From Chthonomonadales bacterium (GTDB lineage Bacteria > Armatimonadota > Chthonomonadetes > Chthonomonadales > CAJBBX01), in NCBI GenBank assembly GCA_037443035.1, contig JBBIPC010000004.1, forward strand, positions 1 to 64,000: a stretch of DNA of 64,000 nt. The letters run 5' to 3'. The notes under the pieces are model-generated. The model saw nothing but the letters and a program-made list of their open reading frames with translations, had not been told where the DNA came from and searched no databases. The position numbers were made by a program, and so were the translations under genes. Of this stretch, positions 1-64,000 are shown piece by piece (positions within the stretch are counted from its first letter, which is position 1; each line of letters begins with the position of its first letter).

Positions 1-85
1 CCCCCCCCACCGCCCATTTTTTTTTTTATTTTTTGGGCTACCAGGGATTTCTACAATCTTTTCCTACATTACGCTCTTCCGATCT
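1..85 (+). other. Sequencing artefact: poly-C/poly-T run plus degenerate Illumina TruSeq adapter
   Basis: Ends in tctt ttcctacattACGCTCTTCCGATCT, matching adapter ACACTCTTTCCCTACACGACGCTCTTCCGATCT; homopolymer runs precede it. Confidence 0.93.
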
Positions 86-97
86 AGCGTTCAATCT

Positions 98-133
98 GTT
101 GGGGAGATCGGGCAGGCTCCTATCTGGTACATT
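98..133 (+). CRISPR. Single 36-bp type II-C CRISPR repeat GTTGGGGAGATCGGGCAGGCTCCTATCTGGTACATT; array truncated by the contig end; 86-97 is a probable partial spacer
   Basis: 36 nt, starts GTT, lies 50 bp from the cas2 stop; 23 nt are perfectly complementary to the anti-repeat at 4701-4723, plus a lower stem. Confidence 0.88.
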
Positions 134-165
134 GTTAGCCGCGCAGCGGAGCGGAGCGGCGGCGC

Positions 166-216
166 GAAAAACAGCCCGTCGGCTTAGAACAACGTGAGCT
201 GAACGGGCTGTTTTTC
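166..216. terminator. Long hairpin, candidate bidirectional terminator between CRISPR transcripts and the cas operon
   Basis: Perfect 14-bp inverted repeat GAAAAACAGCCCGT (166-179)/ACGGGCTGTTTTTC (203-216), plus inner 7-bp stem with G-U pairs. Confidence 0.55.
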
Positions 217-525
217 TGCTGCGCGCTCCTTCCGTCCGAAGTACACCTTCATCCGGTGGAACTGCAGGTCCGTCAGCGTCAAGAGCCTTACCTCGCCCTC
301 TGGAGGTAGCATCAGCCGCACTCGCTCGGCATGCACCCTTGCGTTCTCCTCGTTGGGGCACGGTCGGGCGTACACGCTGTACTGCACCATGACGAAGCCG
401 TCGTCCCGCAGTCGCTCCCGGAAGCGCGTGTACTCCCGCCGCTGGCCCTTGGTCTTTACCGGCAGGTCGAACATGGCCAGCACCCACATGGCCCGAGCAC
501 CCCCATAGACTAGAGGCTGGGACAC
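184..525 (-). CDS. cas2: CRISPR-associated endoribonuclease Cas2 (start GTG 525 or ATG 489)
   Basis: MWVLAMFDLPVKT, FVMVQYSVYAR; directly downstream of cas1; ends QLTLF. Confidence 0.95.
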   Translation of the reverse strand: MSQPLVYGGARAMWVLAMFDLPVKTKGQRREYTRFRERLRDDGFVMVQYSVYARPCPNEENARVHAERVRLMLPPEGEVRLLTLTDLQFHRMKVYFGRKERAAEKQPVQLTLF

Positions 526-1400
526 CTCAGCTTGCGTTCCTCCCCCGCCAGGCAACTGCGCAGACATGCTGCATACTGCTCCAGCGCCGTGAAGAGCGGG
601 TATCGTTTGCCATCCCAGGTCACTTCCGCCGTCAGCACCTCCAGCAGCTGGTTGCGCACGCCGGTGGTCAGCTCCTCGCCCAGCGGATGCTCTTCCGACA
701 CCCGCAAGACGTGCCTATCTGCCAAAGGACGCAACGGCTCCATGGCGTCGTCGGCCAGCGTGAACGCGTCGTACTGGTTCCGGTGGTGCACGCCCAACGC
801 CGGGTGCAACCCCGCGCCCACCACGGCCCGAGCAACTGCCCCCCGGATGAGTGCGTATGTGTAGTTCAGAGCAGCGTTGATCCCAGGACGTCCGGGATCC
901 CGTACGAACGCTTGACCGAACAGGGCTGGAAAGTAGATGCGTGCCGCCCGGCCCTCCAGGTTCTGAGGGTCTCCGCTGCCCACCTTCTTGGCCATGAGCC
1001 GCAAGCCGTGGTCATGACCACGGAGCGCCTCCAGCACGCTCGCCTGCGCCTGCAACTTGGCAATGACGATGCTCTGCCAGATTCGCTTCTTGCGCGGCTC
1101 CGTGGCCGCCATCTGCTGACGCAGGATGCGAGTATGGAGGGCGGCGGCCGCGAGGGGAAGCAACAGCCCCGCGGGCAAGTGGCGCGGTCCGCAGACGACC
1201 ACTGCCACGTTGGCTTCGGCCAGTGCCGCCAAGAGCGGCTCTGTGAACGTCGTCGCAGCATAGTCGCATACGAGCACTGCCAGGTCCTCCAACGGCACCC
1301 GGGCTTCCGCCTCGCCTTCGCGCTGCACCAGTAGCTGCAGGTCCTTGTAGCTCAGCCGGGCCGGCGTGCCGATCTGCACCACCCTACCGATGGTCGGCAT
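510..1400 (-). CDS. cas1: Type II CRISPR-associated endonuclease Cas1
   Basis: RVPLEDL, LEGRAARIYF, NAALNYTY, GVHH, LADDAMEPLRP motifs; between cas9 and cas2. Confidence 0.97.
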   Translation of the reverse strand: MPTIGRVVQIGTPARLSYKDLQLLVQREGEAEARVPLEDLAVLVCDYAATTFTEPLLAALAEANVAVVVCGPRHLPAGLLLPLAAAALHTRILRQQMAATEPRKKRIWQSIVIAKLQAQASVLEALRGHDHGLRLMAKKVGSGDPQNLEGRAARIYFPALFGQAFVRDPGRPGINAALNYTYALIRGAVARAVVGAGLHPALGVHHRNQYDAFTLADDAMEPLRPLADRHVLRVSEEHPLGEELTTGVRNQLLEVLTAEVTWDGKRYPLFTALEQYAACLRSCLAGEERKLRCPSL

Positions 1401-4400
1401 CGGGCGGCTCCGTGGAGATCACGGACCCGAGGGGGTCCAGGCACAGCCGGCGACGTAGGCACCGTAGGTCCGAGCGTCCTCGGATGCGGATGCGACGACT
1501 GCGGTCCTCACGGGCTTCGGTGAGCTGGGCGAGAGACACGTCCGGTGATCCATGAGCCCCACAGCTGAACTTCGCGACCCGGTACCATCCTGGTCGTTCA
1601 CCGGTCCACTCCACGATGTCGTCCTTGCACAGCGCCATGACGTAGCGCCACCCCTCCCATGGCGGCGTTCGGTCGAAGACCGGACGGCCCTCCACCGCCC
1701 GCCTGGCCGCCTCGATCATGGGTACGACGGTCATCTCGCGCCGATGGATCCCCCTTTCGTCCGGCTCGACCTTTTCCCAGATCACCGCGTGGTGATTGTT
1801 TCCCAGATCGTAGGCGGCCAGCGGGGTACCGTCCTCCCGCACTCGCACGAGCTGCTTGCCCACCACCACCGCCTTGTGCGGCCGCCCGTTTCTCCGAGGA
1901 GGTAACGCGGCCAAGGCTCTGCGCACCGTCGCGGCATCCGGTGGCTTCCGCGCCATTTCCCCGTGCAACGCTCCCTGGACGCTGCGGTTCGGGGCGAACA
2001 CGACGGGCATCTCTTTCACGACTTTCTGAACGTCCTGGCGCAGGGTCCGCCACGGCGCGGGGCTGAGACTGGCAGTGTGCTCATCGGCACGCTCCTTGGT
2101 CTTGTACCAGGCTGATAGCCTCTGAAGGGTGCTCCGTTCTGTGAGCGCCGTCACGATAGCGTCCAGTCCGTGATGGCGATGATCGGCGCGACTTTTCTTC
2201 TTCGCTATGACGCTCGCGCTGTCCGTCAGGGACGTGGCCTGTTCCTGCTCCTCGGCCTTCCCCCTCGTCTCATCGGTTTGCGGCTCCGGTATACAGTCCT
2301 CCAATCCCCACACGCGGCGCAATCGGGCTGTCAACTGCCCGCGCGAGACTTCTACGGGCACACCAAGCTTGGCAACCTCTGTCATAACAACGCGCGAGAT
2401 GTAGCGCGTGTCCGAAAGGGCTCGGTTCGTGAATTCTTCTGAATCCCACTCCTTCTGAAGGATTCGCCGCTGCTTTGCCTTGCTCATGGTCTTGAGGCGC
2501 GATACGTACTGCTCGATGTGAGGCCAGCGGTCGGTCTTGCCCAGCCATTCGTAGGGCGTCCGATCGCCCTTCTGCAAGTTCAGACCCATGGGGCAGATGG
2601 TCTTGTTGCTCAGTGAGTCGTCCCAGCAGCGGCTCCACGGCACGATATGCTCGATTGTGTACTGCTCAACGAGCTCCGACAGGCTCACTGGTCGATCAGG
2701 TTCGTACGGACAACGGCATCCTGCCTCCTTCCAGAGCAGAACCTTTCGGACGTTCTCGTCGTTCCTGCCGACGGGGAGGCCGTTGTCCTCCAACAGCTTC
2801 GCCGCAGCTTTCCGGTTCGTCTCGTTCTCTAGCTGTCTCTGCCGAATCCTCAGGCGCTCCTTGTTTGTTCGAGACATGTCGCGAGGCATTTCGATGCGAA
2901 TGCGGTCGGGCTTGCCGCAGCGATCGATTACGGCGTTGATGACGCGAAACGCCATCTTGACCGAACGTTGCACCACCGGGTTGCGCAAGTCCGGCAAGCT
3001 CTCCAGACGATCCACGATCTGTTCGGGCTGCTTGACGGTCGTCTCACCCTCTTTGCGGTACCCCGCCGCCACACACGCTTCCCAGTACGTGAGCCCGTTA
3101 CGCATGTGGGGCTCCAGTTCTCGCCACACCCGGTAGCAGTGTTGGCTGTAGCCCTCAGGGAACGTTGCCGACGCCAGCGCCCGCACTTCGTCAGTGGTCA
3201 AGCCAAAGTCCCGGACCAGTCCCTTGATGACGTTGTGGGGGTAGAACGCATAGAGCAATCGGTTGACGATCTCCTCCTGTTGCTCGGGCGCGAAGCCATG
3301 CCAGCGGTCGGCCCCCAGGATGCCGCGCATGACGGCCATCGTCTTGTTGCCCTCGAGGCCACTCGATCCAAGATCCTTACCGGCCGGTCGCGGCGTCCTA
3401 GCCACGGGCGTTTCGGTACCGGGTTCTGCGAAGAGCGTGCCTTGGCCGGCGGCTTGTCGGTGCTTCTCCGTGCGCGACTTACGCGGTCTTGCGGCTCGTG
3501 GACCAGCTTCATCACTGAATACGGCCTCCGAGCCAAAGCCGAGGAGTTCGCGAGCCTCATCCCACGAAAGGCGGTCCCGTCGCTCCAACTCGTCGGCCAG
3601 AGTCTGAACTTCCCCGCTGCGCAAACGCCGTTCTGGCAGTTCCGGCGCCTCGCGCACCTCTAAGTTGACGAGCTTCTGGAGCACACTGCAACGTTGGTGA
3701 ATGAGCGACGCCCGTGGCACACGCTTCCGATGTGGCATGAACTCGCATCTGCCGATGAGGCCCCGCTTGGACATGAGCGGCCGCTGATAGAAAATCGCGT
3801 GCCGCAGTCGGTCTCGCAGGTCACTTGTGAGGAGTTGAGGATGATAACGTTGCTGGGCTTCCCAGAGTTTGTCGAACTCCTCCTCATAGAGGATTCGGTC
3901 GGCGCGCCAGCCCAACGGGTCTTTCTTGCTTATGCGCCCGTTACGACGCTGCCCGCCCGCCCGGTAGCCATAAGGATAGTGCTCGGGATCCAGGAGGATT
4001 TTCGCGCACAACTCCCCTACCGTCCGCGCCTCGCCAGCCTCGATCCGTTTCCTTGCCTCAGCCAAACGTGCGAGCAGCTTGCTCTGCTCCTTGCGCTCCT
4101 TCGCGTCTGATGCCGGGAGTACCCCGTCTTCCGCGAGCTCGGCTTCCTCCAGGTGCGCAACACGACTGACCTCCAGTTGAAGACGCTGCTCGTACCACCT
4201 CTGAATGAGGTCTCGTGTGCTCATGTAGCCACGCCTACGGGCGATGTGGTAGATACACCGCCCGAACTCGTAGGGTGTGAGTTCCTCGTCCAGGCCTTTG
4301 GCGCGCAGGATCATGGGGTGGTACGGTCGTTCCCCTCCTGCGCGGTCGGAGCTCATCAGCGCTTCCCGATCGTGCGGGTCCTCTGGAAGCAGACCGTGCG

Positions 4401-4641
4401 CTACGAGCAAATGGAGAACGCTCCTCATGCGCTGGCGCTTGCGGCGGAGTTGGCGGCGGAATCGCCGTTTCTGCCCACGGATGTATCTGGTGGACACAAG
4501 GAGGCCATGCTTCTCTTCGGCACTTTCGGGGAAGACGTATACACCAGCGGCGATCTGGCGAGTGTCCGTGTCCTCGGAGCGTCGGACGAGAGCCCAACCA
4601 ACGCTGTTGGTTCCGAGGTCCAAACCAAGCACAGTTTCCAT
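1384..4641 (-). CDS. cas9: Type II-C Cas9, about 1085 aa from ATG 4641
   Basis: RuvC-I GLDLGTNSVGW, Arg-rich bridge helix, RuvC-II IRIEMPRD, HNH IEHIVPWS..DDSLSNK..NLQKGDRTP, RuvC-III DHRHHGLDA; AAAGGA RBS before ATG 4641; no csn2 or cas4. Confidence 0.97.
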   Translation of the reverse strand: METVLGLDLGTNSVGWALVRRSEDTDTRQIAAGVYVFPESAEEKHGLLVSTRYIRGQKRRFRRQLRRKRQRMRSVLHLLVAHGLLPEDPHDREALMSSDRAGGERPYHPMILRAKGLDEELTPYEFGRCIYHIARRRGYMSTRDLIQRWYEQRLQLEVSRVAHLEEAELAEDGVLPASDAKERKEQSKLLARLAEARKRIEAGEARTVGELCAKILLDPEHYPYGYRAGGQRRNGRISKKDPLGWRADRILYEEEFDKLWEAQQRYHPQLLTSDLRDRLRHAIFYQRPLMSKRGLIGRCEFMPHRKRVPRASLIHQRCSVLQKLVNLEVREAPELPERRLRSGEVQTLADELERRDRLSWDEARELLGFGSEAVFSDEAGPRAARPRKSRTEKHRQAAGQGTLFAEPGTETPVARTPRPAGKDLGSSGLEGNKTMAVMRGILGADRWHGFAPEQQEEIVNRLLYAFYPHNVIKGLVRDFGLTTDEVRALASATFPEGYSQHCYRVWRELEPHMRNGLTYWEACVAAGYRKEGETTVKQPEQIVDRLESLPDLRNPVVQRSVKMAFRVINAVIDRCGKPDRIRIEMPRDMSRTNKERLRIRQRQLENETNRKAAAKLLEDNGLPVGRNDENVRKVLLWKEAGCRCPYEPDRPVSLSELVEQYTIEHIVPWSRCWDDSLSNKTICPMGLNLQKGDRTPYEWLGKTDRWPHIEQYVSRLKTMSKAKQRRILQKEWDSEEFTNRALSDTRYISRVVMTEVAKLGVPVEVSRGQLTARLRRVWGLEDCIPEPQTDETRGKAEEQEQATSLTDSASVIAKKKSRADHRHHGLDAIVTALTERSTLQRLSAWYKTKERADEHTASLSPAPWRTLRQDVQKVVKEMPVVFAPNRSVQGALHGEMARKPPDAATVRRALAALPPRRNGRPHKAVVVGKQLVRVREDGTPLAAYDLGNNHHAVIWEKVEPDERGIHRREMTVVPMIEAARRAVEGRPVFDRTPPWEGWRYVMALCKDDIVEWTGERPGWYRVAKFSCGAHGSPDVSLAQLTEAREDRSRRIRIRGRSDLRCLRRRLCLDPLGSVISTEPPDADHR

Positions 4642-4666
4642 TTCCGCTTTTCCTTTCAGCGACATC

Positions 4667-4695
4667 TTGACAACCCTGCTCAACCGTAGTATACT
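4667..4695 (+). promoter_or_regulatory. Sigma70-type promoter of tracrRNA
   Basis: TTGACA (4667-4672)-17 bp-TATACT (4690-4695); predicted start about 4701-4702 coincides with the anti-repeat. Confidence 0.85.
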
Positions 4696-4700
4696 ATACT

Positions 4701-4830
4701 TGTACCAGATAGGAGCCTGCCCGTTCCTCCAACAAGGAGCGAATGCTCCGCAGGCTGACCCTTACGGGTCACCCGCAGGTGTTGACAGCGCCGAACAGAA
4801 TATGCCCCCAATAAGGGGGCGTTTCTGTTT
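4701..4830 (+). ncRNA. tracrRNA
   Basis: Anti-repeat TGTACCAGATAGGAGCCTGCCCGTTCCTCCAAC; nexus-like AAGGAGC-GAAT-GCTCCG; hairpin TGACCC-TTAC-GGGTCA; terminal hairpin AACAGAA..GCCCCC-AATAA-GGGGGC..TTCTGTTT. Confidence 0.9.
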
Positions 4831-4889
4831 GTAGTAGTCCGGCACCTCGTGTCCTACCCCCTCCCCTCCGCGGTACACTGTGCTCCGGT

Positions 4890-6668
4890 ATGAAGAGTCT
4901 CTTTCGCGCGTTGCATTACATCCGGCCCTACTGGCACGTCCAAGTGGCAGCGCTCGTCTGCGCTCTGGCGGTGACGGCTGTCCAGTTCGTCATGCCCTGG
5001 ATGAACAAGGTGCTCATCGACGAGGTCATGTTCCCCAGGGACCTCCCGCCGGACATGCGCCTCGGGGCCCTCTACCGGCTTGCTATCGTGGCAGGTTGCG
5101 CGCTTTTCGGTGGTACGGCGGTCAGTTTGCTGCGAACCTACCTCTTCGCACGAGCGGGTGAGAACGCCGCCGCGGACTTGCGGCGCGACCTCTTCCGGCA
5201 TCTGCACGCGCTGCCCATGGCGTATTACGACCGGCGCAAGACGGGCGGCATTATGTCGGTGGTCCAGAACGATGTGGAAGCGTTGCAGGGCTTGTACGCT
5301 TCGACGCTCGTGGACCTGATCACCAACGCGCTCATGGTCCTCGTCGCCTCGGCGGTTCTCATCTGGCGCAATACCGCACTGGCTATGATCGGTCTACCGG
5401 TGCCCGTTATCTTCGCCGTGGCCCTAGCCCTGTTCGGCAGTCCTCTGCGCCGTTCCGGGCGGCAGGTGCGCGACGACACAGGAGCAGTGCAGGAAGTCCT
5501 CCAGGAGAGCATCGCCGGTGCCCGGGAGGTCAAAGTATTCACCCGCGCTGAGGTCGAGTTGCGGCGCTACATGGACCGCGTTCTGCGGCTCGTCCGGTCG
5601 CGCATCCGACAGGCCGTGCTAGGCAGCGCCAACAGCGCTGTGGCAAACGTCATCGCCATGGGTGGCATGTTGACGGTGCTCATCCTGGGCACGCGTCTGG
5701 TCATCCGAGGGGCCATGTCGCCGGGCGACATCATCATGTTCATGAGCGTGCTCGGCATGCTGTTCGGACCCGCAGGCACCTTCGTGAGCATGTACACGGC
5801 CATCGCCATCGCCGTGGGTGCGGCCGACCGTATCTTCGACCTCGTAGATAGCGAGCAAGAGCGGGAGCCACTGGAACCAGCACCCGTCGGGACCCTGCAC
5901 GGCGACGTGCGCTTCGAGAACGTCTCGTTCGCCTACGATGCAGAGAACGGCGAAATCCTGCGGGATATCAATCTGAACGTGCGAGCCGGCGAGGTGATCG
6001 CGCTCGTTGGCCCAAGCGGCGCAGGCAAGACGACTCTCGTCTCGTTGCTTCCGCGGCTCTACGATGTGACGTCGGGTGCCATCTATCTAGATGGTCGAGA
6101 TATTCGCAGTTTCAGCCTTACGGACCTTCGCAGAGCTATCGCAGTAGTCCCTCAGGAACCGTTTCTTTTCGGCACAACTGTGGCAGAAAACGTACGTTTC
6201 GGACGCGAGGATGCCACAGACGAAGAAGTAATGGAGGCCGCGCGAGCTGCCAATGCCCACGAGTTCATCATGGCATTACCGGCCGGTTACAAGACGCAGG
6301 TCGGAGAAAGAGGCGTTCGCCTTTCCGTTGGGCAGAAGCAGCGTATTGCTATCGCGAGGGCTATCCTGCGAGATCCTCGGGTCCTGATCCTGGACGAAGC
6401 CACGTCAGCCCAAGACTCGGAATCGGAACGGCAAGTGCAGGAGGCTATGGCACGTCTCCTGAGAGGACGTACGTCGTTTATCATCGCCCACAGACTCTCG
6501 ACCATTCAGCGAGCAGATCGCATCGTAGTGATCGAGAATGGCACCATCGCCGAGGTAGGCTCCCACGTGGAGCTACTGGCCCGCAACGGGACCTACGCGC
6601 GCCTCCATGCGCTGCAGTTCGGCGGGATTCTGGTTTCGGACGCTGCAGCCCCAGCAATGCCGCAATGA
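4890..6668 (+). CDS. ABC exporter, fused permease/ATPase (MsbA-like fold)
   Basis: Hydrophobic TMD; GPSGAGKT, LSVGQKQ, ILDEATS, IAHRLST. Confidence 0.93.
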   Translation: MKSLFRALHYIRPYWHVQVAALVCALAVTAVQFVMPWMNKVLIDEVMFPRDLPPDMRLGALYRLAIVAGCALFGGTAVSLLRTYLFARAGENAAADLRRDLFRHLHALPMAYYDRRKTGGIMSVVQNDVEALQGLYASTLVDLITNALMVLVASAVLIWRNTALAMIGLPVPVIFAVALALFGSPLRRSGRQVRDDTGAVQEVLQESIAGAREVKVFTRAEVELRRYMDRVLRLVRSRIRQAVLGSANSAVANVIAMGGMLTVLILGTRLVIRGAMSPGDIIMFMSVLGMLFGPAGTFVSMYTAIAIAVGAADRIFDLVDSEQEREPLEPAPVGTLHGDVRFENVSFAYDAENGEILRDINLNVRAGEVIALVGPSGAGKTTLVSLLPRLYDVTSGAIYLDGRDIRSFSLTDLRRAIAVVPQEPFLFGTTVAENVRFGREDATDEEVMEAARAANAHEFIMALPAGYKTQVGERGVRLSVGQKQRIAIARAILRDPRVLILDEATSAQDSESERQVQEAMARLLRGRTSFIIAHRLSTIQRADRIVVIENGTIAEVGSHVELLARNGTYARLHALQFGGILVSDAAAPAMPQ

Positions 6669-6677
6669 CGCTCTGGC

Positions 6678-7838
6678 CTACCGAATGCGGTAGATGTGCA
6701 CCTGGTAAGGCTCGAACGTATCCTCGAACCGGCCGTCGGTGATCGGTAGGGTTCGGTTCTCGCCGACGACCTCGACCGTTGCGCCGCTCCGGCTCCGCGT
6801 CAGGGCGAAGGCTGCCTTGCAGCGGGCGTTGCGCATGGCCACAGCGAACACGTAGGTGTCGCGGCGTACGGATCGCGCCATGGCCGCCACCGGCTTCGGT
6901 GCCTGACTGTCCTTGGGTTCCTGAATCGCCACGCCCAGCGGCACCGGTGCGCCGTTTATCACCGGCGCCAATCGCGTGACTTCTGCATTCAACGCCGTGA
7001 CCGCCTCGAGCATCTCCGGATCGTCGAGCAGCGCATGCTCGTTGAAAGCAGGCTTGAACTCGTGCACGAAGTAGATGAACCCCCGAGAGCCGTGTATGAT
7101 CGCCATCCAAGCCTGAGCGCGCACCTGAGCCGGAGTGGCCTTACGGACGCCGTTGTCAATGCGGGTGCATTCCAGACAGTTCCAGATGATCTTCTGGCCG
7201 CCGGTCCACCGTACGAGTCGTTCGACTCCCGCACCGACGAACCACAGGAGGTCCATGTGGTCGGGTCTGTCCAGCCCCGCCACGGGATAGACATCGAACG
7301 AGACGATGTCGGCCCCCTTCACATAGGTCTCGTAGTCGGACAGCTTCGCACCCGATCCGCGTCCGACCCACTTGTCGTTGATCACCCCTTGCCCAAGGTT
7401 GAGCAGGATTGGACGGGTGGGGTCGGCTTTGCGCATGCGCTCGTACTCTTCCACTACCCTCTCTGGGGGTACGCACGGTCCCCAGCCCTGCTTACCCGTT
7501 GCCGGGTCCGTCATAGGCTGTGCGTTGTCTGGCTCGTCCTGATGCATCCACCCAACAATGATCGGATCGTCCTTGTGAGCCAGGCCGACGGCGTTTTGCT
7601 CGCAGATAACAGGCATTCCCGCTGCCGTAAGCTGGGCAAGTTGTTCCTCCGTGGGTCCTTTCCACAGACCGATGTAGAGGTTGAACCCGGCCGCCTTGTA
7701 GCGGGCTGCGTTGGCGGGGCTCTGAAGCCAGACTGCCAGGGGGAAGTATGCGGTACCGAATGGTGGCCCATGCTTCCAGCTTGGTCGCGCCTCCGCAAGC
7801 AGGACCAGCAAACATGCTGAAACCAGTACGCGTGTCAT
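6678..7838 (-). CDS. Secreted putative glycoside hydrolase-like (TIM-barrel) protein
   Basis: Signal peptide MTRVLVSACLLVLLAEA with GGAGG RBS; GWMHQDEPD, SFDVYP and AIIHGSRGFIYF resemble GH-A clan patterns; function inferred. Confidence 0.6.
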   Translation of the reverse strand: MTRVLVSACLLVLLAEARPSWKHGPPFGTAYFPLAVWLQSPANAARYKAAGFNLYIGLWKGPTEEQLAQLTAAGMPVICEQNAVGLAHKDDPIIVGWMHQDEPDNAQPMTDPATGKQGWGPCVPPERVVEEYERMRKADPTRPILLNLGQGVINDKWVGRGSGAKLSDYETYVKGADIVSFDVYPVAGLDRPDHMDLLWFVGAGVERLVRWTGGQKIIWNCLECTRIDNGVRKATPAQVRAQAWMAIIHGSRGFIYFVHEFKPAFNEHALLDDPEMLEAVTALNAEVTRLAPVINGAPVPLGVAIQEPKDSQAPKPVAAMARSVRRDTYVFAVAMRNARCKAAFALTRSRSGATVEVVGENRTLPITDGRFEDTFEPYQVHIYRIR

Positions 7839-7901
7839 CGTTCTGCCCTCCAAGGATGGACGATTACGTCTCATTACGTAACCGGCCTAATGTAGTCCTG
7901 C

Positions 7902-9533
7902 TCATCGGCGACTGGGTCGTGTAACACGAACCTCAACGGAGTTGTCGGACTGACGTCGAAGGGTCACCGTGGAATCCTTGAACCGGTATCGAATCTCATC
8001 CGGCCGGCCCAGAAACCTGCGGAAATGCCGCACAGCCGCACGGGATTGGAAATCGTCCGTTAAGACCAGGCGCCCCTTGCCGAACGAGATGACCTTGACA
8101 CCCTTGTTCCATTCCGCCAGGCCACATGAGGCCGCAAGGGGTCCCCATGCCACACATGTCGCACCCTCACGAACACACCGTCGCACGGCATTGAGGGTTT
8201 CGGTGCTCACGTGCTTGCCGGTCAGAAATAGGAGCGGGACGCCCTCTAGCCTTTCATAGGTAACTTGGTGGTCGAACACTACGACCCCATTGAGAGGCAC
8301 GAAGAACGTGTGATCGAGACAAGCGGGATCGCTCAAGTACGACGGCACCACCTCTCGATGATGACGTTCGTTGGCCGCCGGGTGCTTGACGGATGGTTTG
8401 AACCACGCGATGCCGTCATCGCCGGTTCGCCCCCAGGTCAAGACGTTCCAGAGCCCGAGCCAAGCTGCCGTGTCTCGGTCAGGTTTCAGTCTCGTCGAGC
8501 CGAAAAGGCGGTCGACGCCCCAAGTTTTCTGGCCCACATCCGTATCGTCGAAACGAATGATCGCCATCGTGGGAAGAATGTCGCGGAAGGTCCACGTCCG
8601 AGGGTTCGCCGGCAGGTAGTCCTTACAGAAGCTCTTCAGCATCTCGCCATGGGGCGTGAGCTGGTAGCGTTCATTGTCAGCCTGCGTCATCAGCGAGAAG
8701 GGTATGCCCTGCTTTCCCGCAGGAGCCAGGTTGTAGCCACAGCCCTCGAGATAGACAAGATCCGCACCAAGCCAGTACGCAAGCTTCAGGTTCGAAAGCA
8801 CCTCATCGGGAGGGTGTCCTGGCACGATCTGGAAAAACCACATGTCCACATCCACCCAGAGGTCCTGGTCGTACTCGAGCGCTGCGCCCATACCGACCGC
8901 CAGGCTCACCGTCGAGTAGAACTCCTTGCAGACCTTCGGGCATGGTGTCATCCCCGCACGAGCCGCCGCATGGAGGAGCGATGGCCATACCTCTGTGCAG
9001 ACGACACGCGGCGCCCCTTCCTTCTCTAGACGAGAGCACAGGCGGCGCAGACCTTCGACCGTTCTTGCGTAGGCATCGGCGAGGTTGGTGAAACTCCTTG
9101 GATCGGCCAGCAACGGATCGGGTTCAGGGCCGGTGAACTCCGGGTAGAGAAGCCGGATGTGCGTCAGCTCGTCTAGCAGGACGCCTTCGAAGTTACGGCC
9201 TATCTGCGCAGCTGCCTGGATACTTTCCGCGCGCGGATCCCGGTGATGACCGTCCAGTGTGAAACGTAGGCCAAGGCGGCGGCACAGATCCAGCATGGCG
9301 GAAGTCGTCTGCGCTTCAGGCAGCTCCCACTTTGGTGTCGTCGTGACATAGAACCCTGCATAGCCTATTCCCATGTCTTGCAGGGCACACTCGACAGGCT
9401 TCGGCACCGGTACTTGGGACGGAAGCTCGATTCCCACGACAAAGCCGCCTGGCGACGCTGCGTGCATGCCGCCAAAGGGCCAGACCATCAGCACAGCTGT
9501 CAGCCATCCTACTATGCGGTGGTGTACGTCCAT
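7902..9533 (-). CDS. Secreted hypothetical protein, possible glycosidase-like barrel
   Basis: 543-aa ORF, signal peptide, GVLLDEL motif, RBS present. Confidence 0.6.
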   Translation of the reverse strand: MDVHHRIVGWLTAVLMVWPFGGMHAASPGGFVVGIELPSQVPVPKPVECALQDMGIGYAGFYVTTTPKWELPEAQTTSAMLDLCRRLGLRFTLDGHHRDPRAESIQAAAQIGRNFEGVLLDELTHIRLLYPEFTGPEPDPLLADPRSFTNLADAYARTVEGLRRLCSRLEKEGAPRVVCTEVWPSLLHAAARAGMTPCPKVCKEFYSTVSLAVGMGAALEYDQDLWVDVDMWFFQIVPGHPPDEVLSNLKLAYWLGADLVYLEGCGYNLAPAGKQGIPFSLMTQADNERYQLTPHGEMLKSFCKDYLPANPRTWTFRDILPTMAIIRFDDTDVGQKTWGVDRLFGSTRLKPDRDTAAWLGLWNVLTWGRTGDDGIAWFKPSVKHPAANERHHREVVPSYLSDPACLDHTFFVPLNGVVVFDHQVTYERLEGVPLLFLTGKHVSTETLNAVRRCVREGATCVAWGPLAASCGLAEWNKGVKVISFGKGRLVLTDDFQSRAAVRHFRRFLGRPDEIRYRFKDSTVTLRRQSDNSVEVRVTRPSRR

Positions 9534-9603
9534 GTTCCGCTCCCGAGGATCCTCCTCAAATCACGCTCAGAGTGCACTCGGTACTGCTAGAGAGGCACAG
9601 CCT

Positions 9604-11169
9604 CTACGGCGGTTCGGGAGGACGCGGTTGGCTCTCGACAAAGCGGGTCCATAGGTCCAAACGTACCCACACCTGCGCGACGACGTGAGGACGCAAGCCT
9701 ATGTAGCCGTTCATCAGGTGCGTGGCATCCAACCGCTTCGTCAGTTCCTCATCGAACTCAGGAGACGCGAAGATGAGCGGCGCGTCGGCGTCCTGCGGTA
9801 CTCCCTGCCAGTACCCGACATTGCGGAAGCGGCGAAGATACCACGGAATGGGCCAATAGTATTCATCTTTCCAGAAAACTTTCACCACCATCCGATAACC
9901 GTCCGGATGCACTTGCGCAAGAGACTCAGCGCGCCTCCGAAACTCCTCAGCGTCGGGTACAGTTTGTGCATACACGAACGGATTACGAGGGTCCGTCTGA
10001 AAACGGAAACTCGTCTGCCACGCGAGCCAACCCATGTGTGCGAGACCCGCAACCATGACGACTGCGGCAGTGGCGCGTCTCCACCAAAGTCGCTGCGCGT
10101 CCAGCAGCCACGCGGCACCTACTCCCGCCAACACGACTGCGCCGAGGAGTGCACTGAGCACGCACCATGGTGTCTTGTAGGGCACGGCGCTATAGATGAC
10201 CAAGAGACTGGCACTGAATGCCGCTAGGCGCCGTGCGAGGACGGACGCCGCGTCCCTGGATCGGAACGCTACGACAGCACCCACCAGTGCCAGTGCCAAT
10301 GTGAATCCATCCGTCCAGATCGGACTGCCTGCGCCCTGTCGGTGCCACAAGAGCAGGGATACGTAATACGTCCACGGATGGCTGTGGATATCCGTACCAT
10401 GGGCCCGGTAGAACCAGGGTCGGAACGATGCAACATAACTTGGAACAGCCGCCCAGTTGCGACCCATACCTGTCAGGAGGAGGGTCGCGATGGCCAGAGC
10501 CACAGCGGCGCCGCCCAGAGCCTCTCGCAGCCTACTCGGACGACCGGGCTCTGGCCCTCCGGCGAGGGCCCCTGGCTCGTGCAACCGGAACAGCCATGAC
10601 GCAAGCGCCCACGCACCGAGACTCAGTACGGCCGTCTCCTTGGTGGCCAGCATGAGTCCGGCTGCGCCGCCACAGGCAAGTGCCCACGCCGTACACCGCG
10701 TCCTTGCCGCCTGCCACCAACAGAGTATCATCGTTGCCGTGAACAGGACAAGGAGCGTCTCCTGAATGAAGTAGCGGCTGTAGAAGACGAACGCTGGGGA
10801 GAGCGCCATGACAGCGGAAGCTAACACTGCGCCTCGCCGGCCATAGGCACTAGCTAGCAGACCGCATACAATCACGAGAAGGGCACCTGCCAGAGATACG
10901 GCCCCACGGCAGTCGGCCTCTGTCAGGTCGCCGAAGGCTCTCACATGCTGCGCAGCGAGAATGGGCAGAGCTGCATAGTACAGGGTGGGACCATGGAACT
11001 CATTCGGGTCATAGCGGTAGCGGCCGTGCTCGTACAGATCCCACAGCTTGAAAGCATGCACCGATTCATCGGCGTGAAAAGGACGGTTGCCGAGGTCCCA
11101 CGCTCTCAGAAATAAAGCGGCGCCGGTGATCAGCACCAGCGCCGCCCAGAAGCCCGTCTTCCGGTTCAT
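9604..11169 (-). CDS. GT-C/PMT-like membrane glycosyltransferase (TIGR03663/Agl23-like family)
   Basis: RPFHADESVHA, YRYDPNEFHGP, SPAFVFYSRYFIQE, ATKE, YKTPW, YWPIPWYLR; many TM helices. Confidence 0.8.
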   Translation of the reverse strand: MNRKTGFWAALVLITGAALFLRAWDLGNRPFHADESVHAFKLWDLYEHGRYRYDPNEFHGPTLYYAALPILAAQHVRAFGDLTEADCRGAVSLAGALLVIVCGLLASAYGRRGAVLASAVMALSPAFVFYSRYFIQETLLVLFTATMILCWWQAARTRCTAWALACGGAAGLMLATKETAVLSLGAWALASWLFRLHEPGALAGGPEPGRPSRLREALGGAAVALAIATLLLTGMGRNWAAVPSYVASFRPWFYRAHGTDIHSHPWTYYVSLLLWHRQGAGSPIWTDGFTLALALVGAVVAFRSRDAASVLARRLAAFSASLLVIYSAVPYKTPWCVLSALLGAVVLAGVGAAWLLDAQRLWWRRATAAVVMVAGLAHMGWLAWQTSFRFQTDPRNPFVYAQTVPDAEEFRRRAESLAQVHPDGYRMVVKVFWKDEYYWPIPWYLRRFRNVGYWQGVPQDADAPLIFASPEFDEELTKRLDATHLMNGYIGLRPHVVAQVWVRLDLWTRFVESQPRPPEPP

Positions 11170-11849
11170 CGGCCGGGCAGCCCGTAGACCTCCACTTCCG
11201 TATAGCGATTCAACGGATCGTTGTATGTGCTGCCGCGGCTGTACAGCCGTACGTACCTAGCCTTGACTCCCTTGGCGTCAACGAGCTTGCCCTCGCTGGT
11301 CTCGAAGTACTCCCGATCTTTGCCGATTCCCAGACCTGCGGAGTTGTCTTGGTCATTGTTGAAGAGCGTCGTCACACCTTCGATGAAGTCGGGATCATCG
11401 GATACCTGCACAACGACGTCGTGGAAGACCACCGGCTCCATGTGGAAGTGCCAGAACACGATGTAGAACAGCTTGCAGGACTCCCCTAGGTCAATCTGCA
11501 CCCACTGGAGCCGCGGCGGCAATTCCAGAGCGGTACCCTCCCGGGCCTCCTTGTTGCCATCCGTCACCAGCTCCAATGAACCCGAGAAAGGCGCCTTGCT
11601 CGCCGTAACCTTCTTCTTCAAGGCCAAATTCACCGTTCCCTTCGGCACCTGCGGTATGGGCCTCGGCTTCCCCGACGGCTTCTCCACGGTCGTACCAGGC
11701 GGTATATCCTTCGGCGTTCCGGCAAAGACCGGCCGCGGCAGCTTCAATGGCAGCGGGATCATCTCCTGGTCCTGCGCCACAGCCGCGATACTGCCACACG
11801 CAAACACAAGCCCCAGCAGGCTTGCCCTCACACGACAGTTCCTGAACAT
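11166..11849 (-). CDS. Secreted discoidin (F5/8 type C)-like domain protein
   Basis: Signal peptide, NLALKKKVTAS, WVQIDLG, ARYVRLY, EVEVYG; stop overlaps start of the next gene. Confidence 0.8.
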   Translation of the reverse strand: MFRNCRVRASLLGLVFACGSIAAVAQDQEMIPLPLKLPRPVFAGTPKDIPPGTTVEKPSGKPRPIPQVPKGTVNLALKKKVTASKAPFSGSLELVTDGNKEAREGTALELPPRLQWVQIDLGESCKLFYIVFWHFHMEPVVFHDVVVQVSDDPDFIEGVTTLFNNDQDNSAGLGIGKDREYFETSEGKLVDAKGVKARYVRLYSRGSTYNDPLNRYTEVEVYGLPGR

Positions 11850-12045
11850 AACGTACTCCTCGAAGCTCCTGCTTCACCACGAACTCATGGGTAGTCCAGA
11901 GGATTCCCTAGTGTTTTACCCCAGATGCCAAGTCCGTCAGTATCGAACTTCTCCCTGGTTCCCCATTTTGCACGGCCCGGAGGCCCTTCTTGGTGACCGA
12001 CCGAAGGCCGACGGAATCCCGACGTGATTTGGCGTACAATAGCAT

Positions 12046-12324
12046 GGTGATCGTGCTAGATGGGGAGCTAGCGGTGCCCTGCACCTGCAATCCGCTACAG
12101 CAGGGTCGAAGTGGCTGCCCTCGGGGCGCGCCGCGTCAGAACGGGGAATCGGGTGGCGACGTGGATGGCTGGGTTCCGCGCATCGGCAAGCATCTGAACC
12201 GTGTCAGGGCCGGAAGGCAGCAGCACTAAGGATGACTTCCCGAGTGCCGCGTGATTACCTGGCCAGAGTCGCTGGCCTGACTCCTGCTGACTGCGTCGCC
12301 ACAAAGGCGGCCCGCACGATCACC
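12046..12324 (+). ncRNA. ffs: Large (Bacillus-type, Alu-domain) SRP RNA
   Basis: 5' Alu-like CGTGCTAGATGGGGAGCTAGCGGTGCCCTGCACCTGCAATCCGCTACAGCAGGG; domain IV TCAGGGCC-GGAA-GGCAGCAGC; 13-bp closing stem 12044-12056/12314-12326; TACAAT -10 at 12035-12040; upstream of dnaX. Confidence 0.93.
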
Positions 12325-12360
12325 ATCGCTCGATAGCGTCCGCCTGACCGACGAGGAGCA

Positions 12361-14010
12361 ATGCAGTTGGGTTACGTATCCCTCTATCGCAAGTATCGTT
12401 CCCAGAGCTTCGCCGAACTTCTGGGCCAGGAGCATATCACCGCGGTCCTGAGGAACTCCATCGCTCAGAAGCGGATCGCACACGCGTATCTCTTCTGTGG
12501 CCCTCGAGGCTGCGGCAAGACAAGTACGGCGCGACTCCTCGCCAAGGCACTGAACTGCACTGCGGCGGACGAACCTACCCCGGACCCATGTGGAGAGTGC
12601 TCCATGTGCCTCGCTATTCGCGACGGCCAGGCCATGGACGTGGTAGAGATGGACGCCGCTTCCGAAACGGGGATCGATGACGTTCGAGAGAAGATCATCG
12701 AGAACGCACACTACGCCCCTGTGCAGGCACGCTACAAGGTCTACATTATTGACGAAGTGCATGACCTCTCGCAAAAAGCCTTCGACTCCCTGCTCAAGAC
12801 CATCGAGGAACCTCCCGCGCATGTTGTATTCGTGCTCGCCACAACCGAGGCACACAAGGTGCCGGTCACCATACGTTCCCGCTGCCAGCGCATGGACTTC
12901 CGGCGAGGGTCACTGGCTGATCTTCATGCCAACCTCGAGCGCGTGGCGCAAGCAGAGGGCGTGGAGTACGACGCCGAAGCGCTCTTTCTCATCGCCCGCG
13001 CGGCCGAAGGGTCATTTCGTGACTCGTTGAGCCTGCTCGAGCAGGTCCTGGCGGTGGGCGGAACGCGTATCACGGCCGATACTGTGCGCACCGCTATCGG
13101 AGCGGTTACCGCCGACATGCTGGATGCGGTGGTGACCGCGGTTCATGCCAAGGATATGCGTGGCGTGCTCGATGCTGCCGCCCAGCTTATCGCTTCCGGG
13201 ACCGATGTGCGGCAAGCGGTGATCGCCCTTCAGGAGCATCTGCGCGATCTGCTCGTGCTAACGTACACGGGTTCCGCTGAGGCTCTGGGGGGCGTGCCCG
13301 CTGAACGGGTCGAGATCATGCAGGAGCAGAGCAGGTGGTTCCGACCGCAGCAGATGCTCGCCATGTTAGGCGTCCTAGCGGAGGCGGAGCGGGACCTGCG
13401 CTACACGAACCAGCATCGCCTGGTCATGGAACGCGCTCTGTGGAGGCTTGTCGTGGCCACAGACCGCGCCGCATCCGTGGAGGCGCCGCGAACCGTAGCA
13501 GACCGGGCACCCACTGCATCCACGCCTGTGTCGTCGTCTCGGCCGACCGTTCCGCCTGTCTCCCAAGCCGAACACCCTGATGAGTCCGTTGTGCAAGCCG
13601 AGGGCAGAGACGACGTAACCCTCGAAATCCTACAGCGCATCTGGCCGCGCGTGCGACAGCGGGTCATACAAAGGGCGCCTTCCGCGGCAACGGTGCTTAC
13701 GGACAACGTGGTAGTAGCCGAGCTCAGTGGCAAGACGATGACCTTGCAGTTTCCCAGTGCTTTTCTCAGAGATCGCGCAGATCGTCCGGCATCACGCGAA
13801 ATCATCGAGAAGGCGCTGCAGGAGATACTGGGTATTGGCGGGTACCGTGTCCGGTGCGCACTCAAGCCCACGGAATCAAGGCAGGACGCGACGCTCGCGT
13901 CCAGCTCCGGGAGCAGCGTACGTCCGGCCGTTCTGCCGCTGCTCGAAGAGGTTGCACGAGTCCTGGATGGCGAAGTGGTCGATACCAAGGGCATCGAGGA
14001 AGAGTCTTGA
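12361..14010 (+). CDS. dnaX: DNA polymerase III subunit gamma/tau
   Basis: LYRKYRSQSF, GPRGCGKTS, CGECSMC, IIDEVH, SRC. Confidence 0.97.
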   Translation: MQLGYVSLYRKYRSQSFAELLGQEHITAVLRNSIAQKRIAHAYLFCGPRGCGKTSTARLLAKALNCTAADEPTPDPCGECSMCLAIRDGQAMDVVEMDAASETGIDDVREKIIENAHYAPVQARYKVYIIDEVHDLSQKAFDSLLKTIEEPPAHVVFVLATTEAHKVPVTIRSRCQRMDFRRGSLADLHANLERVAQAEGVEYDAEALFLIARAAEGSFRDSLSLLEQVLAVGGTRITADTVRTAIGAVTADMLDAVVTAVHAKDMRGVLDAAAQLIASGTDVRQAVIALQEHLRDLLVLTYTGSAEALGGVPAERVEIMQEQSRWFRPQQMLAMLGVLAEAERDLRYTNQHRLVMERALWRLVVATDRAASVEAPRTVADRAPTASTPVSSSRPTVPPVSQAEHPDESVVQAEGRDDVTLEILQRIWPRVRQRVIQRAPSAATVLTDNVVVAELSGKTMTLQFPSAFLRDRADRPASREIIEKALQEILGIGGYRVRCALKPTESRQDATLASSSGSSVRPAVLPLLEEVARVLDGEVVDTKGIEEES

Positions 14011-14032
14011 CAGCGTATAGGAGAGGAACAGC

Positions 14033-14386
14033 ATGACACCAGGCTTTGGTGGACGCAATCCATTTGGCGGACTCGGGGATCTGAACCGCCTCATGAAGCA
14101 AGCTCAGAAGATCCAACAGGACCTCCAGACCGCACAGCAGGAACTGGAGGAGGCACGGATCGAGGCTTCGTCTGGCGGCGGCGTAGTGAGCGCGACTGTC
14201 AACGGTAAGGGTCAGTTGATAAGCATCGTGATCAAGCCAGAAGTTGTGGACCCAGACGACGTGGAAATGCTCCAGGATCTCGTGGTGACGGCAGTCCGGG
14301 AGGCGCAGGCACGAGCCCAAGATGAGGCCCAACAGCGCATGCAAGAGATCACTGGCGGCGCGGGCATGCCACCAGGACTGTTCTAG
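14033..14386 (+). CDS. ybaB: YbaB/EbfC nucleoid-associated protein
   Basis: MKQAQKIQ, SGGGVV, DVEMLQDLV; follows dnaX. Confidence 0.95.
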   Translation: MTPGFGGRNPFGGLGDLNRLMKQAQKIQQDLQTAQQELEEARIEASSGGGVVSATVNGKGQLISIVIKPEVVDPDDVEMLQDLVVTAVREAQARAQDEAQQRMQEITGGAGMPPGLF

Positions 14387-14388
14387 AA

Positions 14389-14427
14389 GAGGCACCACGG
14401 AGAGTGTGCCGGCACTCGCAGTGCCTC
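14389..14427. terminator. Hairpin between convergent genes
   Basis: GAGGCAC..GAGTG/CACTC..GTGCCTC nested inverted repeat just after the ybaB stop; no U-tract. Confidence 0.35.
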
Positions 14428-14485
14428 CAATCGGTGGATGGTGATCCGCTGCCTTGTGTCCGGCACCGCCCTGGCATCCGCTGGG

Positions 14486-16486
14486 TCAGTGCGCTATCAA
14501 CCCGTGATACCTCCCCATCCAGTAAGCGAGCAGCCACGCGCCTCCGTCATCCTCTGACACGCCGTTACCTTGTCCGTCCGGTTCGAAGGGGTTGCCGTTC
14601 CATCGCATGACCCGCAACTCGCTGTAAGGCAGGACACGGGTCAGGAGCGCTCCTCGTCTACCTGGCACGGGTTTCAGTTCGACGTCATGCCGGTGGCTGT
14701 TGCGGATGCTCCAGTGCACTAGTTCCCACGGCCAGTCTTGGAGGCATTCTACTGCCGCGTCCAGGCGTGCTGGCTCGCCCGTCAGTGCAGCGTACTCCAC
14801 GTTGTACCAGGCCCGGTCCTCATGCTGCAACCCTTTCCAGGTAGTCGCCAAGCTCGCCAGAAGTATTGCCCTGCGCTCGGGTACTTGCTCGAGCCTCAAC
14901 AGCGGATAGTAGACGCAGTACGCGAGCTCGTCGTCCGAGTAGTTGACGGCGTACCATGGTGCCTGCCGGCGATAGAGTAGTGTGTTGATGAGGTAGTGAT
15001 GCTTGGCGATCAGCTCCTCGTAGGCGCTGGCGAACCGCTCGTCGCCGCAGATGTGATGCGCGACCTTGAGATACGCCAGCAGCTCCAGCGAGTTCAACCC
15101 ACGCTCTTCCACCCAGAGCGGATCTTCGTTGAGCCACTGAGGACCGAACACGCCCCATCGCGTCTTGCGGCCCGTGTGACCTACCAACGTGAAGTCATGT
15201 TGGAGGAGGTTGTCCGTCACCGCCCGGCAGATGCGAGCGATCTCCTTCTTCTCGGATTCATCCGCCACCAGCTCGTGATACACGTACCACGCAAAGTAGT
15301 GGCCATCGAGCTCGTCGGAGGATGTATCACCCTTGCAAAGGACCCCCGGATGAGTCGGTGATTCGTACCAGATCTTGTCGGTCTCACCTGGCACACGCAC
15401 TGTCTCGTCCGGATCATAGCCTGAGACCTTCTCACCCCTGCGGATTATGGCTCGAGCCGGAAAGCCGGGGTAGCCACTGAGTCGCACGAGATCCAACAAT
15501 GCATTCATGCTGCGCCGAGCATTGCGCCGGGCCTCGTCCGACCTCTCCACGGCGTAGCGAAACGACTCCGCTGCCACGTAGATGGCCGTCCACAAGCCAT
15601 CGTTGTCGCTGGCGTCGTGAACGTGGCCTTTCTCCGGCTGGCCAGCAGCGACCAAGTCGCATCCCGCGATCCATCCGTCCCGGCAGTGTCGCTTCTGCGT
15701 GATATCCTCGAAGTGAGCTGCCTTTTCGGGCAGTGTCATCGGCACCTCTCGGATAACGCCCACTCCCTCGTCCGTTGCCAACCAGACACGCCCTTCGCCG
15801 TCCGATGCGATATCCAGGACGCGGTTGCCGGGCAGCCAGCGCTTGCCCCAGAAGTACCGCCACCGACCGTTCCGCAGGCGCCATGCCCCTTGATCCGTAC
15901 CTCCCCACACGTCTCCCTTACGAGTTACGTGCAGGCAGTTGAGCACGACATACGGCATGCCATCCCGCTGGTCCAGCGGATGCCACCACTCCGCACCATC
16001 GGTGAGGTACGCTCCTCTATCCGTCGCCAACCACACATGACCACTAGTGCCCGCCACCACTTGACGCACAGTCAGGTCTATGTCTGGCATGACCTGATGG
16101 GCAACGTAATGCCGTGGTATCTCCAGGGGCGACCAGCGGCCCTCTTTGCCTCGAAATGCACCTTTGGCTGTGGTGATCCACCACTCGCCGGTCCCCGTCC
16201 GTGCCGCGGACAAGATTCGGTCACCCTGAGGCCCATGCAAAGAGGTGGCTGGATCGCGTGGGGGTATCCTTTCGCCGCTACGGGCTTCACGCCACCGGTC
16301 ACCATCGAGTACGAAAACGCGATCGCCAACCCACACCGCCACGTTCGTCCCTTCGCACCGCACTGCATTCACAGGTCCTTGTGGCAGTCCGTGTTCTGCC
16401 ATATACCGCGTGGCCATGAACTGCAGATACTGGCCAGTCCGGGCCGAGGGCAGCGCCGGAGGAGCTTGGAGACCTAGAACAATCAT
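14486..16486 (-). CDS. Hypothetical protein: N-terminal beta-propeller repeats plus C-terminal helical (possible alpha/alpha barrel) domain
   Basis: Repeated VWLATDxG-type motifs; DNDGLWTAIY, KGDTSSDELDGHYF, YWMGRYHG. Confidence 0.7.
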   Translation of the reverse strand: MIVLGLQAPPALPSARTGQYLQFMATRYMAEHGLPQGPVNAVRCEGTNVAVWVGDRVFVLDGDRWREARSGERIPPRDPATSLHGPQGDRILSAARTGTGEWWITTAKGAFRGKEGRWSPLEIPRHYVAHQVMPDIDLTVRQVVAGTSGHVWLATDRGAYLTDGAEWWHPLDQRDGMPYVVLNCLHVTRKGDVWGGTDQGAWRLRNGRWRYFWGKRWLPGNRVLDIASDGEGRVWLATDEGVGVIREVPMTLPEKAAHFEDITQKRHCRDGWIAGCDLVAAGQPEKGHVHDASDNDGLWTAIYVAAESFRYAVERSDEARRNARRSMNALLDLVRLSGYPGFPARAIIRRGEKVSGYDPDETVRVPGETDKIWYESPTHPGVLCKGDTSSDELDGHYFAWYVYHELVADESEKKEIARICRAVTDNLLQHDFTLVGHTGRKTRWGVFGPQWLNEDPLWVEERGLNSLELLAYLKVAHHICGDERFASAYEELIAKHHYLINTLLYRRQAPWYAVNYSDDELAYCVYYPLLRLEQVPERRAILLASLATTWKGLQHEDRAWYNVEYAALTGEPARLDAAVECLQDWPWELVHWSIRNSHRHDVELKPVPGRRGALLTRVLPYSELRVMRWNGNPFEPDGQGNGVSEDDGGAWLLAYWMGRYHGLIAH

Positions 16487-17226
16487 GGTTGCCCCCTACT
16501 ACAGGATGATGACGACTTCGACGTGGATGCGTACCGCGGACGGATAGCATATGGAATGGGATCCTCGACCCCAGCTTCCTGGAAACCCCGCAATCGCAAC
16601 GCGCAAGAGTCGCAGACACCACATGCAACGTCGGTACTCGAGTAACACGACCAAGTCACATGAAGAGGAGCGTTCAAGTCGCGCCCAAGCCGCACAATCT
16701 GGGATTTCGTAAGAGAGATGAGCGGTGTCTCCACGATAAGCGGTCCACGAGCGGATGCTACCTCCAGGAGTGCGTTGAACGCTCGGTAGTACGCCGGTGT
16801 ACAGTCGGGATAGCCACTGGAATCCTCGTGAACAGCACCGATGACGATACGCTGGGCGCCCACCACTTCCGCCCAGCTCGCCGCGATGGCAAGTAGGTGC
16901 GTGTTGCGGAATGGCACGTACGAGTTCGGAATACCCTGGCGCTCGAGGTCAGCCCGTTCGACTTCGATCGTTGGATCGGTCAGCGAGGACCCACCGATCC
17001 GTGCCAAGTACTCCACGGAAACCGCGAGTTGTCGTTCGGGCGGCACCGAGTAGTATGCCGCTATGTCGGTGAACGCCTTTGCTTCTCGTTGCTCGGTCCG
17101 TTGGCCGTAGCTCACGTGTAGCAGGCGAAGACGATAGCCCTCGTTCGCAGCCCAGGCGGTCGAGACACAGCTGTCCAACCCGCCCGATACGAGAACGATG
17201 GCATCGTTTCCACTCTTGGCGCTCAT
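16483..17226 (-). CDS. queC: 7-cyano-7-deazaguanine synthase
   Basis: [36 protein letters not shown] overlap with queE. Confidence 0.96.
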
Positions 17227-18032
17227 GTGACGTTCAACACCTTGTGGCACTGCGGAATGATCCGAACATCTCGGTGATATGCAAGCGCCGCCGACTGAAG
17301 GCGGAACAATTCATCAACAGATGGTGCGGAATCTTCGGAGGTCTGCGGGTTTACGGGCTGCAGCACCAGGGCGGTCCCCGGCGCCACGTCTCGTACGATT
17401 TGCGCACAGCGAATCACCTCTTCTTCGGTTGTCTCCGCCGTCACGACTGCCTTAGCACAAACGGCAATGCCATGCGCAGCACAGATCTCGAGAAACTGCC
17501 GATGCTCTGCCCAGAAGGGCCGTTCACCTGTGGCAGAAGGCAGCTTGAAGTCCATGGCACAGTAGTCTACCGAAGCCGCAACGCTTCTGAGCCTGTCCGG
17601 GAGGTGGCCTGCGGTCTCCAAGTATATGGCCATGCCTTTCTCGCGCAGATGTGGTAGCCACTCACGCAGGAATCGGTCCTGGAGCAAGGGTTCCCCACCC
17701 GTCACAGCTACGGAGTGAATCGGAGAGTCCCCGGCTGCCGCCAGCACCGTAGACGTCAGTACGGTGTGGTCTACTGGATTGGGGAGGGTGTTCAAGACTC
17801 GTACCCCTGTCCCGTCGAGCACCTGACAGGTCGCGATGAGGCGCCGCGAGCGCTGGCTATCGCAGTAGCGGCAGTCGAGATTGCAGCCAGAGAATCGCAC
17901 GAACACCTGGCGCACGCCAAGCCATGGTCCCTCGCCCTGCACACTGAGGAAGATCTCGTCGAGATATGCGCTGGCCTTACGAGCCGACCTCTTCTCGGAA
18001 CCATCGAGTGTTGTTGTGGACCCAACGTCCAT
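17223..18032 (-). CDS. queE: 7-carboxy-7-deazaguanine synthase (radical SAM)
   Basis: [37 protein letters not shown]. Confidence 0.93.
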
Positions 18033-18042
18033 GTGCTATAAT
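18014..18042 (+). promoter_or_regulatory. nusA promoter with extended -10, overlapping the queE start
   Basis: TTGTGG-17 bp-TATAAT with TGc immediately upstream of the -10. Confidence 0.65.
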
Positions 18043-18148
18043 AGCCCAACTCTACCGAGCCGAGTGCGGGAGTTCATACTGTCACTCGAGGGTTGTCTCT
18101 GTGGCCGCCTGAACAGGGCGGCTTCGGTTTTGTCTAGGAGGTCGGTCT

Positions 18149-19297
18149 GTGAAAGACGAGCTGGTCGAGGCACTGGTCCAGATCGCCCGCGAGAAAGATA
18201 TCGAACAGGAGGCGCTTGCGGCGATCATCGAGCACGCCCTTGTTACCGCATATCGGAAGACCTTTGTGGGTCAGTCGCCGGACATTCGAGTACAGGTGGA
18301 AAAGGATTTCCGCGAGGTTCACGTCTATCGTCGTTACACGGTCGTAGATGACGAGGTCATGGACGCCGATGAGATACTCTTAGACGACGCTCGACGCACA
18401 CACCCTGACTGTAAGCCGGGCGACACCATCGAAATCGAGCTTCAGGAACCCATGCTGGCGCGCATAGCTGCTCAGACAGCAAGGCAGGTACTGGTCCAGA
18501 AGCTCAAGGAGCTGGAGCGCGACCGCATCTACGAGGAGTACAAAGACCGCGTGGACGAGGTGCTCGCGGGCATCGTTGTCCGCCGTGAGTACGGGAACGT
18601 GCTGGTCAACATCGGCAAGACGGACGCGATCCTCCCACCTGCCGAGCAGATTCCTCGGGAGCCATATAGGCCCAACGACCGCCTGAAAGTTCTCATCCTC
18701 TCCGTCGACAGGGACAATCGCGGAGCTAGGATCATCGTCTCCCGCCGGCATCCTCATCTTATCCGCCGCCTCTTCGAGCTAGAGGTTCCGGAGATCGCCG
18801 ATGGCGTGGTAATAATCAAGAACGTAGCTCGCGAACCTGGTGCTCGATCCAAGATCGCCGTCGTTTCGCGCGATGAGCGCGTGGATCCGCTTGGGAGCTG
18901 CGTCGGCCACCGCGGGAGTCGCGTCCAGGCAGTTGTGAACGAGCTCCGCGACGAGAAGATAGATATCATCCGCTGGTCGCCGGATCCTGCCAAGTTCATC
19001 GAATCGGCACTGTCCCCGGCCAAGGTCTCCAGTGTGATCCTCAATCCGTACCCGACAGAGCGCTCTCACCAGAATCCCACTGCACTGGTGGTCGTACCCG
19101 ACTCGCAACTGTCGCTTGCCATAGGCAAGTCCGGTCAGAACGTGCGTCTGGCTGCGAGCCTCACAGGCTGGCATATAGACATCAGAGCCGAGTCTCAGAT
19201 GCCGCGGGGCCAAGCACCGTCATCTCAGCCGGACGCTTCGCCAGGCGATCCCGCTGGGGCCGACACCAGCCAGCCTACCCCTAGCGCCAGCCCGTAG
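18149..19297 (+). CDS. nusA: Transcription termination/antitermination factor NusA
   Basis: RIAAQTARQ, S1 domain, AREPGARSKIAV, LSLAIGKSGQNVRLA; AGGAGG RBS. Confidence 0.97.
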   Translation: MKDELVEALVQIAREKDIEQEALAAIIEHALVTAYRKTFVGQSPDIRVQVEKDFREVHVYRRYTVVDDEVMDADEILLDDARRTHPDCKPGDTIEIELQEPMLARIAAQTARQVLVQKLKELERDRIYEEYKDRVDEVLAGIVVRREYGNVLVNIGKTDAILPPAEQIPREPYRPNDRLKVLILSVDRDNRGARIIVSRRHPHLIRRLFELEVPEIADGVVIIKNVAREPGARSKIAVVSRDERVDPLGSCVGHRGSRVQAVVNELRDEKIDIIRWSPDPAKFIESALSPAKVSSVILNPYPTERSHQNPTALVVVPDSQLSLAIGKSGQNVRLAASLTGWHIDIRAESQMPRGQAPSSQPDASPGDPAGADTSQPTPSASP

Positions 19298-19328
19298 GTC
19301 CTGGACTTCGGATGGAGGATGGGCGCTG

Positions 19329-19622
19329 ATGACACGAGGACGTCATGTACCCATTCGCTCGTGCATCGGTTGCCGTAGCCAGGCGCCGAAACGTGCGCTC
19401 ATGCGTATCGTCAGGCAACCCGATGGTACGGTCCGCGTCGATCCGACAGGCAAAGCATCGGGTAGGGGGGCATATCTTTGCCTCAACGAGGACTGCATCC
19501 GTACGGCGCGAAAGCGACAGAGCCTCGAGAAGCAGTTCAAGGTATCTATACCCGACGCCGTCTACGAAGATCTCCTCGCTCGAGCGGCCGAAATCAGTCG
19601 CGACGAGAGCTCGACTGCCTAG
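19329..19622 (+). CDS. ylxR: YlxR (DUF448) RNA-binding protein
   Basis: HVPIRSCIGC, GKASGRGAYLC; follows nusA. Confidence 0.93.
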   Translation: MTRGRHVPIRSCIGCRSQAPKRALMRIVRQPDGTVRVDPTGKASGRGAYLCLNEDCIRTARKRQSLEKQFKVSIPDAVYEDLLARAAEISRDESSTA

Positions 19623-19633
19623 CTCCCACTCCT

Positions 19634-21349
19634 CTATGGTAGGGTGACCTCGGCCTCGATCGTACCGCCTCGCTCGCTGCGGACAACTGCCTTGATCACT
19701 TGGCCTGGTCTCGCGCGCGCGATGTACTCCACCTTGGCGCGCTCTTCCGTGGGATCAGCAACCCATCCGATGGCCGCCGGGCTCTTGTAGCAACGTCCCT
19801 CCAGATGCCCGATCTCCTGCCTGATCTTCCCAATCTCTAAGACAGCACCGTCCGGCAGCTCCAACTCCACCACCACGGGACGCGCGGCCTTCCGCTCCAG
19901 GGCTTTCTTCGAGCCATAGGTCGGCAGCCAGCCCTCGTTCTCTACAACGAGCAGGAGGCGGTAGGCGTCGTGCCCAAGCGACACCGCCGAGAACTCCCGC
20001 AACACGATGCGGGGCGAGACTAGCGCTTGCCAGAGAAGCCATCGCGGAAACCGAGCGACTTCTTGCTCCAGACGATCGGGAGGGGGGTTCCGCCAGCAGA
20101 ATCCGGAGTCCCAACCGCCGATTTCGACCTTGCCAAGTTGGGGATGATCGAACGGTCGCCACTCCACAAAGCCCTTTCCACCCAGCGACGAGTCATTCCA
20201 CGCGAGAAGTTTCAGATCGTCTTCGACACCATGCTCGCGGTACCAGTCAATGAAGCGGAAGCCGCCCTCGGTCTTATCGGGCCCGAACCCCATGATGCCC
20301 GCCTCGCGTTGCGGACACCAGATCTCCACCGTCCAACCATAGATGCCTAGATGGTCATAGAGCCAATCGTCGAAGACTCCGGTGATGACCTCCTTAGGGT
20401 GGTAGCGAAAGTCATGGTACACGCTGATTGCGGGGTAGCCTGTCAGCTCGCGCCCTTTCGCGCCGATCGTCTGGTAGGTCCAGAGGTCCTCCGCAGGAAA
20501 GCTCTCGTCGCTCTGGGTGCCGTACGGCCGGAGCAACACTCCGCTGTAGGTGTGGAACGACACCCCCGCCACGATGTTGCGATGGCTTGTGATGAACGCG
20601 ACTGTCGCTCGTATCTCCGGTTCGCTCGTCGGGAATGGGCCTGCGCCATGCTGCTCGCTTTCCGGGCGCCAATGCGCAGGGAAGTTCCGGTTCAAGTCCA
20701 GTCCTTCCTTGGTCGCCTGGATGGCAATAGTGTAGCCGTCGTAGTCCTCGATCACACCCTCCGGCAGCAACCGGTAATACGTACCGCCAGTCTCGGTCGG
20801 CTCTCGTCGAACCATGAGGCGAGGGTCTTGCTCGCTCACCTTCCACGTACCCATGGGATCGGGAATGCGCATGGAGAGAATCTTGCCGTCGCCGTCCACG
20901 TCCTCGCGCCGAAGGCCACCGATCGGTTCTTCATCGTAGGGGTAAGGACGCACACTGGAACGAAGTGCCTTTTGCTCTTCGGAGAGATACCGTTCTGGCC
21001 CGTCTGGGTTCAGCCGAGGAACGACGTAGAAGGCTCGGGTGTCCAGACAGCGCGTGATATCCGGATCCTTGCCGTACTCGGAGACGAGGGAATGGATCAG
21101 GTAGAGACAGGCGGTGCTGGCTGAGACCTCGGTCGCATGGATGTTGCCGTCCACGTATACGGCAGGCTTCCGATCGGCTGCCCCCGTCTCTTTGTTCGTG
21201 ACGGTTACGAGCCAGATGTCTCGCCCTTCATAGCTCTGCCCGATGCTTTCCAGAGACAGCAGGCCGGGATGGGCCGTCACCAGTGCCTCCAGCCGAACCG
21301 TTAGCTCTGAGTAGTTGTAATAACAGTCGAACCGTAGATCCCCGGCCAC
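19634..21349 (-). CDS. M14 zinc carboxypeptidase
   Basis: IHATE, NPDG, DLNRNFP, SEPE, SFHTY, TVEIW. Confidence 0.9.
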   Translation of the reverse strand: MAGDLRFDCYYNYSELTVRLEALVTAHPGLLSLESIGQSYEGRDIWLVTVTNKETGAADRKPAVYVDGNIHATEVSASTACLYLIHSLVSEYGKDPDITRCLDTRAFYVVPRLNPDGPERYLSEEQKALRSSVRPYPYDEEPIGGLRREDVDGDGKILSMRIPDPMGTWKVSEQDPRLMVRREPTETGGTYYRLLPEGVIEDYDGYTIAIQATKEGLDLNRNFPAHWRPESEQHGAGPFPTSEPEIRATVAFITSHRNIVAGVSFHTYSGVLLRPYGTQSDESFPAEDLWTYQTIGAKGRELTGYPAISVYHDFRYHPKEVITGVFDDWLYDHLGIYGWTVEIWCPQREAGIMGFGPDKTEGGFRFIDWYREHGVEDDLKLLAWNDSSLGGKGFVEWRPFDHPQLGKVEIGGWDSGFCWRNPPPDRLEQEVARFPRWLLWQALVSPRIVLREFSAVSLGHDAYRLLLVVENEGWLPTYGSKKALERKAARPVVVELELPDGAVLEIGKIRQEIGHLEGRCYKSPAAIGWVADPTEERAKVEYIARARPGQVIKAVVRSERGGTIEAEVTLP

Positions 21350-21382
21350 CTCTCTCTCCCTAACCTTCTTGGTATCGAGACG

Positions 21383-22375
21383 CTATGCTTGCGCACCTGA
21401 TTGCATCGCGAATAGGGACGATATGGACTCGTGCCGGTGCGCCCTGTAAATCGCCTCGCCGAACAAGCTCGCGACGCTCACGACCTGCAGCTTCGGACAC
21501 TGGTCTGCGAGCGGTTGGGGAACCGTGTCTGTTACGAAGACGCGGAGAACCTCCTCACGCTCGCAGACACGCTCCAGAGCGCTACCAACGAACACGCCGT
21601 GGGTGGCGACAATCGTAATCGCACGTTCACATCCCCGCGCGAGCAGCGCATCGCAAGCCCGGAGCACGCTAGCCCCGGTGGTGATCATATCCTCCACGAT
21701 AACGGGCTTCACACCCCGCACATCACCAGCCACCTGCGGCACACCCAGACCAGTTGTGTTATCATGACCGTATACAACCGCCAGCGGTGCCGATAGAGCA
21801 ACAGCGTACCTCCGTGCGAGTTTCACGCCTCCTTCATCAGGCGAGACGACCACCATGTTGCTCGACCGAGACTCTTGCAACGCCGCCGCCAACACGTTCG
21901 CAGCGGTTAGGTGATCCACCGGCACATCGAAGAAGCCCTGGATGGCCCCCGCGTGAAGATCCATCGCCATGACGCGATTGGCGCCGGCGCGCTCCAGCAG
22001 ATCCGCGACCAAGCGTGCCGTTATCGGCTCGCGAGGCAGGTCCTTCTTCTCCTGGCGCGCATAGCCGAAGTAGGGTACGACTGCGGTGATATGGGACGCT
22101 GATGCACGCCGCAGAGCGTCAATGCAGATCAGCAGCTCGATGAGGTTGTCGTTGACCGGGTGGCACGTCGGCTGAATGATGTACGCGTCCGTCCCACGGA
22201 CGCTGCCATCACACGAGAGGTGGATTTCACCATCAGCGAAGTGCCGAATGCGTAGAGGTGATAGCTCGCAATCGAGCCACTTCGCGATCGCGTGGCCGAG
22301 TGCCAGATGTGCCGTACCGCAGAAAACGCGGAGAGGACGATCCTCGGCCTCCGCTGGGATGGCCGTCTCGTTCAC
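21383..22375 (-). CDS. prs: Ribose-phosphate pyrophosphokinase family protein (divergent)
   Basis: FADGE, PYFGYARQEKK, DLHAGAIQGFF, VSPDEGG; but KRR replaced by YGHD and DDMIDT by EDMITT. Confidence 0.85.
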   Translation of the reverse strand: MNETAIPAEAEDRPLRVFCGTAHLALGHAIAKWLDCELSPLRIRHFADGEIHLSCDGSVRGTDAYIIQPTCHPVNDNLIELLICIDALRRASASHITAVVPYFGYARQEKKDLPREPITARLVADLLERAGANRVMAMDLHAGAIQGFFDVPVDHLTAANVLAAALQESRSSNMVVVSPDEGGVKLARRYAVALSAPLAVVYGHDNTTGLGVPQVAGDVRGVKPVIVEDMITTGASVLRACDALLARGCERAITIVATHGVFVGSALERVCEREEVLRVFVTDTVPQPLADQCPKLQVVSVASLFGEAIYRAHRHESISSLFAMQSGAQA

Positions 22376-22385
22376 CCAGCCGATC

Positions 22386-22940
22386 CTAGAATCGGACTCC
22401 GACGGCTACCTTGATACCATCCGCGCGGAGGGCGTTTCCCTCGTCATCGTAGAAGGCGCTCACCCAGTCGTACGAGGCTTCGATGAACAGCTTCGGGCCT
22501 AGCTCGATTCCGGCGATGAACTGAGCGCCCGGCTTCACAACTGCGCCGCTGTACCGACTGTTCATGAAGTAGGAACCCACTCCCAGGCCACCGTATAGCC
22601 GCGCTGTCTCGGATGCGGTAGAAATGGGCCATGTCACCTTGGCTAGGACAGGTATCGTAAAGACCGTACGGCCTTCAGTGGCGCGAAAATCGAAGTCCAC
22701 GCCAAAGCGGATCGTACCGTTGTCTGGTCGGTAACGAAAACCTGGGTCGAGATCGATTCCAGCGTACCACCACTCGCCGGTTGCCTGGTCACGCATAGTG
22801 CCCTGGCCAGGGAAGAATGCACCGCACTTGAGCGATACCTGCCACCGACCTGGCTCGTTCTGCGCCGGCGCCCTCAAAGGCGCCGACGCCAGCACCGTTG
22901 CTGCAACACTCATGGTGAGAATACGAAACAGCGTTCTCAT
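22386..22940 (-). CDS. Small outer-membrane beta-barrel protein
   Basis: Signal peptide from ATG 22940, alternating beta pattern, LYGGLGVG, C-terminal VAVGVRF. Confidence 0.75.
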   Translation of the reverse strand: MRTLFRILTMSVAATVLASAPLRAPAQNEPGRWQVSLKCGAFFPGQGTMRDQATGEWWYAGIDLDPGFRYRPDNGTIRFGVDFDFRATEGRTVFTIPVLAKVTWPISTASETARLYGGLGVGSYFMNSRYSGAVVKPGAQFIAGIELGPKLFIEASYDWVSAFYDDEGNALRADGIKVAVGVRF

Positions 22941-22997
22941 GCTTTCGGTTCCCCTTCTCGTATGTGACCGGCTGCGAGCCAGTGGATTACCAATCTC

Positions 22998-23048
22998 AGT
23001 ATAGCCCTCACCTCTAGCGTTGTCAACACGGAAACGCTCTGCTACAAT
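22998..23048. promoter_or_regulatory. Divergent sigma70 promoters with overlapping -35 elements
   Basis: Minus strand: TTGACA (23026-23021)-17-TATACT (23003-22998). Plus strand: TTGTCA (23020-23025)-17-TACAAT (23043-23048) with extended TG. Confidence 0.7.
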
Positions 23049-23081
23049 GAGAGGACTTCCCGCTTCCGAGGAGGGGACGCA

Positions 23082-24593
23082 GTGACAGCTACGGATCAGG
23101 CCATCGTACCAGTACTGGAGATGCGGGGTATCTCCAAGACCTACCCGGGTGTCAGAGCACTGGACACCGTGAGTCTCGAGGTCCGCAAGGGCGAAGTACA
23201 CGCGCTCGTAGGCGAGAACGGCGCTGGCAAGTCCACGCTGATGAAGATACTAGCAGGCGCACAGCTCGGCGACTCCGGGGAGATCCGCATCAATGGCCGC
23301 ACCGTCGAGATCGACAGCCCGCAGAAGGCTATGGACCTCGGGATCTCCATCATCTACCAAGAGTTCAACCTTGTCCCCTACCTCAACGCGGCGGAGAACA
23401 TCTTTCTCGGCAGGGAACCTCGCGCTCGCATACCGGGTTTCGTGGACTTCCGGACGATGTATGACGAAGCGCAGCGTGTCATTGACCGCCTGGGCGTTGC
23501 ACTCGATATTCGCGTACCAGTGAACCGCCTCTCCATCGCCCAGCAGCAGATGGTGGAAATAGCCAAGGCAACATCCCGTCAGAGCATGATCATTGTGATG
23601 GACGAGCCGTCGGCGACACTCACAGAGCACGAACTCGAGAGCCTGTTCTCTCTTATTCGGCAGCTCAAGGCACAGGGTGTGTCCATCGTGTACATATCCC
23701 ATCGACTCGAGGAGGTTTTCGAGATCGCAGACAGGGTCACTGTGCTACGGGACGGCAAGCACATCGCCACGCGCGACGTCAGCGACTTGACGCGCGAAGA
23801 AATCATCCGATACATGGTGGGCCGCGAGCTGACACAGATGATGCCAAAAGTCCCGGCGCCGCTAGGCGATGTCGTTCTGGAGGTGCGGAACTTGCGGCGG
23901 AAGGACAAGCTACACGACATCAGCTTCGCAGTTCGCCGCGGTGAGGTCCTGGGACTGGCCGGGCTGGTCGGCGCTGGTCGCACGGAGCTGGCGCGTGCGA
24001 TCTTCGGTGCTGATCCAATTGACGGCGGTGAGATCCTCCTAGAGGGCAAGCCGGTCAAGGTTCGCTCTCCCCAGGACGCCATCCGCCTAGGGATTGGCCT
24101 GGTTACCGAAGACCGCAAGAACCAGGGTCTGGTCCTTGGTATGATGGTACGGGAGAATATCACGCTGGCCAATCTCAGCGCCTTGTCGCGCCTGAACTTC
24201 CTCATGCTCGCCCGAGAACGGGAGGTGGCGCAGAAATACGTCGCAGATCTGAGCATCCGACCGCCATCCATCGAGCGAGCAGTCCAGAATCTGTCGGGTG
24301 GCAACCAGCAGAAGGTCGTTCTGGCGAAGTGGCTCTTCACCCAATCCAAAGTGCTCATCTTCGACGAGCCGACTCGAGGCATTGACGTAGGAGCCAAGGC
24401 GGAGATCTATCAGTTGATGAACGAGCTGGCAGCGAATGGCGTGGCAATCATCATGATCTCCTCGGAACTGCCCGAGGTCATCGGCATGAGCGACCGCATC
24501 CTCGTCATGCACGAAGGACGCATAGCAGGAGCACTCTCTGCCTCCGAGGCCACTCAGGAGCGCGTTATGCACCTCGCCACGGGGGGTCGCTAG
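23082..24593 (+). CDS. Sugar ABC transporter ATP-binding protein (RbsA/MglA type, two NBDs)
   Basis: GENGAGKSTLMK, MDEPS, ISHRL, LSGGNQQKV, FDEPTRGIDVGAK. Confidence 0.95.
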   Translation: MTATDQAIVPVLEMRGISKTYPGVRALDTVSLEVRKGEVHALVGENGAGKSTLMKILAGAQLGDSGEIRINGRTVEIDSPQKAMDLGISIIYQEFNLVPYLNAAENIFLGREPRARIPGFVDFRTMYDEAQRVIDRLGVALDIRVPVNRLSIAQQQMVEIAKATSRQSMIIVMDEPSATLTEHELESLFSLIRQLKAQGVSIVYISHRLEEVFEIADRVTVLRDGKHIATRDVSDLTREEIIRYMVGRELTQMMPKVPAPLGDVVLEVRNLRRKDKLHDISFAVRRGEVLGLAGLVGAGRTELARAIFGADPIDGGEILLEGKPVKVRSPQDAIRLGIGLVTEDRKNQGLVLGMMVRENITLANLSALSRLNFLMLAREREVAQKYVADLSIRPPSIERAVQNLSGGNQQKVVLAKWLFTQSKVLIFDEPTRGIDVGAKAEIYQLMNELAANGVAIIMISSELPEVIGMSDRILVMHEGRIAGALSASEATQERVMHLATGGR

Positions 24594-24675
24594 GTCGCAC
24601 GACGGCACACCACTCTGCCAGCAGCTCCGAGAGTGCTGGATCGTGTCTACGGTCCTTTTTCGCTAGGTGCTGAGC

Positions 24676-24897
24676 CTAGAACGGTGTCTGAGTATCGAAG
24701 GCCGACTCGCCGGCGAGGATCTCGGACTCTGCTGTCTCTTGGGACAGGTCCGGCATCTTGAAGAATGCCCTTGCTGTGTTGCTATCGAGCAGGCACACCG
24801 CGACGAGCTCCCAGCCCTTTTCGCCTTCGGCGTTGAGCTTCGATTCGGCGATGGAGAGGTCGCGCAAGACCATCGTTCGGTACTTCCACTTTCGCAT
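24676..24897 (-). CDS. Small DUF4177-like protein
   Basis: KWKYR..LNAEGEKGWELVAV..FFK pattern; GGAGG RBS. Confidence 0.7.
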   Translation of the reverse strand: MRKWKYRTMVLRDLSIAESKLNAEGEKGWELVAVCLLDSNTARAFFKMPDLSQETAESEILAGESAFDTQTPF

Positions 24898-24960
24898 TCA
24901 CCAATCCTCCACTGCGTCTTCGTCCACAAGAACGACGCGCATGTTAGGTAGTAGGTGCCC

Positions 24961-26205
24961 TTATTCCAGGATTCGGCTCGATCGTGCCCATTCCTCCAAA
25001 GCGTGTCTGGCCAATGCGTAGGCCGTAATGGCCGCATCGGTCACTGTCTGCTGCTTCGTCCGGATTGGTCGTCGCCCGTACGGAGTCTGCATTGTTGTGT
25101 TCGCGATGGCCTGCTTCGTGCATTGCCATGCGACCCTCCCGGTCGCAACCTGTAGCAGCGCGAATCGCGCGATTACTTCGCCGGCCTCTCCGGCTTCTTC
25201 TCCCGTTAGCTCGTCCAGCGCCGGCCCGATGGCAACGGCCTCCATGCGGCTTAGCAGGACCCAGTCGGCACCAATGTGGCGACCCAGTCTCGCTGCCGCT
25301 GTAGCTACTGGTGCGCCGTCTAGCCAGAAGTCCGTCGGTGCCAGTCCAAGTTCCCGCATGCCGGCGATCACGGATGCGACGGGAACCACCTCTGCGAGGG
25401 GCCCCACCTCGGGCTGGAACAGCACATCGGCTTGGCGCTCGAGCTGCGGAATCGGCAGCCGGTTCACGACTTCGCCCGTCGCAGATCGTACATCGGCCGC
25501 GGCAGGTACGGCGGCCGGAATGACAGCGATGCGGGCATCCACCGCGAAAGGTGCCCGCCCGCCGCGATCCAGTGCATCGTACAGGTTCCGCGCAGCGCTC
25601 AGAGCTGCGTCCCTGACCAGGTTATCATCCGTTCGCATGAACCCGGGCGCGAACACTTTCGGCGCAGTTCGCGCGGCTCCGAGAGCGTAAAGACGGTACG
25701 TATGCGTAGGTTCCCTCAAGGAAACCAGATCGGCTCGCAGTCGAATCCATAGCTCCCGGTACAGGCCAGTGCGAACTCCCGCTTTGTCTAAGAGGACGAA
25801 CAGCGCAGCATCCCCATCAGCGGTGCCGGCCGCCTCGACTAGCTCCTCCACGCGTGGTTCGTGTATCCCGCTGAAAGGCCGCGGCTCAACGCCGGTCCTA
25901 GGACGATCTATGCCCAAGAGAACCACGCCAGATGCCTCTAGCCTCTTGCTCAGCTCCTCTTCGGCAATCTGCAATCCTGTGCGAAGCACGGGGGCCAGAT
26001 CGTCGGCCGTTCTTCGCATGTTCTTGGCTACACGCTGGTTTCCTGCCGTGTCGACCGCGGCCGCGAACGGCAGGACGACCAAACGACGTACATAAGCGAG
26101 GGGTGACGCGGGCCGCGAGGCGCTCTGCTGAGCGACACAAGGGCTGCTACCTACCACCATTGACACAGCGAGAGCGAGCCACGTATACTGGCAACCGGGA
26201 CCCAT
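24961..26205 (-). CDS. Exported hypothetical protein with two CsgG/TolB_N-like alpha/beta repeats
   Basis: Signal-like N-terminus from ATG 26205; RLVVLPF / RIAVIPA, GDAALFV / GADWVLL, QVATGRVAW; the track's upstream extension is antisense to wzm. Confidence 0.6.
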   Translation of the reverse strand: MGPGCQYTWLALAVSMVVGSSPCVAQQSASRPASPLAYVRRLVVLPFAAAVDTAGNQRVAKNMRRTADDLAPVLRTGLQIAEEELSKRLEASGVVLLGIDRPRTGVEPRPFSGIHEPRVEELVEAAGTADGDAALFVLLDKAGVRTGLYRELWIRLRADLVSLREPTHTYRLYALGAARTAPKVFAPGFMRTDDNLVRDAALSAARNLYDALDRGGRAPFAVDARIAVIPAAVPAAADVRSATGEVVNRLPIPQLERQADVLFQPEVGPLAEVVPVASVIAGMRELGLAPTDFWLDGAPVATAAARLGRHIGADWVLLSRMEAVAIGPALDELTGEEAGEAGEVIARFALLQVATGRVAWQCTKQAIANTTMQTPYGRRPIRTKQQTVTDAAITAYALARHALEEWARSSRILE

Positions 26206-26223
26206 GACGGAGTTCAGCGACCC

Positions 26224-27069
26224 TTGATACAGGACGTTCGGGAGCTTTGGCGCTTTCGCGAGCTTCTGTGGCAGCTTGTTCGGCGCGATCTCAAGGTTCG
26301 GTACAAGAACTCCAAGCTCGGTTTCTTCTGGTCCATCGCACCTCCGCTGATGCAGGTCGCTTGCATCACATTCGTGTTCAAGTACGCAGGCTTCGCCGCG
26401 CATTTCAGGAGTTACTCCGCATACGTGCTTGTCGCGATCATCCCTTGGACGTTCTTCCAGACAGCCATCCTGGATGCCAGCCAGTCCATCCTCCTCATGT
26501 ACGGCGTTATCAAGAAGGTCTATCTCCCACGGGAGGTGGTACCGCTCTCTTCCACCATCGCCAACTTCATCCATTTTCTCCTGTCGTGGGGTGTGTTCTT
26601 CGCGTATCTCCTGCTCTATGTGAGGGCACCCATCCTGCCCACGATTGTCTGGTTCCCCTACCTCATAGTAGTCCAGCTTGTGCTCGTTACGGGTCTGTCT
26701 CTTCTGGTAGCGTGCTTGAACGTTTTCTATGAAGACGTCAAGTACATCACATCGGTGCTGCTCAATCTCCTCTTCTTTCTCCTGCCTGTCATGTATGTCG
26801 TGGAGCAAGTCTACTACTCTCCCATGTTCGCCGAACCGGGGAGAGGATGGTTGCGTGCCCTCTACATGGTCAACCCCATGGCGTCGCTCATCAACGGCTA
26901 CCGTAAGTGCCTCCTCGAGCCCCCTCACCCTTCGGCCATCGGAGGTCACCAGTCCCTGCCATTGGATCCCGGGAACCTACTCCTGACGGGAGCGATCTCC
27001 GTAGCAATACTTGTCGGTTGCTATGCTTACTTCAATAGCCGCAAGTGGCAGTTCGTGGAGCGGCCGTAG
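26224..27069 (+). CDS. Polysaccharide ABC-2 exporter permease (Wzm/TagG-like)
   Basis: RDLKVRYKNSKLGFFWS, KKVYLPRE, NPM; TTGACA-18-TATACT at 26160-26189. Confidence 0.92.
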   Translation: MIQDVRELWRFRELLWQLVRRDLKVRYKNSKLGFFWSIAPPLMQVACITFVFKYAGFAAHFRSYSAYVLVAIIPWTFFQTAILDASQSILLMYGVIKKVYLPREVVPLSSTIANFIHFLLSWGVFFAYLLLYVRAPILPTIVWFPYLIVVQLVLVTGLSLLVACLNVFYEDVKYITSVLLNLLFFLLPVMYVVEQVYYSPMFAEPGRGWLRALYMVNPMASLINGYRKCLLEPPHPSAIGGHQSLPLDPGNLLLTGAISVAILVGCYAYFNSRKWQFVERP

Positions 27070-27071
27070 CC

Positions 27072-27827
27072 ATGCACACAGACGCCGCGGTCACCTGCGA
27101 GGACCTCCGGAAGTCGTTCGTCGTGCATCACCATGTCTACGGGTCCCTCAAAGTGGCTGCGGTGAATGCCCTACGCAGGCGGCCGCGTGAGGTCATCGAG
27201 GTGCTAAAGGGTATCAGCCTGAGCATCCCGTGCGGACAGACAGTCGCAATCATCGGTCGAAACGGCTCGGGCAAGTCCACCTTCCTCTCGTTGGTCGCCC
27301 GCGTCTACAGACCGTCCAGCGGCTCCATCGTGGTGAACGGTCGCGTGGCGCCACTGCTGGAGCTCGGAGCAGGCTTCCATCCCGATCTTACAGGCCTCGA
27401 GAACATCGAGCTGTACGGCTCTATCCTGGGCATGTCGCGCAGAGAGATACGAGAGCGCATGGACGCCATCGTCGCCTTCGCCTTCGACACGCCCGATCTT
27501 GCAGCGAAAGTGGATACTCCCTTGCGCAACTACTCCGAAGGCATGAAGATGCGTCTCGGATTCTCCATCGCTGTACACACCGAACCTGATATCCTCCTTG
27601 TGGACGAGGTACTGGCAGTGGGAGACGAAGCATTCCAAGCCAAGTGCTTCCGGCGTATCGAGGAGGTCCAGCGTCAGAAGCGCACCATCATCTTTGTCAG
27701 CCATGACATGAACGTCGTCCAGCGAGCAGCTTCGCGAACCATCTGGCTCGACAGCGGCATCATCCGCATGGATGGCGCAACCGACGAGGTTGTGCGTTCT
27801 TACTTAGCCTTCAGCGGCCAAGCGTAG
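27072..27827 (+). CDS. Polysaccharide ABC exporter ATPase (Wzt/TagH-like, no C-terminal binding domain)
   Basis: GRNGSGKST, GAGFHPDLTG, YSEGMKMRLGF, DEVLAVGD. Confidence 0.93.
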   Translation: MHTDAAVTCEDLRKSFVVHHHVYGSLKVAAVNALRRRPREVIEVLKGISLSIPCGQTVAIIGRNGSGKSTFLSLVARVYRPSSGSIVVNGRVAPLLELGAGFHPDLTGLENIELYGSILGMSRREIRERMDAIVAFAFDTPDLAAKVDTPLRNYSEGMKMRLGFSIAVHTEPDILLVDEVLAVGDEAFQAKCFRRIEEVQRQKRTIIFVSHDMNVVQRAASRTIWLDSGIIRMDGATDEVVRSYLAFSGQA

Positions 27828-28625
27828 CCGAGGATATAGTTCTGCAGCATTGGCGTCCGTGAGCGCCGCTAGATCCGCGGCACTCATATCCAGCAGTCTC
27901 GCGACCTCCGCTGCCGTCCATCGTAGGAACGCTGGCTCATTCACCCTCCCGCGCATGGGTGTGGGCGATAGATAAGGCGCATCTGTTTCGATGACCAGTC
28001 TGTCCCTAGGGACGGCCCGTACCACTGCCGGAAGGTCGCCAGGTTTCTTGAAGGTCACTACGCCGGCAATGCCAATGTACAGACCCGACTCCACCGCACG
28101 CTTCGCTTCGGAGACTGAACCTGACCAGCAGTGCATCACCCCAGAGATGCTGCAGCCAGCAGCTCTGACGGCGCCGAGTGTATCAGCGTGAGCCTCGCGA
28201 CAGTGAATAACGACAGGCAGACCGAGCTCGGCCGCGAGATGAAGTTGTGCTACGAATGCTTCGAGCTGAATCGCCCTCGGTGCGAAGTCATAGTGGTAGT
28301 CCAGGCCGATCTCGCCGATGGCCACGACGCGCTCATCCTTCGCCATGCGCCGAAGCGATGCTTCCACCTCCGACGTATAAGTTGCCGCGTCATGGGGGTG
28401 AACACCGACCGCGCACCAGACGTCCGAATGTTGTCCAGCGATGGCCAGCGCTCGTTCCGAGCTCGCCAAGTCGTACCCAATGGCGACCACGCGGTGAACT
28501 CCAGCCTCTCGAGCCCGCCGCAGTACGTGGGGCAGGTCGGCGTACAGCTTCTCGTGGTTCAGATGGCAATGCGAATCGGTCAGTTCAGCTACCCACCATG
28601 GGCATGCGCATCCGTTCTCGACCAT
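27804..28625 (-). CDS. tatD: TatD family hydrolase
   Basis: DSHCHL, GVHPH, GEIGLDY, IHCREA, MHCWSG, ETDAPYL. Confidence 0.93.
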   Translation of the reverse strand: MVENGCACPWWVAELTDSHCHLNHEKLYADLPHVLRRAREAGVHRVVAIGYDLASSERALAIAGQHSDVWCAVGVHPHDAATYTSEVEASLRRMAKDERVVAIGEIGLDYHYDFAPRAIQLEAFVAQLHLAAELGLPVVIHCREAHADTLGAVRAAGCSISGVMHCWSGSVSEAKRAVESGLYIGIAGVVTFKKPGDLPAVVRAVPRDRLVIETDAPYLSPTPMRGRVNEPAFLRWTAAEVARLLDMSAADLAALTDANAAELYPRLRLAAEG

Positions 28626-29332
28626 AGCGGATGACGGCAGGCGTCCAGGAACTCAGCCACCACGCTCCTGTCCGCCGGCATGCCGCCATACGCAATGCGA
28701 TCGAAGAGCTCTACGACCGGCGCGACCAACACGCCAACGTCAGGCCTCTCACGAAGGATCCGGATGTATTCCCCATTCGTTCTTGCCGGGTCGAAGGGAA
28801 CGACGCCACTATCGTCAAGTCTCTTCAGCAAGCAGGCCATCGCCAGACGGCACGCCTCTTCCCACTTCTCCTTCCGTGCTGCCTCGGACGCCCGCGATAG
28901 CAGTTCGTCGGCCTGCCCCACCTCGCCGGTCCGTCTCTGATCCACTAGTCGTATCTGACGCCGAACACGCGACCGCCGCTCGACCTTCGCCATGCGGAAG
29001 GCACGCACGAGCGCCCAGGCGACAAGGAGCGCCACGGCGGCCATCACAAGCCACGTCAGCATCCTCATACTGCCTGGATCGGACAGCCCCCCGAAGCGAA
29101 AGAGCCGAGCGAAGAAGTCCGCAATCGCTCGGAGTGCATCGAGCAACCACTCACCAATCTGGCGAAGCAGGTCATGGCGCCGAGCCGCCGCCCTGTATTC
29201 GGGCTGAGCTAGGATGCTCGCAATCTGACTCCGAATCTCGGATTCCCGGCTGCCATCTTGCGCTATTGCCACAGTCTGCGCGGTCGCCACGCCCATGAAG
29301 CACGCGATGCTCGCGGTGAGTCCTCGCCTCAT
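28589..29332 (-). CDS. DUF4129 domain membrane protein
   Basis: ILAQPEY, one TM segment, RTNGEY, FDRIAYG. Confidence 0.8.
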   Translation of the reverse strand: MRRGLTASIACFMGVATAQTVAIAQDGSRESEIRSQIASILAQPEYRAAARRHDLLRQIGEWLLDALRAIADFFARLFRFGGLSDPGSMRMLTWLVMAAVALLVAWALVRAFRMAKVERRSRVRRQIRLVDQRRTGEVGQADELLSRASEAARKEKWEEACRLAMACLLKRLDDSGVVPFDPARTNGEYIRILRERPDVGVLVAPVVELFDRIAYGGMPADRSVVAEFLDACRHPLWSRTDAHAHGG

Positions 29333-30333
29333 CTGACCGTCTCGCCGCTTGCGACCGCCGGAAGCTTGTCCACCATCCAGAGCAAGTCCAGGGCCTCATT
29401 CCTGACTCTTGCGTCATAGTAGAGGACGACTAGCGCCGATGCCAGGTAAGGCTGGATGAACAAACCGACGACCGACGCGAGCACATCGAGAATGATTGTC
29501 TGCGTCTCTTCCGTCACCCGCAGGAATGGCAACAAGAGGCCGCCGACGCTGAACGCGATGGAGGCCGCGAACGTGAGCTGCAGAACACTAGTGATTACCC
29601 ACGCGAGACCCAGGCCGCTAACCGCCCTCCATCCAGCGACACGTAGCAGGGCGAAGTTCCGCTGGAACGCTCCGACGATACCCTCGGTCTCCAGCACGAT
29701 GATCTGTGGAAGAAACGCCAGGACAGCGGCTGCTGCCACGACCATGACAAGAACCACAACCACCATGATGGAAAACGCTGCCACGGCTACAATCACGCTA
29801 TCGCCAACGGCGGTGCTACCGACCGCAGCGAAGACAGCGAAGACAAAGATGAGAGCGAAGTAGACACCACCGATCACGACACTCGCAAGAAGGAGCGCAG
29901 CAACCAACTTGCCATAGCACGCCAGGGCCCGGCGGTAGGCGGCTCGCAGTGTGCAGGGCACCCCAAGGTAACGAGCCGACGCAGCCACAATCATGGCGGC
30001 GTACTGGGCTACGTAACCGAGGGTCGCGATGATGCTGGCGACCGAGTAGATCGCGAGCGCACCAAGCATGCGCATGACAGCAGCCACGTCGTCTGGGTTC
30101 GATGGCTGGGTGTCCGCAAACAGATTGTTAATGCCCAATAGGCCACCCGCAAGCAGAGTGAGAGCTGTCGCGGGCACCATCACAGCAGCCGTCACGGTAA
30201 CGAACAGGACGAAGTTGCTGCGGTACAGCCGGAATGCAGTATCGAAAACGTCGCCCAGTGACATGGGCCGTAGCTCCGCATGAACACTCGTTCCGAACAC
30301 TGCTTCCCTCGCGCCCCGCTCTGTTGCGGTCAC
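29329..30333 (-). CDS. Polytopic membrane protein of the type usually paired with DUF4129
   Basis: LRPMSLGDVFDTAFRLYRSNF..LYYDARVRNEALDL. Confidence 0.8.
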   Translation of the reverse strand: MTATERGAREAVFGTSVHAELRPMSLGDVFDTAFRLYRSNFVLFVTVTAAVMVPATALTLLAGGLLGINNLFADTQPSNPDDVAAVMRMLGALAIYSVASIIATLGYVAQYAAMIVAASARYLGVPCTLRAAYRRALACYGKLVAALLLASVVIGGVYFALIFVFAVFAAVGSTAVGDSVIVAVAAFSIMVVVVLVMVVAAAAVLAFLPQIIVLETEGIVGAFQRNFALLRVAGWRAVSGLGLAWVITSVLQLTFAASIAFSVGGLLLPFLRVTEETQTIILDVLASVVGLFIQPYLASALVVLYYDARVRNEALDLLWMVDKLPAVASGETVR

Positions 30334-31274
30334 GGCTCTGCCTTGGAAACGTCCTTCACGCGAATGGTCACGTCTACGGTGATCCGTCGGCCGCGAATCT
30401 GGATCGTAGGCGGCAGGTCCAGAGCGACTTGCCGCACCGCGTCGGCCCGCACGCCATCCAGGCTGATCGGAACAGTACGCACAGCATCCATGGCAGCCAG
30501 TTCAGACGGAGGTCCAGAAACGGCCACCTGAGCGGGGTCACAGACAACCGACGTCACGATGAATGGCGCCGGCGGCCGTCCTTCCAGCACGGGCGACACG
30601 ACAAGGACTCTCGTCTCTGCAAGGTCTAGCACGTCGACTTCTACGTGCACGTTAGGAGGGTCCACGCGCACCCCAGCTACAGTGAGGCCCTGCCTGTCCA
30701 CCGGGTCGATCATTACCTGGCCCCGAAAGCCCGTCGGCCTAATGTCCGGACGTACGACCAGCATCGCGACCTGTTCGACCGCCTCCCTCGGACCCTCGAC
30801 ATCCGCCCAGCCTGGTTCGACGCGTGGGGCTGAGTACCTCTTTCCCTGCGGCGGTTCCGTGGCGATCTCGACGCTGATGCGCACACGCTTGCGAACCGTG
30901 GAGTGAACCACCGCCTCGACGGACCTGGTCTGCGGCGGGAACGTGACGGCTGGTGCCTCTGGTGGTGCCACGAAGCGTATGACACGTAGCGAACGCACTC
31001 CAGGGCGAGCCGTGGAGAGGTCTACGATCGCCTTGACAGAGCCCTCGGTAATCGCATCGAGCTGGGCCCGCGGCCCCATGACTTCCACCAACACGCTGTT
31101 AGCCCGTATCTCCACGTCCAGGCCACGCGGCGGTTCTCCCACAACTACGACCTCAGCTAGGACCTGACGCGACGGTGTGGCAGCCCGATCGCTGACAGCG
31201 TAGGACCAAATCATGATCGCAGTCGCCAACGAGATCAGCTTTAGGGCCAGGTTATGGCGCAGTCTGCCTATCAT
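30330..31274 (-). CDS. cdaR: CdaR/YbbR-repeat diadenylate cyclase regulator
   Basis: NLALKLISLA..W TM anchor, three YbbR-like repeats (V.V.GP); coupled to cdaA. Confidence 0.9.
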   Translation of the reverse strand: MIGRLRHNLALKLISLATAIMIWSYAVSDRAATPSRQVLAEVVVVGEPPRGLDVEIRANSVLVEVMGPRAQLDAITEGSVKAIVDLSTARPGVRSLRVIRFVAPPEAPAVTFPPQTRSVEAVVHSTVRKRVRISVEIATEPPQGKRYSAPRVEPGWADVEGPREAVEQVAMLVVRPDIRPTGFRGQVMIDPVDRQGLTVAGVRVDPPNVHVEVDVLDLAETRVLVVSPVLEGRPPAPFIVTSVVCDPAQVAVSGPPSELAAMDAVRTVPISLDGVRADAVRQVALDLPPTIQIRGRRITVDVTIRVKDVSKAEP

Positions 31275-32179
31275 CGTACGCTGCTCTCGCGTGGCCGGCG
31301 GCGCGACCTTCGCCGCGCTCCCGCTGTCTTCTGAATGATAGCGCCGCTAACGCGCACGGCAACCTGGCCGATGGGCGTGCCCACCAATCCCTCTTGTTTC
31401 TCGACATCCAGCAGCTGGCGCAGTCTCTCCCGGAGCGCCTCGTAGGTGAACCCGCGTACCAGCCTGCCTTCGACCGCGATGGAGATGGTTCCTGTTTCCT
31501 CCGATACAACTACGATGACTGCGTCGCTCTCCTCCGACATGCCCAGTGCCGCCTTGTGTCGCGTGTGGACCGCAGCCTCGATTCTGGGAGCACCCGTGAG
31601 CGGCAGCGTGCAGCCTGCCGCAACGATGATGTGGCCCCGTATGACCACAGCCCCATCGTGAAGCGGATTCCCAGGATAGAACAGCGTCTGGAGGAGGGTG
31701 TCCGTTGTAACCGCATTGATCACCGTCCCCGAGGCGATGACATCTTCGAGCTTTGTCTCCCGCTCGATGACAATAAGCGCTCCCACACGCTTCACGGACA
31801 TTGCAGTCGCCGCCCGGACGACGGCATCGATCATTTCGCCAACGGACTCCTCAGCCACTAGCCCGAAGCTCCGTCCCCAGAAACCGGGCCGGCCGAACTC
31901 CTCTAGCGCGTGGCGCAGCTCAGGAAGGAACAAGATCACCAGGGCAACCGGACCGAACGCGAACATGCTCCGTAGCAACCAGTTCAGTGCCGCTAAGTTG
32001 AGCCAGTCTGTCACGAAGACTCCGGCAAAAAAGATCAGTAGCCCCCAGATGATCTGCCACGCGCGCGTGCCCTTCGCCCATACGAGCAGCTTGTAGATGA
32101 GCCACGCAATGGCGAGTATGTCCACTATCACAAGATAGTTGAACCGGGATAGGATTGCGCCGAGGTCGTTCCAAGACAC
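31271..32179 (-). CDS. cdaA: Diadenylate cyclase CdaA/DacA
   Basis: 3 TM helices, GALIVIER, PLHDGAV, TRHKAALG, VSEETG. Confidence 0.95.
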   Translation of the reverse strand: MSWNDLGAILSRFNYLVIVDILAIAWLIYKLLVWAKGTRAWQIIWGLLIFFAGVFVTDWLNLAALNWLLRSMFAFGPVALVILFLPELRHALEEFGRPGFWGRSFGLVAEESVGEMIDAVVRAATAMSVKRVGALIVIERETKLEDVIASGTVINAVTTDTLLQTLFYPGNPLHDGAVVIRGHIIVAAGCTLPLTGAPRIEAAVHTRHKAALGMSEESDAVIVVVSEETGTISIAVEGRLVRGFTYEALRERLRQLLDVEKQEGLVGTPIGQVAVRVSGAIIQKTAGARRRSRRRPRESSVR

Positions 32180-32275
32180 GAGTCAAGACTCCGGCCCCGC
32201 AAAGGAGCTATCTGGGGCTTAGAAAAGAGTATAACACTCCAAGTGTCAGTAATCAAAGAACGGAGGCAGTTTCTC

Positions 32276-33565
32276 ATGCGACGTCGGTTGGTCCCACTGG
32301 CGAGTCTGGCGGTTCTCGCCGTCGTGTCCATCTCCATGGCGCGGGCGGACTTTGCCCAGTACCTCGCGAAACCCGAGCCAGCGTTCCGCTGGGAGAAGCG
32401 CGACGAACGAACCTTGTCGGGAGGCAAGGTATACGACTTCCACATGGTGTCACAGGAATGGCAGGGCATGCGATGGGAGCACAGGCTGCAGTTGTTCGTA
32501 CCCGACAAGTGTGACAACCCATCGTTGTGTACCTTGCTGAACACGGGTGGAAGCGGCGGCGCAGAGGAGGCGATCCTCGGTCTCATGGCGGCGCGGGCCT
32601 CGGGATCCCCGTTCGCCATCCTCTACAACATTCCGAACCAGCCCCTCTTCGGTGGTAAGACCGAGGATGCTCTGATTGTCTACACGTGGCTCAAATTCAT
32701 GGAGACCGGCGACGAGTCCTGGCCCCTGCACTTCCCCATGGCCAAGGCAGTCATCAAGGCTATGGACGTTATCGAGGCATTCACCAAGCAGCCTGGCCAG
32801 AGACCCATCACCCGTTTCCTTATAACCGGTGCCTCGAAGCGTGGCTGGACCACCTGGCTCGTCGGCGCTAGCAAGGACAAACGCGTATCGGCTATCGCCC
32901 CCATGGTCATAGACATCCTGAACGTGCGGGCCCAGGTGGAGCACCAGTTGCAGTCCTATGGCAAGCCTAGCGAGCAGATTGATGACTACACGTCGGCAGG
33001 TCTGCTACCACTTCTGCAATCCGACAAAGCAACCAGGCTGCTGGAACTCGAGGACCCCTACAGCTACCGTCAGATCATCACCATGCCGAAGCTGATCATC
33101 CTGGGTACCAATGACCGTTACTGGACGCAGGATGCGCTGAATCTGTATTGGGACGGTCTCGTCGGTCCGAAGTGGGTGGCGTACATTCCGAATAGCGGAC
33201 ATGGTCTCGAAGATCGCGGACGCCTACTGAACGTGCTGACAGCGTTTGCCCGATCCATCGGTGAGCGGAAGCCGTTCCCGACGCTGAGCTGGAAGTACGA
33301 AGACACTCCAACTGGAGTCAGGCTCACCGTCACCTCCAGTGAGACGGCCAAGACCGCTCGTCTGTTCTACGTAACGGCACCGACGAAGGACTTCCGAGAT
33401 CAGAAGTGGACATTCCGGCCCATGGAAGGCGACGGAAAGACGTTCAGCGGCGCATACGAGACTCCAGCGAGTGGTTACGCTGCAATCTACGGCGAGCTAG
33501 TCTTCGAGCGGAATGGCAAGGAGTTCACACTGACGACGCAGATACGGATCCTGGGCAAGCCCTGA
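32276..33565 (+). CDS. PqaA-family (PhoPQ-activated pathogenicity-related) exported hydrolase-like protein
   Basis: SQEW, IPNQP, EDALI, PMAKA, GASKRGWTTW, IPNSGH; signal peptide. Confidence 0.85.
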   Translation: MRRRLVPLASLAVLAVVSISMARADFAQYLAKPEPAFRWEKRDERTLSGGKVYDFHMVSQEWQGMRWEHRLQLFVPDKCDNPSLCTLLNTGGSGGAEEAILGLMAARASGSPFAILYNIPNQPLFGGKTEDALIVYTWLKFMETGDESWPLHFPMAKAVIKAMDVIEAFTKQPGQRPITRFLITGASKRGWTTWLVGASKDKRVSAIAPMVIDILNVRAQVEHQLQSYGKPSEQIDDYTSAGLLPLLQSDKATRLLELEDPYSYRQIITMPKLIILGTNDRYWTQDALNLYWDGLVGPKWVAYIPNSGHGLEDRGRLLNVLTAFARSIGERKPFPTLSWKYEDTPTGVRLTVTSSETAKTARLFYVTAPTKDFRDQKWTFRPMEGDGKTFSGAYETPASGYAAIYGELVFERNGKEFTLTTQIRILGKP

Positions 33566-33679
33566 TTGTGAATTCGACCCGTGAGACACGCTGGTTGCTG
33601 TATGCAGCCAGCGTGCGCTATACTCAAGCAGCCCTGCTTCACGCGACGGTGGCAGGGCGACTTCATTGGTGACGATCGC

Positions 33680-34159
33680 ATGCTTACAATTCTCGACATC
33701 CTCGAACAGGACGCGCACGCCACATCCGCTCAGATCGCCAGCCGCTTGGGGCTCGATGAGGAGACGGTGCGCCGGCAGATCGCCGACTGGGAAGCGTGCA
33801 GAGTCATTCGGCGCTACAAAGCAGTGGTGGATAGGGAGCCGCTCGGTGCGACCCCTGTGGTGGCATTCATTGACGTGTCCGTAACTCCAGAACGGGGTGC
33901 TGGTTTCGATGAAGTCGCTGCACGGATCGCGCGGTTCCCGGAGGTTAAGTCAGTGGTGCTCGTCTCTGGTGGCCACGACCTCCGCGTCGTTGTGGAGGGG
34001 AAGGACATGCGAGAGGTGGCGAACTTCGTCGCCCAGAAGTTGGCCACCCTTGACCGCGTTACATCCACAAACACCCATTTCGTCTTGAAGCGCTACAAAG
34101 AGGACGGCGAGCTTTACATTGACGGCGACGCGGACCACCGGTTGTTGGTTACCCCGTGA
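33680..34159 (+). CDS. Lrp/AsnC family transcriptional regulator (YugG-like)
   Basis: N-terminal HTH, PERGAGFD, SGGHDL, THFVLKRYK; overlaps the aminotransferase start. Confidence 0.9.
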   Translation: MLTILDILEQDAHATSAQIASRLGLDEETVRRQIADWEACRVIRRYKAVVDREPLGATPVVAFIDVSVTPERGAGFDEVAARIARFPEVKSVVLVSGGHDLRVVVEGKDMREVANFVAQKLATLDRVTSTNTHFVLKRYKEDGELYIDGDADHRLLVTP

Positions 34160-35319
34160 AGCCCCTGAATAGAACGGTTTCAGCTATTCCACCTTCTGGC
34201 ATACGCCGGTTCTTCGACTTGGCATCGAGCATGCCCGACGTCATCTCGTTGGGTGTCGGCGAGCCGGATTTCGTAACTCCATGGAGCGTGCGCGAGACGG
34301 CCATCTACGCTATCGAACGTGGCTACACGACCTACACCTCCAATGCCGGTCTCTCGGAATTGCGTCAGCTCATCGCCGAAGATGTTCTGAGAGTAGACGG
34401 AGTCTCATACGATCCGGAGACGGAGATCCTTGTCACGGTGGGTGTTTCGGAGGGTCTTGACCTTGCCTTGCGCGCCTTGCTGGAAACCGGTGATGAGGTC
34501 ATCCTGTTCGACCCATGCTACGTCTCGTACGCCCCGTGCATCCGCATCGCAGGTGGAGAACCGGTTTTCGTTAGGACGAGCGCGGCCGATGGGTTCAGAA
34601 TCGACCCGGGCGAAGTCGCACGGTGCGTGACATCCCGCACGAAAGCCATGCTCATCTGCTCGCCAGGCAATCCCACCGGCGCCCTACAACCTCCGGACGT
34701 CCTTCGGGAACTCGCGCGCATCGCAGTAGAACACGACCTCTATGTGATCGCAGACGAGATCTATTCTCGGCTTGTGTACGAGGCGCCAAGGCAGTGCATA
34801 GCTTCTATGGATGGAGCACGAGACCGAACCGTGCTTCTGAATGGGCTTTCGAAGTCTCACGCCATGACCGGTTGGCGAATCGGATACATGTGTGCGCCTG
34901 AGCCGATCTCTGGCACCATGTTGAAGATCCACCAGTATACGACCTTGTGCGCCCCGCACATCTCGCAGATGGCTGCCATAGAGGCCCTGCGTAACGGTTA
35001 TGCGGAGTCGGCCGCCATGGTCGAGGAATACGACCGTCGGCGGCGCTACTTGGTGCGTGAGCTCAACGGTATGGGCCTCCCGTGTTTGCTTCCAGACGGT
35101 GCTTTCTACGCGTTCCCATCAGTCGAGCCGACCGGCCTGAGCTCCGAGACGTTCGCGACTCGACTGCTTCAGGAAGCCGGCGTCGCTGTCGTTCCTGGGG
35201 ATGTATTCGGCCCTGCTGGCGAGGGACACGTGCGATGCTCGTTCGCTGCGTCGTTCGACCTACTGGAACAAGCAGTAGCACGGATGCGTCAGTTCGCAGC
35301 AGACGTCTTAGCGGCATGA
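34156..35319 (+). CDS. PLP-dependent aminotransferase class I/II (YugH-like)
   Basis: PSGIRRFFD, GVGEPDF, GNPTG, DEIY, SKSHAMTGWRIG. Confidence 0.93.
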   Translation: MKPLNRTVSAIPPSGIRRFFDLASSMPDVISLGVGEPDFVTPWSVRETAIYAIERGYTTYTSNAGLSELRQLIAEDVLRVDGVSYDPETEILVTVGVSEGLDLALRALLETGDEVILFDPCYVSYAPCIRIAGGEPVFVRTSAADGFRIDPGEVARCVTSRTKAMLICSPGNPTGALQPPDVLRELARIAVEHDLYVIADEIYSRLVYEAPRQCIASMDGARDRTVLLNGLSKSHAMTGWRIGYMCAPEPISGTMLKIHQYTTLCAPHISQMAAIEALRNGYAESAAMVEEYDRRRRYLVRELNGMGLPCLLPDGAFYAFPSVEPTGLSSETFATRLLQEAGVAVVPGDVFGPAGEGHVRCSFAASFDLLEQAVARMRQFAADVLAA

Positions 35320-35371
35320 GGGGCATCATCGTCATGGAACGGGATGCGGCGCTTTCGAGAGGCACACTAGC

Positions 35372-36010
35372 ATGAGGAACTACACGAGAACCTGGCTCGT
35401 TACGCTGATCGTGTTGTCTCTTGGTCGTGTGACGAGCGCGGACCGAGTGGTTCTGGCCCCATCAGGTCGCATTACCCTGCCAGCGGCAGCGAACATCGCG
35501 TATGTATGGGACGTGGATGGGAAGGGCGGACGGGGATGGCTACACTTTGGCTGGCCCAAAGATGACCTCGGGCTCGAAGTGGAACTCTCCTCATTTGCCG
35601 TGAGTGACAACTCGATGGCGACGGTCGGCCTCCATTACTCCGTTATCAGTGAGGCATTCACCAACAACCTAGCGCCAGCGGTAGCCGTCGGCATTCGCGA
35701 CCTACCCAACCGTGGCTGGGAGGGGCGCTCTGTGTATCTCGCTCTCACGAAGACACTCAGGCTGACCGAATATGGAGAGCGCACGCTTGGCGCCGTCAGA
35801 CTCCACGCTGGCTATGGTTCTGGACGTATGGGAGGAGGATATGTTGCAGGTTCGCTCCACACCCCGTTCCGCGTTACAGTCGCAACCGAATTCCTCGCCC
35901 GAAGAATGAACTGGTTAGCCCGGTTCAGCCCGCATCGAGCACTGGACATCGAGTACTACGCCATGGAAGGTCGAGACTACGTCGGTCTCCGTGTGCATGT
36001 GAACAGGTGA
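35372..36010 (+). CDS. Exported beta-rich hypothetical protein, possible small outer-membrane barrel
   Basis: Signal peptide; PAVAVGIRD, RLHAGYG; alternating beta pattern. Confidence 0.55.
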   Translation: MRNYTRTWLVTLIVLSLGRVTSADRVVLAPSGRITLPAAANIAYVWDVDGKGGRGWLHFGWPKDDLGLEVELSSFAVSDNSMATVGLHYSVISEAFTNNLAPAVAVGIRDLPNRGWEGRSVYLALTKTLRLTEYGERTLGAVRLHAGYGSGRMGGGYVAGSLHTPFRVTVATEFLARRMNWLARFSPHRALDIEYYAMEGRDYVGLRVHVNR

Positions 36011-36020
36011 ACGACAACCA

Positions 36021-37142
36021 ATGGCAGTAGCAAGCCGAACGACGACCGAAGCGCTTCACGACCATCGAAGGGTGGTTCTCCTCAAGAGTCTTGCCACCAA
36101 CAATCGCTTCTACGCTCTCGTAGAGCCTGACTCCGGATTAAGAAACGCCGACACTGTAGCGACCTTCCCTGAGGGGCTGCACCTCGGCGTGGCCTATCCG
36201 TGCCTGGAAGATGGCTTGAACGACTTCGCCGTGATCCGCACGACTTTCGAAACGATCGAGTTCTTCCCCGACGACGCCGCCATGAAGGAAGAGTTGATGG
36301 CCATCATCCAAGAGGCCAGGGACAAACTCGTCCTCCGTCTGAGGGAGCTGCGTGACCGGATCGGCAATCGCACCGCGCACTTCCTGGGGACCGACCTGGC
36401 GGACTTCCGTGCCCATGCCCTGGACATGGTCCGCAAAGGCTATCCACGTCGGAACCTCGACAGCATGATGAAACTCAACGTGTTCATGTCCGTGGCCCAG
36501 CACGAGCCCGCGGCCAACGGTCCCGAGCCGCTCTTCTACTACGTGTTCCGGGATCCTTCCGTGGCGCACGAGGCCGAGAGCATGTCGTCGCGCAGTTTCA
36601 TCGCTGCGATGTTCGACGATATCCTGTCGGCGGTCCTCGACGAGCGCTCATACGTGTCGCGGCACGTCTTCGATCGCGATGTGTTCCAGAAGTTCATCGC
36701 CATGATGTTCGTGAACTACGCAACGACGGACCACATCTTCTACGGAACTCACAAAGCCGACTACGGCGTGTCCGCAGAGCGGGATATGGACTCCACGCCG
36801 CTCTACCAAGCCATCGCGCGACAGCTACGGGAGATCGAGAAGCGCTACCGAGAGGATCTCCTCAAGGTTGAAGACACCACTACCGAGCCGACACGAGAAC
36901 TCGCCGTAGATCTGCCCGACGTCGTGCTCAACGAGGAAGCACTCCTCGGTCCACTGGTCTCCATCTGCACGGCGGCCAAGCGCCTGGAGAAACTCGGCCA
37001 GGCCGACGCGACCGAGCTGGCACGCGTGATTATGGCGGACGTCTCCATACTAGTGGAGCAGCTCAAGGAACGGGGCCTCATCAGCGACCAGGCCTGCGAC
37101 CCGGGTTCGAACCACCTCTCGGCACATCGCCAGCCATCGTGA
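36021..37142 (+). CDS. Hypothetical cytoplasmic alpha-helical protein upstream of shc
   Basis: 373-aa ORF with strong GC3 bias, 22 bp before shc; no recognised motif. Confidence 0.8.
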   Translation: MAVASRTTTEALHDHRRVVLLKSLATNNRFYALVEPDSGLRNADTVATFPEGLHLGVAYPCLEDGLNDFAVIRTTFETIEFFPDDAAMKEELMAIIQEARDKLVLRLRELRDRIGNRTAHFLGTDLADFRAHALDMVRKGYPRRNLDSMMKLNVFMSVAQHEPAANGPEPLFYYVFRDPSVAHEAESMSSRSFIAAMFDDILSAVLDERSYVSRHVFDRDVFQKFIAMMFVNYATTDHIFYGTHKADYGVSAERDMDSTPLYQAIARQLREIEKRYREDLLKVEDTTTEPTRELAVDLPDVVLNEEALLGPLVSICTAAKRLEKLGQADATELARVIMADVSILVEQLKERGLISDQACDPGSNHLSAHRQPS

Positions 37143-37164
37143 AACCGGTCTAACTTCATGGAGG

Positions 37165-39084
37165 GTGCCGGTGGTTAGCCCTGCGCAAGTCCAGGACATC
37201 CGGTGTACGATCGACAAGGCACGCGCTTGGCTTCTTGCGCGACAGCACGATGATGGCCACTGGGTTGGAGAGCTGGAGGGCGACACGATACTCGAGACTG
37301 AGTATGTGCTTCTGCACTGGTTCCTCGGGCGGACGGACAGCACGAAGATACGCGAACTCTGTCGCTACGCAGTCGAACAGTGGCAGCAGGAGGATGGCGG
37401 CGTGCCGCAATACCCCGGCGGTCCGTCGGATGTCAGCGCCTCCGTGAAACTCTACTTCGCCTGCAAGCTCGCCGGTTACACAGCCGACGAGCCCTTCATG
37501 CAGCGCCTGCGTGATTGCATCCTGCGCCTCGGCGGCGTGACGGAGTGCAACACCTTCACCAAGCTCTACCTGGCCGTCTTCGGTCAGTACGACTGGGACG
37601 GAGTACCAACAATACCGCCGGAGCTGTGCCTGCTGCCGCGCTGGTCCTACCTGAATATCTACGAGATGTCCTCTTGGTCACGTGGCATCCTGATCCCTCT
37701 CTCTATCATCAACGCGACGAAGCCGAGGCGACAGGTTCCTCCGGAGTGCTCCATTGATGAGCTGTTCGTAGGTGGGCGTCACGGGCCGCACCTGCGACTC
37801 AAGCCCGATCGCCGGCCATTCACCTGGAGGAGCTTCTTTCTTGCTCTCGACCGGCTCCTCAAGGTCTACGACAAGTGCCCGATCAAACCTGGGCGGATCT
37901 TGGCTATGCGAACGGCTGAGCGGTGGATGTTGGAGCGGCAGGCTGGCAGCGGGGGGCTTGGTGCCATCTTCCCTGCCATGACTCACGCCGTCATGGCATA
38001 CAAGTGTCTCGGCTATGCAGACGATCATCCAGCGGTGCAGCATGAGCTTAGCGAACTCGAAGCCTTCGAGATGAGAGACGAACGAGGCATTCGGGTTCAA
38101 CCTTGCGTCTCGCCTGTCTGGGACACCGCCATCGCGTTGAATGCACTCCTCGAGTCGGGCGTTCCCGGAGACGCACCAAGCGTACAGAAGTGCGTGAGAT
38201 GGTTGCTGAGCAAAGAGACGCGAGTCAAGGGCGACTGGGCGGTCAAGGTGCGGGGTGTCGATCCTGGTGGTTGGTTCTTCGAGTACGAGAACCAGTTCTA
38301 CCCAGACGTGGACGATACAGTCATGATCTTGATGGGACTTCGGAAGGCCGTCAGGCGTGGCTGCTGCATAGACGACATAGAGCCTGCGATCGCCCGAGCT
38401 GTGCGGTGGGTGAGAGCCATGCAGTGCCGCGACGGAGGCTGGGCTGCGTTCGATCGCGACAACACGCGCGCGGTCTTCCAGTACGTTCCGTTCGCTGACC
38501 ACAACGCCATGCTGGATCCACCGACAGCAGACATAACTGCGCGGACGATCGAGGCGCTGACCGAGCTAGGTGTTCCGGCCACGGACACGGCTATCAAGCG
38601 TGCGATCGCGTTCGTGTGGCGCCACCAAGAACCGGACGGCTCGTGGTTCGGTCGCTGGGGCGTGAACTACCTCTACGGCACCTGGCAATGCCTTCAAGGG
38701 TTGGCCCGCGCTGGCGTCCCCGCTGAAGACCCGCGGATACGGAAGGCTGTACAGTGGCTTGTTCGGTCGCAGAATCCAGACGGCGGTTGGGGTGAAACGT
38801 GCGAGACCTACGACAAACCCCATCTCAAAGGCAACGGGCCTAGCACTCCATCGCAGACGGCCTGGGCGGTCCTCGGCCTCACCAGTGCGGGCGAAGCTGC
38901 ATCGGAAGCCTGTCGACGCGGAGTGGACTTCCTGGTCCGAACACAGACCGAGGACGGATCTTGGGAAGAGCCCTGGTTCACGGGTACCGGGTTCCCGCGC
39001 GTGTTCTATCTGCGTTACCACTATTACCGCCACTACTTCCCCCTCTGGGCACTGGGGCGTTACGTGTCCAGCGTATCTCGTTAG
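37165..39084 (+). CDS. shc: Squalene-hopene cyclase
   Basis: Catalytic YPDVDDT, several QW repeats, SPVWDT, GRWGVNYLYGT, TGTGFPRVFYLRY. Confidence 0.97.
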   Translation: MPVVSPAQVQDIRCTIDKARAWLLARQHDDGHWVGELEGDTILETEYVLLHWFLGRTDSTKIRELCRYAVEQWQQEDGGVPQYPGGPSDVSASVKLYFACKLAGYTADEPFMQRLRDCILRLGGVTECNTFTKLYLAVFGQYDWDGVPTIPPELCLLPRWSYLNIYEMSSWSRGILIPLSIINATKPRRQVPPECSIDELFVGGRHGPHLRLKPDRRPFTWRSFFLALDRLLKVYDKCPIKPGRILAMRTAERWMLERQAGSGGLGAIFPAMTHAVMAYKCLGYADDHPAVQHELSELEAFEMRDERGIRVQPCVSPVWDTAIALNALLESGVPGDAPSVQKCVRWLLSKETRVKGDWAVKVRGVDPGGWFFEYENQFYPDVDDTVMILMGLRKAVRRGCCIDDIEPAIARAVRWVRAMQCRDGGWAAFDRDNTRAVFQYVPFADHNAMLDPPTADITARTIEALTELGVPATDTAIKRAIAFVWRHQEPDGSWFGRWGVNYLYGTWQCLQGLARAGVPAEDPRIRKAVQWLVRSQNPDGGWGETCETYDKPHLKGNGPSTPSQTAWAVLGLTSAGEAASEACRRGVDFLVRTQTEDGSWEEPWFTGTGFPRVFYLRYHYYRHYFPLWALGRYVSSVSR

Positions 39085-39087
39085 TGA

Positions 39088-40098
39088 GTGAGCAGCATGC
39101 GATATCCCCTGGGTTTCACCATAGCGCAGTTTCGCCACCGAACGGCAATGCAGCGGCAGGGGCGCACGCGTTACCCTACCGTGCTCATGCTGGAGCCGCT
39201 CTATACCTGTAATCTGGCGTGCATCGGATGCGCGGTGGAGCGACACACCGGTAAGCTCGCGGACCGCCTCAGCTTGGAGCGATGTCTCCAGGCAGTTGAC
39301 GCATGCGGCGCCCCTATCGTGAACCTCTGCGGTGGGGAGCCAACGCTATATCCGGAACTGCCACAGCTCGTCCAAGCATTGATCGACCGTCGCCGGTATG
39401 TGCTGTGTTGTACCAACGCCCTCAAGCTCGATTCGAAGGTGTTCGGCGTCATACCACCGCATCCTCAGTTCTATCTAATGATCCATCTCGACGGCATGCG
39501 CGAGACCCACGACATGGTCTGCCAGAGGAAGGGCGTCTTCGACAACGCCGTAGCCGGAATCAAGGAGGCCAAGCAGCGGGGATACGTGGTGATGATCAAC
39601 ACCACGGTATACAAGGAAACGCGGGTGGAGGAAGTCGAGGAGCTGTGCAGGCTGGCCGAGGAGCTACACACCGACGGCATTCTTCTATCACCCGGCTACG
39701 AGTACGAGAATGTCGAGGCGGATGTGTTTCTTACCCAAGAGCAGACCCACGAGAAGTTCCGCGAGATCGTGAAGTTCGCGAATCGGTACAAGATCAACGT
39801 CACTCCCACGTTCCTGTCTTTCGCGGCGGGTCTGCTGGAGCTTCCGTGTTCGCCATGGTCCACCGTGAACTACACGCCGCACGGATGGCGCGCTCCGTGC
39901 TACCTGATAGGAGAGAGATACTACCCCGACTGGGAGTCCTTCTGGAACGAGACGAACTGGGGGTACTGGGAAAGCCGTGTGGATCCTCGCTGCCGCAACT
40001 GCAGAATGCATAGCGGTTTCGAGCATAGCGCCGTGACGGAGACGATGAAGACACTCGCCGGTCGCCTCAAGCTCGCGGCGTGGACACTCTCGAAGTAG
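39088..40098 (+). CDS. hpnH: Hopanoid radical SAM adenosylhopane synthase
   Basis: VLMLEPLYTCNLACIGC, CTNAL, SPGYEYE, APCYL, DPRCRNCRMHSGFE; follows shc. Confidence 0.9.
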   Translation: MSSMRYPLGFTIAQFRHRTAMQRQGRTRYPTVLMLEPLYTCNLACIGCAVERHTGKLADRLSLERCLQAVDACGAPIVNLCGGEPTLYPELPQLVQALIDRRRYVLCCTNALKLDSKVFGVIPPHPQFYLMIHLDGMRETHDMVCQRKGVFDNAVAGIKEAKQRGYVVMINTTVYKETRVEEVEELCRLAEELHTDGILLSPGYEYENVEADVFLTQEQTHEKFREIVKFANRYKINVTPTFLSFAAGLLELPCSPWSTVNYTPHGWRAPCYLIGERYYPDWESFWNETNWGYWESRVDPRCRNCRMHSGFEHSAVTETMKTLAGRLKLAAWTLSK

Positions 40099-40105
40099 CG
40101 CTGCG

Positions 40106-41134
40106 ATGTCCGGTCCGCTTGCCCTTGTGACCGGTGCGACAGGATTTGTCGGATCCCATGTGGTAGAAGCGCTTCTCGGTAATGGCTATCGCGTTCGTGC
40201 CCTGGCGAGGCCAACGAGCCGCCGCGAAAACATCGCCGGGATGGACTGCGAAGTCGTGCTGGGCGACTTGCTGCAACCAGACACGCTGCATCGGGCCGCA
40301 ATGGGAGTCGACCTCGTGTTCCACGTCGCGGCGGACTATCGTCTGTGGTCACGGGACCCGCGAAGTCTCTACCGAACGAATATCGAGGGCACGGCCAACG
40401 TGCTCGAAGCTGCTCATGCGGCAAGAGCCCATCGCATCGTCTATACAAGTACGGTGGGTGTACTCGGCATTCCGGGCAACGGTTCACCAGGCACGGAGCA
40501 GACGCCAGTCACCCTGCAGGATATGGTAGGACACTACAAACGCAGCAAGTTCCTGGCCGAGGAACGCGCCCGCAAGATGGCCCAGGAGATGGCTCTCGAT
40601 ATGGTCATCGTCTACCCCAGCACGCCTGTTGGAGAGCGGGACATCAAACCAACGCCGACCGGGCGCATCATCGTTGATTTCCTCAACGGTCGCATGCCGG
40701 CCTATGTAGACACAGGGCTGAACCTAGTGGACGTGCGCGACGTGGCGGCTGGGCACGTACTGGCTGTAGAACGAGGCAGTGCGGGAGGGCGTTATATTCT
40801 TGGCAACCAAAACGTGTCCCTCAAGCAGATTCTGGAGATGCTTGCAGATATCGTGGGCCGACCGGCACCGCGGGCACGTTTGCCCTATTGGGTAGCGTAT
40901 GGGACCGCAGTGCTGGACACGTTTTTCCGCGGCACTCTGCTCGGAAGGGAGCCGCGCGCCCCGCTGGAAGGTGTGCGGATGGCTTCGCGGCGCATGTATT
41001 TCGATGCATCCCTGGCAGTTCGCGAACTGGGTCTGCCGCAGTCACCAGTGCGCGAAGCCCTCCGGCGGGCCGTCGCCTGGTTCATCGCGAACGGCTATGT
41101 CGCGCGGTGTTCCCAGCCGGTAGCAGCACACTAG
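40106..41134 (+). CDS. hpnA: Hopanoid-associated NAD-dependent epimerase/dehydratase
   Basis: GATGFVG, HVAADYRLW, GHYKRSK, DIKPTPTG. Confidence 0.9.
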   Translation: MSGPLALVTGATGFVGSHVVEALLGNGYRVRALARPTSRRENIAGMDCEVVLGDLLQPDTLHRAAMGVDLVFHVAADYRLWSRDPRSLYRTNIEGTANVLEAAHAARAHRIVYTSTVGVLGIPGNGSPGTEQTPVTLQDMVGHYKRSKFLAEERARKMAQEMALDMVIVYPSTPVGERDIKPTPTGRIIVDFLNGRMPAYVDTGLNLVDVRDVAAGHVLAVERGSAGGRYILGNQNVSLKQILEMLADIVGRPAPRARLPYWVAYGTAVLDTFFRGTLLGREPRAPLEGVRMASRRMYFDASLAVRELGLPQSPVREALRRAVAWFIANGYVARCSQPVAAH

Positions 41135-41145
41135 AAAGGATCGGG

Positions 41146-42076
41146 ATGCGTACGCGTCGCTACCACTCGGAATCAGGGAGGATTGTGGAAGTCGCCGAAG
41201 AGGTCGGCTTCTGCTTTGGAGTCAAGCGCGCCATCTCCATGACCGAAAAGGTCCTGGGCCGTGAGCAGCCAGTCTTTATCGTCGGTGATCTTGTGCACAA
41301 CCGGATGGTCACAGAGCGCCTCGAGGCACGCGGTCTTCGCAAGGTCAAGACGCTCGATGCAGCTTCAGACGGCATCATGGTGGTGCGCGCGCATGGATTG
41401 CCCCGACAGGAGCTGCGTTCCGTACAGGAGCGAGGGCTCGCAGTCGTGGATGCCACCTGCCCCATCGTCCATCGCGCCCAAGAGGCCGCACAACTCCTCG
41501 AAGAGCGAGGTTGTCAGGTCGTCGTCATTGGCGATGCGAATCACGCCGAGATCAAAGGGATCGCCGGTTCGCTGAAGGAACCGCCGCTGATCATTGAGAC
41601 CCTCGACGAACTGCGCGCTGCCAAGGCGAGCCACCGGCTGCGTCGAAAAGTTGGCGTCGTATTCCAGACAACGCACTCCCTCGAGCTCTGCAAGGAACTG
41701 GTTGCGGAACTGATCTTTCTCTGCAAAGAGGTTCAGATCATCAACACGATTTGCCGTCCAGTGCAGAACCGACAAGACGACGCCGTCGAATTGGCCGAAC
41801 GGGTGGATCTGATGCTCGTTGTGGGAAGCGCTACGAGCGCCAATACGATGGAGCTTGCGGCACTCTGTCGTGCCCACAATCCGTGGACTAAGCACATCGA
41901 GTCTGCAGAGGACTTACGGCCGGAGGACCTGGCCTGGCCAGCACGGATTGGGATCGTGTCGGGCCTCTCCACGCCGGAGCAATGCGTAGAGACTGTGCGA
42001 GACGCAATACTGGCGGTCGCCGAGTCGCCCGACCCTTCGCAGCGGCCGGACCCCTCGGTCTACGAGGCAGATCACC

Positions 42077-42084
<8 letters not shown>
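41146..42084 (+). CDS. ispH: 4-hydroxy-3-methylbut-2-enyl diphosphate reductase
   Basis: GFCFGVKRA, HN, RAHG, DATCP, QTT, NTIC, SANT; AAAGGA RBS. Confidence 0.92.
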
Positions 42085-44619
<2,535 letters not shown>

Positions 44620-44645
44620 GGTCACGTCTCCTTTCTTCAAACCCT

Positions 44646-44688
44646 GCCTGCAGCCAGCAGGCGATTGCGAGACCGGCCGCGTTGCCGG
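44646..44688 (-). promoter_or_regulatory. Candidate ANTAR-binding dual-hairpin RNA in the amtB leader
   Basis: CCGGC-AACGCG-GCCGG and GCA-AUCGCC-UGC (6-nt loops with A1/G4); the second overlaps an alternative stem GCCUGC/GCAGGC. Confidence 0.5.
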
Positions 44689-44799
44689 ATGGGCATAAGG
44701 CGTCCAACGGACTGAACCATGCGCGAACAAGCATGGTCCTGTGCTGTGGACATGCTCGGGGATAGGATGGTGAGAAGGGCCGATGCGCCGAGCCGATGA

Positions 44800-45381
44800 C
44801 TACAGAGCCAGGTTCGCCGTCAGCACGATGGCCTCGGCAACCTCACGCAGCGTCTTGCCATAAGCAGAGGAATGCAGACGCATGCGGCGCATGGCTTCTA
44901 TTTCGTGGACTCCGTGGCGCCGCATGAGGATCCGACGAGCCTCTTGGACCACCCTCTCGGTCTCCATCTCTTCTTTGAGGGCATTGCATTGCCCCTCCAG
45001 CGCAAGGAGTTCACGATACCGTGCAGTAGCTATCTCGAGCGCAGGCTGGATGTCCTGCCGACTGAATGGCTTGACAATGTAGCCGAGCACGCCAGCACGA
45101 CTGGCCTCCTCGATAAGGTGCGCTTCGCTGTATGCGGTGAGGAGTACGACCGGACACAGGCGTTCGCGGCCCATCATGGCCGCTGCCTCCAGGCCCGTCC
45201 CGTTTGGCATGCGGACGTCGAGCACAGCCACCGACGGCCCAGCCTCGCGGGCCAACCTCACTGCTTCGTAGCCTCCTGAGGCCTCGCCGACCACTGTGTG
45301 GCCAAGGTCTTCCAGGAGTGCACGGAGATCCATCCTGATTACAGCGTCATCGTCGGCGATGAGGACGCTGAGTTTTTTCAT
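44800..45381 (-). CDS. ANTAR-domain response regulator (NasT/PdtaR-like)
   Basis: REC motifs IADDD, LDVRMP, LTAY, KP; C-terminal ANTAR-like ARRILM..EAM..M..S..LREVAEAI. Confidence 0.9.
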   Translation of the reverse strand: MKKLSVLIADDDAVIRMDLRALLEDLGHTVVGEASGGYEAVRLAREAGPSVAVLDVRMPNGTGLEAAAMMGRERLCPVVLLTAYSEAHLIEEASRAGVLGYIVKPFSRQDIQPALEIATARYRELLALEGQCNALKEEMETERVVQEARRILMRRHGVHEIEAMRRMRLHSSAYGKTLREVAEAIVLTANLAL

Positions 45382-45425
45382 GCTATATATCGTACCCGCG
45401 CACCCTGCACGCGTGTCAATGCCTG

Positions 45426-45455
45426 TTGACGGTCGGGCGAAGAGCTCGGTATAAT
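45426..45455 (+). promoter_or_regulatory. tRNA promoter
   Basis: TTGACG-18 bp-TATAAT. Confidence 0.75.
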
Positions 45456-45471
45456 CTTCTCGTCCGGTCGC

Positions 45472-45543
45472 GGGCGGTTGGCTCAGTGGTAGAGCGCCTC
45501 GTTCACACCGAGGAGGTCACTGGTTCGAATCCAGTATCGCCCA
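45472..45543 (+). tRNA. tRNA-Val(CAC), CCA not encoded
   Basis: Acceptor GGGCGGT/ATCGCCC, D arm GCTCAGTGGTAGAGC, anticodon arm CCTCG-TTCACAC-CGAGG, T loop GTTCGAATC. Confidence 0.96.
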
Positions 45544-45610
45544 CACATCCAAGAGCGCAGTATGGAAGTTCCGCTATCTCCGCGTTCCGCCTTTCTCTAG
45601 CGCGCCACCT

Positions 45611-48175
45611 CTACTCCGCATCCTCTGGAGGTCGGAACAGATGCCTGGGGAACGGGCGCCCGGGACGCTGGGCCAACCACACAGCACGAGCGACTACCTC
45701 TGCGTCAGCACGGTCAACGTCCGACCAATCTAGCCGTGACGAAGCCACTGCAAGGTGCCTGGCTTCTCCACGGAGAGTCGTCGCGGACTTGTTCAGCTCG
45801 TCCAGCGGTACGCGGTTGGGCCGGTGGACGTACGGCGTGAGGTCAGCAGTACTGGTGAAACACTCGCGCAAGGGTCTGCCGGCACGGTCGAACCTGTTCA
45901 TCGCCGGAATGCCCAGCACCAGCTCGATCGTCCGCACAATACCCGTGTGGTCGTACATTCTGCTCACCACCGCACGCCGCCTCGTGTAGGGAGAGACACA
46001 GTAGGCAAGCGTTCGATGACCATCCACGTGGTCCACACCGAGCTGGGAATCATCTTCGATGCACAAGATCAGCGTCTCGCTCCAGAAACGGCTGTGGCTC
46101 AGGGCATCCACAATCCGACCGAACGCGAGGTCATTGTCTGCTACACAGGCACGCGGCGTCGGCATGCCTGGAGTTGTCCCTGCTGTATGGTCGTTCGGCA
46201 GGAGGATGATGCTCAGCGCGGGCATTCTGCCGCGCCTCTCCCACTCCCGCAGATCGGAAAGGAATTGATCCGCCCGCCACTGATCGGATACGTTCATGGG
46301 GAAACCGATGGCATGTGGGTGGAGATGCGGCCGCAGAGCTGCGTTGTCGGTCTCGGCAAAGATCTGGAATCGCCCGGACCCTGTCCGGTAGTCGTTCCAC
46401 AGCTCTGACCACGATGGCCTGCCTCTTCGTTGCGGGTCTTTCCGGTCCACGATGCGCGGGCGATTCACGAACTCTCCGAACACTCGCACCCACAGCCTTT
46501 TCCGAGCCGCTGCCGTCCAGAGGAAGCCCTGAGGGGAGTACGCCAACGCGTCGCCGCCGTCGTACGGATAGCTCCGGGCATACGACGAGTAGTTCTGCTC
46601 CATGTAAGCGTTGCACAAGGACGCTGACGTCCACTGGTGCCCGTCCGCTGAATTCGTGCCGCTCGTGTATGTGTTGTCCAGGAGCACGAACTCCCGCGCT
46701 ATCGCGTGCTGGTTAGGTGTTACCTCTTCACCAAACAGGCACAGTTTGGGGTCGCCGTTACCCTCAGGCATATCGCCGAGGGTGACGTCGTAGGTGTGAT
46801 TCTCCTTGATGACGTAGACGACGTGTTTGAAGACGGACGGCTCACCCACGCGCTCTGGCACGGGTACTGGTACTATGCCGCGCCTGGGAGGGAGATCGTC
46901 CCCCCACCGGTTGTTGGCGGCGACCTGCTCGGTCCACTGAGCTAGGTGTTCCATGTCCTGCCGCCTCACTTTCTGAACAGTGCCCGTGCTCGCGTGCACC
47001 CAGAATCCTCCCTGTCGCTTATCCCCTCGAGATCCCATACCTTTCGCAGAGGCTATCCACAAGGCGTCGTCCGTCCATGCCACGGCTACAGGGAACCACC
47101 CTGTGGGAATGTAGCCAGCAGGCGACTTGACCGAGGGAAGCCCGTCCCCGTCGAGCGGTACGACGGCCACTGCATTGATTCCACCACAACTCACGTAGAG
47201 CGTCCGCTTGTCTTCCGTCAGCGTCACGCTGGTCGGCATGTGGCCGAACACCGTACCCTCTGCGGCCCTCACCGTGAGCGATGCTACGACTCGCAGCTTA
47301 CGCACGTCGATCACGCTGACGGTGTCATCATCGGAGTTGGTGACGTACGCATATGTGCCGTCATCGCGAAAGCACAAGCCTGATGGTTGTCTTCCGACCT
47401 TCACGCGAGCCGTGGTACCTGTCTCCGTATCAACCACCACGACGGTGCCCTGACATACCGCGTCCGTGCGAGGATCGATGCGGACCCCGATGCCAGCCGT
47501 CAGCGCACTGGTTCTGCGCCTGCCCTCAGCCTCACCGCCTCGGCATGAGACCCATACTCTCCGACCGTCAGGTTGGACTGCCACGTGGTAGGGGCACACG
47601 TCCACGGGCACGCGCGCCTTCACCGTGCCGCTCGGCAGATCGACGATCGCCAGAACATTGCGCGTTCCCAGTGCCACAGCCAGCGTCTGGCCATCGGCAA
47701 GAAGCGCAAGTCCGCTTGCCTGCGGATCCGCTGGAAGGCCCTTGGGGCGGTCGGCCGATGCTTCCAGCACGATTTCACGCAGCACTCGTATCTGCCCCTG
47801 CTCCACAGCGCATTCGACAGCTTTCGCACCGGCCGAGAAGTACAGGCGCTTCGAATCGCGGCTCCATGCGATCCCCAGTGGACCTCCCCCGCGCGCAAGG
47901 GTGACTGGCGCCGCCGAATCGGTACCGTACACAACGATGCGCCCAGGGCACAAGACGGCCACCTTCGATCCGTCCGGAGCGACGGCCATGTCCTTAGGAC
48001 GGTCGTTCGGGATGAGCCGAGTCTCCCCCACCGGCGAAATGCGCTGCGAGGTCGGCACGAGTGCGCTGCCGTCGGGCAGGATGCCGATCTCTTCGCGATT
48101 CTGGCGGCTAGCGACGACGAAGACGCCTCTCGCCAACGTGAGTAGGAAAACCAAGAGCAGAACACGGGACCTCAT
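45611..48175 (-). CDS. YncE/YVTN beta-propeller plus phosphoesterase/alkaline-phosphatase-like protein
   Basis: YVTNSDDDTVSVID repeats, KENHTYD, SADGHQW, LPNDHT, EDD..DHVDGHR. Confidence 0.88.
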   Translation of the reverse strand: MRSRVLLLVFLLTLARGVFVVASRQNREEIGILPDGSALVPTSQRISPVGETRLIPNDRPKDMAVAPDGSKVAVLCPGRIVVYGTDSAAPVTLARGGGPLGIAWSRDSKRLYFSAGAKAVECAVEQGQIRVLREIVLEASADRPKGLPADPQASGLALLADGQTLAVALGTRNVLAIVDLPSGTVKARVPVDVCPYHVAVQPDGRRVWVSCRGGEAEGRRRTSALTAGIGVRIDPRTDAVCQGTVVVVDTETGTTARVKVGRQPSGLCFRDDGTYAYVTNSDDDTVSVIDVRKLRVVASLTVRAAEGTVFGHMPTSVTLTEDKRTLYVSCGGINAVAVVPLDGDGLPSVKSPAGYIPTGWFPVAVAWTDDALWIASAKGMGSRGDKRQGGFWVHASTGTVQKVRRQDMEHLAQWTEQVAANNRWGDDLPPRRGIVPVPVPERVGEPSVFKHVVYVIKENHTYDVTLGDMPEGNGDPKLCLFGEEVTPNQHAIAREFVLLDNTYTSGTNSADGHQWTSASLCNAYMEQNYSSYARSYPYDGGDALAYSPQGFLWTAAARKRLWVRVFGEFVNRPRIVDRKDPQRRGRPSWSELWNDYRTGSGRFQIFAETDNAALRPHLHPHAIGFPMNVSDQWRADQFLSDLREWERRGRMPALSIILLPNDHTAGTTPGMPTPRACVADNDLAFGRIVDALSHSRFWSETLILCIEDDSQLGVDHVDGHRTLAYCVSPYTRRRAVVSRMYDHTGIVRTIELVLGIPAMNRFDRAGRPLRECFTSTADLTPYVHRPNRVPLDELNKSATTLRGEARHLAVASSRLDWSDVDRADAEVVARAVWLAQRPGRPFPRHLFRPPEDAE

Positions 48176-48210
48176 CGGATCACTCCTCTCGAGCGTGTGG
48201 GGCCTGCCCT

Positions 48211-49473
48211 CTACAGACCTACCATGCTGCGGAAGTTGGTCCGGAAAAGGCGATCCACATCTTGACGGATGTCATCCAGGTATACCGGCCGCCCGGCATC
48301 TGCCAGTGCTTCGTAAGTGTCCGCAAGCGCCTCTCCGACGACTCGCCGAGACACTGGCCACTTGTAGAGAAGCTGATCCAGCACTCTGGCGTCCGAATGC
48401 TGCGCCACGAAGGTCGCCCCCAGCATCTCCAACCGTTCCCGGGTAATCTCGCCCACGATAGATGGGTTGTTGAGAAACCACCAGCAGCCGAACGGGAGGA
48501 TGTTCCCGAACTTTCGCGCGCATACGCACAGTTCGTGTTGGTTCTCCCTCGATAGCATGGTGACGAGATAGCGAACTGTGGGGAAGTCCTGCACCAGCCG
48601 CTCCAGCACCGTCACGTCGGCGCGTCCTACCCCGTCCCCGGCGAGCTGCAGCTTCGGGTTCACCTGGCGTCGTACGCCAATCATCAGTCCCATCGGGAGT
48701 CCGTGTTCGTGGCATGTGGGCAAGACTACCTTCCGCAGCAGGGAGGCCCGCGCCGACTCATCTGGATAGGCGAAGTCGGCTGGTAGAGACACAGCAAGGT
48801 AGAGAGGATGCATCCTCTCGATCCAGTCATCGAGGAAGCGACGTGCTTCCGCAGATGTGCGATCGCCTATTACCGTGGAAACGTCGTAGCCTTCCTCTCT
48901 CATGCAGGCACATGCTTGGGGCCAGTTAATGAGGATTCGATCCAGGCGTAGAGCAGCGCGGTAGCGGGGATTCAGCTCGCGGCCCGTCCGCCAGACACCA
49001 GCTTCGTCTGCGTCGAAGGGGTCGTTCGTCATCACCACGACATCCACACGGGCCATGTCGAGAACCTTATTGGCGTATGTGCCCGCCTCCTGATCGGCAA
49101 AGTAGGCCCGGGCCTCGCTCAGGTCCCGCGCGCAAGGATCCAAGCCCAGCGCTGACAACACACGTACTACACCTTGAGCGGCTTCCGAGATGGGGGGGCG
49201 CTCGACGAAGAGCGTGCGCCAAATGAGATCTGCTTGCTCGCGTTGCGACAGCGCCCAGAACGTGTCATAGTCCAGAGGAGCGACACGGAAAAGCTCGGCC
49301 ACAAGGTAGTGGTAGTTGAGGAGGGCATCTATGCCCCAGAGGTTCAATTTGCCGAACTCTGGTGCGAAAAGATGCGTATGCATATCCGTTACGGTAGCGG
49401 CGCCGACTGTTTCGAGGACAGCCGATCGGATACTGGTTCGCGGTAGTGGACGGGGGGTCTGAGTCACGTGCAT
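48211..49473 (-). CDS. uxaC: Uronate (glucuronate) isomerase, divergent amidohydrolase type
   Basis: DMHTHLF, LNYHYL, MTNDP, FGCWWF, QHSDAR. Confidence 0.85.
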   Translation of the reverse strand: MHVTQTPRPLPRTSIRSAVLETVGAATVTDMHTHLFAPEFGKLNLWGIDALLNYHYLVAELFRVAPLDYDTFWALSQREQADLIWRTLFVERPPISEAAQGVVRVLSALGLDPCARDLSEARAYFADQEAGTYANKVLDMARVDVVVMTNDPFDADEAGVWRTGRELNPRYRAALRLDRILINWPQACACMREEGYDVSTVIGDRTSAEARRFLDDWIERMHPLYLAVSLPADFAYPDESARASLLRKVVLPTCHEHGLPMGLMIGVRRQVNPKLQLAGDGVGRADVTVLERLVQDFPTVRYLVTMLSRENQHELCVCARKFGNILPFGCWWFLNNPSIVGEITRERLEMLGATFVAQHSDARVLDQLLYKWPVSRRVVGEALADTYEALADAGRPVYLDDIRQDVDRLFRTNFRSMVGL

Positions 49474-49573
49474 CGCTCCGTTCCATGGGCATGGCCGGCG
49501 CTCTCCAAAGAGGGCGATCGGCAGCATTCAGTATATTCGCCCTCCACCTCCATGTCAAACGGCTAGAAGGGAA

Positions 49574-50497
49574 ATGGACGCAATGATCCTCGGGATCGTC
49601 ATTAGCCTCACGGCGCTGGGGAGTGCCTCCTCAGGCGCCAAGCAAGTTCAAGCTGCTGAGGCGATAGTTTCTTCGTCGTCTGCGCGCATTCTGCACGCGG
49701 GGACGGAGGTCCCGTTCGAGCAGATGGTCGCTGACTTGGCGCGAGCGGATGTGGTGTGCCTGGGCGAGCAGCACGACCATGCCGAGGGTCACGCGTTCCA
49801 GTTGCAGCTTGTGCAATCTCTCGGAAGCAAGGCACCGTCCATCGGTCTGTCGCTGGAAATGTTCGAGAGGGACGTTCAGATCGTTCTTGACGAGTACCTC
49901 CAGGGCCACATCACGGAAAGCGCGTACCTCGCGGCGGCCAGGCCATGGCCTCGATACAAGACGGACTATCTTCCGCTCGTCGAATGGTGCAAGGCCAATG
50001 GCCGACCGGTTATCGCTGCGAATGTGCCGCGTCGCTACGTGAACATCGTTGCACGCCTGGGCCAGGCCGCCTTGCTGAAGCTGCCTAGAGCATCTCGAGC
50101 GTTCTTGCCGCGCCTCCCGTACAGCATGGATCTCCCACGCGAGTACGATGCCGCTCTAGATCAGGTGTTCGGCGGCGCACACAGCCAGGCCGATTCCACT
50201 GCCACCCCGCGGCCGAACCTGATGAAAGAGGCGCAGGGTCTCTGGGATCATGGCATGGCGGAGAGCATCCTCGACTCCGTGCGGAAACGGCGCCTGCATC
50301 CGGTAGTGCATGTAGTCGGCTCCATGCACTGCGAACGAGGGTTCGGCATCGTGGATCGGTTGCGGAGGGCTGCTCCTCGATTGCGCATCTTGACGGTAAT
50401 TGTCGTGCCTCAGCCACGGGCTGGAGACCCACCCCTTCCCGGTGACCTTGGCGACTACGTTGTCCTCTGCGCCCGGATCGAGGGCGCGTCTCGATAG
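49574..50497 (+). CDS. ChaN family (TIKI-like) exported protein
   Basis: LGEQHD, LEMFERDVQ, DYLPLVE, ANVPR, AQGLWD..MA, GSMH. Confidence 0.85.
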   Translation: MDAMILGIVISLTALGSASSGAKQVQAAEAIVSSSSARILHAGTEVPFEQMVADLARADVVCLGEQHDHAEGHAFQLQLVQSLGSKAPSIGLSLEMFERDVQIVLDEYLQGHITESAYLAAARPWPRYKTDYLPLVEWCKANGRPVIAANVPRRYVNIVARLGQAALLKLPRASRAFLPRLPYSMDLPREYDAALDQVFGGAHSQADSTATPRPNLMKEAQGLWDHGMAESILDSVRKRRLHPVVHVVGSMHCERGFGIVDRLRRAAPRLRILTVIVVPQPRAGDPPLPGDLGDYVVLCARIEGASR

Positions 50498-50511
50498 CCG
50501 ACAACCGCCCG

Positions 50512-53500
50512 CTACAGGCCAAGCTCGCGCAGCACGTCAGGCGCCAGGTTCGCTTTCAGCCAACGAGCCACTTCTCGAACGGACATGGATCGCCGCGAGG
50601 CATAGTCTTCCAACTGGTCGCGTCCGATCGTGCCCACGGGGAAATACCGGGCACCCGGATGGTTCAGGTAGAAGCCGCAGATAGAGCTCGGCGGTGCCAT
50701 GGCCATGGTATCCGTCAGAGTGACCCCGGTGCGGCCAGGCGCGTCCAGCAGCTCGAACAGCATGGTTTTCTCGCTATGGTCAGGGCACGCGGGATAGCCT
50801 GGCGCAGGTCGGATGCCGCGGTAGCGCTCCTGAATCAGGTCTTCGTTGCTCAAGTTTTCCTTTTCTCCGAATTGGCAATCGCGCCGCGCCTGCTGGTGGA
50901 GCCACTCGGCAAGTGCTTCAGCCAATCGGTCTGCCAGTGCTTCGACCATGATGGCGCTATAGTCGTCTCCCCGCTCCCGGTACTCATGGGCCACCGCATG
51001 GATACCTGCTCCAGCGGTCACGACGAAAAGACCCACGTAATCGAGTAATCCAGACGCCTCGGGCGCGACGAAGTCCGCGAGGCAGTAGTTCTCCGTTCCT
51101 TCGCCCTTGTCTTGCTGCTGCCGTAGCATCGGGAATGCTGCTGCGCTTTGGCCTCTATCCAGCAGGACAATATCGTCTCCGCGTCCCATGGCTTCCCAGA
51201 AGCCGTACACACCCGCTGGCTGAACCTGTTCGTCGCGCTCCAGCACGTCCAGGAGCCGCTCAGCGTCACCGAGGAGCTCCTTAGCGCGATCGGCCACATC
51301 TGGGCGGTCCAGCACTTCCGGGTACCGCCCGCGAATGTCCCAGACGTGCAAGAAGGGCGACCAGTCTATGAAGGGCCGTATGGTGGCGACGGAGGGAGAG
51401 ACTGTCCTCGTGCCGAGAAAGCTCGGCCTAGCAATGACCTCTTCGGTCCATGGAAGCTGCGGCGCTCTACGGCGTGCTTCCTGGATGGTCAGCAGTCTGC
51501 GTTCCTGATGGCGCCTGGCGAACTGCTCAGCTAGCTCCGCCTGCTCGCGCCGTACTTCGCTGGCAAACGCATCCCGCTGTGAACGATCCATGAGGTTCCG
51601 AACCACGGGACCGGCTCTGGAAGCATCCTGCACATGAACAACCGGTCCTGAATACTCGGGTGCAATTCTCACTGCAGTGTGCGTGCGGCTCGTGGTGGCT
51701 CCGCCAATCAGCAAGGGAATCGTCATGCCCCTTCTCTGCATTTCGCGGGCTACGTGGACCATTTCATCGAGAGATGGCGTGATCAGACCGGACAGACCCA
51801 CGCAGTCCGCCCCCCACTCCATCGCCGTGTCGAGGATCACTTGCGCCGGCACCATGACACCGAGGTCCCGGATTTCGTGGCCAGCACAGGCAAGCACCAC
51901 GCCGACGATGTTCTTGCCGATATCGTGAACGTCGCCTTTGACCGTCGCCAGGAGAATCCGTGCGGCCCCCTCCGTTCGGTGGCGCCGTTCGTCGCCCGTA
52001 CTCTCAGCCTTCTCCATATAGGGCGTCAGGAATGCGACTGCCTGCTTCATCGTACGCGCGCTTTTCACCACCTGCGGCAGGAACATGCGTCCATCGGCGA
52101 ACCTATCGCCGATGACTCTCATGCCCCTCATGAGGGGACCTTCGATGACGGCCAACGCGTTGCCATACTTCGCCAGTGCCTCGGCCATCTCTTGTTCGAT
52201 GGTTTCGGTGCGTCCGTGGATCAGCGACATGGCAATTCGCTCGTCCACGTCAGCCTGCTCAACTGAACGGGCCACACTCGTGTCCGCGTTTCCAGTCGAA
52301 GCCTCTGCGTGCTGCGACGCGTAGTCCAACAACCGCTCTGTCGCGTCCGGCCGACGGTCGAAGATCAGGTCCTCGGCGAGCTTCCTCAGTTCTGGATCCA
52401 CATCTTCGTACAGAGCAAGCTGCCCAGCGTTGACGATCCCCATATCCAGACCAGCATGTATGGCATGGTACAGGAAGACGGCGTGGAGGGCCTCACGAAT
52501 ACGGTCATTGCCACGGAATGCGAAGGAGAGATTGCTGATCCCACCACTGCACAAGGCGCCTGGACAGTCGCGCTTGATCTGACGCACAGCCTCGATGAAT
52601 GCGAGAGCGTAACCCGCATGTTCAGGTATGCCGGTGCCAATCGCCAGGACGTTGGGATCGAAGATGATCTCCTCTGGCTCGACATGCTCTTCTTCCACGA
52701 GGATACGGTAGGCACGACGGCATATCTCGACTTTGCGCTCGATAGTATCCGCTTGCCCCTGTTCATCGAAGGCCATGACAGTCAACGCTGCGCCCAGGCG
52801 TCGGGCTTCCCTGGCGCGCTCACGGAACGCGCGTTCGCCATCTTTCAAGCTAATGGAGTTGACGATGCACTTGCCCTGCGTCGCCTTCAACCCGGCCAGA
52901 ATCACCTCCCAGTTGGAGCTATCCACCATGAGTGGAACTCTGGCTACGTCCGGTTCGGATGCGGCGATGCGGAGAAACTCCCGCATTGCCGACGGAGAGT
53001 CGAGCAGTGCCTCGTCCATGTTCACGTCCAGGATGTTGGCACCATTCTCCACCTGCTGCCTGGCAACGCCCACCGCTTCCTCGTAGGCGCCCGCCCGGAC
53101 CAGTTTCGCGAACCGCCGCGAACCTGCCACGTTCGTACGCTCTCCAACCAGAATGAAGTTGGAGTCTGGCCGGACTTCGAGCACGTCCAGCCCTGCGTAA
53201 CGGGGTATGCCGTCCCGGGCCGGCGGCCGTCGTGGGACCTTGCCCGTCACTGCCTCTGCGATGGCGCGAATGTGGTCGGGTGTAGACCCGCAACATCCGC
53301 CCACGATGTTCAGCCAACCTTCGGCCACGTAAGAACCGAGATACCCGGCCATCTCCGCCGGTGACTGGTCGTACTCGCCCAGGGCATTCGGAAGACCTGC
53401 GTTGGGATAACAGACCGTGGGTACCCAGGCCACACGACTAAGCTCTTCGATGGCCCCGCCAAGTTCTGCGGCACCCAACCCGCAGTTCACACCCACTGCG

Positions 53501-54225
53501 AATAGTGGATAGTGATTCACAGACGTCCAGAAGGCCTCCAACGTCTGGCCCGACAACGTCCGACCGCTCTTATCACTGAAGGTCACACTAACGATAACCG
53601 GCGGAACACCGCCGAGCCGATCCGACAACCTGGCAATGGCGTAAAGGGCGGCCTTGACATTGAGCGTATCGAAACTAGTCTCGAGGATGAGTAGGTCCAC
53701 CGTACCTTCGATCAAAGCAGAGGTCTGCTCCTCGTAGGCGTCGGCGAGTTCGTCGAAGTCCACGTTGCGATAGCCAGGCCGTCCCACATCTGGTGACATG
53801 GACGCCGTCCTGTTCGTGGGTCCCATCGTTCCGGCTACGAAGACTGAGCGTCCAGTGGTTTGGAGGATGCGATCGGCAGCTCGTCGTGCAAGAGCAGCGC
53901 CCGCGAGGTTCATTTCCCGCACGAGATGGGCCGCTGCAAAGTCTCGCTGCGAGATAGCATTCCCGTTGAACGTGTTCGTGGCGATGATATCGGCACCCGC
54001 AGTCCCGAACTCGAAGTGGATCTGCTCCACCAGGTCCGGCTGGACCAGGTTCAGTATCTCGTTGTTATTCCGCAAGTTCACGGGGTGCTCGGCAAAGCGC
54101 TTACCGCGATAGTCTTCCTCGGCAAGGCGATGGCGCTGGAGCATGGTGCCTTTGGGCCCTTCCAGAACGAGGATGCGCTCCCGAAGGAGCGCACTCATTC
54201 TGTCCCGGGTCAGGTCGTGTCTCAT
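50512..54225 (-). CDS. metH: Cobalamin-dependent methionine synthase
   Basis: [46 protein letters not shown]. Confidence 0.97.
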
Positions 54226-54229
54226 ACGA

Positions 54230-56014
54230 TTACCTCTTGAACCTCCGATCGATCTCGCTATATGGCACCAACACTGCGGCAGGCCGTCCATGCGGGCAGA
54301 AATGCGGGTTCCTTGTCTCGGCAAGCTGCCGCAAGAGACCGGTCATTTCTTCGACCGAGAGCGCATCGCCCGCCTTCACAGCCATGCGACAAGCGTGGGC
54401 GATGGTCACTTGGTCGCGATCCACCACCAACCTTCGCGCTACCGTCTGGTGCACCAGCTCGTCCACCATATCGCGCAGAACGGCCTCCTGCTGCCCCTGG
54501 CGCAGGAGCGATGGCACGGCACGCACAACGAGCGCCCGACCGCCGAAGGGTTCCAGCTCCCAACCCGCGGCTCGGAAGTCGTCCAAGCGTCGACTCACTA
54601 ATGCGAACTCCGCGGCCCCAAAGGACACGGTCAGGGGTACTGCCAACCGCTGGCTCGAGACGCCGTGCTCCGTTTGCTTTGTAAGTAGCCGTTCGTACAG
54701 CACCCGCTCGTGTGCCACGTGCTGATCAACTAGCACAAGACCCTGCTCAGTCGCCGCAACTATGTACGTATTGTTGGCTTGGCCGAGCACCCGGAAATCG
54801 CGGAGCATATCCGCCAACACCGCCGCGTCGCCGGTCTGCTCAGCACCGCCGAGCGCAAGACGATCGTCATCGAAAAGGCTCTCTGCCGTGGCGCTCGCTG
54901 GCGTGCGCCCGAACGCGGCTAGAGATGTGGTCACAGCCTGTACGGTGGATCCAGAATCCCTTCGCGGAACCTGCCACGCCCCCCCGGGGGTCAGTCCTGC
55001 AGAACGCACCTCGGGAAGCAACCCGTGTCGTACCAGTGCACGCCGAACCGCCCTTCCTAAGATCGCATGGACCTCGGATTCGTTTCGGAATTTCACTTCG
55101 AGCTTGGCTGGATGGACGTTCACGTCCACCTGTTCCGGATCCATCTGCATGTGAATGCAGCAGATTGGATACCGGGCTTCCGGCGTAATGTCGCGGAACG
55201 CTTGCTCCACAGCATGAGCGAGGACACGACTTCGCACGGGCCGACCCGACACGACAAAGAGCTGATGAGTCCGCCCGGGCCGACTTGCCTCGGGCGTGCC
55301 CACATAGCCATCCACCCGCAAGTGCGGCTCCTCCTCAGAGATCGACACGAGTTTGCGTGCGACGGCCCGCCCCCAGATGTTGGCCAGGACTCCCACCAAG
55401 TCACCGGTACCCGGTGTCGAGAGGAGCTCCTGGCCGTTGTGCACGACCCGTACCACGATGGATGGGTGCGCTGCCGCGAGCATGCTGACCGACTCGACGC
55501 ACCTGGTAAGCTCCGTCGCCGTCGTCTTGAGGAACTTCAGGCGGGCCGGAGTGTTATAGAACAGGTCCTCCACGATAACCGTAGTGCCATCGCGCCCTGT
55601 TCGGTCTGTGAGCTTCTCCAGTACGCCACCATGGATCGTGAGTTCCGTGGCGACAGGGCTGTTCTTGGCCTTCGTGATGAGCGTGAAGTGCGAAACCGAC
55701 GCGATGCTAGGAAGCGCCTCACCGCGGAACCCGAGTGTCTTTACCCGCTCCAGGTCGTCCGCCGATCGTATTTTCGAGGTCGCATGGCGCTGAACCGCCA
55801 GGATCGCGTCCTCGGCGTCCATCCCACAACCGTCGTCGGAGACCTCGATCCGGCGTTTGCCCCCCTCCTCCAAGATGACCGTGATATGGGAAGCGCCGGC
55901 GTCAATGGCGTTCTCGACGAGCTCTTTGACTGCGGACGCAGGCCGTTCGACCACCTCACCTGCAGCGATGCGGCTGGCAGTTACGTCATCCAGCAGAACG
56001 ATGCGTCCCCCCAC
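54230..56014 (-). CDS. mutL: DNA mismatch repair endonuclease MutL
   Basis: IAAGEVVERP, GFRGEAL, DVNVHPAK, DQHVAHERVLYE, ACR, CPHGRP. Confidence 0.97.
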   Translation of the reverse strand: MGGRIVLLDDVTASRIAAGEVVERPASAVKELVENAIDAGASHITVILEEGGKRRIEVSDDGCGMDAEDAILAVQRHATSKIRSADDLERVKTLGFRGEALPSIASVSHFTLITKAKNSPVATELTIHGGVLEKLTDRTGRDGTTVIVEDLFYNTPARLKFLKTTATELTRCVESVSMLAAAHPSIVVRVVHNGQELLSTPGTGDLVGVLANIWGRAVARKLVSISEEEPHLRVDGYVGTPEASRPGRTHQLFVVSGRPVRSRVLAHAVEQAFRDITPEARYPICCIHMQMDPEQVDVNVHPAKLEVKFRNESEVHAILGRAVRRALVRHGLLPEVRSAGLTPGGAWQVPRRDSGSTVQAVTTSLAAFGRTPASATAESLFDDDRLALGGAEQTGDAAVLADMLRDFRVLGQANNTYIVAATEQGLVLVDQHVAHERVLYERLLTKQTEHGVSSQRLAVPLTVSFGAAEFALVSRRLDDFRAAGWELEPFGGRALVVRAVPSLLRQGQQEAVLRDMVDELVHQTVARRLVVDRDQVTIAHACRMAVKAGDALSVEEMTGLLRQLAETRNPHFCPHGRPAAVLVPYSEIDRRFKR

Positions 56015-56018
56015 AGAT

Positions 56019-58742
56019 CTAAGCCCTCTCCCTAGCCTTCCGCTGGAGTTCGTTCAGCTTGACCAAAGCCTCGATCGGTGTCAGCGTAGTCAGGTCCAGT
56101 ACCTGCAGCTCTTCGATCACAGGGTCTGGCTCCAAGTCGAACAACGTGAGTTGTACTTGCTTGCGACGCTCCTGAACAGCCACATCCTCGGACAGTTCGC
56201 GCGCTCGGCCACGCGTGCCATTCCGCTCCAGGTCTTGCAGAATCTCCCTGGCGCGACCCACGACTGCCGGCGGTACTCCTGCCATCCGCGCAACCTGAAT
56301 GCCGTAGGACTTGTCGGTGCCACCTTCGACGAGGCGATGGAGGAACAGCACCCGGTCGCCCTGTTCCTTCACTGCCACGCGGTAGTTCCGCACGTTCGGT
56401 ATCCGCCTGGCCAGGTCGTTCAGCAGATGATAGTGAGTCGCGAACAGCGTGCGGCACTGCAACTGGGCAAGGTACTCCGCTACTGCCCACGCGATGGAGA
56501 CGCCGTCGTAGGTGCTCGTTCCTCGTCCGATTTCGTCGAGTATTACCAGCGACCGCCGTGTTGCGTTATTCAGAATGTTCGCCGTCTCGGTCATCTCGAC
56601 CATGAACGTGCTCTGACCGGTGGCGAGTTCGTCATGAGCTCCCACCCGAGTGAAGACGCGATCCACTAGTCCAATCGAAGCCGAATCCGCCGGTACGAAG
56701 CTGCCCATCTGGGCCATGATCGTGATGAGCGCAACCTGGCGCAAGTACGTAGACTTGCCCGACATGTTCGGGCCAGTAATGACGTGCAGGGAGCCGCCGT
56801 TGCAGTCCAGCACACAATCGTTCGGCACGAACGATGCGCGTTCCGATATCTGCTCCACCACAGGGTGCCGGCCGCCACGGATCTCGATGCGCTCGGTGTC
56901 GTTGACCTGCGGACGCGTGTAGCGGTTCCGCACAGCCACCTCCGCCATGCTCGAAATCCAGTCTAGCTCGGCGAGAGCACGCGCCACTCCTAGGAGGTCG
57001 GCCGATGCTTCGGAGACGCGCTGCCGCAGTTGTCCAAGGATACGGAACTCCAAGTCAAGCGCTTTCTCTTCCGCTCCGAGGACTCGTGCCTCTTGCTCCT
57101 TGAGCTCAGGGGTAATGAAGCGTTCACCGTTTGCCGTTGTCTGTTTCCGGATGTAATCGGACGGCACTTTGCTTAGATTGGGCCGTGTAACCTCGATGAA
57201 GTAGCCGAATACAGCATTGAAGCCCACCTTCAGCGATGCGATGCCCGTTCGCTGTCTCTCCGTTGCTTCCAGACTAGCGATCCACGACTTGCCCTCTTCC
57301 GAAAGCTTGCGTAGCGCGTCCAGTTCTGGTGAATACCCAGTCCGGACGATGCCGCCTTCGCGCACACCGGCAGGCGGATCATCCACAAGCGCCCGCTTCA
57401 GCATGTCACGTATCTCGGCCACACTGGGAGGCACGGCAAGGGAACTCCGCTCGCGTGCCAGCATGGTACCAGAGCACGCACTAGGGCTAGCGGGCTTGGG
57501 CCGCAAGACGTCTGCGACAGAGCGCACCAGTGCGGCTGGGCAGGACTCGATAGCGTCCGCCAGTGGCTCGAGCCGCTCCAGGGACAACCGTAGCGCCACC
57601 AGATCCCTCGCTCCCGCCAACCCCGCGGCCGCCCTCGATACAAGACGCTCCACGTCATTCACGTGACGGAGCAAGTCCCGAACATCACCACGTAAGATCT
57701 CATCCTGAGCGAAGGTTGCCACTGCATCCAACCGCTTCTCTATTGTCTCCACGTCGAGGAGGGGCTCTTCGATTCGCCTCCGAAGCAAGCGAGCACCCAT
57801 GGGTGTCTGCGTAAGGTCGAGAACGCTCAGCAGTGTTCGCGACCGGCTTCCATCCACGAGCGACGTGGTCAGCTCCAGGTTACGCCGTGCCACAACATCC
57901 AGGCCCATGAACGAGCGCGTCGAATAGGTGCTTAGCGTGGTGATGTGCTGCAGCGCTCCGACTTGAGTTTCGCGCAGGTACTCCAAGATCAGCGCGGCTG
58001 CTTCGACACCAGCGGTGTAGTCTTCGCAACCGAACCCGCGTAGGCTAGCAGTCTGGAAGTGCTGCATCAGCACATCTCGAGACGTGCGGGACCGAGGAAC
58101 GTTGGTGGGAGAGTAGACCGTGACGGGTGCCGAGACACTGCTCTTGATCATGTCCGCAAGCTCCATGTCACCATCGGGAACGAGAATCTCGGCCGGTTCT
58201 AGCCGCAGGATCTCCTCCAGCAGTTCATCTGTCCGTTCCTCTCCGGTCAGCTCCGTCGTCAGAAACTCCCCTGTCGTAACGTCCACAACGCCCACCCCGG
58301 CGACAGGGTCCCTTACCACCGCTGCCACAAGGTAGTTGTTGGATCGGCTGTCCAGCAATGCCTCATCGAAGACCGTCCCTCGGGATAGAACACGCGTGAC
58401 CCGCCGCTTCACCAGCCCCTTGGCCGTCTTCGGATCCTCCACCTGATCCATCAGCGCCACGCGATAGCCTCGTCGAAGAAGCCTTGCGACGTACCGCTCC
58501 ACTGCATGGTACGGTACACCAGCCATGGGCAGGCGCTGTGGTCCGTCGTCCTTACCTGTGAGAGTGATGCTCAGCTCATCAGCGATGGTCACGGCATCTG
58601 GTCCATACGCCTCGTAGAAATCGCCGACGCGCATGAGCAGGAGGACTCCCGGGTGCTCTTCTCTTGCCCGGAAGTACTGCTTCATGAGGGGGGTGTTCGG
58701 TATCACCGGCCCGTTGTCCGCCGTGCACGATGCCTTGGCCAT
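56019..58742 (-). CDS. mutS: DNA mismatch repair protein MutS
   Basis: TPLMKQY, GDFYE, TGPNMSGKSTY, STFMVEM, DEIGRGTS, SYGIQVA; C-terminal QLTLF. Confidence 0.97.
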   Translation of the reverse strand: MAKASCTADNGPVIPNTPLMKQYFRAREEHPGVLLLMRVGDFYEAYGPDAVTIADELSITLTGKDDGPQRLPMAGVPYHAVERYVARLLRRGYRVALMDQVEDPKTAKGLVKRRVTRVLSRGTVFDEALLDSRSNNYLVAAVVRDPVAGVGVVDVTTGEFLTTELTGEERTDELLEEILRLEPAEILVPDGDMELADMIKSSVSAPVTVYSPTNVPRSRTSRDVLMQHFQTASLRGFGCEDYTAGVEAAALILEYLRETQVGALQHITTLSTYSTRSFMGLDVVARRNLELTTSLVDGSRSRTLLSVLDLTQTPMGARLLRRRIEEPLLDVETIEKRLDAVATFAQDEILRGDVRDLLRHVNDVERLVSRAAAGLAGARDLVALRLSLERLEPLADAIESCPAALVRSVADVLRPKPASPSACSGTMLARERSSLAVPPSVAEIRDMLKRALVDDPPAGVREGGIVRTGYSPELDALRKLSEEGKSWIASLEATERQRTGIASLKVGFNAVFGYFIEVTRPNLSKVPSDYIRKQTTANGERFITPELKEQEARVLGAEEKALDLEFRILGQLRQRVSEASADLLGVARALAELDWISSMAEVAVRNRYTRPQVNDTERIEIRGGRHPVVEQISERASFVPNDCVLDCNGGSLHVITGPNMSGKSTYLRQVALITIMAQMGSFVPADSASIGLVDRVFTRVGAHDELATGQSTFMVEMTETANILNNATRRSLVILDEIGRGTSTYDGVSIAWAVAEYLAQLQCRTLFATHYHLLNDLARRIPNVRNYRVAVKEQGDRVLFLHRLVEGGTDKSYGIQVARMAGVPPAVVGRAREILQDLERNGTRGRARELSEDVAVQERRKQVQLTLFDLEPDPVIEELQVLDLTTLTPIEALVKLNELQRKARERA

Positions 58743-58749
58743 ATGCCGA

Positions 58750-58778
58750 AGGATACCCAGACACCGGATGTACGTCAA
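58750..58778 (-). promoter_or_regulatory. mutS promoter, probably leaderless
   Basis: TTGACG (58778-58773)-17-TATCCT (58755-58750)-7 nt-ATG. Confidence 0.6.
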
Positions 58779-58830
58779 CCGCAGATCCACGGTGAGGGAC
58801 TCACGGCTTGGGGTATACTGCATTCGAGTC

Positions 58831-58920
58831 GCACACACCGCACCGACGTCGAGATTGCGCAGGGTCGCTCCAAGGAGGGGTGCTGCCAACCGTTGAGGCG
58901 TCGGGAGGACACAACCAGGA
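58831..58920 (+). promoter_or_regulatory. rpsB (S2/t44-like) autoregulatory leader RNA
   Basis: CACACAC start, CCGACGTC/GGCGTCGG pairing, central GGTGC, GGAGG 3' end; TATACT at 58814-58819. Confidence 0.6.
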
Positions 58921-58929
58921 GGTAACCGC

Positions 58930-59817
58930 GTGGCAACCCTTACGATGAAGGAGCTCCTCGAGGCAGGAGTTCATTTCGGTCATCAGACTCGCCGGTGGAA
59001 CCCCAAGATGAAGCGCTACATCTATGGGGCACGAAACGGCATCTACATCATCGATCTTCATCAGACCCTCAAGCTCTACGAGACGGCGCAACAGTTCATT
59101 CAGGACGTCGTTCTGAACGGCCAGCACGTTCTCTTCGTCGGTACGAAGAAGCAAGCACAGGACGCCATCCAGGAGGCTGCCGTTCGTTCTCGCCAGTTCT
59201 ATGTGAACCAGAGATGGCTCGGTGGCATGCTGACGAACTTCCAGACCATCCAGTCGCGGGTCAAGCGGCTTCAGAGCCTCCGCCAACTGGAGGCAGACGG
59301 TACGCTCGAGAGGCTCACGAAAAAGGAAGCGAAGGCGCTCGTCGAGGAGCGGATCAAACTGGAGCGGTATCTTGGCGGTATCGAGAGGATGCAGGTTCGC
59401 CCGGGAGCACTTTTCGTTGTGGACCTCAAGAAAGAGCACATTGCAGTTGCCGAAGCGCGCAAGCTGGGCATTCCCATTGTTGCGATCGTTGATACCAACT
59501 GCGATCCCGACGAGGTGGATTACGTCATCCCCGGCAATGACGATGCCATTCGCGCCATCAAGCTCATCGCGGGCAAGCTCGCCAGTGCCATCGTCGAGGT
59601 CATGCAGGAGCGCTGGGATATGGAAGCTGAGGCGCCCGTCACGACGGTCGAGGAAGTGGCGCTGGAACCAGTGGAGGTTACAATGACCGAGGAAGATAGC
59701 CTATTCCTTGGTGACGAAGAGGACGAGTACGCTCGTATGGCCCAACGGCTGGAGGCGAGTGCACGCTCGTTGGACGACGATGATCTGGTCAAGGATGAGG
59801 ATTTCGAGGAGGAATAG
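58930..59817 (+). CDS. rpsB: 30S ribosomal protein S2
   Basis: [36 protein letters not shown]. Confidence 0.98.
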
Positions 59818-59820
59818 GCG

Positions 59821-60681
59821 ATGGACATAACGGCACAGATGGTCAGCAAGCTCCGGGAACAGACCGGAGCGGGCATGATGGAATGCAAGCGGGCCCTCGT
59901 CGAGTGCGAGGGCGATTTCGAGAAGGCCATAGACCTCCTTCGCGTGCGCGGCAAGGCAGGCGCCGAGAAGCGTGCGGGGCGTGCCGCTGCAGAGGGAGTG
60001 GTAGCTGCATGTGTCGAGAACGGCGTGGCCGCTATGGTGGAGCTCAACAGTGAGACGGATTTCGTTGCGCGCAATCCTGAATTCCGCCAGACGGCCGAGA
60101 TCGCGGCAGCGATCGCATGCACCAACGGTATCGAGGACGTGGAGTCTCTGCGCAATGCTTCTGTGCCAGAGAGTCTCGGTGCACACGCGGGCAGGCAGCT
60201 CTCCGAACTTCTGGATGACCTCACATCTCGCATGCGCGAGAACATCGTTCTCCGGCGCTGCGCCGTGCTGAGATCGGGTACCGGCGAGATGGTAAGCGCC
60301 TACGTTCACACAGTCACCAACAAGATTGCCGTTCTCGTACTACTCCGCGGCGATTCGTCGAATCCTGACCAAGCATCTCTGGCGCGCAACATCGCCATGC
60401 ACATCGCTGCGAGCAAGCCCCTGTACGTTCGCCGCGAAGAAGTGCCGGCAGACGTTCTGGACCACGAACGCCAGGTTCTCTCCGAGAAGACCCGAACCGA
60501 AGGCAAACCCGAGGCAGCTATACCCAAGATCGTCGAAGGACGTCTGGGCAAGTTCTACGAGCAGGTTTGCCTCGTGGACCAGCCATACGTTCGCGAACCT
60601 TCCCAGCGCGTTGGCTCCTTGCTCAAGGCAGCCGGTTTGGACGTTGTCGCCTTCCGTATGTTCGTTGTTGGACAGGAATAG
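59821..60681 (+). CDS. tsf: Elongation factor Ts
   Basis: LREQTGAGMMECK, ELNSETDFVA, IAMHIAA. Confidence 0.98.
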   Translation: MDITAQMVSKLREQTGAGMMECKRALVECEGDFEKAIDLLRVRGKAGAEKRAGRAAAEGVVAACVENGVAAMVELNSETDFVARNPEFRQTAEIAAAIACTNGIEDVESLRNASVPESLGAHAGRQLSELLDDLTSRMRENIVLRRCAVLRSGTGEMVSAYVHTVTNKIAVLVLLRGDSSNPDQASLARNIAMHIAASKPLYVRREEVPADVLDHERQVLSEKTRTEGKPEAAIPKIVEGRLGKFYEQVCLVDQPYVREPSQRVGSLLKAAGLDVVAFRMFVVGQE

Positions 60682-61403
60682 TGCCCGACCTGCGCTGGCA
60701 GCGTGTGCTCCTGAAGCTCTCCGGTGAAGCTCTGGCAGGGGAGCGGGGTTTCGGGTTCGATCCCGGTGCTGTCTCTCGCATCACGTCCGAGATTGCCACC
60801 TCTGTCGACACGGGTGTACAAATGGCGATCGTCGTTGGTGGCGGCAATGTTCTGCGCGGACACATAGCCTCGGAAGCAGGGATGCAGCGGGTCGTCGCTG
60901 ACCAAATCGGCATGCTGGCCACCGTGCAAAACGCCTTAGCGCTCCAGGATGGCTTGGAGAGACTGGGACTGGAAACGCGCGTTCAGACAGCCATCGAGAT
61001 GACCGAGCTCGCCGAACCGTTCATCCGGCGACGCGCCATCAGGCACCTCGAACAGGGCCGCCTTGTCATCTTCGCAGGCGGTACCGGCAATCCGTATTTC
61101 TCGACAGACACCGCCGCCGCACTGAGAGCTCTGGAGATAGGCGCGGAAGTCGTACTGAAGGCAACGAACGTAGACGGCATCTACGATGCGGATCCCCGCA
61201 ACACCGTTGGGGCGCGCCTATACCGAAGTGTCACGTATGCGGAGTGTATAGAGAAACGGCTCGGAGTCATGGATGTGGCTGCCTTCGCACTGTGCGAAGA
61301 CAATGATCTGCCCATCGTCGTCTTCTCACTTCAGAAGCCCGGCAACGTACGGGCCGTGCTGCTGGATGAGAACATTGGAACGATAGTACGGAGGAATCCA
61401 TGA
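60681..61403 (+). CDS. pyrH: UMP kinase
   Basis: LLKLSGEAL, VGGGN, GTGNPYFSTDT, DGIYDADP. Confidence 0.97.
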   Translation: MPDLRWQRVLLKLSGEALAGERGFGFDPGAVSRITSEIATSVDTGVQMAIVVGGGNVLRGHIASEAGMQRVVADQIGMLATVQNALALQDGLERLGLETRVQTAIEMTELAEPFIRRRAIRHLEQGRLVIFAGGTGNPYFSTDTAAALRALEIGAEVVLKATNVDGIYDADPRNTVGARLYRSVTYAECIEKRLGVMDVAAFALCEDNDLPIVVFSLQKPGNVRAVLLDENIGTIVRRNP

Positions 61404-61960
61404 GCATCGAAGACATCCTGAAGACCGCCGAACAGAAGATGGATAAGAGCGTCGAAGCTACCAGGCACGAGTTCACGCTCATCCGCACCGGTCGAGCGAA
61501 CCCGGCCATCGTCGAGCACGTGATTGTCAGCGCCTACGGAACCGAGCTGCCACTGCAGCAGGTGGCGACCGTCACCGTGCCTGAACCACGGATGCTTCTG
61601 ATAACCCCGTTCGACAGGAACACGCTTGCCGCCATCGAGAAGAGCATTCTCAAGTCCGATCTCAACCTGACTCCGATCAACGACGGGCAGAGCATCAAGC
61701 TCAACATTCCGCCTCTGACTGAAGAGCGCCGCAAGGAACTGATCAAGCTCCTCCACAAGAAGGCCGAGCAGGGCCACGCCGCTGTTCGCAACATCCGCCA
61801 AGAAGCGCACAATCACCTTCGCCAGCTTGTAAAGAACAAGGAATGCGGCGAGGATGACGAGCGTCGCGCGCAAGAGAAGCTCCAGAAGCTGACCAACGAC
61901 AGGATCGCCGCAATCGACCAGGCCACGAAGCAGAAGGAGAAGGAGCTTCTGGAAGTCTAG
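61400..61960 (+). CDS. frr: Ribosome recycling factor
   Basis: IRTGRANP, IPPLTEERRKEL, AVRNIR. Confidence 0.97.
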   Translation: MSIEDILKTAEQKMDKSVEATRHEFTLIRTGRANPAIVEHVIVSAYGTELPLQQVATVTVPEPRMLLITPFDRNTLAAIEKSILKSDLNLTPINDGQSIKLNIPPLTEERRKELIKLLHKKAEQGHAAVRNIRQEAHNHLRQLVKNKECGEDDERRAQEKLQKLTNDRIAAIDQATKQKEKELLEV

Positions 61961-62005
61961 CCTGGCCGCAGCGACGGGGCTCTGCCAGGCGTGCGTCCCA
62001 TTCCT

Positions 62006-62734
<729 letters not shown>

Positions 62735-62805
62735 CACTGGAACTTCGCAAGGGTCCCTTCTGTAGAGTCCAATACAGCTATAGCGAGTTACCGGCGAGCG
62801 CGAGA

Positions 62806-63897
62806 ATGTTCCAGCAACCCCTCCCACCCGAGTACATGATCATGGGTCCCGACGAGGCGGCCGAGCACATCGGAACAGCACGCGCAAAGCTGGGCAGCAT
62901 CCTTGTCATTCTGGGACATCACTACCAGCGCGATGAGATCATCCGCTGGGCCGATCACCGAGGGGACTCGCTCAAGCTATCGCAGATAGCAGCCCGTACA
63001 AACGGTGCGTCGTACTTCGTCTTCTGCGGCGTCCACTTCATGGCTGAGACGGCTGACATTCTTACGCGTCCAGACCAAGTAGTCATATTGCCGAACATGT
63101 CCGCTGGCTGCTCCATGGCCGACATGGCGCGCCTCTCCCAGGTGGAGCGTGCGTGGGAGTTTCTCGGCCGCACATTAGGCAAGACGCGAGTCCTTCCGAT
63201 CACGTATGTGAACTCGGCTGCGAATCTGAAAGCTTTCGTAGGCAGCCATGACGGAGCGTGTTGCACCTCCTCCAATGCCAAGAGCGTTCTCGAATGGGCG
63301 CTGGAGCGCGGCGACAAGGTCTTTTTCTTCCCCGACCAGCACCTCGGCCGCAACACCGGCGTGGCCATGGGACTCGATCCAGACGAGGACATGGTTCTCT
63401 GGGATCCAGACGCGGTGGATGGAGGCGTCGAGGCACGTGCCTTGTCAAGCGCGCGCATTATCCTCTGGAAAGGACACTGTTCCGTCCACCAGCGGTTCAC
63501 GGTCGAACAGATCCAGCAGGCTCGAGCGGAACACGAGAACGTGCGCATCATTGTCCATCCCGAATGCTCTCTCGACGTGGTGCGCGCCGCTGACTTGAGC
63601 GGTTCTACGGAGTTCATCCTCAAGACCATACAAGCTGCGGAGCCAGGCTCGGTATGGGGCGTCGGAACCGAGATCAACCTCGTGCGCCGGATGCAGGCGG
63701 ACATGCCTGATCGGACGGTCTTCTGTCTCGATCCCATCGTCTGTCCCTGCTCGACGATGTACCGGATCCATCCCCGCTATCTCGCATGGGTACTGGACAA
63801 CCTTGCTGCCGGTAACGTCGTAAACCGGGTCGAGGTGCCAGAGCCCATCAGGAGCCAGGCACGTCTCGCCCTGGATCGCATGCTCGAGATCACGTGA
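62806..63897 (+). CDS. nadA: Quinolinate synthase
   Basis: GHHYQ, GDSL, CGVHFMAE, AGCSMA, YVNS, CSVH, HPEC, GTE, CPCSTM. Confidence 0.96.
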   Translation: MFQQPLPPEYMIMGPDEAAEHIGTARAKLGSILVILGHHYQRDEIIRWADHRGDSLKLSQIAARTNGASYFVFCGVHFMAETADILTRPDQVVILPNMSAGCSMADMARLSQVERAWEFLGRTLGKTRVLPITYVNSAANLKAFVGSHDGACCTSSNAKSVLEWALERGDKVFFFPDQHLGRNTGVAMGLDPDEDMVLWDPDAVDGGVEARALSSARIILWKGHCSVHQRFTVEQIQQARAEHENVRIIVHPECSLDVVRAADLSGSTEFILKTIQAAEPGSVWGVGTEINLVRRMQADMPDRTVFCLDPIVCPCSTMYRIHPRYLAWVLDNLAAGNVVNRVEVPEPIRSQARLALDRMLEIT

Positions 63898-64000
63898 GAA
63901 TGATTGTCGTTTCGATGCTAGCTTGCAGTCCGCGTCAGTGTTTCTCCGTCGGCATAGGTTGCGAACCTGAATAGTCGGCCAGTACCCGCACGATGCGATC

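Follow-up and report, generated by a model that had tools for sequence, protein, structure and literature searches.

In CRISPR-Cas systems of type II-A, the REC3 domain of Cas9 contacts both Csn2 and Cas1 within the acquisition complex, Csn2 is likened to a sliding clamp by the authors of that structure, and prespacer selection in type II-C systems without Csn2 or Cas4 is stated there to be open (accessible text of 10.1101/2025.06.12.659244). REC2 of II-C Cas9s corresponds to REC3 of large II-A Cas9s such as SpCas9 (PMC10400994, accessible part), and a profile match of II-C REC2 to SpCas9 residues 502-566 was obtained here (E=0.008). The REC lobe of NmeCas9 is described as dispensable for stimulated acquisition and needed for interference (PMC12477760, accessible part), and foci of Escherichia coli Cas1-Cas2 as dependent on active replication (PMC13244154, accessible part). 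The bacterial clamp-binding motif is given as Q-aliphatic-x-[LM]-[FL], its Leu-Phe pair anchoring in subsite I and its flanks being mostly acidic; position 2 is tolerant, yet Gly there lowers affinity (accessible text of PMC11139829). Homologous transposases have newly acquired such motifs at differing positions (PMC4549789), and TnsE is mentioned together with the replisome (PMC11300857), each according to the accessible part of the source.

The window analyzed here, a 64,000-nucleotide stretch of a Chthonomonadales (Armatimonadota) genome, begins at a contig end and carries a cas locus that, by sequence, is a type II-C CRISPR-Cas system. On the minus strand, cas9 (1384..4683; 1099 aa from a TTG start, 1093 aa from the first ATG) is followed by cas1 (510..1400) and cas2 (184..489; 101 aa from a probable ATG at 489), the last two identified from the open reading frame map and Pfam; by the same means, csn2 and cas4 are absent at the locus. 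A single 36-nt CRISPR repeat lies directly after cas2 (98..133, plus strand), and a probable tracrRNA lies upstream of cas9 on the plus strand (4698..4835, ends approximate), with an anti-repeat at 4701 followed by hairpins; the pairing of anti-repeat and repeat is calculated at -64.4 kcal/mol. Rfam gives no match within positions 1-5000 of the window, probable tracrRNA included. There are no further copies of the repeat in the assembly at up to four mismatches, leaving one repeat and one anti-repeat only, and the CRISPR array is probably cut off by the contig end. Positions 1-85 resemble what we take to be low-complexity and sequencing-adapter sequence, which would explain the missing array. 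The RuvC and HNH catalytic motifs (GLDLG, IEMPR, HHGLDA and IEHIVP) are intact in sequence, and the Glu preceding the HNH His is common to the two closest homologues. The gene order, the lack of csn2 and cas4 at the locus, the probable upstream tracrRNA, the repeat length and the catalytic motifs are all shared with type II-C systems, and the best PDB match of this Cas9 is Nme1Cas9 (6jdq and relatives, E=2e-62). The stretch between RuvC-III and the PAM-interacting region is very short (about 1840-1990, minus strand), a feature common to the closest homologues; judged against other II-C Cas9s, we presume it to be a reduced WED domain.

Unlike Nme1Cas9 and its relatives, this Cas9 has a private insertion of about 31 aa in REC2 (3364..3456, minus strand, ends uncertain by a few codons), which contains the candidate beta-clamp-binding motif QGTLF (3430..3444, minus strand). 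An earlier note had described a loop of about 50 residues interrupting the REC lobe; positions 3358-3507 do encode the 50 residues that it quoted, but only some 31 of them are inserted. The first 17 or so, a basic stretch (3457..3507, minus strand), match a loop of all 16 closest homologues (42-65% identity), while the 31-residue block is missing from all 16. That note's description of QGTLF as the sole hydrophobic island is borne out, Leu-Phe being the only adjacent hydrophobic pair in the 50 residues. The segment from the preceding helix to the GNxT motif spans 75 aa here versus 26-56 aa in 256 other homologue rows (258 less the query and an ORF picked in error, with some duplicates among the remainder), none of which has the insertion. 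No second carrier was found in the protein database, in 50% representatives or in metagenome and genome contigs, nor among 60 relatives and 400 genomes of the phylum; no RNA run is listed as containing the locus, one sequencing run has short identical pieces of it, none of them spanning the insertion, and an atlas search with the loop returns only Cas9 REC clusters (best score 0.84).

The residues just before the loop align to Nme1Cas9 252-333, and the insertion point falls after those aligned to 332-333; residues 331-341 of Nme1Cas9 are unmodelled in the cryo-EM structure (PMC10516666, accessible part). By this alignment, the block is a private insertion at a probably flexible site of REC2, the disorder of the loop being judged from composition and homology. 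The 30 residues flanking QGTLF are 3% hydrophobic, the lowest value among 90 QxxLF sites of the host proteome (a crude set of 2828 ORFs). The immediate context reads AAG-QGTLF-AEP, where the 15 preceding residues carry a net charge of +5 and the eight following ones a net charge of -2. GC at third codon positions is 0.61 over the 31 codons of the insertion versus 0.74 for cas9. Tandem duplication of the preceding segment was considered as the origin of the Leu-Phe pair and discarded as unsupported (p=0.65 for DNA, p=0.36 for protein, with 793 of 5000 shuffled sequences scoring as high on the profile).

QGTLF has the Gln1, Leu4 and Phe5 of the bacterial clamp motif (QL[S/D]LF), and sits in a probably exposed loop of low hydrophobicity, its C-terminal flank being acidic; it differs in having Gly where an aliphatic residue is the rule at position 2, in its strongly basic N-terminal flank, and in belonging to an RNA-guided nuclease. 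At the proteome rate, QxxLF is expected in a 31-aa stretch with a probability of about 0.002. Across a whole proteome, 0.06-0.9 (strict) or 0.4-5.7 (loose) QxxLF matches in a low-hydrophobic context are expected, depending on the cut-off, and across 106 Cas9 proteins QxxLF occurs at about background (16 observed versus 13.6 expected). In one homologue, P0114, a QSTLF just upstream coincides with a conserved structural Phe of the segment; such matches therefore do arise by chance.

The flanks of QGTLF come close to the form taken by the internal clamp motif of DnaE1 (Pol III alpha) in this phylum, (A/S)G-QxxLF-(G/D/E), which was obtained at 27 of 30 loci and has Gly at position -1 in 22 of the 27 and at position 2 in five. 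With a profile built from 28 non-host DnaE1 motifs (window -4..+3), the Cas9 site comes second of 1,113,816 host positions, after the host's own DnaE1; three other profile windows place it third, second and seventh. Over the window -10..+6 it is third of 1,088,364, the likeness thus spanning about 20 residues. The Cas9 site is also the best of 89 host QxxLF sites, none of 249 other Cas9s reaches its score in the main window, and redrawing the remaining positions from the loop with Q, L and F fixed gives p=0.004. These figures are to be read with the fact that the DnaE1 profile, like the REC2 window used below, was picked after the likeness and the matches had been noticed. Against a profile of Cas2 tails (34th of 89, p=0.40) or of the other Cas9 motifs (12th of 89, p=0.21), QGTLF is ordinary.

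Most Cas9s examined lack a clamp-type motif, and similar motifs are found in REC2 inserts of four lineages besides this one. Among 407 Cas9s scanned, two strict motifs lie outside aligned columns, namely QGTLF and a QLSLF in L169 (Cytophagales), whose insert was kept by no relative among 350 genomes of the order and 30 of the family. Other long REC2 loops carry QASLSF (L145), QGQLDI (P0228) and QVQLDI (P0255), or partial forms such as NDTLF (P0232); in L145, whose cas9 has an in-frame stop, the motif lies in a 22-aa insert missing from the near relatives L422 and L423. When inserts are defined by HMM, QxxLF or QxxLxF is present in 2 of 31 REC2 inserts, versus 0.06-0.10 in shuffles, and in none of 678 elsewhere, versus 2.4. 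When they are defined by neighbours, with the query excluded (564 sequences, a few rows being duplicates), the counts are 2 of 28 in REC2, versus 0.11 in shuffles (P=0.006), and none of 188 outside REC2, versus 0.71 expected; QxxLF alone gives P=0.053, and a loose pattern is seen in 3 of 28, versus 0.49. The two strict hits are those that prompted the test, which makes these P values flattering. In a blind set of 65 new Cas9s there is no true loop motif, the one match probably lying in a folded helix after the loop; the set included a near-miss, L265. Matches of the type QPxLF/QPxLL in long Bacteroidota-type Cas9s, and QxxLF right after GNRT, were set aside as probable ends of folded helices. 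On a quick tree of 65 rows, of which six are labelled as carriers (L414 has a motif but is unlabelled), well-supported branches force at least five changes in motif presence. The motifs occupy three different loop sites, and therefore arose independently.

A search from L265 led to a Bacteroidota clade of 13 Cas9s (62-89% identical), eight of which (L313, L365, L366, L368, L369, L371, L382 and L385; match at about 1501-1920) keep QxxLF within a basic-motif-acidic insert of the REC2 hairpin. Two members have lost the Phe only, and three, on separate branches, the whole motif with a deletion of 2-3 residues. In the ten without a deletion, Q and L are constant while positions -2, -1, 2 and 3 each take 5-6 different residues, these ten having been chosen by a pattern that itself requires Q and L; their Q and L codons vary synonymously. 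This clade is the best system for experiments on the Cas9 motif.

The clamp-type motif is far more regular in Cas2. The Cas2 of the present locus ends in QLTLF (187..201, minus strand), a canonical match by sequence, and 118 of 123 distinct Cas2 hits of the loci studied (L002-L174, L268-L312) end in Q-hydrophobic-x-[LMFI]-[FL], with Leu at position 2 in 80 and Gly in none; of the five exceptions, three look like frame fragments, one ends in QLEFY and one is truncated. In a viral set, 23 of 28 Cas2 hits end likewise. The Cas2 of the one csn2-bearing locus lacks the tail motif, as does that of one locus without annotated csn2, csn2 status having been read at these two loci. QLSLF binds clamps at 0.6-3 uM, and QLELF and QLSFF bind too (accessible part of 10.64898/2026.05.27.728225). 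A Cas2 (L466) in the genome (G172) whose Cas9 gained QASLSF has a premature stop exactly at the tail Gln; as the cas9 there is interrupted too, a decaying system explains this more simply. As a lead, the Cas2 tail surpasses the Cas9 site in strength and generality, the latter being among its rarer echoes. A literature search covering mainly papers outside subscription journals turned up no account of such a motif in either protein, and an earlier description is possible, especially of the obvious Cas2 tail.

The host has a single DnaN (contig C3 of its assembly, 22473-23672, minus strand), in which Met replaces the His of TDTHRL, kept in 16 of 19 family members, and Arg and His stand at the positions of Asn and Tyr in solved clamps; mapped via E. 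coli numbering, these are presumably residues of the Gln pocket. The host DnaE1 motif lacks the Gln, which makes the preferences of the host clamp uncertain; related changes are seen in a few family members. Further candidate clamp motifs of the host are QLTLF in MutS, near the C-terminus with an acidic flank, QRLLF in ImuB, and QPTLF in a 739-aa protein that starts MQPTLF and adjoins dnaE2 and imuB-like genes (contig C5, 42689-50591). The genes mutL, mutS and dnaX lie in the same window as cas9 (54230-58970, minus strand, and 12361-14010, plus strand), which is probably a coincidence.

Taken together, these comparisons lead us to lean towards QGTLF being a weak, accessory binding motif for the beta-clamp (DnaN) that arose anew in a flexible surface insertion of REC2. 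Counting against it are the want of any relative with the insertion in which selection could be traced, the diverged clamp pocket of this host, the affinity-lowering Gly and the ease with which such motifs are lost. The argument is carried by the flanks and by the recurrence, not by the five-residue match alone, and the caution of the earlier note that such a match may be fortuitous was justified: at the scale of the scan, the strict expectation per proteome already accommodates it. Neutral growth of a tolerant surface loop, with QGTLF a chance match picked from many thousands of windows, is a serious if rather doubtful alternative, consistent with the insertion being a singleton, with the widely varying length of the loop in homologues, with the background frequency of QxxLF in Cas9s, with Gly at position 2 and with the negative blind replication. 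It does not account well for flanks whose likeness to the DnaE1 motif goes further than Q, L and F, nor for the recurrence of the basic-motif-acidic layout in REC2 inserts of other lineages when none of the 188 inserts elsewhere has such a motif, and the tandem-duplication origin of Leu-Phe that would have eased it is unsupported.

It is improbable, though worth weighing, that the island was selected for another partner, by packing on REC2, contacting Cas1-Cas2 directly or shielding REC2 from anti-CRISPRs, with the basic part binding guide RNA or DNA. AcrIIC4 binds to REC2 (PMC10516666, accessible part), the homologous REC3 contacts Cas1 in II-A, as noted above, and the constant L and F of the Bacteroidota clade would also fit packing; however, neither packing nor shielding predicts that the Gln is kept three residues before the Leu while its neighbours vary in that clade, or that unrelated lineages share the Q..LF spacing at three different loop sites. 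Capture of a fragment of a dnaE-like gene, the likeness then reflecting origin and not present function, would agree with the length of the DnaE1 resemblance and with the lower third-position GC of the insertion; we consider it very improbable, as the insertion matches no DNA in the host genome but itself and no protein, and viral contigs contain no match to a degenerate pattern.

If QGTLF is a clamp-binding motif, its Leu-Phe pair would occupy the host clamp's hydrophobic subsite I, the acidic residues that follow may assist, and the loop would weakly tether the Cas9 complex to freshly replicated DNA on which the clamp is loaded. Since the dimeric clamp offers two pockets and Cas2 has QLTLF at its end, the likeliest use would be to bring Cas9, which reads the PAM, and Cas1-Cas2 together on replicating invader DNA, the contact being made by the Cas9 region that in type II-A touches the ring of Csn2. 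A second possible use is a faster target search, which, given the result for the NmeCas9 REC lobe, remains equally testable. In either case the motif would tune efficiency without being required: it must be accessory, because most Cas9s examined lack it and because stimulated acquisition can do without the REC lobe in NmeCas9. The proposal of the earlier note that effector and adaptation module both dock on the clamp thus gains from the DnaE1 likeness, the recurrence in REC2 and the nearly universal Cas2 tail, but as regards Cas9 it does not hold for the system as a whole, the motif being rare and labile, and lost wholly or partly in five of the 13 Bacteroidota proteins.

A broader and more tentative proposal, which we put forward as possible but would not yet expect to hold, is that type II-C systems, for want of Csn2, employ the beta-clamp of the host as a ring. 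Cas1-Cas2 would dock through the tail of Cas2, and at least five lineages of Cas9, the present one included, would each have evolved a clamp motif independently, on the REC face that in type II-A is turned towards the ring. If so, PAMs would be read and spacers captured together on replicating DNA that carries the clamp, and immunity would be biased towards replicating invaders. Because Cas2, and more than once Cas9, has such a motif, a two-residue change (LF to AA) would offer a handle on a possible direct physical link between type II-C immunity and the replisome. The Cas9 site, if real, would be a docking site for a host protein of a kind not found in print, a natural case of recurrent motif origin, and possibly a route for steering Cas9 to replicating DNA in bacteria.

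The proposed arrangement has its closest counterpart in the type II-A Cas9-Csn2-Cas1-Cas2 complex, where Cas9 touches a DNA-encircling ring through REC3, which is homologous to REC2 of II-C. In type II-A, however, a dedicated Cas protein forms the ring and is bound by way of folded surfaces, whereas here it would be the host clamp, reached through short peptides. The candidate motif also resembles those of IS transposases and of Tn7 TnsE, which are short, weak, placed in unstructured regions, and have appeared independently at different places; in contrast with these motifs, which are mostly C-terminal and experimentally tested, QGTLF is internal, belongs to a defence effector, and is a candidate by sequence.
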